The translations under genes and the position numbers were made by a program. Shown piece by piece: positions 1-53,465 of a stretch of DNA of 53,465 bases. The notes beneath the pieces were generated by a model that ran no database searches, was not told where the DNA came from, and saw only the letters and a list, made by a program, of their open reading frames with translations. Location: contig JBIJCS010000001.1 of the NCBI GenBank assembly GCA_044344575.1, forward strand, positions 1 through 53,465, read 5' to 3'. Every line of letters begins with the position of its first letter. Position 1 is the stretch's first letter. This stretch comes from Pirellula sp. (GTDB lineage Bacteria > Planctomycetota > Planctomycetia > Pirellulales > Pirellulaceae).

Positions 1-1
1 A

Positions 2-790
2 CGCGAGGAGCGATGGCAGTGGATAAAACGCAGAAAGCTATCCAAGGCTTACCGAGAGAGTGCGGCATTGCTGAGTGTTTCAGCGGGAACTGCGCAGGCT
101 GCGAGCGAGTTTTACAGGATTCCGATCTCGCAATTTCAAATCGTACCGAGCCCGCTGGATCTTGAGGGGATCGATCACAAGAAGACGGGACGGCTTCCGG
201 AAACGCCCGGGGTGATCGATGCGCTGCGTGATCCTGAGCTTAAGCACATCATTTCAGTAGGTCGGTTGAGCCAAGAAAAAGGGCATTCGGATTTGCTGGA
301 AGCGTTTCGGCAAGTGGTGGAAAGAAACGGAACGAGTTATAGATTGCACGTGGTAGGGGATGGCCCGTTGATGCAGAATTTGCAGGAGCAGGCTGTTCGT
401 GGTGGTGTCAAACAGTATGTTTTCTTTCACGGGCATCTGTCGAATCCTTATCCGTTGATGCATCGGGCCGATTTACATGTATTGCCGTCGCACTATGAGG
501 GACTTCCGAACGTGATGTTGGAGTCGATGGTCTTGCGCTGTCCAGTATTAGCGACGGATACAAAGCAAGGTGCAGGTGAGTATTTGAGAGAGCATCCCTT
601 TGGCACATTGGTTCCGGTACAAGATCCGAATTCGATGGCTTTGGCGATCGCGGATCGATTTAGCAATCCAGAACGATGGTTGAGTGTAGTGGCCGAAGCC
701 GAAGCCTATACACGGCGCTATCATGGGTTAGGGCATTGGATCGAAACGTTATCGCAACTCTTTGAGCGGGTAGCAAGGCGGAATGGATGA
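2..790 (+). CDS. Glycosyltransferase family 4 (GT-B), 5'-truncated by window edge
   Basis: Frame open from position 2; GT4 motifs VGRLSQEKG, VGDGP, LPSHYEGLPNVMLES. Stop overlaps polX start (ATGA). Confidence 0.85.
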   Translation, partial: REERWQWIKRRKLSKAYRESAALLSVSAGTAQAASEFYRIPISQFQIVPSPLDLEGIDHKKTGRLPETPGVIDALRDPELKHIISVGRLSQEKGHSDLLEAFRQVVERNGTSYRLHVVGDGPLMQNLQEQAVRGGVKQYVFFHGHLSNPYPLMHRADLHVLPSHYEGLPNVMLESMVLRCPVLATDTKQGAGEYLREHPFGTLVPVQDPNSMALAIADRFSNPERWLSVVAEAEAYTRRYHGLGHWIETLSQLFERVARRNG

Positions 791-2571
791 GTACAGAGGA
801 TGCTTCGCAACGGTTGCTTGTAACGAATTCTCAGTTAGCCGAGATATTTGAGGAGATGGCAGATTTGCTGGAGTTGTCCGGCGAGAATGCCTTTCGGGTT
901 CGCGCGTACCGTAGCGGTTCGGCAGCGATTGCAGGTTTAACCCAACCGGTTACGGAGTTATTAGGCAGTGGGTTTGATTTAACCAAGATTGATGGTATCG
1001 GGGAGACTTTGGCAGAGAAGTCCAAGGTCGTTGTGCAGACGGGGCGTTTGCCACAACTGGAAACTTTAAGGTTATCGGTCCCTCCGAGTCTTCGCGACGT
1101 CATGAAAGTCCCGGGTTTGGGGGCTAAGAAAGCGATGAAGTTATATCAGGAGCTAGGAGTCATCGATCTAAGTTCGTTGAAAGCGGCTTGCGTTTCTGGG
1201 AGTGTTGAAGGTCTCAAGGGATTTGGGAAGAAGACGCAAGAGAACATTTTGCAAAACTTGGAAATTGTCATGCAAGCAGCGATGCGATTGCGACTCGACC
1301 AAGCCGAGGAGTTGGTGGAGCGACTACGATTTCATTTTCAAGATTGTCCATCGCTGGAGAAGATCGAATTTGCGGGGAGTTTTCGTCGGCGCAAGGAAAC
1401 GGTCGGTGACTTGGATATTTTGGTGGTCAGCAGTGATCCTTCGGACGTGATGGATCGCTTTGCTTTGTTTCCTGGAATCCAGGGACAGATTGTCCGTGGG
1501 GACACCAAGATGAGTGTGCGACTTGCGAATGCATTTCAGGTGGATTTGCGAGTGGTCGAGGGGGGATGTTGGGGTGCGGCATTGCAATACTTTACGGGGA
1601 GTAAGGAGCATAATGTCCACATACGCTCGATCGCAAAGGCCAAAGGGTTGAAGATAAGTGAGTACGGCGTATTCCTCGAGAGCGATGATACAAGGGCTAT
1701 TGCGGGTGAAGATGAACAGAGTTTATACGCAGCGGTTGGTTTGCCATGGGTTCCGCCGTTGCTTCGAGAAAACCGATTTGAATTTCAGCCCGATTTTTCG
1801 CAGCGGCTTGCGGGTTTAGTACAAGTGGAAGACATTCGTGGAGATTTGCACATGCACACGACCTACACCGATGGTGAGGCAACGATCGAGCAGATGGTGC
1901 AATGCGCATTTGAGCGGGGGTTGCAATATATCGCGATCACGGATCATTCCAAACGAGTCAGTGTTGCCAGGGGGATGGATGACGATCAAGTTCTCAAGCA
2001 GTGGAAGGAGATTGATCGCATTGCGAAAGACTGGGAAGGGAAGATTGCGGTCTTTAAAGGGATTGAATGCGATATCCTGGAAGACGGCGCGATGGACTTA
2101 AAGGATTCCACGTTAGCCCAAGCGGATTGGGTGACAGCGAGTATTCATTTTGGACTCAAGCAGAGTAGGCAAGAGATCACGGATCGGATTCTTTATGCGA
2201 TTCGCCATCCGCATGTTCATTCGATTTCGCATCCCACGGGTAGGTTGCTTTCTCGAAGACAGGCTTACGAGGCGGATTGGACTGCGATCATGCAAGCATC
2301 CGTGGAGTACGGAAAATGTTTAGAGATCAATTCCAACCCAGAACGATTGGATTTGAGTGATCTCCTGGCAGCCGCGGCGGCGGAACACGGAGTAAGTTTG
2401 GTAATCAACACCGATGCACACGCAACGAGCCAGTTTGGGCTCATGCGTTACGGGGTTCAAGTGGCTCAGAGGGCGGGACTTACCAAAGAGAACATTCTGA
2501 ATACCAGAACGCTTGAAGCATTTAAGTGTTGGTTGTCGGATCGATCCCGATTTCCTGTTCGAGGCGGATGA
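787..2571 (+). CDS. polX: DNA polymerase X with C-terminal PHP domain
   Basis: N-terminal lyase-like domain (FRVRAY), HhH motifs (IDGIG, VPGLG, LKGFG), GSFRR, catalytic GDLDIL and VDLR, YFTGSK; PHP motifs DLHMHT, ITDHS, SHPTGR, NTDAH. Confidence 0.95.
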   Translation: MSTEDASQRLLVTNSQLAEIFEEMADLLELSGENAFRVRAYRSGSAAIAGLTQPVTELLGSGFDLTKIDGIGETLAEKSKVVVQTGRLPQLETLRLSVPPSLRDVMKVPGLGAKKAMKLYQELGVIDLSSLKAACVSGSVEGLKGFGKKTQENILQNLEIVMQAAMRLRLDQAEELVERLRFHFQDCPSLEKIEFAGSFRRRKETVGDLDILVVSSDPSDVMDRFALFPGIQGQIVRGDTKMSVRLANAFQVDLRVVEGGCWGAALQYFTGSKEHNVHIRSIAKAKGLKISEYGVFLESDDTRAIAGEDEQSLYAAVGLPWVPPLLRENRFEFQPDFSQRLAGLVQVEDIRGDLHMHTTYTDGEATIEQMVQCAFERGLQYIAITDHSKRVSVARGMDDDQVLKQWKEIDRIAKDWEGKIAVFKGIECDILEDGAMDLKDSTLAQADWVTASIHFGLKQSRQEITDRILYAIRHPHVHSISHPTGRLLSRRQAYEADWTAIMQASVEYGKCLEINSNPERLDLSDLLAAAAAEHGVSLVINTDAHATSQFGLMRYGVQVAQRAGLTKENILNTRTLEAFKCWLSDRSRFPVRGG

Positions 2572-3301
2572 CGCGAGCGGAGAGACGCTCTACCAGTTGT
2601 TTAAGCGTGTCGATTTCTTGCTGCATCGTAGTGATGGATGCGTTGGATGATAAATTCCTCGCGTTTGCCGGTGAAGGGTTTGGAGTGGAGGAATCAGAGT
2701 CCTCACTGTCGCTAAGAGAATCGAGCGTTGCACCGGATACTCCGCTTGCGACACTCTTTTGAAGCGATTCGAGCTCCCATTCGGGGTAGAGGTTATGAGA
2801 GAGAAGTTGACCGCGACCTGGGGGAGAGAGTTCGATGACAAGGTTTCGTCGGACGAGTTCGGAAACGAGCCGTTTCAGTTCGTCGATATCGTTGATCGGT
2901 TCGAGTCGTGAAGCGCGAGTACGAAGTTCACCGAGCGTCTGTTCGCCCCGGAGCAAAAGTTCCGTCATGATTGCCGCTTCGATTTTGCTAAGACCGAGCC
3001 AATTGTAGGCGTAATGGCGAACCTTGGTTGTCCGTCCGTTTCCTTGTACGATGGTCACTGCTCCTAGGCTACGGAGTTCATCGACAATGGATTCGACTTG
3101 TTCGACTGTGTAGTTGGTGATTGGAAGTCGATTACTTTTCTGATTGCATCCAGTGACTAATCCGGTGAAGGTCATCGGGTAGGCGTCAGGAGTCGTCTTG
3201 GATTTCTCCATGAGTGTACCGAGGACTCGGCGTTGTTTAGAAGTCAGGGGTTTCCATTGCGGTTCAGCGGTCGCTAGGGGGTTCGAAGCGGTTTCGCTCA
3301 T
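2522..3301 (-). CDS. DUF480 (YceH-like) winged-helix protein
   Basis: RVLGTLMEKSKTTPDAYPMT, CNQKSNR and LLLRGEQTLGELRTRASR motifs; ATG at 3301 preferred to the upstream alternative start at 3364. Confidence 0.85.
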   Translation of the reverse strand: MSETASNPLATAEPQWKPLTSKQRRVLGTLMEKSKTTPDAYPMTFTGLVTGCNQKSNRLPITNYTVEQVESIVDELRSLGAVTIVQGNGRTTKVRHYAYNWLGLSKIEAAIMTELLLRGEQTLGELRTRASRLEPINDIDELKRLVSELVRRNLVIELSPPGRGQLLSHNLYPEWELESLQKSVASGVSGATLDSLSDSEDSDSSTPNPSPANARNLSSNASITTMQQEIDTLKQLVERLSARVIRLEQEIGIDPTTNT

Positions 3302-3370
3302 AGGAGATCTGATTCCGGGTTTTGGAAGAGAATTTTGATGGGCTGTAAAGTTGCGGCATTGCAACTTGCA

Positions 3371-4741
3371 TCAATCTATCGCAGGAGGGGGGCCTTTTAG
3401 AAGTCCCCCTCGGGTCCAATCGCAGCTCCATCCAGGAAAGGCGAATGAAGGAAATGGATCAGGAGCGATCCAGTCTTTGGATTCGTACACGAGATCGAAT
3501 TGACGATCCGAGCGTATTTTGCCTAGTCGGAAGCGTTTGTAGAGATGATGTGTTTTCGGATCTACTTTGACTTTTCCGCTGGGTGCGTCGAATTCGATAC
3601 CTTTTTCAAGTTCCTGTCGAATTTTGTCGGGTTCGGATGATTTAGCGCGGCGGTAGGCTTCTTTCCAGAGGTGAACTTGTAGGTATGCGGCTTCCATTGG
3701 ATCGTCGGTGACTCTGTCGTATCCGTATGCTTTTTTGACTTTGGAGACAAATTGGCGATTTGCTGGAGAGTCGATGGACTGAAAGTAGCTCCAGGCCGCA
3801 TAGTGTCCTTGAACAACGTCGGGTGGTAGTCTTCTGAGTTCGTCTTCTCCTACACTCGTCGAGAGGATTGGCAGGGTGTTGGGATCAGGGAAGATTGTTT
3901 TGAATGCATTGAAGAAGTGGATATTGCTATCCCCGTTGATCGTATTGAGGATCAGGTCGGGAGAGGCATTTTGAATCGCCTCGAGAGTGGCCTTAAAATC
4001 TCTATGTCCGAGGGGAACATAGGCTTCGCCAACCGCTTCGAGCCCTTTGAGCTGAAGGTATTTCTTTACGATGTAGTTTGCTGTTTTTGGGTAGAGGTAG
4101 TCGCTCCCCAGGAGAAATATCCGTTTTTTATTGCCTCCTTGTTCATCGAGAAAATAGTCGATTGCTGGAAGGATTTGTTGATTGGGGGTACTTCCGAAGT
4201 AGAAGACATTTCGGTGTGATTCAGCACCTTCGTATTGAAGGGGGTAGAAGAGAAGAGGTTGTTGGCTGGATGCGTAGTTGCCGAGGACATAGATCGAAGT
4301 CGGGTTCTGGATTTCGTCGATGACAGCTTTGCGATCGGAGCTGGTCCAGCAGCCGAAGATCACATCGACATTTTCCCGATCGATCAAATCGCGTGTGCGG
4401 CGACGAAAAATATCTTGGCGTGATCGACCGTCTTTAACGATGGCTTCGAATTCGACATCTGGAAAGTCTCCGCTGGCGTTGATTTCTTCGATTGCCAAAA
4501 TTTCAGCGTGCCGCAGGGACATCTCGCTCATTCCCATTGTGCCGGTTTGGGAGTGAAGAATTCCCAGCTTAATTTTTTGAGGTTCCTTGCGCGGGGCGAG
4601 CCAATCGAGAAATTTCTTTTCCTGAGAGTCACAACCGACAGTGCAGGTTAAGCAGCAGCTGATCAAGCAGGCCAAAAGCCAAAGGGATGATTCACTTGTT
4701 GGAACCGAATAAGGGCGGGCGTATTTCAAGGTAGCAGGCAT
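3371..4741 (-). CDS. UrtA/AmiC-type (urea/amide) periplasmic substrate-binding protein, probable lipoprotein
   Basis: GILHSQTGTMGMSE, FGCWTSSDRKAV, LFYPLQYEG, PNQQILPA, GSDYLYP, NTINGDSN, DPMEAAY motifs; hydrophobic N-terminus ending in TVGC (lipobox-like). Confidence 0.85.
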   Translation of the reverse strand: MPATLKYARPYSVPTSESSLWLLACLISCCLTCTVGCDSQEKKFLDWLAPRKEPQKIKLGILHSQTGTMGMSEMSLRHAEILAIEEINASGDFPDVEFEAIVKDGRSRQDIFRRRTRDLIDRENVDVIFGCWTSSDRKAVIDEIQNPTSIYVLGNYASSQQPLLFYPLQYEGAESHRNVFYFGSTPNQQILPAIDYFLDEQGGNKKRIFLLGSDYLYPKTANYIVKKYLQLKGLEAVGEAYVPLGHRDFKATLEAIQNASPDLILNTINGDSNIHFFNAFKTIFPDPNTLPILSTSVGEDELRRLPPDVVQGHYAAWSYFQSIDSPANRQFVSKVKKAYGYDRVTDDPMEAAYLQVHLWKEAYRRAKSSEPDKIRQELEKGIEFDAPSGKVKVDPKTHHLYKRFRLGKIRSDRQFDLVYESKDWIAPDPFPSFAFPGWSCDWTRGGLLKGPPPAID

Positions 4742-4751
4742 CGTTGGTGTC

Positions 4752-5537
4752 CTACTCTTCCATCAAATGGGTAAGGATGTCTTCAAAGGGTTGTGATGAA
4801 ATGCTCAATTCACCGCGAAAAGGGTTGTCGAGCGACGCGATCAGAAAGATCATCAATCCCATAAATGCAGCGAGGAAGCCACCGAGATATAGGTGGTTGA
4901 GGATTTTCATATCGAACATCCAAACGAGGGCGATATTCATCAGAGCACCGATCAAGACGACGGTCCACATGACCATTGGGATCGAGGTTGTTACCGAAAA
5001 CAATCTCAGCCGTCGGGCTTCGAGATAATTATTGAACTGTCTTAGAGCTTCTGCATGAAGGATTTGTTGCCCAGGGGTCTTGGGTTCAAAATCGATTAGC
5101 TGCTCATGAAAAGCCACCATGCGGATGTTTCCCTCTTCGGGGATTTGTCCTTTCTTTTGGGTGGGCCAAGCGTATTTCACGACGTAGCGAGTGTAGTCTC
5201 TGAGAGTCCAGATCAGGTTGGTTCTCTCTGGTTCGGGGTAGGCAGAGACGTCGCGAACCAAAGCCGAAAGCGTGGAGGCTTCTTTCGAGACGATAGTTTC
5301 TACAGAACTGAAGTTTTGGTAGGCAGCCACAGCGAGTAGTCCAATTAGCAAGCCATAAAAGACACCGAAGCAGGAGAGCATATAGCCGATCAAATCATTG
5401 ATATCGGATCGCTTTGTTAAAAAGGTGCGGAGAATCGGACGCACAAGGAAGGTGCCGAGCCAGCTGAAGAGGACGAAAGCTCCCGTGACGAGCACCGCGA
5501 GGGATGCGCTCGGGATATCGTAGATCCAATAGAACAT
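4752..5537 (-). CDS. DUF4239 family membrane protein
   Basis: About four hydrophobic segments; GVFYGLLIGLLAVAAY, EASTL, ARRLRL and LDNPFRG motifs. ATG at 5537 (MFYWIY). Confidence 0.75.
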   Translation of the reverse strand: MFYWIYDIPSASLAVLVTGAFVLFSWLGTFLVRPILRTFLTKRSDINDLIGYMLSCFGVFYGLLIGLLAVAAYQNFSSVETIVSKEASTLSALVRDVSAYPEPERTNLIWTLRDYTRYVVKYAWPTQKKGQIPEEGNIRMVAFHEQLIDFEPKTPGQQILHAEALRQFNNYLEARRLRLFSVTTSIPMVMWTVVLIGALMNIALVWMFDMKILNHLYLGGFLAAFMGLMIFLIASLDNPFRGELSISSQPFEDILTHLMEE

Positions 5538-5685
5538 GTTGAGGGGTCCAAGCAGTCGAGAGCGAAAGATGGAGGGATTATGATTCGCAGCCCCGTTAAA
5601 TTCCAGTCGCGCGCCGGGCAACTTGGGGGGCTTCTGCGGTCTTTCTTGGCAATCTGGCGAGAAAATGGTTGGCCGTGCGTTCGGT

Positions 5686-6468
5686 TTAGGTACTTTCGCT
5701 CCATCCGAGAAGGCTACGTATATTCGGGAGGAATTGACTTAGAGTTTGTAGCGGTTTACCGAGTGCGAAGAGGAAGCTGGTGATTCCGGTGAACCCCCTG
5801 AGGGCAAAGGCATACGTGATGCCGAACACGACGATATTCATGGGGAAGATGAAGCACCAGATCAATCGACGGTCGAGTTGTAGATGTATGGGATTGGTGT
5901 GCCGCAGTTCGACATAGACTGAAAGGAGATGATAGGCTAGACCTGCCCCGAGGACGAGGCAGCGGATGAACGCAGGGAGGATCAGTGCGCTTGCAAGCCA
6001 CAGGAGCATCGGTGCGCTGGGTAGAAAAAACGGAGCACAGAGGGCCAGCCAGTTTTCACCGGCGATCGCTAGGTCGTCTCCCGCATTCTTGGGCTCGGAG
6101 TTATGTTTTGATTCTGATGGTGCAATTTGGTCTTTACGAAGTGGGCGATTGCCCAATATCCAACTTTGAAGCCAGCGGAACGCTTGGCCTGTGCCTTGAA
6201 GGAGAATGAAGTTAACGATCAAGCGGGACAATTGACGTTCCCGAGCGATCCATTTCAAGAGCCACTCGTGTGAGGGGCGTTGGGAGCGAAAAAGGACATA
6301 AACCAGGGCAAAACCAAGCCAAAACATGGTCGCGTACACGGGGTAGTCGACCGTTCTGCGTAGCCATTGCAATGTTTCCGCAATAAACACGGGAGTCAGC
6401 ACGAGCGTCAAAGTCGCGATTGGCCATTGCAGGCGTCGGACAATTTCGTTCATTCGCTGGGCAAACAC
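5686..6468 (-). CDS. Hypothetical integral membrane protein, possibly a degenerate peptidase M50-like protein
   Basis: 260-aa ORF with several TM segments; NWLALCAPFFLP and LAYHL motifs recall M50-like membrane proteins, but there is no HExxH. Start may be 6453. Confidence 0.6.
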   Translation of the reverse strand: MFAQRMNEIVRRLQWPIATLTLVLTPVFIAETLQWLRRTVDYPVYATMFWLGFALVYVLFRSQRPSHEWLLKWIARERQLSRLIVNFILLQGTGQAFRWLQSWILGNRPLRKDQIAPSESKHNSEPKNAGDDLAIAGENWLALCAPFFLPSAPMLLWLASALILPAFIRCLVLGAGLAYHLLSVYVELRHTNPIHLQLDRRLIWCFIFPMNIVVFGITYAFALRGFTGITSFLFALGKPLQTLSQFLPNIRSLLGWSEST

Positions 6469-6619
6469 AAGGAAACTCCCTGGTAGAAACCGATCGGACC
6501 TTGGAATTTACCCCCCTAAGGGTAAGCTTTAGCAAAGTAAAAATGGCGGTGCGGTGAAGTCGCTCCGTTAGATGGTAAGGTACCTGAATCCTTCTTGAAA
6601 ACAAGAACAGAGCCAAGCG

Positions 6620-8014
6620 ATGAGTGGAAGCGAGTACGATCTGGTGGTTCTCGGTGGTGGTCCTGGAGGTTATGTGGCAGCGATTCGCGCTGCGCAACTA
6701 GGACTCACGGTGGCTTGCGTGGATGAGAATGACAAGTTTGGTGGGACATGTTTGCGGGTCGGGTGCATACCGAGCAAGGCACTCCTTGAGTCGAGTCACT
6801 TGTATCATGACACCAAGTCATCGCTGGGGGTGCATGGGATCCAGGTGGGCCAGGTTCAGTTGGATCTCGCTGCGATGATGAAGCGAAAAGACCAGATTGT
6901 TCAGACGCTAACAGGTGGGATCGACTTACTTTTTAAGAAAAACAAGGTCACTGGGTACCGAGGTCGTGGGGTGATCACCAGTCCCACGAGTGTTGATGTG
7001 ACGTTGGACGGCAAAGTGACGACGCTTCGTGGAAAGCGGATATTGATTGCGACGGGGTCGAAGCCTGCTTCGATGCGCGGGGTGGAGGAAGATGGTGTTC
7101 GCATCGGTAATTCGACGACTGCTTTGTCGTTTGACAAGGTTCCGGAGCGATTGACGGTGATAGGAGGTGGGTACATTGGACTGGAATTGGGTAGCGTCTG
7201 GAACCGGCTAGGTAGCAAGGTGATTGTGCTGGAGGCAATGGATCGAATCCTTCCTGGGATGGATCAAGAGTTAAGCCAGTTAGCACAACGAGTATTTACT
7301 CGCCAGGGAATCGAGTTCAGGCTTCAGTCATGGGTGGAGTCGGCAAGGGTCCAGGGGGATAAGTGTATTGTGAAGTGCAAGGAACAGGAACCGATTGAAT
7401 GCGATCGTGTATTGCTTGCGGCAGGGCGCGTTCCTTTGAGCCAGGGGATTGGTTTAGAGAACTTGGGTATCGAGGTGGACAAGCGAGGGTTTGTACCGGT
7501 AGACAGCAACTACCAAACGAAGGTGCCTGGAGTCTATGCGGTAGGTGACATCATTGGTGGTGCGATGCTTGCACATAAGGCGATGGAGGAGGGGATCATT
7601 GTCGTCGAGCGATTTAGCGGAATCCATTCGCATTTCAACTACGACTGCATTCCTGCGATCGTCTATACGCATCCGGAAATAGCAACGGTTGGTAAAACAG
7701 AAGAGCAATTGAAGGAAGCTGGGGTTGCTTACAAGAAGGGGGTTGGGGCTTACGGTGCCAATGGCCGTGCCCGCACGCTCGGAGAGGCTGAAGGCCGGGT
7801 TAAAATACTTGCGGATGCGAGGACCGACCGTGTCTTGGGAGTCCATATTCTTGGGGCTAGGGCTGGGGATTTGATCGCAGAAGCGTCCGTAGCGATGGAG
7901 TTCGGAGCGAGTAGTGAAGACATTGCAAGGAGTTGTCACGCGCACCCGACCCTTTCAGAGACTCTTCACGAAGCGGCATTGGCCGTCGATCAGCGAGCCA
8001 TTCATTCCGCGTAG
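6620..8014 (+). CDS. lpdA: Dihydrolipoamide dehydrogenase (E3)
   Basis: GGGPGGY FAD motif, redox-active GGTCLRVGCIPSK, GGGYIGLE, C-terminal HAHPTLSE. Confidence 0.97.
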   Translation: MSGSEYDLVVLGGGPGGYVAAIRAAQLGLTVACVDENDKFGGTCLRVGCIPSKALLESSHLYHDTKSSLGVHGIQVGQVQLDLAAMMKRKDQIVQTLTGGIDLLFKKNKVTGYRGRGVITSPTSVDVTLDGKVTTLRGKRILIATGSKPASMRGVEEDGVRIGNSTTALSFDKVPERLTVIGGGYIGLELGSVWNRLGSKVIVLEAMDRILPGMDQELSQLAQRVFTRQGIEFRLQSWVESARVQGDKCIVKCKEQEPIECDRVLLAAGRVPLSQGIGLENLGIEVDKRGFVPVDSNYQTKVPGVYAVGDIIGGAMLAHKAMEEGIIVVERFSGIHSHFNYDCIPAIVYTHPEIATVGKTEEQLKEAGVAYKKGVGAYGANGRARTLGEAEGRVKILADARTDRVLGVHILGARAGDLIAEASVAMEFGASSEDIARSCHAHPTLSETLHEAALAVDQRAIHSA

Positions 8015-8086
8015 CTGCCATGGTGGTGGTTAAGCAATCCAACCCGTCGATTTTTTTGTCCTACGATTCCTCGAAGTACTCAATCA

Positions 8087-10840
8087 ATGCCTCGTTACAA
8101 TCCTGCAGTCATCGAACCAAAATGGCAAAAGTACTGGGAGCAAAACAAGACGTTTCGATCCCCTGATTTGCCTGATCCGAAGGGTAAGGGCAAGCTGTAT
8201 GTTTTGGACATGTTTCCGTATCCGAGCGGTGCGGGATTGCATGTCGGTCACCCGGAGGGTTACACCGCTACGGACATCTATTGCCGTTACTGGAGGATGC
8301 AGGGAAAGTCGGTTTTGCATCCGATGGGATACGATGCTTTTGGATTGCCGGCGGAGGAGTATGCGATTCGCACGAACACGCCACCGCGTGAAAGTACCGA
8401 GGCGAATATTGCCAACTTCACACGCCAGTTAAAGATGCTGGGATTTTCTTATGACTGGGATCGGTCTCTAGCAACGACCGACGTGGAGTATTTCCGTTGG
8501 ACACAGTGGATCTTTTTGGTGTTGTTCGATACTTGGTATGATCCGTTGCAAGGAAAGGGGCGAGCCATTTCCGAGTTGCCCATTCCTGCTGAGATCGCTC
8601 AGCAGGGGGAATTGGCTGTAGAGAAATACCGCGATCGACATCGGCTGGCTTACCAAGACGATGCGTTGGTGAATTGGTGTCCTGCATTAGGTACAGTCTT
8701 GGCTAATGAAGAGGTCATCGACGGGAAGAGTGAACGAGGAGACCATCCGGTACAGCGTATTCCTTTGCGACAGTGGATGCTCCGCATCACCGCGTATGCG
8801 GATCGTTTACTGTCGGATCTTGATACGCTGGATTGGTCTCCGGGGATCAAGAAGTTACAAGCGGATTGGATCGGACGCAGCGTGGGTGCGGAGGTTGATT
8901 TCGCCATTGTGCCACAAGGGGATTGGGAGCAATGGCTGGAGACTCGTAGTCGGTGCGGTTTTCCAGCCGGGCCTGATTCCCAAACTTTGCGTGTATACAC
9001 GACGCGACCTGACACGCTCTATGGTGCGACCTACATGGTGGTTGCTCCCGAGCATCCTTGTGTTCGACAGATCACTAGTTCGGAACAAGCCGCGGCGGTG
9101 AACGATTACGTGCAGTCCGCTTCGTTCAAGAGTGATCGAGATCGCACGGAGGGGGACAAAAAGAAGACCGGGGTGTTCACCGGGGCGTACGCCATCAACC
9201 CCATAACGCAGCGACCGATCCCGATTTGGATCGCTGACTATGTGCTAGCGAGTTATGGTACTGGCGCGATCATGGCGGTTCCCGCTCACGATACTCGAGA
9301 TTATGAGTTTGCAAAAACCTATGGTCTGGAGATTATCCAAGTCGTTGAGCCGAAGGATGCGACGCCGGAGGATCTTCGAGCGATTCGCGATGGGGAAATT
9401 TGTTTTGCGGATGAGGGAATAGCGATCCAGAGTGGTGATTTTTCAGGACTGTCGACGCAAGAAGCGAAGCAGCGGATGACAGCGTGGTTGAGTCAGCGGG
9501 GGGTTGGCCGACAAGCAGTGAATTACAAGTTGCGGGATTGGCTTTTTAGTCGACAGCGGTTTTGGGGGGAGCCTTTCCCGATCCTTCATGAGGTGGATGC
9601 TGACGGTAAACCCAATGGGCGAATACGGGCCGTTCCTGTGGAGAATCTGCCCGTGGACTTGCCTCACTTAGAGGATTTCAAGCCTCATGGAAGGCCGGAG
9701 CCTCCTTTAGCCAAGGCGGATGATTCTTGGCTTTATGTCGAGCTTGATGGGAAGCGGTATCGTCGAGAAACCAATACCATGCCTCAGTGGGCTGGGTCGT
9801 GTTGGTATTACTTGCGGTTTATATCGCCTGGATGCCACAGCGCGATGGTGGATCGGGAGCAAGAAGCTGCGTGGATGCCGGTCGATTTGTATATTGGGGG
9901 GGCGGAACACGCTGTATTGCACCTTTTGTATTCTCGGTTTTGGCACAAGGTGCTCTATGACCGTGGTTATGTCACGCACAAAGAGCCGTTCCAGCGACTG
10001 GTCAACCAAGGGATGATTCTGTCCTATGCTTATAAAGACAAGCGTGGGGCGCTGATCTCCGGAGACTCGATCCAGGAGGACGAGCAAGGAGTCGCGACGC
10101 ATAAGGAGACTGGTGAGGTCTTAGAGCGAATCGTCGCGAAGATGTCGAAGAGCTTAAAGAATGTCATTGATCCAGAGGGAGTGGTCAGAGAGTACGGTGC
10201 CGATGCGCTTCGGCTTTATGAAATGTTTATGGGGCCGTTGGAGGCAACGAAACCGTGGAGCATGCAAGGGGTCAATGGGGTCAGGAACTTCCTCGATCGA
10301 GTTTGGCGATTGATGGTCGACACACGCGCAGAGGAAAATCAACTGCTAGAAGGTGTGCAGGATATTGCACCGACAGCAGAGCAGGAGAAAATGATCCATG
10401 CGACGATTGCCGCCGTAACCCGTGACGTCGAGCAGTTGTCGTTTAATACGGCGATCGCTCGAATGATGGAATTCGTCAACTTTTTCACCAAAGAAGAAGT
10501 TCGTCCGAGACAAGCCATGGAGACCTTGACGCTCTTGTTGGCACCATTTGCTCCGCATCTTTGTGAGGAGTTATGGGCCGTGTTAGGACATTCTAACACG
10601 TTGACTTACGAGCCGTGGCCGGTGTTTGACCCACAAAAGCTAAAGGCGGCAGCGGTGGAAATTCCGTTGCAAATCAATGGCAAGTTGAGGGCGAAGATGA
10701 CGGTTCCAGCGGATTGCAGTCCAGAGGAACTTGAGCAAGCCGCTCGTTCGCACGATCGCCTCGCCGAATTACTTGAAGGCAAGCAAATTGTCAAAGCGGT
10801 TGTGGTTCCAGGTCGAATGGTGAATTTTGTGGTGAAGTAG
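8087..10840 (+). CDS. leuS: Leucine--tRNA ligase
   Basis: [14 protein letters not shown] (HIGH), YTTRPDT and [12 protein letters not shown] editing-domain motifs, KMSKS. Confidence 0.98.
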
Positions 10841-10941
10841 TCTCAGGAATGAATCTCAGGGAGTAAGATCGCCGGTTCTTACAGAGAGTTGTCATCATCA
10901 GAACTTTTATAGATCAGAACTTCCTTTCGGCAGGGAGTCGA

Positions 10942-11607
10942 TTGAAGAATTTGGGGGCTGCTATGCAGGAATCTGCGGAACATGGAGCGGAGGGGGATGA
11001 TCGAGAGTTGTTCGAGGAGCGGGAAGCATCGGAAGGCGGAGGTAATTCGCTCGACAATTATGTGACAGAAAACACTCGGAGTTTTCGGCGTCGTGTTGAA
11101 CGACGTACGCTCTTGATCGTTACGTTGTTGCTCAGCACAATGATCATGATTCGATTACTGCTAATGGGAGTCATCTTGATTACGGGCGTCAGTGCTTCGA
11201 TGAGTAGTTGGTTGCCCGTGGAGTGTAGGTTACAGAATTTGGGTGCAACAATTTGTTTGGTCTTTGGCACTTACAATCTCATTGCATTAACAGGCTGGCT
11301 GATGCAAGATGCTTGGGGGTGGTGGATGTCGGTGATTGGGATTCCTTGGGTGGCATTCCAATGGATCGCGAGTGGATTGGTAATGATCAAATTCTCTGAG
11401 TATGCTCTGCCTGGTCAGTTCGTGCTTGGAATCGGAATACTGCTTGTGGTTCCGCTGAGTTTTTTAGTTTGGATGATGATGGGTAGGAAGACACAGAACC
11501 GCTTTGGGGTCATGGCGGGCCAGCGACTTCCCTTGATTGTTGCAAACACGGTGGGTGCTGTGCTTTCAGGGGCGTTTGCCGTCTTCTTGATGCAGCAAAT
11601 GCGTTAG
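10942..11607 (+). CDS. Hypothetical membrane protein (about 5 TM)
   Basis: 221-aa ORF (TTG start; ATG alternative at 10963) filling the gap; acidic N-terminus followed by several hydrophobic helices. Confidence 0.6.
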   Translation: MKNLGAAMQESAEHGAEGDDRELFEEREASEGGGNSLDNYVTENTRSFRRRVERRTLLIVTLLLSTMIMIRLLLMGVILITGVSASMSSWLPVECRLQNLGATICLVFGTYNLIALTGWLMQDAWGWWMSVIGIPWVAFQWIASGLVMIKFSEYALPGQFVLGIGILLVVPLSFLVWMMMGRKTQNRFGVMAGQRLPLIVANTVGAVLSGAFAVFLMQQMR

Positions 11608-12536
11608 ATCCAGAGTTTAAGCCGGCCATCGAGTCGATCGGGGAGGGCCCGATCGACCCATCTTTGGATTTGTTTGGCGTTGTAGCGGACAGAGAAATGT
11701 CCGCAGATAATCAGATCGTTTTTGAATTGGTCTTTGCGTTCCACAAAATCATCGAGGTGCATATGGCCATCTTTATGGATTCGATCTTTTCGATGGTCGG
11801 GAGCTAGGAAAGTCATTTCCGTGATCAAGACTTTTGCGCGGAGCATATCGGGGTTACGGTCGAGTCCTTCGGGGGCTGTATCACCTGTGTAAGCAACAAG
11901 AGGGATTCTGGTTTCAAACGTCACTTCGGCACCCTTGAGCTTGATGTCTCTGATTTGCTCACCTGAGAAATCTTGGTATTCGGGTTTGAGTTTCTTGCGG
12001 CGTTCCCAAACAATAAAACCGAGGGCTGGAATGGAATGTTTCATCGCGTGTGTGGAAACGATGAGTTCTCTCGAAAGTTCAATCTCTTGGTTCTCTCGAA
12101 TGGGGACTAAATCGCAAGGCATGCGTCCGCGATCTAATCTGGAAACGACTTTGAGCATTTGGTCAACGGTAGCTTTTGCATAGTCGGGCAAATAGATCGT
12201 TGGCGGTTCCATCTTCATCATTCGTCGTCGGGCGACGTAAGAAGGTATTGCGGCGATGTGATCGAGGTGTGGGTGCGAGATGAAGTAGCGAGGAAGAGCC
12301 ATGAAGTCCCAGGGTTGCGCACCGAGATCAAATCCGATTTTCAGTTCAGCGATTCGCCAGTAGCTTTGCACGGCGGCCCGAGAATAGCCATCGATCGTTA
12401 ACCCTTGATGGTGTAGGCCGAGTGTTGGAGCATTATCTACGGATCCGATCGCATCGGATGCTTCTTGGGAACTTAATTCTCCGGTAGCCGAAGGATCGTT
12501 TGGGGGTTCGGTATGTGGGGATTGGTTTTTCTTCAT
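11604..12536 (-). CDS. Metallo-beta-lactamase-fold hydrolase, short RNase Z-like
   Basis: SHPHLDH (HxHxDH), KHSIP, YTGDT, TEMTF, GHMH, GHFS motifs; RKKLKPEY arm. Start overlaps the upstream PNP stop by 4 nt. Confidence 0.8.
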   Translation of the reverse strand: MKKNQSPHTEPPNDPSATGELSSQEASDAIGSVDNAPTLGLHHQGLTIDGYSRAAVQSYWRIAELKIGFDLGAQPWDFMALPRYFISHPHLDHIAAIPSYVARRRMMKMEPPTIYLPDYAKATVDQMLKVVSRLDRGRMPCDLVPIRENQEIELSRELIVSTHAMKHSIPALGFIVWERRKKLKPEYQDFSGEQIRDIKLKGAEVTFETRIPLVAYTGDTAPEGLDRNPDMLRAKVLITEMTFLAPDHRKDRIHKDGHMHLDDFVERKDQFKNDLIICGHFSVRYNAKQIQRWVDRALPDRLDGRLKLWI

Positions 12537-13420
12537 GATGCCGAACTTGGTGGAAAGTATTCCGAGAGAAGAGATTCAATCAGTGGTACTAGCTGTCCTT
12601 TAGCTTGGGATGACCAGTTCAGTACGTCTGCATGATCGGTTACTGTAGCGTTGTCGCTATTGGCGACGTTTGTGACGATTGAGAAAGCGAGTACGGGAAT
12701 CTTGCGATCGAAAGCCAGTTTAGCTTCTGGGACGGTACTCATGCCGACCATGTCAGCGCCCAGGTTTCGAAACATTCGGTATTCGGATCGGGTTTCGTAA
12801 TTCGGTCCGAGGGTAGCCCAGTAGGTTCCTGTAGTGAGTGCAAACCCAAGTTTTATTGCCGTTTGTTGGGCTCGCTCGATCCATGTACGGTCGTAGAGGG
12901 TTACGTTGCGGGACAGGAGACCATCATTGGGCTTGGATTGAAAAAGTGGGGGTTGTGGACGGAACATTCCATCGATGTGTGAGTCCATTAACACAACTTG
13001 GCCGGATCGAAACCTAGGGTTGATACCGCCGGATGCGTTTGAAAGAATCAATAGATCGATATTAAGGTCGATCAATGTTTGGACTGGTACGAGGGCTTGT
13101 TCCATGCGCCAGCCTTCGTACAGATGGCAGCGTCCTTGCAGAGCAGCTACGGGGGTGCCAGCAAGATCGCCCAAGATTAGCTTACCGGCGTGACCACTGA
13201 CGTGTGTGGTTGGGAATCCTGGTATTTCGTGGAAATCAAAGATAGCGATAGGTACGATTTGATGAGCGAGATCACCTAGACCACTGCCTAGTACGATGCC
13301 AACGCGGGGTTGGAACCCGGATAAGTGAGCGCGAAGGAACTCGATGGATTTCAAATCCAAAGTGGAGTGATCGGACCGCGCTGAGCTTATACCGGATGCG
13401 GCTGAAGGTTGACTTGACAC
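12533..13420 (-). CDS. Purine nucleoside phosphorylase (trimeric PNP type, Asn form)
   Basis: LGSGLG, GHAG, QGRCHLYEG, SNASGG, GPNYET, VGMSTVPE, VTN motifs. Confidence 0.9.
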   Translation of the reverse strand: MSSQPSAASGISSARSDHSTLDLKSIEFLRAHLSGFQPRVGIVLGSGLGDLAHQIVPIAIFDFHEIPGFPTTHVSGHAGKLILGDLAGTPVAALQGRCHLYEGWRMEQALVPVQTLIDLNIDLLILSNASGGINPRFRSGQVVLMDSHIDGMFRPQPPLFQSKPNDGLLSRNVTLYDRTWIERAQQTAIKLGFALTTGTYWATLGPNYETRSEYRMFRNLGADMVGMSTVPEAKLAFDRKIPVLAFSIVTNVANSDNATVTDHADVLNWSSQAKGQLVPLIESLLSEYFPPSSAS

Positions 13421-13481
13421 CGTATTGAGTGAAAACCAATTGGAAGAAGACTTGAATCGTATTCGAGTGGGCGATCGACGG

Positions 13482-14318
13482 TTACTTTCGGCTGTTTACG
13501 TCGGCTTCTAGAACACCGGTAACGAGAGTCGCAAGCCTTGGAGCGGCTTGGTTTGCAATAGCGATGATTTTCTGTACATCCGCTGGTTCGAGTGCATCTG
13601 GCAGGCACATATCGGTGATGACGGAGAAGCCCACGGTTCGCATGCCGCAGTGCACTGCTACGATGACTTCTGGAACGGTTGACATTCCGACCACATCAGC
13701 ACCGATTAAGCGTAGGAATCGGTATTCGGCGCGCGTTTCGAGGTTGGGACCACTGACGGCGACAAAGACGCCTTGATGTGCTCGAATGTCGTTTTTGCGA
13801 GCGACCCGAAGTCCTTCTTCGATCAATGCGTGATCGTACGGGGCGCTCATATCTGGAAATCTAGGTCCGAGTCGATCATCGTTAATGCCGATCAACGGGT
13901 TGTCTCCCATTAGGTTGATGTGATCTTCGATGAACAGAATATCACCGGCGCGGTGATTAGGGTTCATGCCACCGCAGGCGTTTGAAACCAGCAAAAGGGA
14001 AGCTCCTAATGCGTTCATCACACGCACGGGGAGGGTAATTTGCTTGAGTGGATAACCTTCGTACATGTGGAATCGACCTTCCATGGCTACGACGGGAACT
14101 CCGCAGAGTTCGCCGCAGACGAGACGACCGCGATGGGAGGTTGCCGTGGATTTCAGGAAGTGTGGGATTTCCGCGTAGTCGAAAGTTTCTTGGACATTGA
14201 TTTTTTCGACCAAAGGTCCCAAGCCGGTTCCGAGGATGATTCCTGCGTGGGGCTTGCGATCCCAACGCTTGCGAATCGCATCGCAAGCTTCCTGAATTTT
14301 GTCGTAGAGATCCAACAT
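13482..14318 (-). CDS. Purine nucleoside phosphorylase (trimeric PNP type, Asp form)
   Basis: LGTGLG, EGRFHMYEG, SNACGG, DHINL, RFPDMS, GPNLET, VGMSTVPE, ITD motifs. Confidence 0.92.
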   Translation of the reverse strand: MLDLYDKIQEACDAIRKRWDRKPHAGIILGTGLGPLVEKINVQETFDYAEIPHFLKSTATSHRGRLVCGELCGVPVVAMEGRFHMYEGYPLKQITLPVRVMNALGASLLLVSNACGGMNPNHRAGDILFIEDHINLMGDNPLIGINDDRLGPRFPDMSAPYDHALIEEGLRVARKNDIRAHQGVFVAVSGPNLETRAEYRFLRLIGADVVGMSTVPEVIVAVHCGMRTVGFSVITDMCLPDALEPADVQKIIAIANQAAPRLATLVTGVLEADVNSRK

Positions 14319-14381
14319 TAGTTATCAACCGGAAAGGGAAAAGGAATACGTTTGGGATAAGGGGGTGGTGATTTCCAAGGA

Positions 14382-16166
14382 TTACTTGAGAATCATGTCG
14401 TCCACCGTCTTTCCGGAAGGAATCATGGGCAAGACGTGTTCTTGGTATGGCACTTCGACATCCAGAACAAACGGCCCTGGGTAGTCGATCATCTCTTGGA
14501 GTGCTGCTTGTAAATCGCATTTGCGTCGGACTGTTGCGGCTCCACATCCGTAGCCTTTGGCGATTTGCACAAAGTCCGGATAGCGCTCTGCGGCGTAGGA
14601 GTGGGCGACGGTGGACCCAGGCCCGCGAGCTTCTTCGTGGTCGATAGGACCGAGGTACGTATGAGCGCGGTTAGAGCCCATAAATCGGTCTTCCCATTGA
14701 ACCACCATTCCCAAGTGTTGGTTATTCAGTAGCAGGACCTTTACTGGGAGTTTTTCGCAATGCAGGGTTGCAAGTTCTTGGATATTCATTTGAAAGGAAC
14801 CGTCGCCATCGATATCGATGACGAGAGCATTGGGATGTGCGGCTTGCACACCCATCGCAGCGGGAAGACCGAAACCCATGGTTCCTAGGCCACTACTGCT
14901 GAGCCAAGTTCTTGGGCGGCGGAATTGGAAGAACTGTGCGGCCCACATTTGGTGTTGACCGACACCTACGGTCACGTAGGTTTCCCTCTGCTTTGTCATG
15001 TTTGATAGGGTTCGGATGGCATGCTGTTGCAAAATGCCGTCGAAGTTCTCGTCGTATTGGAACGGGGTTTTGGCTTTCCAATCACGGCATTGTTGAAGCC
15101 ATTGCGAGATATCTTCGGGAGCTTCGACGATCTTGTTCAGTTCGTCCAAGGCGTAACGAATTTCGCTACGAACGGCGATGTGTGCTACTTTGTTTTTGTT
15201 GAGTTCCGAGGCATCGATATCCACGTGAACGATTTTGGCATGTTTTGCAAAAGAGGCGAGATGTCCGGTTACACGATCATCGAACCGCACACCGAAAGCC
15301 AATAGAAGATCGCAATCACGCACGGCGTAGTTTGCGTATGCGGCCCCGTGCATTCCGAGCATGTCCATCGACAATGGGTCTTCGGCGGAAAGGATTCCCA
15401 AGCCCATGACGGTCATGGTTACCGGGATGCCGGTCTTGTGTACCAAGGTACGGATTGCCTCGGAGGCCTCACCCGTTACAACACCGCCGCCGCAATAAAT
15501 CATAGGGCGTTTGCTGTGGCGAATCGCTGCCGCGATTTGACGAATCTGTTCCGGGGCAGCATTTGGATGTTTCGTGGGTTTGTATCCGGGCAAGTTCATC
15601 GAAACTTCATCTGGTACTTCACACGAGTCCATCTGCACGTCTTTGGGCATATCGACGAGAACGGGACCAGGGCGCCCCGTGGTTGCAATATGAAACGCCT
15701 CTTTCATCACTCGCGCAACATCTTCAACACGCGTAACCAAGTAATGATGTTTTGTAATTCCGCGGCAGATCTCAACGATCGGCGTTTCCTGGAATGCATC
15801 GGTACCGATCACGGCGGTAGGAACTTGGCCGGTGATTGCAATTAGGGGGATACTGTCGAGTTTCGCATCAGCGATGGCGGTAACCAAGTTCGTAGCACCA
15901 GGACCGCTGGTTGCCATGACAACTCCGACTTTCCCCGTCGATCGCGCGATACCTTGAGCGGCGAAAGCACCACCTTGTTCGTGTCTCGGTAGGATGGTAC
16001 GCAGTTTGTCGGAATACTTGGTCAGCGATTGATGCATAGGCATCGAGCACCCGCCGGGATAGGCGAAGATCACCTCTACCCCGTGATCCACCAAGGACTT
16101 AACCACAATATCGGCACCGGTCATCACTTGGGATTTCCGAGTCGTAGCGGTAGAGGTCGTTGGCAT
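14382..16166 (-). CDS. ilvB: Acetolactate synthase large (catalytic) subunit
   Basis: [46 protein letters not shown], ThDP motif DGDGSFQMN; ATG at 16166 has SD AAGGAG upstream. Confidence 0.96.
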
Positions 16167-16217
16167 AGATAGGCTCCTTGTGGGGATCGGGGAATCGCAA
16201 AAAAGTTTAAGTCGATA

Positions 16218-16226
16218 AATATACCA
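16218..16226 (-). promoter_or_regulatory. Putative extended -10 element (TGGTATATT) for ilvB
   Basis: Matches TGnTAnnnT about 52 nt upstream of the ilvB ATG; -35 is weak. Confidence 0.45.
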
Positions 16227-16257
16227 CGTGTTTGCAAAACCGTCGAACGCTGCTAGA

Positions 16258-16305
16258 TGCGACATTGTGACATGGAGTGCGACAGTTCGACGTGGTCGTG
16301 TCGCA
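16258..16305. promoter_or_regulatory. Putative enhancer (UAS) for an NtrC-family activator: tandem imperfect palindromes
   Basis: TGCGACATTGTGACA (16258-16272) and TGCGACAGTTCGACG (16278-16292) repeat with a 20-bp period, plus inverted half-site TGTCGCA (16299-16305); 130-175 bp upstream of a sigma54 motif. Confidence 0.6.
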
Positions 16306-16433
16306 GTTGAGGTTGTACCACGAGGCGGGGGCAGAGACGTTTTTAGATTCGATTCGGGCGAAAGACTCAGGATTCTCTCGATTCGCTGGCAAAACAAGCT
16401 TTCGAAGTACCTTTTTTTGATTGAACGAGGTTC

Positions 16434-16449
16434 TGGTACGCTGATTGCA
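16434..16449 (+). promoter_or_regulatory. sigma54 (-24/-12) promoter
   Basis: TGGTACG-CTGA-TTGCA, one mismatch from consensus TGGCACG-N4-TTGCA with exact GG-N10-GC spacing; predicts TSS near 16460. Confidence 0.75.
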
Positions 16450-16459
16450 CCCACGGGTT

Positions 16460-16572
16460 GTCCGTAGAGCGGCAGTCTGATGTACCGCGATCCTTGCTCC
16501 GGGCGTTAAAACCACCCAACCGGTTTTAATGGCGAGAATCGAACAAGTGTACCGGGCTGTCGCTCTTTTTTT
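16460..16572 (+). ncRNA. Candidate sigma54-dependent small RNA (~110 nt rod-like hairpin ending in U-tract)
   Basis: Hand-folded helices 16466-79/16553-66 (14 bp), 16481-85/16547-51, 16488-98/16531-41, 16505-13/16522-30, loop ACCCAACC, then T7 (16566-72). Several G-U pairs favour the + strand; starts just after the sigma54 promoter. Confidence 0.65.
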
Positions 16573-16684
16573 GTTTGTTCGGTCCGACATGCCGTTGATC
16601 GCTAGCGTGATGGACGCTGGAGAGATTCGATACCGGGATCCGATTGATGCAACTTAACGATGTAGTCGGTTGGGGTTTAGCATC

Positions 16685-18049
16685 CTACTCGTCGCTTTCC
16701 TCATCATTGGGTTGAGTAACTCCCCAGGCTTTTAGTTTGCGTTGCAGGGTTCTGACGGAAATACCAAGAGTGTGAGCGGCGTGAGTACGGTTTCCGAAAG
16801 ACTTTTTCAGTGCGCTGAGGATTGCATCTTTTTCGAGTTGCTGGAGGTTCAGAGGGATTCGGCGAGAGCTTGAGGTTTCGGTTTGGGGATTTCCGCTGAG
16901 ATACTTCGGTAAATCGCGTAGAGTCAGGATTCGTTCTTCTCCCATGACCACCATGTTTTCGATGGCATTACGCAATTGCCTTACATTTCCAGGCCAGTCG
17001 TATTGTCCGAGGTAATCCAGGAGTTCTGGGGCAACTTCGGGAATGGGTCTTAGGTGTCGCCGAGCGCAGTCTTCAAGGAAATGTTCAACGAGGATTGGGA
17101 TATCTTCGGGGCGTTCCCGCAGAGGTGGAAGTTCGATGCTCAGGACGTTGAGTCTGTGGTAAAGGTCGATCCGAAAGTGGTCTCGTTGGATCATTTCAGA
17201 GATATTTCTACTAGTTGCGGCGATGAGTCGAATGTCGACGGATGTTTCGATATTGGTTCCCACGGGAGCGAACGCATAGCTTTCTAAAACGCGCAAGAGT
17301 TTTGGTTGTAGGGTTAGCGGGAGGTCCCCGATTTCGTCCATGAAAAGAGTGCCACGATTCGCAGCGCGGAATCGACCATCGCGGTTTTCCTGGGCACCGG
17401 TAAATGCTCCGCGCACGTAGCCGAATAGCTCGGATTCGATGAGAGCGTCGGGGAGCGCTGAGACGTTGACTGCGACGAAGGAAGCGTTCTTTCGTCGACT
17501 GTTTTCGTGAATTGCGGAGGCTACAAGTTCCTTGCCGGTACCGGATTCACCGGTAATCAGTACCGTCGCATCTGAGGATGCTACGCGGAGGATCTGTTTA
17601 AAGATGTCTCGCATTTGATCGGATTGGCCGATCATCTTCCCGATCCCACCGATATCGATGGCGGTCTGATCGTTTCCTCTTAATCGCATGGGAAGGTAGC
17701 GATTGAGCAGGACCAGTAGTTCCTCTGGTTTGAGGGGTTTCGTCAGATAGTCTGAAGCCCCGAGTTTCATGGCTTCGACGGCTGAGTGAATATCGCCGTA
17801 GGCAGTAACCATCAGTACAGGAACTGTTGGTTTTTCAATTCTCCATTGTCTGAGGACATCCAAGCCATTTTCTTGTCCGAGTCGAAGATCGCAGACCACT
17901 AAATCCACGGCTGATTCGAAAGCTTGGATCGCCTCCCTTTGATTGCTTGCACCTACGGCGCGATAGCCTTCGGATCGCAGCAGTCGCACCATTGCATCGC
18001 GCTCTCGGACTTGGTCTTCAACGACGAGAATAGACAGGCCCGTATTCAT
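16685..18049 (-). CDS. Sigma54-dependent response regulator (NtrC/AtoC family; REC-AAA+-Fis HTH)
   Basis: REC (VVED, CDLRL, VTAYG, KP), Walker A GESGTGKE, ESELFG, GAFTGA, LFMDEIG, WPGNVRQL, HTH AAHTLGISVRTLQRKL. Confidence 0.95.
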   Translation of the reverse strand: MNTGLSILVVEDQVRERDAMVRLLRSEGYRAVGASNQREAIQAFESAVDLVVCDLRLGQENGLDVLRQWRIEKPTVPVLMVTAYGDIHSAVEAMKLGASDYLTKPLKPEELLVLLNRYLPMRLRGNDQTAIDIGGIGKMIGQSDQMRDIFKQILRVASSDATVLITGESGTGKELVASAIHENSRRKNASFVAVNVSALPDALIESELFGYVRGAFTGAQENRDGRFRAANRGTLFMDEIGDLPLTLQPKLLRVLESYAFAPVGTNIETSVDIRLIAATSRNISEMIQRDHFRIDLYHRLNVLSIELPPLRERPEDIPILVEHFLEDCARRHLRPIPEVAPELLDYLGQYDWPGNVRQLRNAIENMVVMGEERILTLRDLPKYLSGNPQTETSSSRRIPLNLQQLEKDAILSALKKSFGNRTHAAHTLGISVRTLQRKLKAWGVTQPNDEESDE

Positions 18050-19511
18050 TTTGCTGCGTGTTTATTGGATCGGGAATAGGGAAATGAGACACTTGCGGTT
18101 GCGTGGAGGGATCATCGTCCCCGGAATTACTGTCGACATGCCCTTTAAGGTGCATTTCGAAACGTAATCCGCCGAGGTCGGGGCTTCTAGTACAGGAAAT
18201 AGCTCCTCCGTTTGCCTCTAGGAGGTTTCTCACTACTGCAAGTCCTAGGCCAACGCCGTCTCGTCTTGAACTATAAAACGGTTCGAATATTTTTTCGAAC
18301 ATGTTGTCGGCGATTCCTGGACCGTCATCTTCGAACGTTATTGCTATGCCGTTTTGATGGTTTTGTACAGAAATGCGGATGCGTCCACCCTCGGGCAAAG
18401 CGTCGCGGGAGTTTTGGAGCAAGTTGAGCAGGATTTGTCGAAAATGCTTGGACGAAATCATAGCTTGCGCATGGGGGGCTTGCGTTGCAATTGAAACCCC
18501 AATGTGATGATGCTCATGGATTCGTTTCATGAAATTCATAACTGCGGTCAGTTCTCGATCGATGTCGATCCAAGCCTCTTGTTGGTTTTCGATTCTGGCA
18601 AAACCGAGTAATTGTCCAATCAAGTCGTTCACGCGTTCCAATTCACTGACCGATTCTCGGATCATCATCGAGGCTTCATCGATCGGGACATTGGATTCCC
18701 CGCGTATCAGTTTTTCGGATGTGAACAGATTCAATCGAACGGCGTTAAGGGGGTTTCTCAGTTCGTGAGCGATTCCAACGATAAGCCGGCTTAAATCCGC
18801 AAGCCGACGGGTTTCCGCGGTCCGCAGAGCTTCTTCGAGTGCTTTGGCATGTTTTCCTAAGCGGAAAAGAGATACCGAGGTGACGCTGACGATCGCGACC
18901 ATCGATAGAAGAATCGTAACCCACACGACCCAACGGGAGCGTTGAGCTTCGACCACAAGGTTGTCCAGCCAAGTCAATGGAATCGCTGTTGAGTAGGTCG
19001 CAAGTACTTGATCCCGGTTTCCGATGGGTACTTGGACCTCAATGACATCAACCCATTTGCCGTTTTGCTTTACGGAAATTTCCTGAACATTGCTGGGGAA
19101 TCCCTCAAGCGGTTTCGCGGTCCAGTGATTGACTTTTAGGTTGTCGAAGACTCCGGCAACGGCGAGGGCTTCGCCCGAGCGGGTTGCAATTTTTGCGTAT
19201 GCCCGATCTGGTTTTTTGATAATCACTCGATTCCAGTGGTCGCGTAGCCAGGGTTGTACGTTTGGTTCGGTGAAGTTTAAAAGTGTTTTTCCGTCCTTGA
19301 GATCCGATTCGATCCGCACAATAGTTCTCTCAATGTGCGATTGAAGCTTAGCAACTTCAGCGGAATAGATCAGTTTCCGGCGGTTGGAAAGATCGTTGGC
19401 CAGCCCTACACAGCAAATGACCGTCACGAGCAGCACTGCCGCGGCAATAAATATTAGCGGAGCCCATCGTCGATTCGGGAACCCTTTTTCATTGATTTTC
19501 GAATTCTCCAT
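18018..19511 (-). CDS. Membrane sensor histidine kinase
   Basis: Two TM segments flanking an extracytoplasmic domain; H-box IAHELRNPL, N-box NLLQNS, DDGPG, FEPFY, GLGL. Overlaps the response regulator start. Confidence 0.93.
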   Translation of the reverse strand: MENSKINEKGFPNRRWAPLIFIAAAVLLVTVICCVGLANDLSNRRKLIYSAEVAKLQSHIERTIVRIESDLKDGKTLLNFTEPNVQPWLRDHWNRVIIKKPDRAYAKIATRSGEALAVAGVFDNLKVNHWTAKPLEGFPSNVQEISVKQNGKWVDVIEVQVPIGNRDQVLATYSTAIPLTWLDNLVVEAQRSRWVVWVTILLSMVAIVSVTSVSLFRLGKHAKALEEALRTAETRRLADLSRLIVGIAHELRNPLNAVRLNLFTSEKLIRGESNVPIDEASMMIRESVSELERVNDLIGQLLGFARIENQQEAWIDIDRELTAVMNFMKRIHEHHHIGVSIATQAPHAQAMISSKHFRQILLNLLQNSRDALPEGGRIRISVQNHQNGIAITFEDDGPGIADNMFEKIFEPFYSSRRDGVGLGLAVVRNLLEANGGAISCTRSPDLGGLRFEMHLKGHVDSNSGDDDPSTQPQVSHFPIPDPINTQQNEYGPVYSRR

Positions 19512-19549
19512 CGCTTTTGTCTCCCGAATCAAGGCTTTCTCGAACCCGC

Positions 19550-19564
19550 ATTATGACTCATAAT
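19550..19564. promoter_or_regulatory. Palindrome ATTATGA-C-TCATAAT: back-to-back -10-like CATAAT elements or an operator
   Basis: Perfect 7-bp inverted repeat in the 61-bp divergent gap between the kinase gene and the 1018-aa gene. Confidence 0.5.
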
Positions 19565-19572
19565 ATCCCCTC

Positions 19573-22500
19573 ATGGAACCAGAAGCGACTTTCTCCCGCC
19601 TTATCTTTGCCCAAACTAACTACTCCTCTGAGGATATTCCGTCGGGGATATCTTCCGTCGATGCATGCGACTACCATGCGGCTTGGACGAGCCTTTGGCA
19701 CCCCTTGATTATCGATCTTCTAGGCTTCCTTCCCGAGTCGAAAAGGACCGATCCGTCCGGCTTAGACGTTGAAAACGCTTTGATTTTGGTCCCCAATGCA
19801 TCCGCTGAGAAATTGGATCAGCCGCTTGAGGAGCGACTCGCACTCTCTCATTCGACGTTCATGTTCTCTCGCTCATCTGCCAGGGGGGAGCTTGTCAAGT
19901 CTTTACTGCGCGCGATCGCGATTCGCGCTGGGGGTGCCGAAGCGGAGGGTTCTGGAATTGAACAGGCGTTGCAAGGCGATTCTGTTGCTTGCAGTCTAGC
20001 CGAGGATTTTCATGCATTCGGCTATGCTGTACAGCAGGTTCAGTGCATGGCGAGGAAACTGCGGTACAGTTTTAACTTGGACTGGATGGTTGTTACTGAG
20101 CAGTTGCTTTCGTCGGCTCGCTGTTTCGCTGGTGGAGATTTCGAAGAATGCGATCGGTTGTTGGCTGCCGCTTACGACTCGCTTTCGCAAGAAAGAGATC
20201 GTTATTGTTCTCAGCAAGCGTACCTGATGCATTTAGTATTGACGGCTTCGGTCAATCCGAAGAGTGCCAAAAGCCCGATTGGTGCATTGTTCGTTTCTGA
20301 GCTGCAACGCGACACGGTATCGAATGTTTTGGCAACTACCGAGACGCTTGAGAAGATTCGCTCAGGCAACTCGCAAGGATTTGAATTGCTTCAACATCGA
20401 CTCCGCGAAAAATCACTTTCCTTATTGGGTGGCTTTGCAAAGGAGCTTCAGCACACCTATTTGACGGAGCACGCGTTGCATCGAAGTTTCAGTTTCGCTC
20501 GACGCGAGGTTCAGCGACTCGGTTTGCCAGCGGTTACGACGCTAGCCCCTTTTCGACCTGGCATTCCTGGTTGTTTACCGAGCATTGCCCTATCCCATGG
20601 ATATCAAGGGGCATTGATCGCACGGTTTAGCGATGGCATGATTCCAGAAAAGGAGCATGCGAAGCTCCGATGGCAAGAGACTTCGGAAAGTCCTGCGCTC
20701 GACACGATTCTTGGGCATGTCCTCGATGCGAACGACAACGAATCGCTCTTGAACTTCGGAACCGAATTAGCGAAGCAGTTAGATTATCATCAAGTACCAA
20801 CGATGGTGCTTGCTCATTGGCCGTTGCAGGTGTGCTTGGGGTTCGAAGATCTTTTGCGAGCAGCAAGGCGTTCTCCTGCGTTGGGGAAATTTGTTCTTAT
20901 AGACGAGTATTTTGCTTCGACTTCTCAGCCGTATTGGTCCGAGCAGTTCGCAACCCCTAATTTTCCATTTCCGGTTCGCGGTCCGAGTCAGAGGTTGCAT
21001 TCGATCCAGTGCAGTTTGATCAAGTTGCACGGTTTGCTTTATCGAGCTGAGCGGATTGAAGAAGCGATCGAGCTGATTAAGCCATTGACGACGCTTGAGG
21101 TTATTCAAGAATTCGCGAGCAAACTGAAGGATCTACTGCATCGATGCGATGCGATCGCGCAGCACGATTCTATTGAGATCGAGTCTCCCGAAAATTGGTA
21201 TCCTGCGTTGTTTGCGGAGATTCAGCAGTTGCAGGATCAAGTCGGGGGGGTACTGCAATCGACATTTGGGACTGGAGATGGTTTTGCAGTGGTACATCCG
21301 GCTTCGCATCCTGCGCGTCGGCTTGTACGTCTTTCGGTTCCGAAAAGTCAGCTACTTCACACCAAGAACGAACGCATCGTTCATGCTTGTGATCTTCCAG
21401 ATGGAAAGAATTGTGAATTGCTCGTGGATATTCCACCATATGGATTTACATCGATCCCAACCATGGGATCGTGCAAGCCCGATTCAGAGATACCTCGCGA
21501 GAAGAAATCAACGGGACTTTTTTCAAAGTGGTTTGGGAGCAACCATCCAGTTGCCACTCCAGCAGGTTTGTTGTCAAACGAATTCATCGAAGCGCAATTC
21601 GATTCGATCAAAGGGCATTTGCGAGCGTTCTACGTCCGGGATCAACGAGGGAATAGACTCAGTGCAATGTTGTCGTTAGTTCAAAGACCCTTGGACTTCG
21701 CAACGAAGTATTCTGAGAAGGACTTTCTCGCGTTGCAATCGGTTTCGATGGAGAGTTCCAATCCAACCGATGCTTCGGGCGTTGTCTCGATTCGAGGGGG
21801 CTTTATCACGGATGTAGCCTCTGGCAATGGGCCACGAATTACTCAGACCTTCACGATGCACACGCAGGCCAAGTGGTTAGAGATCCACGTGAAGGGAAGT
21901 GGATTTTCAGCTAGCGAGCACTATCCAGTTTGGCGCATGGTATGGCCTAGTGAGGCTGCAAGTCTGAGTTTGTGGGCGGCGAGCAACAAAAGCAAGTGGC
22001 TCCAGCCTTTACAAGCAAATACTGAGTTGATTGAGATCGACGACGCGCAGTACAAACTTTACATTGCCACCGGTGGGCTAAGTGTCCATAGGAAGTACGG
22101 ACCGAACCAATTGGTTACAGCCTTACCGATCTCCAAAGACGGTTCGGTCGATGTTCGGTTGTTCATTGGTTTGCAATGGCAGCGTCCATGGGAGACAGCT
22201 ATTGATTTGTTCCAGGAGCCATGGGTCTTGCAGCCCAAGTCCTCCGCGGCGGCTACATCCATCCCACAAAGTGCTTGGCTTGCGCAGTGCAACCATCCGA
22301 ACGTTCGCATGCATTTTTTAGCGAGTGATTGGGTGATGCCAAATTTGGGAGAGGTTCCGATGGATCCTGGATTTTTTCAGCCTGAATCCCTTATTTCGAT
22401 CCTTGAGACGGCGGGAAAGTCGGGGACGGCAAAAATAAGTTTGCCGAAAAAACCCACTGAGGCGTTCAAGATGAACTTTACTGGGCAAACGTTGGATAAA

Positions 22501-22629
22501 CTGGAGGTTCAAGGTTCGAGTATCTCGGTTCCCTACGGACCGAGGGAGCGGTGCTTGGTAGGAGTTTCTTATCGGGCCGATGAGCCGAACGCGTTGGTTG
22601 CAGGGAATCGTAGTCGGGAACCAGAGTGA
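19573..22629 (+). CDS. Large hypothetical protein, glycoside hydrolase/deacetylase (GH38-like) architecture suspected
   Basis: 1018-aa ORF 6 nt upstream of the kinase; motifs such as AWTSLWHP, LRWQ and VDIPPYGF recall planctomycete alpha-mannosidase-like proteins (recollection, not a search). Confidence 0.6.
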   Translation: MEPEATFSRLIFAQTNYSSEDIPSGISSVDACDYHAAWTSLWHPLIIDLLGFLPESKRTDPSGLDVENALILVPNASAEKLDQPLEERLALSHSTFMFSRSSARGELVKSLLRAIAIRAGGAEAEGSGIEQALQGDSVACSLAEDFHAFGYAVQQVQCMARKLRYSFNLDWMVVTEQLLSSARCFAGGDFEECDRLLAAAYDSLSQERDRYCSQQAYLMHLVLTASVNPKSAKSPIGALFVSELQRDTVSNVLATTETLEKIRSGNSQGFELLQHRLREKSLSLLGGFAKELQHTYLTEHALHRSFSFARREVQRLGLPAVTTLAPFRPGIPGCLPSIALSHGYQGALIARFSDGMIPEKEHAKLRWQETSESPALDTILGHVLDANDNESLLNFGTELAKQLDYHQVPTMVLAHWPLQVCLGFEDLLRAARRSPALGKFVLIDEYFASTSQPYWSEQFATPNFPFPVRGPSQRLHSIQCSLIKLHGLLYRAERIEEAIELIKPLTTLEVIQEFASKLKDLLHRCDAIAQHDSIEIESPENWYPALFAEIQQLQDQVGGVLQSTFGTGDGFAVVHPASHPARRLVRLSVPKSQLLHTKNERIVHACDLPDGKNCELLVDIPPYGFTSIPTMGSCKPDSEIPREKKSTGLFSKWFGSNHPVATPAGLLSNEFIEAQFDSIKGHLRAFYVRDQRGNRLSAMLSLVQRPLDFATKYSEKDFLALQSVSMESSNPTDASGVVSIRGGFITDVASGNGPRITQTFTMHTQAKWLEIHVKGSGFSASEHYPVWRMVWPSEAASLSLWAASNKSKWLQPLQANTELIEIDDAQYKLYIATGGLSVHRKYGPNQLVTALPISKDGSVDVRLFIGLQWQRPWETAIDLFQEPWVLQPKSSAAATSIPQSAWLAQCNHPNVRMHFLASDWVMPNLGEVPMDPGFFQPESLISILETAGKSGTAKISLPKKPTEAFKMNFTGQTLDKLEVQGSSISVPYGPRERCLVGVSYRADEPNALVAGNRSREPE

Positions 22630-22635
22630 CAACCC

Positions 22636-24282
22636 ATGAGCCGACCCACTGAAAGCAACGATTTGACGAATCAGACGATTGGAGGTTACAGCATTCTCCA
22701 TCGACTCGGTGTTGGTGGAATGTCCGAAGTCTATTTGGCGTTCCAGAATTCACTTCACCGCCATGTCGCGTTGAAGGTGCTTCGATCAGATTTTGTTGGT
22801 TCCGATGAGCACGAACAGCGATTTTTGCAGGAAGCTCGCTCGGTTGCATCGTTGATGCATCCGAATATTGTCCAGGTGTACGACGTAGGCAAGTTCGATT
22901 CGGTGCATTACATCGCGCAGGAGTATGTGCCGGGCAGTAACTTGAACTCGTTCATTCAGCGGCGTGGTGCTTTGCCTCTCGAGGAAGCGACGTCGATATT
23001 GTGGCAAGCGACGTCTGCGCTTCAGAAGGCCGCGAGTATTGGATTGGTTCATCGTGACATTAAGCCAGATAACTTATTGCTCACGCCCGATGGAGAAGTC
23101 AAAGTTGCCGATTTCGGGCTTGCGCGAGCACGAGGGCAGAATCAGAATTTAACAGCCGTCGGCGTGGCACTTGGTACTCCTCTGTACATGAGCCCCGAAC
23201 AGATACAAGGTTTCTCGGTAGATTCGCGTTCGGATCTGTATTCTCTAGGGGCAACCGCCTATCACATGCTTGCAGGGCGTCCGCCGTTTTCAGGGGAAAC
23301 TGCGCTGGCGCTGGCGATGCAACACATTCAAGCCGAACCGGTAGCGCTTGAACAACTCAGGCCCGATTTACCGAAGGCTATTGTAGAGATCGTTCATCGA
23401 CTTTTGAAAAAGAGTCCTGAAGACCGTTTTGGGTCTGCGATGGAGTTGAGTCGGGAACTGCGACACTTTATCGATGAGCACCTCCAAGGGCGTGGCGACA
23501 AGATGATCCCATTTACGGGGCTTGTGATTGAACATCAAGCCATCACGTCGAGCGCGGCGACCGAAGAGTTACAAGTTCTGCTCAACAGTCAGAAGACATC
23601 CAAGCGTCTAGAGGTAGCTTCCGGAAAACGAAACGCCGAGGAATCGAAGTCCGAAAAACGGTTGAGCCACTGGAGGAAGTCGCTTGCATGGATTCTCTTG
23701 CCCATGGCGATTACTGCAATGGCGAGCTTTTCGCTTCTGCGAATGGACTTGTTTGCGAATCAATCGTCAAGTACGGCCGGGGTGACTAGGGAGTCTTCCA
23801 TTCAACGCCAGTATGCGACTGCATTGCTGGAAAACGATTTGAAGAATTGGAATGCGGTGAGTGAGTTTTTTCCTCCGACCGATGCCATTTCTCGAAATTA
23901 CTACCTCAAGGCACAATTGCAAATTGCTAGGTTGAGGATTGAAGGGGAGGACTATGCTGCGGCTGCTCGCAACCTATTGACAGTGATTGATTCGCCGTAT
24001 GCAGATGAAGTTTTGCGAACCGTAGCGAGAATTCAATATGGCTGGACTCAGCAACGTTTGCGTCGTGCTGGTCAGCGAAACGAGTGGTATGAACGGGCGA
24101 TGCGAGATCTGTCGACCATGGTGCCGGAAAAACAAAAATTGATTCGAGAGGCGTTGCACTCCCGAGTGCGAGCAGAGTGGGAGACTGTCGATTATCTCAA
24201 TCAATCGCCGGTTGACGAACAATCGCAAGAGTCAAAGCCTGTTAGTAGCACAACCTCGATCCCGGCTTTTGAAAAGGTGTAA
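22636..24282 (+). CDS. Hanks-type Ser/Thr protein kinase with TM helix and helical C-terminal domain
   Basis: LGVGGMSEVY, VALKVL, HRDIKPDN, DFGLAR, GTPLYMSPEQ, SDLYSLG; TM near residue 350-370. Confidence 0.95.
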   Translation: MSRPTESNDLTNQTIGGYSILHRLGVGGMSEVYLAFQNSLHRHVALKVLRSDFVGSDEHEQRFLQEARSVASLMHPNIVQVYDVGKFDSVHYIAQEYVPGSNLNSFIQRRGALPLEEATSILWQATSALQKAASIGLVHRDIKPDNLLLTPDGEVKVADFGLARARGQNQNLTAVGVALGTPLYMSPEQIQGFSVDSRSDLYSLGATAYHMLAGRPPFSGETALALAMQHIQAEPVALEQLRPDLPKAIVEIVHRLLKKSPEDRFGSAMELSRELRHFIDEHLQGRGDKMIPFTGLVIEHQAITSSAATEELQVLLNSQKTSKRLEVASGKRNAEESKSEKRLSHWRKSLAWILLPMAITAMASFSLLRMDLFANQSSSTAGVTRESSIQRQYATALLENDLKNWNAVSEFFPPTDAISRNYYLKAQLQIARLRIEGEDYAAAARNLLTVIDSPYADEVLRTVARIQYGWTQQRLRRAGQRNEWYERAMRDLSTMVPEKQKLIREALHSRVRAEWETVDYLNQSPVDEQSQESKPVSSTTSIPAFEKV

Positions 24283-24284
24283 CC

Positions 24285-25208
24285 TTGCTCGCCAGTCGCC
24301 TTCGTTCTGCATTTATCCTCATCGCTTTGGTACTTGGCTTTATGTACTTGGATGTTGCCTATCCGTTGGCGGGTATTCCAGGGGTTTGGATGATTCCTTT
24401 TTTTGCAATCCTCAGTATTGGGACGATGAGGGAAGCCGGCGCGATCGCGCAGAAGGCATGGGGAATTCCAATACTGATTACCCCTGGACTTGCGTTGCTT
24501 GCGATCCTGTTTCCTGCGTATCCCGAGTTACTGCGTCTCTTTGGTCGTACCGGGATCTCCGACATCACGTTGTCCCCGGAGATGCAAACGATTTGGGCTA
24601 GGCTGGGGGTAACGCTTCTTGGGGCTTGGGGGGTGGTGGCTTGGATGGGCGTTCGGACGATGCGAAGTTATCAATCTGCTACGACTGCGTTGGGGTGGTT
24701 AGTCAGTTCCGGGTTGCTCATGTACCTCTGCGTCGCACTGTCTTGCTGGTGGATTATTCGGCAGGTGGGAGCTCCTACGACGGGGATGCTGCGAATCATT
24801 GGTATTGCCACGGTTACGAAAATGTCGGATGCGGGGGCATATTTTGTAGGAAAGACTTTTGGGAACTATCGGCTGGTTCCTTTACTGAGTCCGAAGAAGA
24901 CATGGGAGGGGTTTCTAGGCGGTATCGCTGTGGCATGCTTGGTTTCGATTCTGTACTTTTTGTTCGTTTCGCCCAATGCTCAAAAGACTTCCATGCCATA
25001 TTCGATCCTTGGGCCAATCGCCTTGGGGATTTTGCTTGCCGTAGGCGGCTTGTTCGGCGACCTGATCGAATCGATGCTCAAGCGTTCAGGAGAAGTGAAA
25101 GATAGTGGCTCGACATTGCCTGGACTTGGTGGAATCTGGGATGTCTCAGATTCGTTGATTCCTGCGGGCGTTGTTGGTTTACTCGCAATTGCTTGGGGAT
25201 GGATTTGA
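24285..25208 (+). CDS. cdsA: Phosphatidate cytidylyltransferase
   Basis: Multi-TM; SDAGAYFVG, LSPKKTWEG, GDLIESMLKR, KDSG..LPGLGG motifs. Confidence 0.92.
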   Translation: MLASRLRSAFILIALVLGFMYLDVAYPLAGIPGVWMIPFFAILSIGTMREAGAIAQKAWGIPILITPGLALLAILFPAYPELLRLFGRTGISDITLSPEMQTIWARLGVTLLGAWGVVAWMGVRTMRSYQSATTALGWLVSSGLLMYLCVALSCWWIIRQVGAPTTGMLRIIGIATVTKMSDAGAYFVGKTFGNYRLVPLLSPKKTWEGFLGGIAVACLVSILYFLFVSPNAQKTSMPYSILGPIALGILLAVGGLFGDLIESMLKRSGEVKDSGSTLPGLGGIWDVSDSLIPAGVVGLLAIAWGWI

Positions 25209-25269
25209 ATTTGTCGGGGCTTGAGGTGACAATACAGGACAGGCTTCATTCCCATGAGGAACAATTGAT

Positions 25270-26262
25270 ATGTCAGAATCGACGCTAACATTGGGTGATC
25301 CCCAGTTAGCCATCCAACTTTTTGGACCGCAAGATAATCATCTTCGCAAGGTTCGTAACCAGCTAGGAGTTGCGATTACGCATCGCAATGGCACGATTCG
25401 AATTGCAGGGCCGAGCAATTCTGTGGACATTGCCACGGGGATCTTGGAGAAACTCAAAGAGAAGCTATTGCGGGGCGGATTGATCGACACGGAGGAGATC
25501 GACAGCATGTTGAGTCAAGCAACGGCACCGGCTTCCAAGACCTTTGCGGCGGAGAAGTCCGATTCGAGGGAGTTGGGGATAGGGAATGCGGCAAGGCGAA
25601 TCAAACCGCGCACGCAAGGCCAAGCGGCTTATGTGGAAGCCATCCGCAGCCATGATATGACCTTGTGTACCGGGCCGGCGGGATGTGGTAAGACGTATTT
25701 GGCGGTTGCGACTGCTGTGGAGGCGTATCGGGCGAAGGCAATTCGAAAGATTGTCTTGGTTCGACCTGCGGTGGAGGCAGGGGAGAGTCTTGGGTATCTA
25801 CCGGGTGATTTGAACGAAAAACTCAATCCTTATTTGCGTCCACTGTTGGACGCGATCAACGAAATGGTAGATTTTGACCAGGTCAAATTCTTGATGGAGC
25901 AAGACATCATCGAGGTTATTCCGTTGGCATATATGCGAGGACGAACGCTGAACCACGCGTTCATTATCCTTGACGAAGCGCAGAATGCGACAGTAGCACA
26001 GATGAAAATGTTTTTGACCCGGATGGGCGAAGGGTCCAAAGTCGTTGTTTCTGGGGATATTTCCCAGGTGGACTTGCCTTATGGGGTAACGAGCGGATTG
26101 CGAGACGCCATCCAACGCTTGCAGGGAATCGAAGAGATCGCCATCATAAAGCTCCAGGAGTCCGACATCGTCCGCCATCGGCTTGTCCAGCGAATCGTTG
26201 CAGCGTACGAACACCCTTCCAACAACAAGTCTCGTTCATACGGCTCCGACGAGCAGTCATAG
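25270..26262 (+). CDS. phoH: PhoH-family ATPase (YbeZ-like)
   Basis: GPAGCGKTYLA, RPAVEAGESLGYLPG, YMRGRT, ILDEAQN, DIVRH. Confidence 0.95.
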   Translation: MSESTLTLGDPQLAIQLFGPQDNHLRKVRNQLGVAITHRNGTIRIAGPSNSVDIATGILEKLKEKLLRGGLIDTEEIDSMLSQATAPASKTFAAEKSDSRELGIGNAARRIKPRTQGQAAYVEAIRSHDMTLCTGPAGCGKTYLAVATAVEAYRAKAIRKIVLVRPAVEAGESLGYLPGDLNEKLNPYLRPLLDAINEMVDFDQVKFLMEQDIIEVIPLAYMRGRTLNHAFIILDEAQNATVAQMKMFLTRMGEGSKVVVSGDISQVDLPYGVTSGLRDAIQRLQGIEEIAIIKLQESDIVRHRLVQRIVAAYEHPSNNKSRSYGSDEQS

Positions 26263-26289
26263 CAAAGCCATGGCGGTACGCACATTCTT

Positions 26290-28659
26290 ATGAGTCAGAC
26301 ACAACCCAAGAGGAGCCGAAGCGAGCGAGCCGCGGCATTAAAGCTTGGAAAACTCGACTGGGAAATCTTGTTCGAGCGGCTGTTTAGTGCAGACGCGATG
26401 ATTCGTGTTGGTATTGCAGCTGTTGCAGCGGTGCTCTTGACGCTATTGGTACGTGGTTGGGAGCCACCGTTTCCGTATCGAGTTGGATATGTCCCACCCC
26501 GTGCGATCCCGGCTCGTGTTGCATTCCAACTGGAAGATGAAGTTCAGACCGACGTGCTCAGGAGCCAAGCTGCTCGTGAAGTTCTTTGCGTCTATGAAAA
26601 TCGCAAAGAACCGCTTGTGCAACTGCGCGGAGCGTTGAAGGACGCTTTGTTTTCCCTGCGTATGCCTTCGCCGTCATCTGATTTATCAGCGATTCAGCGT
26701 GAGAACTTAAAAGCATTTGGAATCGAGGCTGACGAAGGTGAGCCACTTCGTGATGGTAGCAAAACCATTACGACACAAGAGGCGATCGATTGCATTCGAA
26801 AGACGCTTGCAACGGATGCGGAGATATCCAAATATGATTCTGCAATTCGAGAGATCTTCGACCCGATTGAAGAAACAGGGGTATTGCAATCGTTGCGCCA
26901 CGATAGTCAAAAAGGGAATCAGCGGTTCATCAAAGTTTTTAACCTAGGTGATGAGTCCAACCGCCGTGAAATCGATGTGGCGAGGGTTCGGATTGCCGAG
27001 GTCACGGTAACGCTCAAGTCGGCTCTTGAGCGAGAATTTTCGAATCAGTTTGGTAGCGAGTATTCACGGGTTCTTGCATTGATGATCCATCGCTACATCA
27101 GTGATCGCGTTCAAGAGACTCTTTCATTTCGTGAAGACTTGAGCAATGTCGCGAGATTGGCGGCTGTGAAAGAAGTTAAGCCAGCGATGATTTCCTACGA
27201 AACCACCTACGGTGCGTTAGTGGGTATGGGCAAGCTGCTGGGTGCCAAGGAGATTCGGCTTTTGCGGGCCGAGCATGATGCATATCTTCAGCAGATGGGG
27301 TGGGGGTTGCGTTTTCAAAGGCTGGCTGCGTTCCTTGGGTTACTGATAGCTCTTTGCGCACTTTGTGGATTCTTTATCCATCAATCCAAAGATAGGACGC
27401 CGATTTCGAACACGGTCAAGTTCATACGGATGATCGGATTGACGGTTTCAACCATCCTGGCCGCCGTGTTCGCATCTCAAGACCCCTTTCACCTGGAGAT
27501 TATTCCAGTGACGCTTTGTGCGATAACGGCCACGATCATATACGGTAAGCCCACTGCATTGATGCTCATGGCAGCTGTTTCCTTGGTTATTGCTTTTAGC
27601 ACAGGAGTGGATCTGAGCGAATTTATTTTGCTATCCAGTGCAGCCGCCGGCGCGATTCTGCTGTGTTCGCGTATCCGTAATCGGACGCGATTGGTTTACA
27701 TCGGATTTGGTGTCGCTTCGATTGTGTTTGCAACTTATGTCGGACTTGGAATCCTTACGGGGCAGTCGATCGAACTCGATGGGGACTCGCTCACGAGTCA
27801 ATTGACGAAGGGTAATACGGCGTTCTCTAGCCGATTGATTTACGAAGCGTTGAAGCAGTTCGCGTTTGTAGCCCTGTGTGGGCCACTGATGACTGGGATT
27901 CTCCCGTTCATGGAACGGTTCTTTGACGTACAAACCGATTTGACACTACTGGAGCTAAGCGATTTAAATCATCCGTTGTTGCGGGAGCTAGCTCAAAATG
28001 CGCCTGGGACTTATAACCACACAATCTCGGTCGCTTCCTTGGCCGAACCCGCTGCTGAGGCTATTGGCGCAAATGGGTTACTCGTGCGCGCAGGTGCTTG
28101 TTTCCACGACATAGGAAAGATCTTCAAACCGAATTACTTCGTTGAAAACCAAATGCCCGGCGTGAATCGCCACGATACTCTGCAACCGGAGTTAAGCACG
28201 TTGGTGATTATTGCACACGTCAAAGACGGCGCTGACTTGGCCAGACAACATGGGATACCGCAGAGAATCATAGACTTCATCGAACAACACCACGGTACAA
28301 CCCTTGTCGAGTACTTCTACAGGCAGGCTCAAAAAGAGAACGTAGGAAACGAAGAGAACGAAGAAGTTTCCGAACGAACGTTTCGGTATCCTGGCCCCAA
28401 GCCTCAATCCAAAGAAGCAGCGGTGTTGATGATTGCCGATGCAGTAGAGAGTGCAAGCCGAGCTTTGAAAGAGCCAACTTCGTCGCGAATTCAGCATTTA
28501 GTTGATGAAATTGCAATGAAAAAACTGCTCGATGGCCAATTTGATGAATGCGAATTGACGCTCAGGGAGATCGATCGCATCAAGCAATCGCTGGTGAAGA
28601 ATTTGAACGCCGTCTATCACGGGCGTGTGAAGTATCCTGACCAGCAGTCTGTCGGATAA
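26290..28659 (+). CDS. 7TM-HD (HDIG) membrane phosphohydrolase, PgpH-like
   Basis: N-terminal TM, large extracytoplasmic domain, 7TM block, APGTYNH, HDIGK, YFVENQ, HHGT, YPGPKP, ADAVES. Confidence 0.9.
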   Translation: MSQTQPKRSRSERAAALKLGKLDWEILFERLFSADAMIRVGIAAVAAVLLTLLVRGWEPPFPYRVGYVPPRAIPARVAFQLEDEVQTDVLRSQAAREVLCVYENRKEPLVQLRGALKDALFSLRMPSPSSDLSAIQRENLKAFGIEADEGEPLRDGSKTITTQEAIDCIRKTLATDAEISKYDSAIREIFDPIEETGVLQSLRHDSQKGNQRFIKVFNLGDESNRREIDVARVRIAEVTVTLKSALEREFSNQFGSEYSRVLALMIHRYISDRVQETLSFREDLSNVARLAAVKEVKPAMISYETTYGALVGMGKLLGAKEIRLLRAEHDAYLQQMGWGLRFQRLAAFLGLLIALCALCGFFIHQSKDRTPISNTVKFIRMIGLTVSTILAAVFASQDPFHLEIIPVTLCAITATIIYGKPTALMLMAAVSLVIAFSTGVDLSEFILLSSAAAGAILLCSRIRNRTRLVYIGFGVASIVFATYVGLGILTGQSIELDGDSLTSQLTKGNTAFSSRLIYEALKQFAFVALCGPLMTGILPFMERFFDVQTDLTLLELSDLNHPLLRELAQNAPGTYNHTISVASLAEPAAEAIGANGLLVRAGACFHDIGKIFKPNYFVENQMPGVNRHDTLQPELSTLVIIAHVKDGADLARQHGIPQRIIDFIEQHHGTTLVEYFYRQAQKENVGNEENEEVSERTFRYPGPKPQSKEAAVLMIADAVESASRALKEPTSSRIQHLVDEIAMKKLLDGQFDECELTLREIDRIKQSLVKNLNAVYHGRVKYPDQQSVG

Positions 28660-28765
28660 GCTTTGAAAGTCTTGCGTCTTTTCCTGCCGGCCTATACATT
28701 TTCGATTGCTCTCCGTAGGGTGCTTTTACCTAACTTTCGAGTTTTCGTGATTAGAATTTACGCCC

Positions 28766-29623
28766 ATGTCTGAACCTGCCAACAAGGTGCCTGAATTTCC
28801 TGCGGAACCACTGACCCTTGCGATGAATGTTCCGCTTGCCTCGATGAGTTGGATCGAGAAATCTTTGGTGCTAGCCGAACTTTCGAGACTTGCGTACGGT
28901 CCACCAGAGCAGATTTCAAAGATCGTATATGAGGCTGGTATCGACCAATGTGACTTCATCCAGGAAGCCGGCTCGGAGGTATATGTTTTTGGTACTCGTT
29001 ACGACTGTTTGGTGGTAGCGAGAGGTACGGAACCTACCAAATGGGACGATATTTCTGCAGATGCGAAAGCTTGGACTATCGCTTGTGAGATCGGTCGTGT
29101 GCACAGTGGATTCCATCGGCACGTCGATCTTCTATGGCCAGATATCGAAAGCCAGTTACGAGAGAACCAACGCCCTGTTTGGTTTGCTGGCCATTCTTTG
29201 GGAGGGGCGATGGCAGCGGTTTGTGCCGTGCGTTGTAAGCTTTCGCCAATTCCTTCGAACCCCCAAGCGATTTTCAGTTTTGGAGCACCAAGAGTTGGAA
29301 ATCGACAGTATGCATCGTTCTTGCAAATTAGGCATTATCGTTGGGTGAACAATAACGATATCGTGCCTCGAATACCCCCTCGGCTTCTAGGCTATCATCA
29401 CATGGGGCGTGAGATCTATTTGAATCGCAAAGGGAAGATCAGTCGCATTCATCAATGGTTGCGGTTTCATGATCGAGTCAGAGGATTTTTCACTTCGTTG
29501 CGCCAAGGTAAGATTGATTATTTTTGCGATCACTCGATGAAAGAGTACATGCGGATCATTCGCGATTTAAATGCTTCGGAGAAAAAAGGGGAGCGAATCC
29601 GGATCCCGAGAGGACTGCGATAA
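28766..29623 (+). CDS. Class 3 lipase (alpha/beta hydrolase)
   Basis: RGTE, VHSGF, nucleophile elbow GHSLGG, FGAPRVG, NDIVPRIP, DHSM. Confidence 0.9.
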   Translation: MSEPANKVPEFPAEPLTLAMNVPLASMSWIEKSLVLAELSRLAYGPPEQISKIVYEAGIDQCDFIQEAGSEVYVFGTRYDCLVVARGTEPTKWDDISADAKAWTIACEIGRVHSGFHRHVDLLWPDIESQLRENQRPVWFAGHSLGGAMAAVCAVRCKLSPIPSNPQAIFSFGAPRVGNRQYASFLQIRHYRWVNNNDIVPRIPPRLLGYHHMGREIYLNRKGKISRIHQWLRFHDRVRGFFTSLRQGKIDYFCDHSMKEYMRIIRDLNASEKKGERIRIPRGLR

Positions 29624-29679
29624 ACGGAGTCCTCGGACTGCACATGAAATTGCGGTGCTATAACTTACTGCTCAAGAAA

Positions 29680-29825
29680 TTCGGGACGCGGGAGGCTTTC
29701 GGTACCAATGGGAACGGGATTGTGTTAAAACGTAACGATTAGGCAGTTTGAGTCGAACCGGTTTGACGTGTACAAATCCGCCTTGCCGCTGTTTTCGAGA
29801 AAGGAACCCTCGAGCGTTTGCCGAA
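29680..29825 (+). ncRNA. Possible structured RNA or 5' leader (long interrupted hairpin)
   Basis: Hand-folded nested helices TTCGG/CCGAA, GACGC/GCGTT, GAGG/CCTC, CTTTC/GAAAG, AAAAC/GTTTT, AGGC/GCCT, TTTG/CAAA, GTCGAA/TTTGAC, downstream of extended -10 TGCTATAAC (29656-29664). Confidence 0.3.
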
Positions 29826-29903
29826 ATGGAATGAGATATCACAGGATCTGCTTGCGGATCACATCAGATCCCTGCGATGAATCACTAGAAATCGGATTTA
29901 GCC

Positions 29904-30989
29904 ATGAGCATTCATTCGGAATTCCATCGACGAAGTTCTCCACTGGTATCGCGGCGCAGACTTTGTAAGCAACTTCTGCTGCTTTTACCAATCCTGCAAT
30001 TCTCCCCCTCGTCGCAAGGGCAGGATGATCCGGAAGCGTCAAAGGAAGCTACGAAAGGCATTACGTTCTTTGCTCCACGAAAACTTGATTTCCAGTTCGG
30101 GATGAGGTTCAAGTCCAACGATAATTTCTGCTCGAATCTTTTCGCCACGATTGCGTTTCCAACCGATTGGCCTGAGCAGAAGGTTCAAGTGAAGCAGTCG
30201 AATATACCGCCGAATGCGCAATGGCAGTTCCGAGATCTACCCCCAAACGCACCGACGACGGCTCGACAAATGCTGATGAGTATTCCGGGTCTGCAACCGG
30301 GAGGGCAACTCGACATGCTTTTTGATGTGGAGGTAGTGAAGTCATTTATTGATCCGCCTTCCGACACAAGTGTTTTTGTAATACCCAAAAAGGTCCCAAA
30401 AGAGCTCAATTGGTTCATGGGTAATAGTCCAATGATTGATGCGAACGCATCGGATATCAAGAGAATCGCCAAGAGCATTAAAGATTCGAAGCCCGAAACG
30501 GCTTGGGCTCAGGTCGAAGCGATCTACGATTGGGTGCGTGAAAACATCGAGTATCGCAATGGACCAATTCGTAACACCCGGGAGGCGATGAAGGACAAGC
30601 AAGGTGATTGTGAGGAGATGACAGGGATCTTCATCGCATTGTGCCGTGCAAGCGGAATCCCAGCGCGATGCGTTTGGATTCCCGATCATTGTTACCCGGA
30701 GTTTTACCTTGAAGACGACGAGGGGAAAGGACACTGGTTTCCTTGCCAAGTTGCGGGGGATCGGCAATTCGGTCAAATGCACGACTACCGACCTATACTC
30801 CAAAAGGGAGATCGGTTTAAGGTTCCTGAATACACCTCCCCGCAACATTACTTGTCAGAGTTTTTCCGATGCAATCAAAAATCCGTAGGGCCTCGAGATC
30901 CAGAAGTGGAACCTGTTTTGGATTTGGGACCACTACGCGAGGAAATCGATGCCTTGCAAGCTCAAGCGCCCGGGAACACCCGTCCTTAG
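29904..30989 (+). CDS. Transglutaminase-like domain protein, probably exported
   Basis: IYDWVRENIEY, GDCEE (catalytic Cys), LCRASGIPAR, HCYPEFY; N-terminal SRRRL followed by a hydrophobic stretch. Confidence 0.85.
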   Translation: MSIHSEFHRRSSPLVSRRRLCKQLLLLLPILQFSPSSQGQDDPEASKEATKGITFFAPRKLDFQFGMRFKSNDNFCSNLFATIAFPTDWPEQKVQVKQSNIPPNAQWQFRDLPPNAPTTARQMLMSIPGLQPGGQLDMLFDVEVVKSFIDPPSDTSVFVIPKKVPKELNWFMGNSPMIDANASDIKRIAKSIKDSKPETAWAQVEAIYDWVRENIEYRNGPIRNTREAMKDKQGDCEEMTGIFIALCRASGIPARCVWIPDHCYPEFYLEDDEGKGHWFPCQVAGDRQFGQMHDYRPILQKGDRFKVPEYTSPQHYLSEFFRCNQKSVGPRDPEVEPVLDLGPLREEIDALQAQAPGNTRP

Positions 30990-31073
30990 GGTATTGGTAG
31001 CAAGGAACGGTAGGACGACTTAGACGCTCCTCTTGCGACGTTTGCTCGTGCTTTTTAACTGACAGGACTTAAA

Positions 31074-31355
31074 GTGGCTCATCCGAAATGCGATCGATGT
31101 CAAAACGAAGTAGATTTAGCTCGTGAAATTCACTACTGCATTACCATTGAAATCGAAGCGGGAGGATTTGTCGATGCAAGAGAGGTCGACGAACCACTTG
31201 ACGCCATCGATCGTCTCGACGGATTGCTTGACGATGCAGATGAGTTGTGTGAAGCCGATTTCGAAGATGCATGGTTTCAAAGTAAGCAATATGTGTTGTG
31301 TCAATGCTGTTACCAAGAATACATAAAGAACCCATTGGCAAGGTCGAATTCCTGA
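31074..31355 (+). CDS. Small acidic protein with two CxxC motifs (putative Zn-binding)
   Basis: GTG start with AGGA upstream; CDRC near the N-terminus, LCQCC near the C-terminus, acidic core; stop 2 nt before the next ATG. Confidence 0.7.
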   Translation: MAHPKCDRCQNEVDLAREIHYCITIEIEAGGFVDAREVDEPLDAIDRLDGLLDDADELCEADFEDAWFQSKQYVLCQCCYQEYIKNPLARSNS

Positions 31356-31357
31356 AC

Positions 31358-32926
31358 ATGCTTTTTCGGGTCGCAAGGCATCCTTTGAACCGTGTGCTTG
31401 TTGGGTTTTCTGATCTTCTACGTTTCCCCTTGGTTGTGGGGCTGTTCCTTATCTGTTCAAGTTCATACACCTCGCTTACCGCGCAAGCTCAGTCGCACGA
31501 AGGGAAAAGCATCTCGATTCATGGGGTTGCAACTGTCCCGAGGGTTGTCTTTGACGCATATCATTCACATACCTGGATCGATACCCTTCCAGTGCCTGGG
31601 CTGAATGATTATCACTTGCTCACTAACCTGACGCGCGCATGGAAATCTCTAGAGTCGCAGGGCTGGGAATCTCGATTGCAGCTTTCTGCTTGGGATTCGC
31701 AAGCACTTGAGTCGACTGATCTTGTGGTTCTCAATTTGCCTTCGGCAGATCTTCCTCCGTTCTTAGTGCCAGAAGTCATCGCTTTGCGCGATTACGTCAT
31801 GCAAGGAGGAGGTCTTGTTGTCATCTTAGACCATACCAACTGTTACTTTCATCAGCATGTGCTCGGATCGCTATTTGCGGAACTGGATATAGTTCTTTGG
31901 AACGAGACCGCTTGTGATCGTGTTCCGCACAAGCTGGCTAGCGGCAACGCTTGGCTTCGGATCCGAGGTTTTTCAGAGCATCCGATTGTCAATGGACTTC
32001 AGGAAATTGGCGTACAGACGGCAGGGGTTACTGATTCTCGCTTTGGGATCGCTTGGACAGGGACGCAAGGTTGGGGGGATCTAGGTAGAGTTCCGAAGTA
32101 CGGCGAGGGACAGGATGTTGGGTTTTTCGGAGATTTTCAACAACAACCGCACGAGCGAACAGGGCCTCTTCCGGTTGTAGCAGCGAAGGAATTTGGGAAA
32201 GGTCGGATTGTTGTCATTGCAGATCAAAATCTTGTTGGAAGTATGTTCCTCCCGTATGCGGACAATCGAAAGCTATGGATCCAAGCTACTGAATGGGCGA
32301 GCGGTCGTGAACCGTTAGAACCGATCAAAACTAAAAAGTGGGGGGAGGGCGAACGCACAGTCGTATGGTGTTATGAACCGATCGCAATGAACAAAGCTTA
32401 CTGGGGATCGACCGATCCAGACCGGCTTTATCATGCCTATGGCCTGCTATCGAAGCATACCGAACCTCATGTTACCGATCGGGTTGTTCCTGAGTCTCAA
32501 TGGCTTTTTATCCCGGATGATGATTTATTTGAAAATCCTGAAGTAACGCGTTTGGCACAGCAATTTATTCAATCAGCCGAACGGCATTTGGTGGTCCTAT
32601 CGTCGTCGAAAGAAGTTGGCGAATCACCTAATCGCAGTGATGTTGTTCCACCATGGTTGATTTCACTCGTGGGGGAAAATAACGATCCATTGGATTTTGC
32701 GCAAGGTACAGGGGGATCGAACTTGACGAGTTGGAAGTTGATCAATGGGACAAAGATTCACGTAGCCTCAAAGGTCCATTGGGACAATCGCGCGATTGCA
32801 TCGCCATATAAGACGCGCAACGAGGATCAAGAGCGGGAGGACTTGGCTCGGTTAGAACACTTTTGGAACAATGGGATGTACCGTGTCGATCCGATCGATC
32901 AGGAATTTCATATTCCCAACGAATAG
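31358..32926 (+). CDS. Exported protein with GATase-like/DUF4350-type domain
   Basis: Signal-like N-terminus; VVFDAYH, LRDYVMQGGGLVVILDH, GKGRIVVIAD, NRKLW motifs. ATG at 31358 preferred. Confidence 0.65.
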   Translation: MLFRVARHPLNRVLVGFSDLLRFPLVVGLFLICSSSYTSLTAQAQSHEGKSISIHGVATVPRVVFDAYHSHTWIDTLPVPGLNDYHLLTNLTRAWKSLESQGWESRLQLSAWDSQALESTDLVVLNLPSADLPPFLVPEVIALRDYVMQGGGLVVILDHTNCYFHQHVLGSLFAELDIVLWNETACDRVPHKLASGNAWLRIRGFSEHPIVNGLQEIGVQTAGVTDSRFGIAWTGTQGWGDLGRVPKYGEGQDVGFFGDFQQQPHERTGPLPVVAAKEFGKGRIVVIADQNLVGSMFLPYADNRKLWIQATEWASGREPLEPIKTKKWGEGERTVVWCYEPIAMNKAYWGSTDPDRLYHAYGLLSKHTEPHVTDRVVPESQWLFIPDDDLFENPEVTRLAQQFIQSAERHLVVLSSSKEVGESPNRSDVVPPWLISLVGENNDPLDFAQGTGGSNLTSWKLINGTKIHVASKVHWDNRAIASPYKTRNEDQEREDLARLEHFWNNGMYRVDPIDQEFHIPNE

Positions 32927-33043
32927 ATTCTAGATTCTTGCGGAATCATTGTGTGGGTACTTACTCGAATCCACGCATGGAATCGGTTACGATAAAGGTC
33001 TGTAGACACACTCCTCTCCCCCGTCAGTATCGGACAAAGATTC

Positions 33044-34540
33044 ATGCAAGCCATACTGGCACTCGACCAAGGGACAACCAGTTCTCGTGCAATTTTGTAC
33101 TCCCACGAAGGCAAAGTGCTTGGGGTGGCGCAGAAAGAGTTCCAGCAGTACTATCCTGAGGGAGGTTGGGTGGAACATGATGCGATAGAAATTTGGCAAT
33201 CGCAGTTGGAAGTGGCCAAGCGAGTTCTATCGGAATGCGGCTTGACCGCCAAGGATATCGCAGCGATTGGGATTACAAATCAGCGAGAGACGACAGTGGT
33301 TTGGAATCGCAAGACAGGGCAACCGGTGCACCGAGCCATCGTGTGGCAAGATCGTCGTACTGCTCCTTATTGTGATGAATTGAAGCGATCTGGGATTGCG
33401 GATCAAATGACAGCCACGACAGGACTGGTGGTGGATCCGTATTTTTCCGGTACTAAGTTGCGCTGGATCTTGCAGAATGTCCCTGGGGCCCGAGGTCAGG
33501 CCGAGCAAGGAGAACTTGCTTTTGGAACGATAGACACTTGGCTGCTGTGGAATCTAACCGGAGGGGTGACGCACCAAACTGACGTCAGCAATGCATCGAG
33601 AACTCTATTGATGGATCTGAAGACACTTGATTGGGATAGGGAGATCTTGAAGCTCTTTGATATTCCAGCGGGAGTGTTGCCGTCGATCCATTCGTCGAGC
33701 GAGCGATATGCGGAGACATCCAGCCAGTGGTTTGGTGCCCCTATTCCAATAGCTTCGATGGCTGGGGATCAACAAGCAGCTTTGTTCGGGCAGAATTGCA
33801 CGCAACCGGGAATGGCGAAAAACACCTATGGCACAGGTTGTTTCATGTTGATGAACATTGGGGCGGTTCCGATCGCCTCGCAGCAGCGGCTCTTGACCAG
33901 TGTGGCTTGGAGACGTAACACCAAAACGGAATATGTGTTGGAAGGATCTGTCTTCATTGCTGGAGCAGCAATTCAATGGTTGCGAGATGGTTTGAAGATC
34001 ATCCATTCTGCGGCGGAAGTTGAGGAATTAGCGAAGCAGGTTCCCGATAGCGACGACGTGTACTTGGTACCGGCGTTTGCGGGGCTTGGAGCACCTTATT
34101 GGGATGCGTATGCACGTGGGACGATTGTGGGGATCACTCGGGGGACGACCGCAGCACATCTTGCGCGCGCGGCCTTGGAGGGAATCGCGTTTCAAGTCGC
34201 GGATGTGTTGACCGCGATGGAAAAAGATTCAGGTAGAGCGATTACGGAGTTGCGAGTCGACGGTGGGGCAAGCGCAAACGACTTACTGATGCAGTTCCAA
34301 GCAGACATACTGCAATGTCCAGTTGTACGACCGAAAATCATTGAAACGACTAGTCTTGGTGCTGCATTTTTGGCGGGGCTTGCCGTCGGGTTCTGGAAGG
34401 ACATCCCTGAAATCGAACAGATTTGGCAGACGGATCGTCGATTTGAACCTTCAATGAGTGCGGATCAAGCAAGGTTACGAAGAGAGCGTTGGGCGGATGC
34501 GTTGGGGCGGTCTCGCGATTGGGATCGACCAAGTACCTAA
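33044..34540 (+). CDS. glpK: Glycerol kinase
   Basis: [50 protein letters not shown]. Confidence 0.97.
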
Positions 34541-34560
34541 GTAAGATTGGAGTACCTGTT

Positions 34561-36117
34561 GTGAATCGCGACCAAGCACTCAAGCTATTGCAGACCACGC
34601 CCCGCTGGAACATGCTCGTCGTCGGTGGAGGGGCGACTGGAGCGAGTATCGCACTTGATGCCGCAAGTCGAGGATTGCGCGTCGCGCTGATCGAAAGAGA
34701 TGATTTTGGAAAAGGAACATCGTCGCGTTCTACCAAGTTGGTTCATGGAGGGGTTCGGTATTTGGCCCAAGGCAACGTGAGTCTGGTGCGAGAAGCGCTA
34801 CACGAGCGGACATTGCTCAGAGGGAATGCACCGAATGTGGTTCATGAGCTTTCGTTTCTAGTACCTTGCGCAAATCGTTTGCAACACTGGTACTACGGAC
34901 TCGGATTCATCGTCTACGATCTTCTAGCCGGACGAAGTGGTTTTACCAAAGCAAAACGGTTGGGGTTGCAAGAGTGCCAGCAGAGAGTACCCACGATTGC
35001 ACCCTCGAAATCCAAATTTGGGATTCTGTATTCGGATGGTCAGTTTGATGATAGTCGATTATTGATAGACATCGTTAAGACTGCTAGTTCTCAAAGTGCT
35101 GTTGTATGCAACTACATTGAGGCGACTGGACTGCTAAAGAACGATCAGGGGAGAGTGATTGGGGTGCACGTAGCTCAACGTGAGTTCGGGGGACATGGGC
35201 CTGAGACTTTCGCAATTACTGCAGATTGCGTGATCAACGCAACCGGGCCATTTTGCGATGAACTGCGGATAGCAAATGATCAAACGACCAAACCGATGAT
35301 TGCTCCTAGTCAAGGCGTTCACATCGTCTTGGATAAGAGTTTTCTTCCTGGCGACTCTGCTGTGATTGTTCCGAAGACGAGTGATGGACGTGTGATTTTC
35401 ATGATACCGTGGTTGGGGCACACCGTCATTGGCACAACGGATACTCCGATTGGCGAGGCGGTGAGCGAACCAATAGCCCGCGAGGAGGAAATTGAGTTTC
35501 TGCTGAAGACTTCGTCAGAGTATCTGATCAAGCAACCCAAGCGATCCGATATTTTAAGTGTCTTTACGGGCATTCGACCGCTTGTTCGCTCAGGATCCGT
35601 CGGTAAAACATCCAAGCTTTCTCGTGATCACACCATTGAGATTGCGTCCAGTGGATTGATCACGATTACAGGTGGAAAGTGGACGACTGCAAGAAAAATG
35701 GCGCAGGACTGTGTGGATCAGGCTCTGGTTCACTCGACCATGAACGGAGTACAACCACGCCCATGCACAACTCGCACTCTTTCGCTCAACAGGGACGATG
35801 CGTCAACCGTGAATTTGTTACTCCGGGAGAACCCCGCATTTGAAGAACCGCTCATTGCCGGATATCCTGATCGACTGGTGGATGTCGTTTTTGCTGTTCG
35901 GTATGAAATGGCCCGCAGCATTGAGGATGTTCTTGCTAGACGCACACGATTATTGTTTCTCAATGCTGCTGCAGCATTGCAGGTAAGCCCTACTGTCGCG
36001 CGAATACTCGCGGATGAGTTGAATAAAGATTCTTTTTGGATCGAAGAACAATTGAAGCGATTCCGAGAGACCGCGACTAATTACCTTCCCTCTCGTACAA
36101 CCCTTGCTAAAACATGA
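34561..36117 (+). CDS. glpD: FAD-dependent glycerol-3-phosphate dehydrogenase
   Basis: GTG start at 34561 with GGAG upstream; VGGGATG, GTSSRSTKLVHGGVRYL, INATGP, GTTD, SRDH, GGKWTT, RRTRL. Confidence 0.95.
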   Translation: MNRDQALKLLQTTPRWNMLVVGGGATGASIALDAASRGLRVALIERDDFGKGTSSRSTKLVHGGVRYLAQGNVSLVREALHERTLLRGNAPNVVHELSFLVPCANRLQHWYYGLGFIVYDLLAGRSGFTKAKRLGLQECQQRVPTIAPSKSKFGILYSDGQFDDSRLLIDIVKTASSQSAVVCNYIEATGLLKNDQGRVIGVHVAQREFGGHGPETFAITADCVINATGPFCDELRIANDQTTKPMIAPSQGVHIVLDKSFLPGDSAVIVPKTSDGRVIFMIPWLGHTVIGTTDTPIGEAVSEPIAREEEIEFLLKTSSEYLIKQPKRSDILSVFTGIRPLVRSGSVGKTSKLSRDHTIEIASSGLITITGGKWTTARKMAQDCVDQALVHSTMNGVQPRPCTTRTLSLNRDDASTVNLLLRENPAFEEPLIAGYPDRLVDVVFAVRYEMARSIEDVLARRTRLLFLNAAAALQVSPTVARILADELNKDSFWIEEQLKRFRETATNYLPSRTTLAKT

Positions 36118-38966
36118 GCATTCAATTTCGCCGTCGTATTACTTTCCTTTCCATGTTGTCTGTGGTGGCAGGATGTTCTGCGCTCGGTAGTAGGTTGCAA
36201 GGACAGGATAGTCTGCCGCAAGCCTTTCCTGCGGAGAGGAGATCAGAAGGACAATCCCAAAAGGTGGATGGGATTACAAGGGAGGGCGACGGCCCAAAAA
36301 AGGGTGAAGTCGGAGTTGAGGATTCTGAACAAATCGAAAGAGATCGTGAGTTTGTTGGGGGATCCATCGAAGACTCCATTGTTACCCCTGTGAATCAACG
36401 CTTAACACCGATAGGCAAATGGCTCCCGCTGCCCGGGATGCGTCCGCAAGTCATCGCGATCTCGCCGAATGGGAAGATTGGTGTGACCAGTGGTAAGACA
36501 AGTAAGCTTGTTGTCTTCGATCCGGAAACGGCAACGATTTTGCAACAAGTCGAGTTCCCAAGTGAAGAGCAGCGGTCTGCGCCATCCCTCCCTGCTGCAA
36601 ACAATTTACAACCGGACACGAAGGCGGTTGCAAGTTTTACTGGATTGCTTTTTTCCCCGGATGGTACACAGATCTACTTGAGCAACGTGCAGGGTTCCGT
36701 GAAGGTATTCTCGGTGGATGAGGGCAATAAAGTTACGCCTTCGTATGCCATCGCGCTGCCCGATGCGAATGCTCCGAAGCGAAAACAGGAGATTCCAAGT
36801 GGATTGGCACTCAGTGACGATGGAAAGAAGTTGTATGTGTGCGGTAATTTGTCGAACCGTCTGATTGAAATCCAATTGGATACTGGGATCGCATCAAGAA
36901 CTTGGGATGTTGGAGTTGCGCCATATGACGTTCGTGTTGTAGGGGACACAGCGATTGTCAGTAACTGGGGTGGGCGTCGACCGGGTCCCAACGATTTGAT
37001 TGGGCCAGCAGGTAAGGGAACGACGGTACGAGTGGACGCTCAAAGGTACATTGCCAATGAGGGAAGCGTCAGCTTCGTGGATCTCCAAGAAAATCGAATT
37101 GAGGAAGTGCTAGTCGGTTTGCATCCATCGGGGCTCTGCGTATCGCCGGACAAAAAGTATGTAGTCTGTGCAAATGCTGGAAGTGACACCTTGAGTGTTC
37201 TGGATTTGAAATCACGCCAAGAGATCGAAAAAATTTGGACGAAAACAAATCCTGCGGAATTGTTTGGTTCGAGCCCGAACGCACTCGCCTTTGGTCAAGA
37301 CGGAGAAGAATTATTTGTTGCCAATGGAACGAACAATGCGATCGGTGTGATTGAGTTCGAACCCGAGGAGAGAGGGGAAAGCAAGTTGCGAGGTTTGATC
37401 CCGGTTGGATGGTTTCCCGGAGCCATCGCTTACGATCGTTCTCGTCGAGCACTTGCGGTTGCGAACATTAAAGGGTTGCCCACAGAACCTAGGAAACAAG
37501 GCAACGGCGCGGGTTTTAACTCTCATCAGTATAACGGTAGCCTTTCTATTTTCCCGGTTCCGCAAACCGATGCATTGCCCGCGTTATCTGAACGAGTTAG
37601 TAGGAACATTCGAACGGATGCGATGGTTCAGTCAAAGCTCCCTCCGCGTAGTGACCAACCGGCCCGTGCAATTCCGCAACGTATTGGCGAACCTAGCCTT
37701 ATCGAGCACGTTGTTTACATCATCAAAGAGAACCGTACCTTTGACCAAGTATTAGGCGATGTAGGTAGAGGGAAGGCCAATCCCGACTTGTGCATTTTTG
37801 GAAAGGAAATTACACCAAATCAGCACAAGTTAGTTGATGAATTTGTACTGCTCGACAACACCTACTGTTGTGGGATATTGAGTGCAGATGGCCATCAATG
37901 GAGCACCACGGCTTTTGCGACGGACTACCTCGAGAAGAGTTTTGCAGGTTTTCCAAGGAGCTATCCTGACGGCATGGAAGAGAGTGATATTGATGCACTC
38001 GCATACTCTCCTGCCGGTTTCATTTGGGATAATGCGGTTAAGCATGGCAAGTCGATCCGCAATTACGGCGAATTCATGATGCCGAAAGTACGGTGGAAGG
38101 ATCCCAGTCGCAAGGGGGCGGTCGATTTCCTCAGTTGCTACAAAACTTGGAAGGGGACTGAGGACTTGGTGATTTTCGAGTCGGCGCCCGGAATCGAAAG
38201 TATTCGAGACTTTTCTCCCACTGGTTACGTTGGCTGGAATATGTCCGTTCCAGATCAATTTCGCGCTGATTTCATCCTGAAGGAACTCGCTGAATTCGAA
38301 GCGAAGGGAAGCTATCCACAGATCACGCTTGTTTGTTTGCCTAATGATCACACTAGCGGAACGGCGAAGAATTGCCCCACCCCGGCGGCTTGCATGGCTG
38401 ACGGAGACCTAGCAACTGGGCGTATCATCGAAGGATTGAGCCATTCGAAGTTCTGGTCCAAGATGGCGGTGTTTGTCATCGAAGATGATCCGCAAGCTGG
38501 TTGGGACCATGTTAGCGGCTACCGGACTACTGCTTTTGTTGTCAGTCCCTATGTTAAGCGTGGTGCGTTGGTCAGCACCCAGTACAACACGACCAGCCTG
38601 CTTCGTACGATGGAGCAAATTTTAGGATTACCTCCGATGAATCAGTTCGATGCGAGTGCAACGCCGATGTTTGATTGTTTTACGGATACACCTGATTTGC
38701 GACCTTTCGATGCTGTGCCGGTCCAAGTTCCACTTGATCAGATGAATCCTGGCTCCGTAGCACTTCAGAATCCACTTCTGAAACTCCATGCACAGTGGTC
38801 CGACGCAATGAATTTCGAAGAGATTGATCGAGCACCAGAAGACCAATTGAATCGAGTCCTATGGCATGCGATGCGAGGTGCGGCGACGCCTTATCCTGAC
38901 TGGGCAATTGGAGCTCACGAAGAAGACGACGAAGAAGAGGAAAAAGCTCTGAAGATAGATCGCTAA
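36114..38966 (+). CDS. Exported YVTN-type beta-propeller plus phosphoesterase (alkaline-phosphatase superfamily) protein
   Basis: N-terminal RRR and hydrophobic signal; propeller repeats (SPDG..IY, VGVAP, VGLHP, VGWFP); HVVYIIKENRTFDQ, SADGH, LPNDHT, EDDPQAGWDHV. Start overlaps glpD stop. Confidence 0.85.
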   Translation: MSIQFRRRITFLSMLSVVAGCSALGSRLQGQDSLPQAFPAERRSEGQSQKVDGITREGDGPKKGEVGVEDSEQIERDREFVGGSIEDSIVTPVNQRLTPIGKWLPLPGMRPQVIAISPNGKIGVTSGKTSKLVVFDPETATILQQVEFPSEEQRSAPSLPAANNLQPDTKAVASFTGLLFSPDGTQIYLSNVQGSVKVFSVDEGNKVTPSYAIALPDANAPKRKQEIPSGLALSDDGKKLYVCGNLSNRLIEIQLDTGIASRTWDVGVAPYDVRVVGDTAIVSNWGGRRPGPNDLIGPAGKGTTVRVDAQRYIANEGSVSFVDLQENRIEEVLVGLHPSGLCVSPDKKYVVCANAGSDTLSVLDLKSRQEIEKIWTKTNPAELFGSSPNALAFGQDGEELFVANGTNNAIGVIEFEPEERGESKLRGLIPVGWFPGAIAYDRSRRALAVANIKGLPTEPRKQGNGAGFNSHQYNGSLSIFPVPQTDALPALSERVSRNIRTDAMVQSKLPPRSDQPARAIPQRIGEPSLIEHVVYIIKENRTFDQVLGDVGRGKANPDLCIFGKEITPNQHKLVDEFVLLDNTYCCGILSADGHQWSTTAFATDYLEKSFAGFPRSYPDGMEESDIDALAYSPAGFIWDNAVKHGKSIRNYGEFMMPKVRWKDPSRKGAVDFLSCYKTWKGTEDLVIFESAPGIESIRDFSPTGYVGWNMSVPDQFRADFILKELAEFEAKGSYPQITLVCLPNDHTSGTAKNCPTPAACMADGDLATGRIIEGLSHSKFWSKMAVFVIEDDPQAGWDHVSGYRTTAFVVSPYVKRGALVSTQYNTTSLLRTMEQILGLPPMNQFDASATPMFDCFTDTPDLRPFDAVPVQVPLDQMNPGSVALQNPLLKLHAQWSDAMNFEEIDRAPEDQLNRVLWHAMRGAATPYPDWAIGAHEEDDEEEEKALKIDR

Positions 38967-39025
38967 TCAGAAGTGCGGAGAGTTCTCTACGCTATCGTTT
39001 CCGTGATGGCGACTGTTGGGCCAAA

Positions 39026-39721
39026 TCAATCTTCAGGGGCGGATTCGTAGGGTAGCGATTCGATCAGAATGTCCTTATCTATCCGTTGAAGAAATGGCTT
39101 TAATAATCGGAGATTGTTCTCTGCATCCCTTTGAGTCATTTTGTTGTCTACGCAATTCATAACAATACGGTCGATACGAAGGCTGAACTGAAGTGCGCAG
39201 TGGACGGTAGAGAGCACTTGATGCACACAGCCTAAGCGGTTTGCAGCGACAATAATCAGAGGGTAATTCAACTGTCTTGCAAGATCGGCGTTGGTCATGT
39301 TCCAAGTGATCGGAGATAGCAGGCCGCCTGCCCCTTCTACCAATAGCCAATCGCAATGAGGGTACCAGGCAAATGCTCCGTTTACGAGAAGGGATTCATC
39401 GATAGTGGAGTGAGATATTTCAGCGGCGATGGGGGGAGCGAATGGAGGCAAGAAACATTGAGGATTGATGAGACTCAACGGGAATGCGTCTCCCATCGCA
39501 AGATTCATTCGTGCCGCATCGCTGCGTGCATCTTCTCTTGGGAATCCGCTTGCCACCGGCTTATATCCTCCGACTCGCACGTTGGCATACCGCATCGTTC
39601 GTAGCAAATGCGAGACATAAAACGTTTTTCCGACGTCGGTGTCCGTACCGGCGATAAAGCGTCCATGAGGCAAGCCTGGGGAATGCTCAATCGGCAACTC
39701 TCGAAATCCTATCCAGGTCAT
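39026..39721 (-). CDS. bioD: Dethiobiotin synthase
   Basis: FIAGTDTDVGKT, YKPVASG, VEGAGGLLSP, RLGCVH; ATG at 39721 overlaps the upstream stop (ATGA). Confidence 0.92.
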   Translation of the reverse strand: MTWIGFRELPIEHSPGLPHGRFIAGTDTDVGKTFYVSHLLRTMRYANVRVGGYKPVASGFPREDARSDAARMNLAMGDAFPLSLINPQCFLPPFAPPIAAEISHSTIDESLLVNGAFAWYPHCDWLLVEGAGGLLSPITWNMTNADLARQLNYPLIIVAANRLGCVHQVLSTVHCALQFSLRIDRIVMNCVDNKMTQRDAENNLRLLKPFLQRIDKDILIESLPYESAPED

Positions 39722-41076
39722 CCTTTGACTTCCTCTGCGGCGATGGCGACGTGTTTGGGGCCTATCTTTGTCAGCAAGAGCCAACGCACTTCGCTCGCCG
39801 ACTTATTGGTAATGAGTTCTCTTTGAAGTTTCACCAGATCGATATCAATATTGCGGCTTTTTAGTTCCCAACGTTTCGTATCTACGGAGCGAGTATAGGC
39901 TTTCAGTTTCTTTCGATCCAACGGTAGGATCTCGTGGACGCGGAACCAGCGGAGCATGGGATGCTCGAGGATTGATGGTGCATGAAAATATCCGAATTCG
40001 TTGCCTAAAACTCTTGCACCTAATCGCCGAGCGAGTGCAGAACTGCATTGGGCCGCTCTAAGTACAGGGTCTTGGTCAGCAACATAATTTCCTAATTGCA
40101 AGCGAGTGAAATCGTCATCGAGGAAGTGCGTTGAACCATGCTCGTAGGAGCCTGCATGCCAAGTCCCGGAATCGAAATGCCGAAACACTTCATTTCCGGT
40201 GATTTCGTTTTCCGAGAACTGTTCATGAATCCAAAGGCCATCGCTGCGCTGCAGGCTAACGATTCGTTTTCCGCTACCCCAACGAGGAAGGCGCCAGTAG
40301 AGCCGTTGTTGCCGTACTGAACCGTCCCGAGATAGCCAACGCCGCGCATCGGGGGGACCACACGCACCCCACTCGAACCCTTGTGTGGTTTGAAAGCCTG
40401 GTGCGATTTTGATCGAAGCCCCTTTGCATCGGTAAAGTGCGGTTGCGATCGAATCCCACGCAGGTTGCATCTGTTGCAATTGAATGTGCTTATGCCCATC
40501 GGCTCGCCGGTCGGGATCCATATGAAGCCAGACATCCTCGCTCAGCGTAATGTCTTCGAACCTGGACTCAATCGGCTGTACCAGGAATCCATTGTTTCGG
40601 CTGTTCAATGCGGTCAGACTACAAGCGATACTACTGGCGTCAACCGGAACTACCAAATCCGCGGGTGTGTCTGTGGACCGAAGGGGTTCAGTTGAAGTGA
40701 TTGCGGCGCCGAGCATGCGACGAGACAATGCAACCGTGTCGACTCCTGCCCCAGAACAAATGTCGATAACGGGTTGCCCCATGGGGAAGTCGTTTGCGGT
40801 TTCCGCCGCCGTCCATTCGTCAGATGCCTGTTCAAGCAATCGTTGAGTCCAACGCCAGCGTGCTGGATCGATCACTTTTCGCTTGGCGCTACCCATGGCG
40901 AAGGCAAGCTGTTCCTCGAGCAGTTGCTGCTGGGATGGATGAAGGGTTGCGAATACGGGAGGTAATTTCGCAGTGGCAGGCCTTTTGCGTTGGGAGTGAG
41001 CATTTGTCCATAGAAACGACCAAGCCTCGGTCGCGTCGACCGAGGCTAGCCATTGATATTCATCTGCACTGATCAC
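39718..41076 (-). CDS. Class I SAM-dependent methyltransferase with THUMP-like C-terminal domain
   Basis: LEQAS, DICSGAGVD (SAM-binding), MDPDRR, IKIAPG, and C-terminal ELKSR motif. Confidence 0.75.
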   Translation of the reverse strand: MISADEYQWLASVDATEAWSFLWTNAHSQRKRPATAKLPPVFATLHPSQQQLLEEQLAFAMGSAKRKVIDPARWRWTQRLLEQASDEWTAAETANDFPMGQPVIDICSGAGVDTVALSRRMLGAAITSTEPLRSTDTPADLVVPVDASSIACSLTALNSRNNGFLVQPIESRFEDITLSEDVWLHMDPDRRADGHKHIQLQQMQPAWDSIATALYRCKGASIKIAPGFQTTQGFEWGACGPPDARRWLSRDGSVRQQRLYWRLPRWGSGKRIVSLQRSDGLWIHEQFSENEITGNEVFRHFDSGTWHAGSYEHGSTHFLDDDFTRLQLGNYVADQDPVLRAAQCSSALARRLGARVLGNEFGYFHAPSILEHPMLRWFRVHEILPLDRKKLKAYTRSVDTKRWELKSRNIDIDLVKLQRELITNKSASEVRWLLLTKIGPKHVAIAAEEVKG

Positions 41077-41130
41077 AAGACACCAAGCTCCGTTAGGAAG
41101 TGTATCCTCGCGATTGCTCGACTCTTGGAT

Positions 41131-44100
41131 TTACTCGTCGAATGACGGAGCGTCCGTGGTTGGATTCGCTGGAGTATCCGTAGCCGGTTTTTGCCCCGAG
41201 ATCAAATCGTCCAAGCTAGGACGCGGAGCGTCACTGAGCAGAGGGTAGCTTTGCTCAGCAGCCGACGCACCGCGATTGACCAAATCTTCCAACGCTTCCT
41301 TACGATAGGAAACTTCAGAGTCTTGGAACACGCGGAAGCCGGTACCTGCAGGGATCAAGTGACCGAGGATCACATTTTCCTTTAGGCCGACCAAGCGGTC
41401 GACTTTGCCAGCCAATGCCGCCTCGGTTAATACCTTGGTGGTTTCCTGGAAGCTAGCAGCAGAGATGAAACTGTTGGACTGCACGGATGCCTTCGTAATG
41501 CCCAATAGCTGGACTTCTGCGTGAGCGGGTTTGGGCTTCTTGCCTTTTGCGCCTTTGCCTCCGAGTCCTTCACATTGTGCATTCGCCGTATCGAATTCTT
41601 CCTTCGCAACGATTTGGCCGAGTGCAAACTGGGTATCCCCTGGATCGGTGACCTTCATGCACTTAGCGATGTGATCGTTATGGCGTTTGAACTCGTAGCG
41701 GTCCATGACGAGGCCTGCAAGCAGCGTAGTATCACCAGGATTGGTGATCTTCACCTTGCGCAACATTCTCGCGATGATGATTTCAACGTGTTTATCGTTG
41801 ATTTCGACCCGTTGAGAACGATAAACCTGCTGGATTTCGTGGAGCAAATACTGTTGTACTGCTTCTTCACCGCTAACACGAAGGATGTCGTGTGGGACCA
41901 GTGGACCTTCGACCAATGCCTGACCTGCCTTGACGGTGTCATTGGAGTGGACGAGGAATCGCTTTCCTGGTGGAACTAAGTGTTCTACCTCTTCACCGCT
42001 GTCGCTCTTGACCAAGATCGATCGCTTTCCGCGCTTTCGATCCTTGGAGATTTCGACCAAACCATCGATCTCAGCAACAACGGCAGGATCCTTCGGTTTG
42101 CGTGCTTCAAAGATTTCGGTGACGCGTGGCAGACCCCCGGTGATGTCTTTAACGCCAGTCGCTTCGCGAGGCATTTCTGCGAGTTCCGTACCTGCGTTGA
42201 CCTTCTTACCTTCAGCGACGTTGATCACTGCCTTATCGGGTAGGTAGTGAACGTCGACTGCTTTGCCTTCTGCGTCTTCCAAAACGATCTGCGGGTGGAA
42301 CTTGCCGCGGGAGTCCATGATTCGGCGTCGGATGTTACCGCTAGGATCTTTTTCGATCTTGAGTGTTTCGCCTTCGACGATATCGACGAAGCTAACTTTA
42401 CCGCCGACGGTCGAAAGAATTGGAATCTTGTGAGGGTTCCATTCGCAGAGAACTTGTCCCTTGGGATACTCTTGGTTTTCGGTTACCAGTAGTCGAGCAC
42501 CGACGGGGATTTCGTAGCGCTCTAATTCTCGACCGCGATTATCGACGACAGCGATTTCGCAGTTTCGGGTCAGGACGACATCATTTCCATCGTCATTGCG
42601 AACGAATCGCATCTTGATGAACTTGATAACCCCTGCCTTCTTGGATTTGATGTCGCTTTCTTCAACGGTGGTACCGGCCGCACCACCGATGTGGAACGTA
42701 CGCATCGTTAACTGAGTACCGGGTTCGCCGATACTTTGTGCTGCGATGATACCGACCGCCATACCTTCTTCGACCATGGCTCCCGTGCTCATGTCCATCC
42801 CGTAACAGAGACGGCAGATACCGAGAGGTGCATCGCAAGTCATCGGGGAACGAACTTGGATTTTCTCCAATCCCATTTCTTCGATTTTGCGAGCGACGTT
42901 TCGGCTGATCATTTCGTTCTCTTCGACGATGGTCTCAGAGGTGATCAGGTTGACGATGTTCTGCCGGCTTACGCGACCTGCGATCGACTCCGTCAACCGA
43001 ACTTCTACTTTTTCGCCTCGGTAAATAACGCCCTTGGTAATTCCCTTGGTCGTTCCGCAGTCGTGCATCGTGATCACCACGTTTTGGGCGACGTCAGCGA
43101 GTTTACGGGTCAGGTAACCGGAGTCAGCGGTCTTCAACGCGGTATCCGCTAGACCCTTGCGAGCCCCGTGTGTGGAGCTGAAGTATTCGAGAACCGAGAG
43201 GCCTTCACGGAAATTTGACTTGATTGGCGTTTCGATGATTTCACCGGTTGGTTTCGCCATCAATCCCCGCATACCTGCCAACTGACGAATTTGTTCGATA
43301 CCCCCCCGTGCACCGGAGGACGCCATCAAGAACACAGGATTCACGTACCAATTTCCTCGGTGCTGGTCCGTTTCCATCGCAGCAAGCATGTCCTTGGTGA
43401 TCGCTTCACGAGCCGCGGTCCAAGCATCAAGCACTTGGTTGTAACGCTCGAGCGCGGTCATCACACCCTTGAGGTAGTTCTTTTGGAACGTCATCACCTT
43501 CTTATCGGCTTCCGAGATGTGCTTCGACTTCGATTCGGGGGTGACAAGGTCATCCGCACCGAAGGACAACCCGGAGTGGGTTGATTCACGGAATCCGAGT
43601 TGGTTCATGTCGTCGAGCAACTTGATCGTTGCCCGTCGCCCGAGCAATTGGTAGCAGTCGCTGATGACGGACGCGAGGTCGCTGGACTTGAGGGATTGGT
43701 TGTAGAAGTCCATGCCTTCGGAAAGGATGGAATTGAACAGAATACGCCCGTAGGTGGTTTCAATCAATTGACCGCCGGGAGCATCAGCTGGATCGGTCTT
43801 GAGTTTGCGTCCCTTGGGCAACCGCACCTTGATCTTTGCATGCAACGCGATTTTGCCCACGCTATATGCGTAATCGGCTTCCATTGGATTGGCAAAAACC
43901 ATGCCTTCTCCACGCTGGTCTGCAAGCATGATGGTGATGTAGTTACAACCCATCACCGTGTCCTGCGAAGGACTCATAATCGGCTTGCCATTGCTCGGTG
44001 CGAAGATGTTGTGGGTACTCATCATCAACGTGTGGGCTTCGACTTGTGCCTCAATGGAGAGTGGCAAGTGCACGGCCATTTGGTCACCGTCGAAGTCGGC

Positions 44101-45468
44101 GTTGAAGCCTTTGCAAACCAGTGGGTGCAAATGGATCGCATTTCCTTCTACCAGCGTTGGTTCGAACGCTTGGATACCCATCCGGTGCAACGTTGGTGCA
44201 CGGTTGAGCAAGACTGGGTGGTTGCGAATGACTTGTTCGAGGATATCCCAAACTTCATCGTCTTTGCGCTCGAGCATCTTCTTAGCGGACTTGATGGTGT
44301 CGGCGTGTCCGAGATCCTTGAGTTTGCGAATAATGAACGGTTGGTAGAGTTCCAGAGCGATTTTCTTTGGCAAACCGCACTGGTGCAATCGCAATCGAGG
44401 TCCGACCACAATCACAGAACGAGCCGAGTAATCCACTCGCTTACCCAACAAGTTCTCTCGGAACCGACCTTGCTTACCCTTGATCATGTCGGTCAAGGAC
44501 TTCAGGGGGCGATTGGAGCTTCCGAGTACGGGTCGCTTGCAACGCCCGTTATCGAAAAGTGCGTCAACGGATTGCTGTAGCATCCGCTTTTCATTCCGGA
44601 TGATGACTTCAGGCGCGTTGAGGTCGACCAGCTTACGGAGTCGGTTGTTTCGGTTGATAATTCGCCGATATAAATCATTCAGGTCGGAGGTGGCGAAGTT
44701 ACCGCTATCGAGAAGAACCAGCGGACGGAGGTCCGGAGGAATAACGGGGATCACGTCGAGGATCATCCATTCTGGACGGTTCTCAGAGTCTCGGATCGAT
44801 TCAACAAGTTTCAGCCGGTTGATCAGCTCCTTCTTGCGTTGCTTGCTACTTGTTTCTTGCAACTCCGTTCGGAGTTCTTCTGAGAGTTTGATCAAGTCGA
44901 GGTTCTGGAGCAACTTGCGAACCGCTTCCGCCCCCATGTCCGCTTCGAAAGCATCTCCGAACTGAGCTCGCTTGGATCGGTATTCTTCTTCGGTCAGAAG
45001 TTGGTAAGCTTCCAAGTCCGTAGTCCCTGGATTGATCACCACGTAGTCTTGGAAGTAAATCACCTTTTCCAAGCTGGTGGTTTTCATTTCAAGGAGATTC
45101 CCCAGGCGGCTTGGCATGGCCTTGAAGAACCAGATGTGCGCTACGGGAGCGGCCAATTCAATGTGGCCCATTCGTTTACGACGCACGCGTGAGTGAGTAA
45201 CTTTCACGCCGCAACGATCGCAAATCATCCCTTTGTACTTCATCCCGCGATACTTACCGCAAGCGCATTCCCAGTCCTTTTCAGGGCCAAAAATCCGTTC
45301 GCAAAACAGTCCGTCCTTTTCAGGGCGGTATGTTCGGTAATTGATCGTTTCTGGTTTCTTGACTTCGCCGAAAGACCAAGACCGAATGTCTTGTGGGCGT
45401 GCCAAGGAAATCTTGACGGAGGTGTAATCGTTCACTCGATCGTAAGTGGCTTCGGAAACAGTGGCCAT
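41131..45468 (-). CDS. rpoC: RNA polymerase beta' subunit
   Basis: Zn ribbon (CACGKY..CDRC), [24 protein letters not shown], catalytic [16 protein letters not shown]; SD AGGAG upstream. Confidence 0.99.
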
Positions 45469-45606
45469 GTACGAGTTACTCCTGAGGGTCGCTAAAAGGG
45501 TGATTCTTTGATTTGGTACCGCACGATTCGCAGGACGTGAAACATACGGTGGGTTGTGTGAGCAAAATACTGGGACTAGTTGAGGAACAGTTGGAGAAGG
45601 AGCGGT

Positions 45607-48600
45607 TTACAATCGTCGCTTCTCAAGTCGCATGTTCAACGCCAAGCCTCGAATTTCGTTGGTCAAAACGTCGAAGCTTGCAGGGGTACCGGATTCCAAG
45701 GTGTTTTCTCCCTTAACCATCGATTCGTAAATCTTCGTACGTCCTTCGACGTCGTCACTCTTGACGGTGAGCAGTTCTTGCAGGATGTACGCGGCACCAT
45801 AAGCTTCCAGTGCCCAGACTTCCATTTCCCCGAACCTCTGACCACCGAAGCGTGCTTTACCACCGAGGGGTTGCTGAGTGATCAGCGAGTAAGGACCTGT
45901 GCTTCGTGCGTGCACCTTGTCGTCAACCAAGTGGTGCAGTTTGAGCATGTATAGGTAGCCAACGGTGGTTTCTTGTTCCATTTGTTCTCCTGTTCGGCCG
46001 TCGAACAAACGCACTTTTCCGTGACGAGGCAAACCTGCGGCTTCAAGAGCATCGTTAATGTCTTCTTCCGAAGCACCATCAAACACTGGTGTGATTGCTT
46101 GGAAGCCCGAATTTGCACCGGCCCAACCAAGGTGGGTTTCGAGAATTTGACCGACGTTCATGCGGCTCGGAACCCCGAGCGGATTTAGCATTATTTGCAG
46201 CGGAGTGCCGTCGGGTAAAAACGGCATGTCTTCCACTGGAAGGATCTTGGAGATAACCCCCTTGTTGCCGTGTCGACCCGCCATCTTATCACCGATACTG
46301 ATCACCCGTTTGGTCGCGATATACACCTTGACCATCTGCAAAACGCCGCTTCGCAGTTCATCGCCCCGCTTCATGCTGTTGAGGCGTCGATCGCGTTGAT
46401 CCAAGGACTCTTCAACGGCAGGCCATAGGTTCTTATAAACCTTTTTGACTTCGGCGTGTAAACCCGCATCCAGCCGGTTAAGCAGTCGTGAAAGATTGAA
46501 CGTTTGAGCCTTTTCGGCAATGTATTTCGGATCTTGTCCACCGGTCAGCGGAGTGCCGTCTTCGTCGGTGAGTTTACCGCCGATACTCTTTTCGACTTCT
46601 TCTGCAAAGGTCGCAAAGGCGTTGGCAATCTCTTTGTTGCCTTCGGTTTCGATCTGCTTGAGGTCTCGCTCGAATATCTTTCGCTCTTCTTCCGAGAGGC
46701 TCATGCGTCGGGAGAACTTCTGCGTATCGATCACGATACCTTCGACCCCGGAACTGACTTCGAGGGAGTCGTTCTTCACGTCTTCACCTGCACGACCGAA
46801 GATTGCATGCAGCAGTTTTTCTTCAGGAGTCAATTCCGTTTTGCTTTTCGGCGAAACTTTACCGACCAAGACATCTCCTGGCCGCACGTAGGTTCCGACT
46901 TGAACGATCCCGGATTCATCGAGATTTCGGAGTGCTTTTTCGCTGACGTTGGGAATGTCGCGAGTAAATTCTTCGCGTCCCAATTTCGTTTCGCGGATTT
47001 CGACGTCAAATTCTTCGATGTGGATCGAAGTGTAAACGTCTTGTTTGACGAGTTCTTCACTGATAATGATCGCGTCCTCGTAATTGTATCCGTCGAAGGA
47101 CATGAACCCTACGAGGACATTTCGTCCGAGTGCTAGCTCACCGAGGTGAGTCGACGCACCGTCAGCGATGATTTGACCCTTTTCGATCTTGTCACCAATC
47201 TGAATGATGGGGCGTTGATTCAAGCAGGTTCGCTCGTTGAGGCCTTGATATTTCTTTAGATGGTAGATGTCCGTACCGATTTCGATGCGAGTTGCATCGA
47301 CAAAGGTAACTTTTCCAGCACGTCGGGCGCGGACCACCATCGAGCTGTTCGCAGCAACTTCTTTTTCGAGACCGGTGCCGACAATGGGGGGCTCTGCGAC
47401 AAGCAAAGGAACAGCTTGTCGTTGCATGTTAGAACCCATCAACGCACGGTTCGCATCGTCGTGTTCCAAGAATGGAATCAATCCAGCCGACACCCCGACC
47501 ATCTGGCAGGGAGAAATATCCATGTACTGGACAACTTCGGGCGAAACGATTTCGAAGTCACTACGGTGTCGTGCGATCAAGCCGGGGCCCGCGACCAATG
47601 CGGAGTCCTTAACTGCCAAGTCTGCAGGAGCGATGTATGCGTCCGATTCTTCGTCTGCTCGCAACCAAACAACGTCATCGGTAACTTTGCCTTCGGAGAC
47701 TTGGCGGTACGGTGTGACCAAAAATCCGTACTCGTCCACGCCGGCATAGATCGAAAGCGAACTGATCAACCCGATGTTTGTACCTTCCGGTGTTTCGATC
47801 GGGCAAATCCGACCGTAGTGCGAAATGTGAACGTCACGGACTTCAAAGCCGGCGCGTTTTCGGTTCAAACCACCCGGACCGAGGGCGGAGAGACGTCGTT
47901 CGTGGGTCAACTGAGAAAGTGGGTTCGTTTGGTCGACGACTTGAGAAAGTTCTCCACGGCCGAAGAAGTACTCAATCGCTGCGCTGATGCTCTTTTGGTT
48001 CACCAACGAACGGGGAGTCATGTCTTCGACTTCTTTGAGGCTCATGCGTTCTTGGACAGTTCGACGCAACTTCAAGAAGCCCTTGCGGAGTTCTTCGCAA
48101 GCGAGTTCATCGATGGTGCGCAACCGACGGTTACCCAAGTGATCGATGTCATCAAATCGTGCGGTGCTATCCGGATCAAACAAATCGATGAGATACTTAA
48201 TGGACGCGATCAAGTCCTCTGGACGCAGCGCCATTTCATCCTCAGGAACTGCAAGATTTAGTTTGCGGTTGACGCGGAACCGTCCGACGCGACCCAACCG
48301 GTACCGATTGACGTCAAAGAACTTTTCATGGAACAGCTGTTTGGCTTTTTCCAACGCTGGTGGGTTACCTGGACGCAGTCGTTGATAGATTCTCAGCAAT
48401 GCCTCTTCGTGGCTGCTTGTGTTGTCTTCAGCCATTGAGTTGAGCAAGTAAGGGAACTTCGGAACATCCATTACTTGAACGGTTTTCACACCGCTTGAGC
48501 AAATCAGCTCCGCGACCGCTTTACCAATCCGATGGCCAGCTTCAACAATGATTTCCCCTGCTCGTTCGTGCGAAGCCGGGAAGACGATATCGTCGACAGC

Positions 48601-49326
48601 AATCCGGTTTTCTACCTTTGGCAACGAACGTCCATCCGAGATTTTCTCCGTGTGTACTTCGTAGAATGCGCTCAAAAGGTCTTTGTCGGTGCTTAGTTTA
48701 GGCGACATCGCGCGGAGCAATGTGATCACTGAAAACTTGCCGGATTGGTCGATGCGAACCGACAGCGAGTCCTTCTTCGTGACGTTGATTTCAATCCAAC
48801 TCCCTCGTTCGGGTATTACCCGTGCGGAAGGGAGCTTGCGATCCGAAGTTCCTTCAGCCTCTTCGACGAAATCAACCCCTGGAGAACGGTGTAATTGGCT
48901 GACAACGACGCGTTCGGCTCCGTTGATGATGAATTCTCCACCACCGAGCATCACGGGAATATCACCGAGGTAAACTTCTTCTTCAAGAGGTTCCTCTCGG
49001 TTGAGCCGCAGCCATACCTTCAACGGCTTACCATAAGTCAGTCGCAATTGCCGACACTCTTCGGGTGTGTAACGCGGCTTTCCGAGTTCAAAACGCAAAT
49101 ACTCCAACGTTACGGTCGTGTCGTAACTGGAAATTGGGAATATTTCTCGAAGAACGGATTCGAGTCCTTGGTTCTTGCGTTTGTCCGAAGGCAGATCTTC
49201 CTGCAGGAATGCTTCATAAGAAGCAGTCTGCAAAACCGTCAAATTCGGGATGGGGAACTGACTGCGCCCCGATCCGAAAATGCGTGTTTGGGTCGGTTGT
49301 AATCGTCGCTTCGAAGATGTTGCCAT
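45607..49326 (-). CDS. rpoB: RNA polymerase beta subunit
   Basis: [54 protein letters not shown]. Confidence 0.99.
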
Positions 49327-49433
49327 TGTCTATTTTACGATGAAAAAGGGACGCGATTTGTTGAACAAAACATGAATACACGACACAGCGGAGCAAGACG
49401 TCGAACCCGTTCGCTTCTCTGCGCCGAGAACCC

Positions 49434-49499
49434 CTAGCCAACAAGATGACTTGACGAATATTTGAATCGGTTGGTGGTCAAGCGAATCCATGACTTCAT
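49434..49499 (-). CDS. Candidate uORF/leader peptide upstream of rpoB (MKSWIRLTTNRFKYSSSHLVG)
   Basis: AGGAGG 7 nt before ATG 49499; TAG at 49434-36; a second in-frame ATG at 49586 begins a near-identical MKSIRLT. Confidence 0.4.
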   Translation of the reverse strand: MKSWIRLTTNRFKYSSSHLVG

Positions 49500-49591
49500 A
49501 AAGAATCCTCCTGTATTCGTGATCACCAACCTTACCGACCGGCTCAACGTTGAGCAGTCAGAACCTGTCAAGCGAATGGACTTCATAGAAT
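49477..49591. repeat. Imperfect direct repeat pair flanking a 14-bp palindrome
   Basis: GTCAAGCGAATccatGACTTCATAaaGAAT (49477-49506) and GTCAAGCGAATgGACTTCATAGAAT (49567-49591); GCTCAACGTTGAGC at 49542-49555. Confidence 0.7.
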
Positions 49592-49798
49592 GAGATTCAA
49601 GGCATAGATCCGAGGAGTATGGCGAATAAGCCACACCCGGGGAGGGAACTAAGTGAACGATGGTCTGGAATTCCAAAGCACTTCCCTCTACAAGCCGAAA
49701 TGAAGTCGTATGCAGGTAGCAAGCCAAGCACCAAGGTGCGGATTCCTGTCCTTTACCTCGGAGGTCTCTTGGAGCCCTCTGCCCATTTGAGTCCGGAT

Positions 49799-49807
49799 AG
49801 TGTAGCA
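49799..49807 (-). promoter_or_regulatory. Putative extended -10 (TGCTACACT) for the rpoBC transcript
   Basis: Matches TGnTAnnnT on the minus strand; would give a leader of about 465 nt. Confidence 0.35.
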
Positions 49808-50044
49808 ACCTGGCTCTCCCTCAAAAGGGGACTTGCTATGAAAATGGACTATTTTAGAAAATTAATTTCCAAATGGCACTGGAATCGCAGTAACATCTGC
49901 CTTGGATTTGTTTTGCTAATGCTTGGTTGAGGTAGGAGGAATGGGGTAAAGTCTGCGGGCACTTCGCACGCTGGCTGCCTGGGTCGGGATACGCGGTGCT
50001 ACCCGGGGCGCAAGAATCCATCGAATTCGTATTGCTAGTACGTG

Positions 50045-50073
50045 TTGGAGAGGTTGTTTCTATCCGATATGAT
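50045..50073 (+). promoter_or_regulatory. Putative sigma70 promoter for sucB
   Basis: TTGGAG-17 nt-TATGAT, about 75 nt upstream of the ATG. Confidence 0.5.
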
Positions 50074-50147
50074 TTGACCTACTAGAAAGAAGACCAAGTT
50101 AGGTCGGACGCATACCAATTTCCCCGAATTGCATTCATTTAGAACCT

Positions 50148-51380
50148 ATGACCCCCATTGTCGTACCCGCTGTCGGTGAGAGTATTTCCGAAGTTCAGAT
50201 CAGCCAATGGTTGAAGAAGGAAGGAGAGTGGGTGGCTGCCGGAACGGACTTGGTCGATTTGGAAACGGAGAAGGCATCGGTTCAAGTTTCGGCACCAGTC
50301 GATGGAATTTTGGTGCGTATTCTCAAGCCGAACGATCAGTTTGCTGCGGTTGGTGAAGCGATTGCAGAATTTCAACCGTCGGCCAAGGGGGCCGGCGCAA
50401 GTGCTTCGGCCCCAGTCGCACCGGCACCCGCCTCTGCACCCGCTTCCGCGTCCGCTGCCGGATCGAATGTTGCACCGCACGTGATGCCTGCAGCACAGCG
50501 GCTTGCAGGAGACAACAACATTTCGCTTTCCGGGGTCAGCGGTACAGGGCCTGGCGGACGGATTTTGAAAGAAGATGTTGCGAAGATTGTGGATAGCAAG
50601 CCGGTGGCTGTCGTGCCACCTTTGGCGAAGCCCGCTGCGATTTCGGCAGCATCCACTGGTTTGCAGCAAGGTTCGTCGAATCGTGGTGAAGAGATCAAGC
50701 CGATGAGCATGATCCGACGAACGATTGCTTCGCGACTCGTTCAAGCTCAGCATAACGCTGCTTTGTTAACAACTTTCAATGAAGTGGACATGCAACCGGT
50801 TATGCAATTGCGGACCAAGTATCGCGATGCATTCCAAGAAAAGCACGGCGTGAAACTAGGCTTCATGTCCTTTTATGCGAAGGCTGCTTGCGAAGCTCTC
50901 AAGCGTTTTCCTTCCGTAAACGCAGAAATTCGCGGAAACAACATTGTCTATCGAAACTACTACGACATCGGTATTGCCATCGGTGGTGGTAAGGGATTGG
51001 TGGTGCCTGTTTTGCGAAATGTCGAAAAGATGAGCTTTGCCGACATCGAGAAAACAATTGCAGACTTTGCTTCGTCAGCGATGGCAAACAAGCTCATGCC
51101 GGAGGACCTGGAAGGAGGAACGTTTACGATCAGTAATGGCGGCATCTACGGATCGCTGCTCTCGACCCCGATTGTCAATCCACCCCAGTCAGGGATTCTT
51201 GGCTTGCATTCCATTCAAGAGCGACCGGTTGCTCTGAATGGTCAAGTAGTGATTCGCCCAATGATGTATTTGGCTTTGACTTATGATCATCGAATTATTG
51301 ATGGACGCGAGGCGGTGACATTCCTTAAAACGATCAAAGAAGTCATCGAAGACCCCTCCCGCTTGTTCTTGGAAATTTAG
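50148..51380 (+). CDS. sucB: 2-oxoglutarate dehydrogenase E2 (dihydrolipoamide succinyltransferase)
   Basis: Lipoyl domain VGESISE..ETEKA, Ala/Pro linker, E3-binding [37 protein letters not shown]. Confidence 0.95.
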
Positions 51381-51428
51381 TTCCTACACGATCTTCGATT
51401 CACTACCTAAACTTCGGCTCAACCCACC

Positions 51429-52349
51429 ATGATGCAACTCGGATTTGTCAGCGCAATTGTCCCCGAACTAAGCCTTGATCAAGTCCTCGAGTTGGCACAG
51501 CAAATTGGGTACAAGACGGTCGAGGTGATGTGTTGGCCGCCATCGAAAGCCGATCGAAGATACGCTGGAGTCACCCATGTCAATGTCATGGAACTCGATG
51601 ATGCGTCTGTGCATGCCATCAAAACCAAGTGCAAACAAGTAGGAGTTTCCATCAGTGGCTTAGGATACTATCCGAATTGCTTAGACCACAATCTGGAGCA
51701 AGCGGAAAAGAGCTGTGAGCACCTCAAGCGTGTGATTGTTGCTGCTCCACGTCTCGGGATCCATCAGGTCAATACCTTCATCGGTCGTGACCATACCAAG
51801 AGTGTCGATGATAATTGGCCGAGAATGCTCTCCACTTGGAAGCCCATTGTTGACTTAGCCGAAAAGCATGGCGTACGAATCGGGATCGAGAATTGTCCGA
51901 TGATCTTCACGGCCGACGAATGGCCGGGTGGCAAAAACTTGGCCTCCTCGCCTGCGATCTGGCGGCGGTTGTTCGCCGATATCGACAGTCCCAATCTTGG
52001 CCTGAATTACGATCCGTCCCATTTGGTTTTCCAACACATGGATTACCTTACCCCGATGAGGCAGTTTATCGATCGAATTTTTCACGTGCATGCCAAGGAT
52101 GTTCGACTCGATCAGCATCTAGTCAACGAATATGGAATATTCGCGCATCCGAACTTGTATCATTTTCCTAAGTTGCCAGGCTTGGGGGATGTGCAATGGG
52201 GCAAGTTTTTTTCGGTGTTGAGTGATGCGGGATATCGTGGTCCTGTTTGTGTCGAAGTGGAGGACCGGGCTTATGAGGGTTCCCTCGAAGACCGCAAAGC
52301 TTCTCTTGCACAGAGTTACCGATACTTGTCTCAGTTTTTCGCCGGCTAG
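51429..52349 (+). CDS. Sugar phosphate isomerase/epimerase (xylose-isomerase-like TIM barrel)
   Basis: [32 protein letters not shown] metal-binding motifs. Confidence 0.88.
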
Positions 52350-52400
52350 TTGTCGTTTCTACGTTACTTGATTCCTTCCTCTCGTTTCTGTATCCCTCCT

Positions 52401-53465
52401 ATGACCTCTCCCGCCGACTCAGCCTCTTCTGGATCGACTTCTAAACAGATTGCAAACGTGATGAATGAGACTCGGGTGTTTCCGCCGAGTTCTCAGTTCC
52501 AAGAGCGCGCTGCGATTGGATCCATGCAAGCTTACGAAACGTTGTACCAGCAATCGATTGCGGATACGGAAGCATTTTGGGAAGCAGAGGCGAGGGAGCA
52601 TTTGCATTGGTTCGAACCATTCAACAGGACTTTGGTTTGGGATGAACCGTTCGCACAGTGGTTTGTTGGAGGCAAAACGAATGTTTCTGCCAACTGTTTG
52701 GATGTCCACGTTCAAGCGGGACGAGGCGATAGGGTAGCTTTTCATTGGGAAGGGGAGCCAGGGGAGACGCGAACCATCACCTACGCAGAACTCCTCAAGG
52801 ACGTATGCAAGTTCGCTTCTGCGCTGACCAAACTTGGTATTCAAAAAGGTGACCGAGTTAGCATCTATATGCCGATGGTGCCTGAATTGCCAGTTGCGAT
52901 GCTCGCTTGTGCCCGTATCGGTGCGATCCATTCCGTTATCTTTGGCGGTTTTAGCGCAGAGGCCATTGCCGATCGAAACAACGATGCTGAAGCCAAATTG
53001 GTCATCACCGCCGATGGAGGATATCGGCGGGGTAAGCTGCTGCAGCTCAAGCAAACGGTCGATGAGGCACTGACCAAGAGTCCAACTGTGGAGCATTGTG
53101 TTGTTCTTAAGCGGGCCGATGGGAATGTTCCTATGCAATCGGGACGCGACGTTTGGTGGCACAACATCACGGAACGAGAACCAGATCACTTCCCCGCAGT
53201 TCCGCTCGAGAGCGAGGATCCGCTATTCATTCTCTATACATCAGGTTCAACGGGAAAGCCAAAGGGGATCAAGCACACCACGGCTGGCTATAACTTGTAC
53301 GCAAAGCGAACCTTTCAATGGGTGTTTGATCATCGCGACGAAGATATTTTCTGGTGTACTGCGGATTGCGGTTGGATCACTGGTCACAGTTACATCGTGT
53401 ATGGACCTCTATCTGCAGGCGCCACCCAGGTTCTCTATGAGGGTGCTCCGAATTGGCCGGCAGAA
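52401..53465 (+). CDS. acs: Acetyl-CoA synthetase, 3'-truncated by window edge (absent from ORF track)
   Basis: Own translation from ATG 52401: [78 protein letters not shown]. Confidence 0.95.

Follow-up and report, generated by a model that had tools for sequence, protein, structure and literature searches.

A predicted sigma54-type rod RNA beside a two-component system in a freshwater Pirellula lineage

The locus and its neighbours

The window analysed here is a stretch of 53,465 nucleotides from Pirellula sp. (assembly GCA_044344575.1, contig JBIJCS010000001.1), belonging to a 4.9-Mb genome that is 92% complete. The gap between the gene that we take, from its sequence and the first-pass annotation, to be ilvB and the gene of a sigma54 activator contains a plus-strand unit made up of tandem sites, a -24/-12 motif, a rod hairpin and a U-tract. 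The features are as follows.

14382..16166, minus strand: acetolactate synthase large subunit, ilvB-type (TPP_enzyme N, M and C domains)
16218..16246, minus strand: sigma70-like promoter candidate for ilvB (promoter scan, one found versus 0.8 expected by chance)
16259..16304, no strand assigned: predicted enhancer, a pair of imperfect GCGACA-N3-TGTCGC palindromes at 20-bp spacing, followed by a half-site (sequence, conservation)
16412..16418, plus strand: T-tract (T7) between enhancer and promoter, possible bend (sequence)
16434..16449, plus strand: sigma54 -24/-12 promoter motif, TGGTACG at 16434 and TTGCA at 16445, predicted start 16460
16460..16572, plus strand: predicted non-coding RNA, 113 nt, a single rod; its closing helix and U-tract would double as the terminator (fold, alignment)
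16498..16503, plus strand: 6-nt bulge UCCGGG between invariant flanking pairs, candidate protein-recognition site
16514..16521, plus strand: C-rich apical loop ACCCAACC (alignment)
16685..18049, minus strand: NtrC-family response regulator (REC, GAFTGA AAA+, HTH; domain search), convergent with the RNA, predicted activator
18018..19532, minus strand: sensor histidine kinase (HisKA, HATPase_c) whose sensor domain is flanked by two hydrophobic segments; overlaps the regulator start

Every element listed for this unit in the first-pass annotation lies where it had been placed, at most one base off, and its view that the unit holds no credible open reading frame agrees with the absence of a conserved one in our comparison. 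On the minus strand, a 127-aa reading frame spans the gap; a counterpart is present in the closest relative, L002, and none of at least 120 aa occurs in L003-L005. The ilvB gene adjoins the RNA in 28 of the 30 aligned loci, and a similar sigma70-like motif, judged by eye, is also found upstream of it in genomes devoid of the RNA. It is probably a conserved neighbour with its own promoter, outside the circuit.

Fold and conservation of the RNA

The RNA (16460-16572) folds with -44.4 kcal/mol and a z-score of -3.77, a stability equalled by 1 of 200 shuffled sequences; the opposite strand gives z -1.13 and a wider stretch of 136 nt gives z -2.51. The rod of about 100 nt described at first pass, closed by a 14-bp helix and followed by T7, is recovered as such: positions 16466-16479 pair with 16553-16566, and the T7 occupies 16566-16572. 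In the alignment of 30 copies, which was fitted to the covariance model, 95.3% of the cells are paired, compared to 31-43% in slid controls. Two-sided changes are observed at 25 of the 33 base pairs, RNAalifold recovers the rod fold from the alignment, and the plus strand is more stable than the minus strand in 26/30 copies; pairwise identity among copies falls as low as 42%. Seven long forms measure 161-236 nt.

The closing helix swaps its pairs freely, while those around the bulge are fixed: the flanking pairs (G-C, C-G, C-G) occur in 30/30 copies, as do five of the bulge columns, the sixth being conserved in 29/30. The exposed loop CCAACC is nearly invariant (29-30/30) and is missing from the G357 copy. 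Overall, only about 14 nucleotides of the RNA are both exposed and conserved. A simple terminator scan, which takes loops of 3-8 nt only while here the whole RNA is a hairpin, returned no terminator. Collectively, sequence comparison establishes the structure, strand, promoter motif, enhancer motif and synteny.

Contigs from metatranscriptomes are a weak sign of a plus-strand transcript, some of them being DNA-like. Six of 24 RNA runs were assessed, chosen for containing the RNA stretch; the remaining runs, in which its share is small, provide no evidence. One 100-nt contig from an RNA library contains just the RNA of a relative, and one core contig is deeper than its flanks. Two runs contain DNA-like contigs bridging the promoter, in a third a contig covers promoter, RNA and downstream sequence, and in a fourth a contig extends 852 nt beyond the U-tract.

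Promoter, enhancer and regulator

The -24/-12 motif precedes 29/30 copies of the RNA, and the predicted start lies 0-6 nt ahead of the rod in 22/30. The tandem palindromes reported at first pass (GCGACA beginning at 16259 and 16279; sites 16259-16273 and 16279-16293; period of 20 bp) stand, and a third half-site, TGTCGC at 16299, had been overlooked. With tandem activator sites about 90-180 bp upstream of the RNA, 19/21 genome loci pass the combined enhancer-plus-promoter test; this recovery is partly circular, since the enhancer motif was built from these same loci. In the 4.9-Mb genome, the strict sigma54 motif occurs 18 times and the enhancer-promoter combination attains its genome-wide best score at the RNA locus, which becomes the only such site under a stricter, after-the-fact threshold. 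Between the two elements, an A or T run of at least five is found in 21/30 loci and an IHF-like consensus in only 8/30.

The components of a two-component sigma54 sRNA circuit are all encoded, namely the GAFTGA response regulator, the kinase and rpoN, the last in 5/5 genomes. The regulator (REC, Sigma54_activat, HTH_8) scores below the cut-off of every named family compared, and the sensor domain of the kinase (residues 40-200) yields a sCache-like lead only. The regulator lies directly downstream of the RNA in 26/30 loci, with three more reaching the contig end. The kinase adjoins the regulator in 13/20 pattern loci; six end at a contig edge first and one is a chance match. In a regulator tree obtained by a quick method, the RNA is present in 21/22 genomes of the set formed by one regulator group and its nearest outlier, G346, and in 0/45 other genomes of the genus, a co-occurrence that is not independent because the carriers form one clade. 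Among ten activator-family matches in the genome, only the neighbouring regulator has its HTH. Downstream of sister regulators, a sigma54 motif lies 95-134 nt past the stop codon in 8/9 loci, ahead of protein genes, and the palindrome is present in 6/9. In G346 the RNA retains enhancer and promoter, and the regulator is located elsewhere, beside a protein gene. Taking into account the co-occurrence, the unique HTH and the enhancer and promoter of the sister regulators, it is likely that the kinase/regulator pair drives the RNA.

Distribution

The covariance model detects the RNA, always as a single copy, in 21/67 genomes of the genus; the carriers seen are genomes assembled from metagenomes. 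A second copy in the window genome was found neither by BLASTN nor by the model nor by a bulge-motif scan. Under strict filters, which distant forms could escape, models R1 and R2 gave no credible match in 149 family genomes or in 149 phylum genomes (R2: 0/149 of the latter); a single R1 match in one of the family genomes (E 0.023) is an AU-rich stretch lacking the core and was rejected. A strict pattern search of 300 other family genomes and a search of viral contigs were negative. With filters off, neither the ilvB neighbourhood of three single-contig genomes nor the surroundings of 14 sister and family regulators yielded a diverged copy. The pattern matched 20 times in the genome collection, L085 being a chance match, and 20 of 78 metagenome matches pass the model. 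A record titled Beijerinckiaceae (L092) carries a true copy.

The checks proposed in the first-pass annotation that were run favour its reading: next to orthologous regulators the promoter, the enhancer and the hairpin are all retained, and covariation is strong. The range is one Pirellula subgroup, not the phylum. By sequence, the predicted RNA is conserved and restricted to a freshwater Pirellula lineage.

Comparison with known systems

In the CbrAB-CrcZ and LuxO-Qrr systems, an enhancer-binding response regulator drives a sigma54 sRNA, and the CrcZ and Qrr systems work through Hfq. The Pirellula RNA has a different fold from either, and Hfq was not found in five Pirellula genomes, two of them single-contig, which does not fit an Hfq-dependent base-pairing sRNA. 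The first-pass annotation recognised no known RNA family here, and Rfam 15 agrees: whichever of the Pxr, GlmY/GlmZ, CrcZ and Qrr families it contains, none of its models matches the RNA, either at the gathering score or with E-values allowed up to 10. The sole Rfam match nearby is a chance P37 match (E 4.9) downstream of the RNA. Judged through Rfam, the RNA is a new family within a known kind of circuit.

The closest parallel in arrangement is PxrK-PxrR-pxr of Myxococcus xanthus, with a kinase and an NtrC-like regulator beside an sRNA, a predicted sigma54 promoter and an upstream enhancer; this sRNA is lineage-restricted and co-evolves with its two-component system (PMC5684412). Pxr folds into three stem-loops and is encoded downstream of pxrR, the promoter and enhancer lying in the interval (PMC5684412), whereas the Pirellula RNA is one rod, convergent with the regulator, with its promoter on the far side. 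GlrK-GlrR-glmY similarly combines a sigma54 sRNA with an adjacent activating two-component system and several sites more than 100 bp upstream, and acts as a decoy through a conserved stem-loop (PMC4152352). In contrast, the Pirellula RNA has no sequence or model match to glmY and no paralogous RNA, and its sites read GCGACA-N3-TGTCGC versus the TGTC-N10-GACA given for glmY (PMC4152352). RapZ was not found in five Pirellula genomes, and a GlmY-type RapZ decoy was rejected. The RNA would work like PxrKR-pxr or GlrKR-glmY, yet is a member of neither RNA family.

Rli31 of Listeria resembles it in its long hairpin and C-rich apical loop and binds SpoVG in vitro; it differs in that its terminator is a separate element and in that it is complementary to the spoVG leader over 14 nt (PMC4959528); no such complementarity was seen in G360. 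The rod closed by 5'-3' pairing recalls 6S RNA. This identity was rejected given 113 nt against a 187-position model (about 190 nt), the lack of a large central bubble, the absence of an RF00013 match and the narrow range. 6S RNA (RF00013) was not found in any of six genomes, and a passage citing Wehner 2014 reports that Pirellula staleyi and Rhodopirellula baltica lack it (PMC5673643). Bacterial small SRP RNA (RF00169) was likewise rejected, with no match at the locus and the SRP RNA of the genome sitting on another contig.

Proposed mechanism and alternatives

The best explanation, tentatively held at somewhat under even odds, is a rod RNA transcribed from a sigma54-type promoter upon activation of the kinase/regulator pair and acting by protein binding at the bulge. 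The kinase would detect an extracytoplasmic cue and phosphorylate the regulator, which would bind the tandem sites 130-175 bp upstream and open the sigma54 promoter; the 5' end of the RNA would pair with its 3' end, so that the whole RNA would be its own terminator. This chain, taken as a whole, is quite probable. The subsequent step, in which the stable rod would offer the UCCGGG bulge and the CCAACC loop to a protein partner, titrating or recruiting it as GlmY does with RapZ, has about an even chance of being correct. Protein binding is the leading mechanism because the target searches supported no mRNA and neither Hfq nor RapZ was detected; the fixed pairs around the bulge, set against the freely swapping closing helix, and the small number of exposed conserved nucleotides point the same way. 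Among RapZ, SpoVG and CsrA, no candidate partner tracks the distribution of the RNA: SpoVG occurs in carriers and non-carriers alike and was not found in the 92% complete window genome, and CsrA has four matches in this genome. A CsrB/RsmY-type CsrA sponge was rejected, with 0-2 GGA per copy, none in the window's copy, and no GGA loops. Further rejected candidates are a closing stem that imitates the enhancer (TGTCGC in just 2/30 copies), alternative pairing between the two CCGG stretches (broken in G357 and G346) and self-dimers (a gain of merely 4-9 kcal/mol in six copies).

With the same promoter and regulator, the RNA may instead pair its C-rich loop or the bulge CUCC with G-rich mRNA, free of Hfq, in the manner of Pxr or of Rli31-type loops. 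This is a possible but less probable reading. The exposed, conserved loop suits such pairing, as does the C-rich make-up of loop and bulge, one subgroup carries CCUCC in its loop, complementary to GGAGG, and genes in the genome use GGAG near -11; for Pxr, a likely mRNA target is described (PMC11928866). Against it, complements of loop and bulge are not enriched near 3219 roughly called starts, and across 873 orthologue pairs with G360 (2.36 of 5.6 Mb) shared seeds do not exceed control hexamers. The best seed matches in the G360 comparison are coding motifs or a G-rich spacer. As a target, ilvB gives no signal (28 loci, mean z about -0.3), nor does spoVG; for short seeds all these tests are weak.

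Cis feedback, in which the RNA or its read-through would pair with the convergent kinase-regulator mRNA at its 3' end and damp it, appears unlikely. In 17/30 loci the U-tract and the regulator stop codon overlap, and in one RNA-library contig the hairpin is continuous with downstream sequence; however, antisense action needs no invariant bulge or loop, nine loci have a gap of 73-311 nt, and the G346 copy faces a different gene. It is similarly improbable that a genuine sigma54 RNA is controlled by another activator, its neighbourhood being historical. The genome encodes nine further activator-family proteins, RNA and regulator are unlinked in G346, and linkage to ilvB is as tight as linkage to the regulator; on the other hand, the HTH regions of those proteins differ from that of the neighbouring regulator, the same palindrome stands beside sister regulators lacking the RNA, and no RNA was found in genus genomes devoid of this regulator group.

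That the RNA is a signal-induced decoy of sigma54 RNA polymerase, 6S-like for the enhancer-dependent sigma, is rather far-fetched. The RNA produced under the two-component system would then bind sigma54 holoenzyme and so reset the sigma54 regulon, in a lineage where 6S RNA was not found; in the most invariant helix, beside the open bulge, UUGCU pairs with UGGC, and these are the letters of the -12 and -24 elements. Least credible of all is that no independent RNA exists and that the element is a terminator on the minus strand, the leader of ilvB or a gene for a small peptide: the hairpin does follow the regulator stop and precede ilvB on the minus strand, and 29/30 copies hold an AUG, but strand asymmetry and U-tract favour the plus strand, a promoter motif of its own precedes ilvB even in genomes that lack the RNA, and the AUG lies within a helix (ACG in one copy), opening frames of 16-65 aa whose similarity ends after four codons.

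Conclusions

A literature search found no regulatory small RNA circuit for Planctomycetota. At this locus the candidate circuit is complete, running from the sensor to its RNA output, and comes with a structural alignment of 30 sequences and specific sites open to mutation; its weight is limited by the narrow range, a protein partner that is only predicted, and metagenome-assembled carriers. If the protein-binding reading is true, it would represent a signal-controlled sRNA, predicted to bind protein, in bacteria where Hfq and 6S RNA were not found here. The predicted sigma54 output next to the two-component system is an operon of protein genes among the sister lineages and, in this Pirellula subgroup, an RNA, which makes the Pirellula circuit an independent parallel to Pxr and GlmY.

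The RNA locus and its neighbourhood

The predicted 113-nt rod-shaped RNA (16460-16572, +) lies in the gap of 518 bp that separates the ilvB start (16166) from the regulator stop (16685). All + strand elements that the first-pass annotation had described in this gap (GCGACA repeats, T-tract, TGGTACG-N4-TTGCA, hairpin and T7) are located by sequence inspection:

16259 and 16279, +, predicted enhancer half-sites GCGACA
16299, +, predicted enhancer half-site TGTCGC, additional to that annotation
16412, +, T7 tract
16434-16449, +, sigma54 -24/-12 motif TGGTACG-N4-TTGCA
16566, +, T7 at the RNA end

By the usual sigma54 numbering, transcription presumably starts at 16460, and 16460-16572 adopts a single rod fold (z -3.77; opposite strand, z -1.13). 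The unit was said to hold no credible ORF, and in the aligned copies the AUG inside the helix indeed opens no conserved frame. The Rfam 15 search over the RNA gives no match, in agreement with its having gone unrecognised.

The ilvB product is a TPP enzyme, the regulator is a REC-AAA+-HTH activator with GAFTGA, and the kinase is a HisKA/HATPase protein with two hydrophobic segments; neither regulator nor kinase attains the cut-off of any listed named family. The genome contains rpoN. Divergent from the kinase lies a gene for a 1018-aa protein (19573-22629, +) with no Pfam or NCBIfam match, and ilvB is followed by a tandem gene pair (12533-14318, -) that, from the translations, we take to be purine-nucleoside-phosphorylase-like.

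Distribution and structural conservation

Among 40 relatives, BLASTN detects the inner hairpin in five. Searching with the regulator C-terminus gives matches in 31 of the 67 genus genomes; of the 30 loci that this search returned, 18 have the hairpin next to the regulator. The covariance models R1 and R2 each find one copy per genome in 21/67 genus genomes; no credible copy appears in 149 family genomes and no copy in 149 phylum genomes. Over the genomes covered, the family thus has a narrow range: the conservation anticipated beside orthologous regulators is seen in one Pirellula subgroup and was not found in the family and phylum genomes. A pattern scan over 185,579 species genomes yields 20 matches, 18 of them titled Pirellula sp. 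or Planctomycetota/Planctomycetaceae metagenome assemblies, and the covariance model accepts 20 of 78 metagenome pattern matches. One record titled Beijerinckiaceae (locus L092) carries a Pirellula-type RNA, promoter and ilvB and is likely a misbinned contig.

The alignment comprises the 21 genome copies and nine further loci picked to avoid identical scores (30 rows). Bases pair in 95.3% of 973 alignment cells and covariation is seen as two-sided changes at 25 of 33 pairs, counts that are overstated because the alignment is fitted to the covariance model and its rows are related; slid control structures pair in 31-43%. Subgroups differ by replacement of whole closing helices, RNAalifold yields the same fold as the covariance model, and, judged by G-U pairs and energies, the + strand is the better one in 26/30. 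Conservation is highest in the loop CCAACC and in the 6-nt bulge together with the pairs on either side of it; the bulge reads C-UYCG-G, reminiscent, from sequence alone, of a UNCG tetraloop.

Promoter and enhancer

The -24/-12 motif, whose conservation had been suggested as a check, stands upstream of 29/30 copies. The predicted start is 0-6 nt ahead of the rod in 22 copies, and seven have a variable leader of 52-131 nt. These long forms (L006, L050, L054, L056, L057, L058 and L092), in which a hairpin-forming leader of variable sequence separates promoter and rod, are possibly processed precursors. Some 90-180 bp upstream there are tandem sites of the GCGACA-N3-TGTCGC type. A combined enhancer-plus-promoter test, with the enhancer motif derived from the same loci, is passed by 19 of 21 genome loci. 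At the threshold used, fixed after a looser one yielded 5 matches vs 4 in the control, neither the own genome nor 2.36 Mb of genome G360 contains a further site that passes, and the reversed control gives one match. It is very probable that this is a real, conserved RNA with a defined structure and a promoter of the sigma54 type.

Strict sigma54 motifs in the own genome (G000:C431:536(-), C539:10715(+), C128:3084(+)) are found upstream of two genes, presumably groEL- and groES-like, and ~185 nt before a CsrA match.

Expression

Parts of the stretch occur in 22 RNA runs, six of which were examined as contigs. Runs X1 and X2 likely contain DNA, because they hold very long contigs and contigs bridging the promoter; in X2, core contigs have a depth of 27-29 vs 5-7 for flanking ones. 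A 100-nt contig in X20 extends from inside the closing helix to the U-tract of a relative's copy. The X6 contig begins at nearly the same point, preceded by what we take to be Illumina adapter, yet continues 852 nt beyond the U-tract, and in X3 one contig spans promoter, RNA and downstream sequence. Since contigs reveal neither strand nor transcript ends, they give a weak hint of expression.

Candidate partners

Hfq and RapZ are not found in 5/5 genomes, nor 6S RNA in 6/6. SpoVG occurs in 4/5 genomes and is not found in the own genome. CsrA is encoded, but the RNA lacks GGA loops; CsrA matches number 10 in G009 and 7 in G021 vs 4 in each of three RNA-carrying genomes. Gene starts show no enrichment of sequences complementary to loop or bulge; across 873 orthologue pairs such complements are shared no more than control sequences, and ilvB and spoVG lack them. 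Protein binding is favoured over mRNA pairing because few bases are exposed and the paired bases around the bulge are invariant; given the circuit, its probability is about evenly balanced. The whole chain up to a protein-binding output is tentative, somewhat short of an even chance.

Probable link to the two-component system

The regulator directly follows the RNA in 26/30 loci (25 by a first test, L053 by a second), and three of the 30 stop at a contig end before it could appear. A quick tree joins 21 regulators in one group (support 91) which, together with the regulator of G346, covers all 21 RNA carriers; the sole group member without an RNA match, G008, has its contig end there. The regulator's HTH sequence is unique among 10 BLAST matches in its genome. 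The RNA is probably driven by the adjacent two-component system.

In genome G346, the RNA retains enhancer and promoter near ilvB and the regulator is elsewhere, on contig C259 (L027), where it has a separate enhancer and a sigma54 motif ahead of a membrane-protein gene. This arrangement is possibly intermediate between RNA and protein output. An extra gene, presumably cation-antiporter-like, separates ilvB from the RNA (G346:C483:4184-6213; L058, L179). In one subgroup (L006, L024, L026, L056, L092), RNA and regulator are separated by a short palindromic REP-like repeat that coincides with contig ends; the window's genome has one match to it.

Sister regulators, related genus regulators without an adjacent RNA, have a sigma54 motif 95-134 nt past the stop in 8/9 loci and the enhancer-type palindrome in 6/9, and the genes behind encode GCS2 ligase, methyltransferase or membrane proteins; among family-level homologues, 0/14 have a sigma54 motif of equal score. 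At L032, L033, L034 and L036, the sister regulator (63% identical) is followed first by a sigma54 motif and then by a gene for a GCS2-family ligase, for which tblastn finds no match in the window's genome.

The PxrK-PxrR-pxr (PMC5684412) and GlrK-GlrR-glmY (PMC4152352) circuits work like the one proposed here; unlike in those, the RNA here is a single, predicted self-terminating rod facing the gene of its predicted activator. The RNA matches the model of no Rfam family. The literature searches gave no description of it, and the main text of PMC11109978 mentions neither Pirellula nor Planctomycetes; supplements of motif-discovery papers (e.g. PMC5737381) may bear on novelty. The RNA family is new, and the kind of circuit is already known. 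The sequence comparisons suggest that this two-component system keeps its target next door and that, in one clade, with regulator binding predicted, this target would be an RNA.
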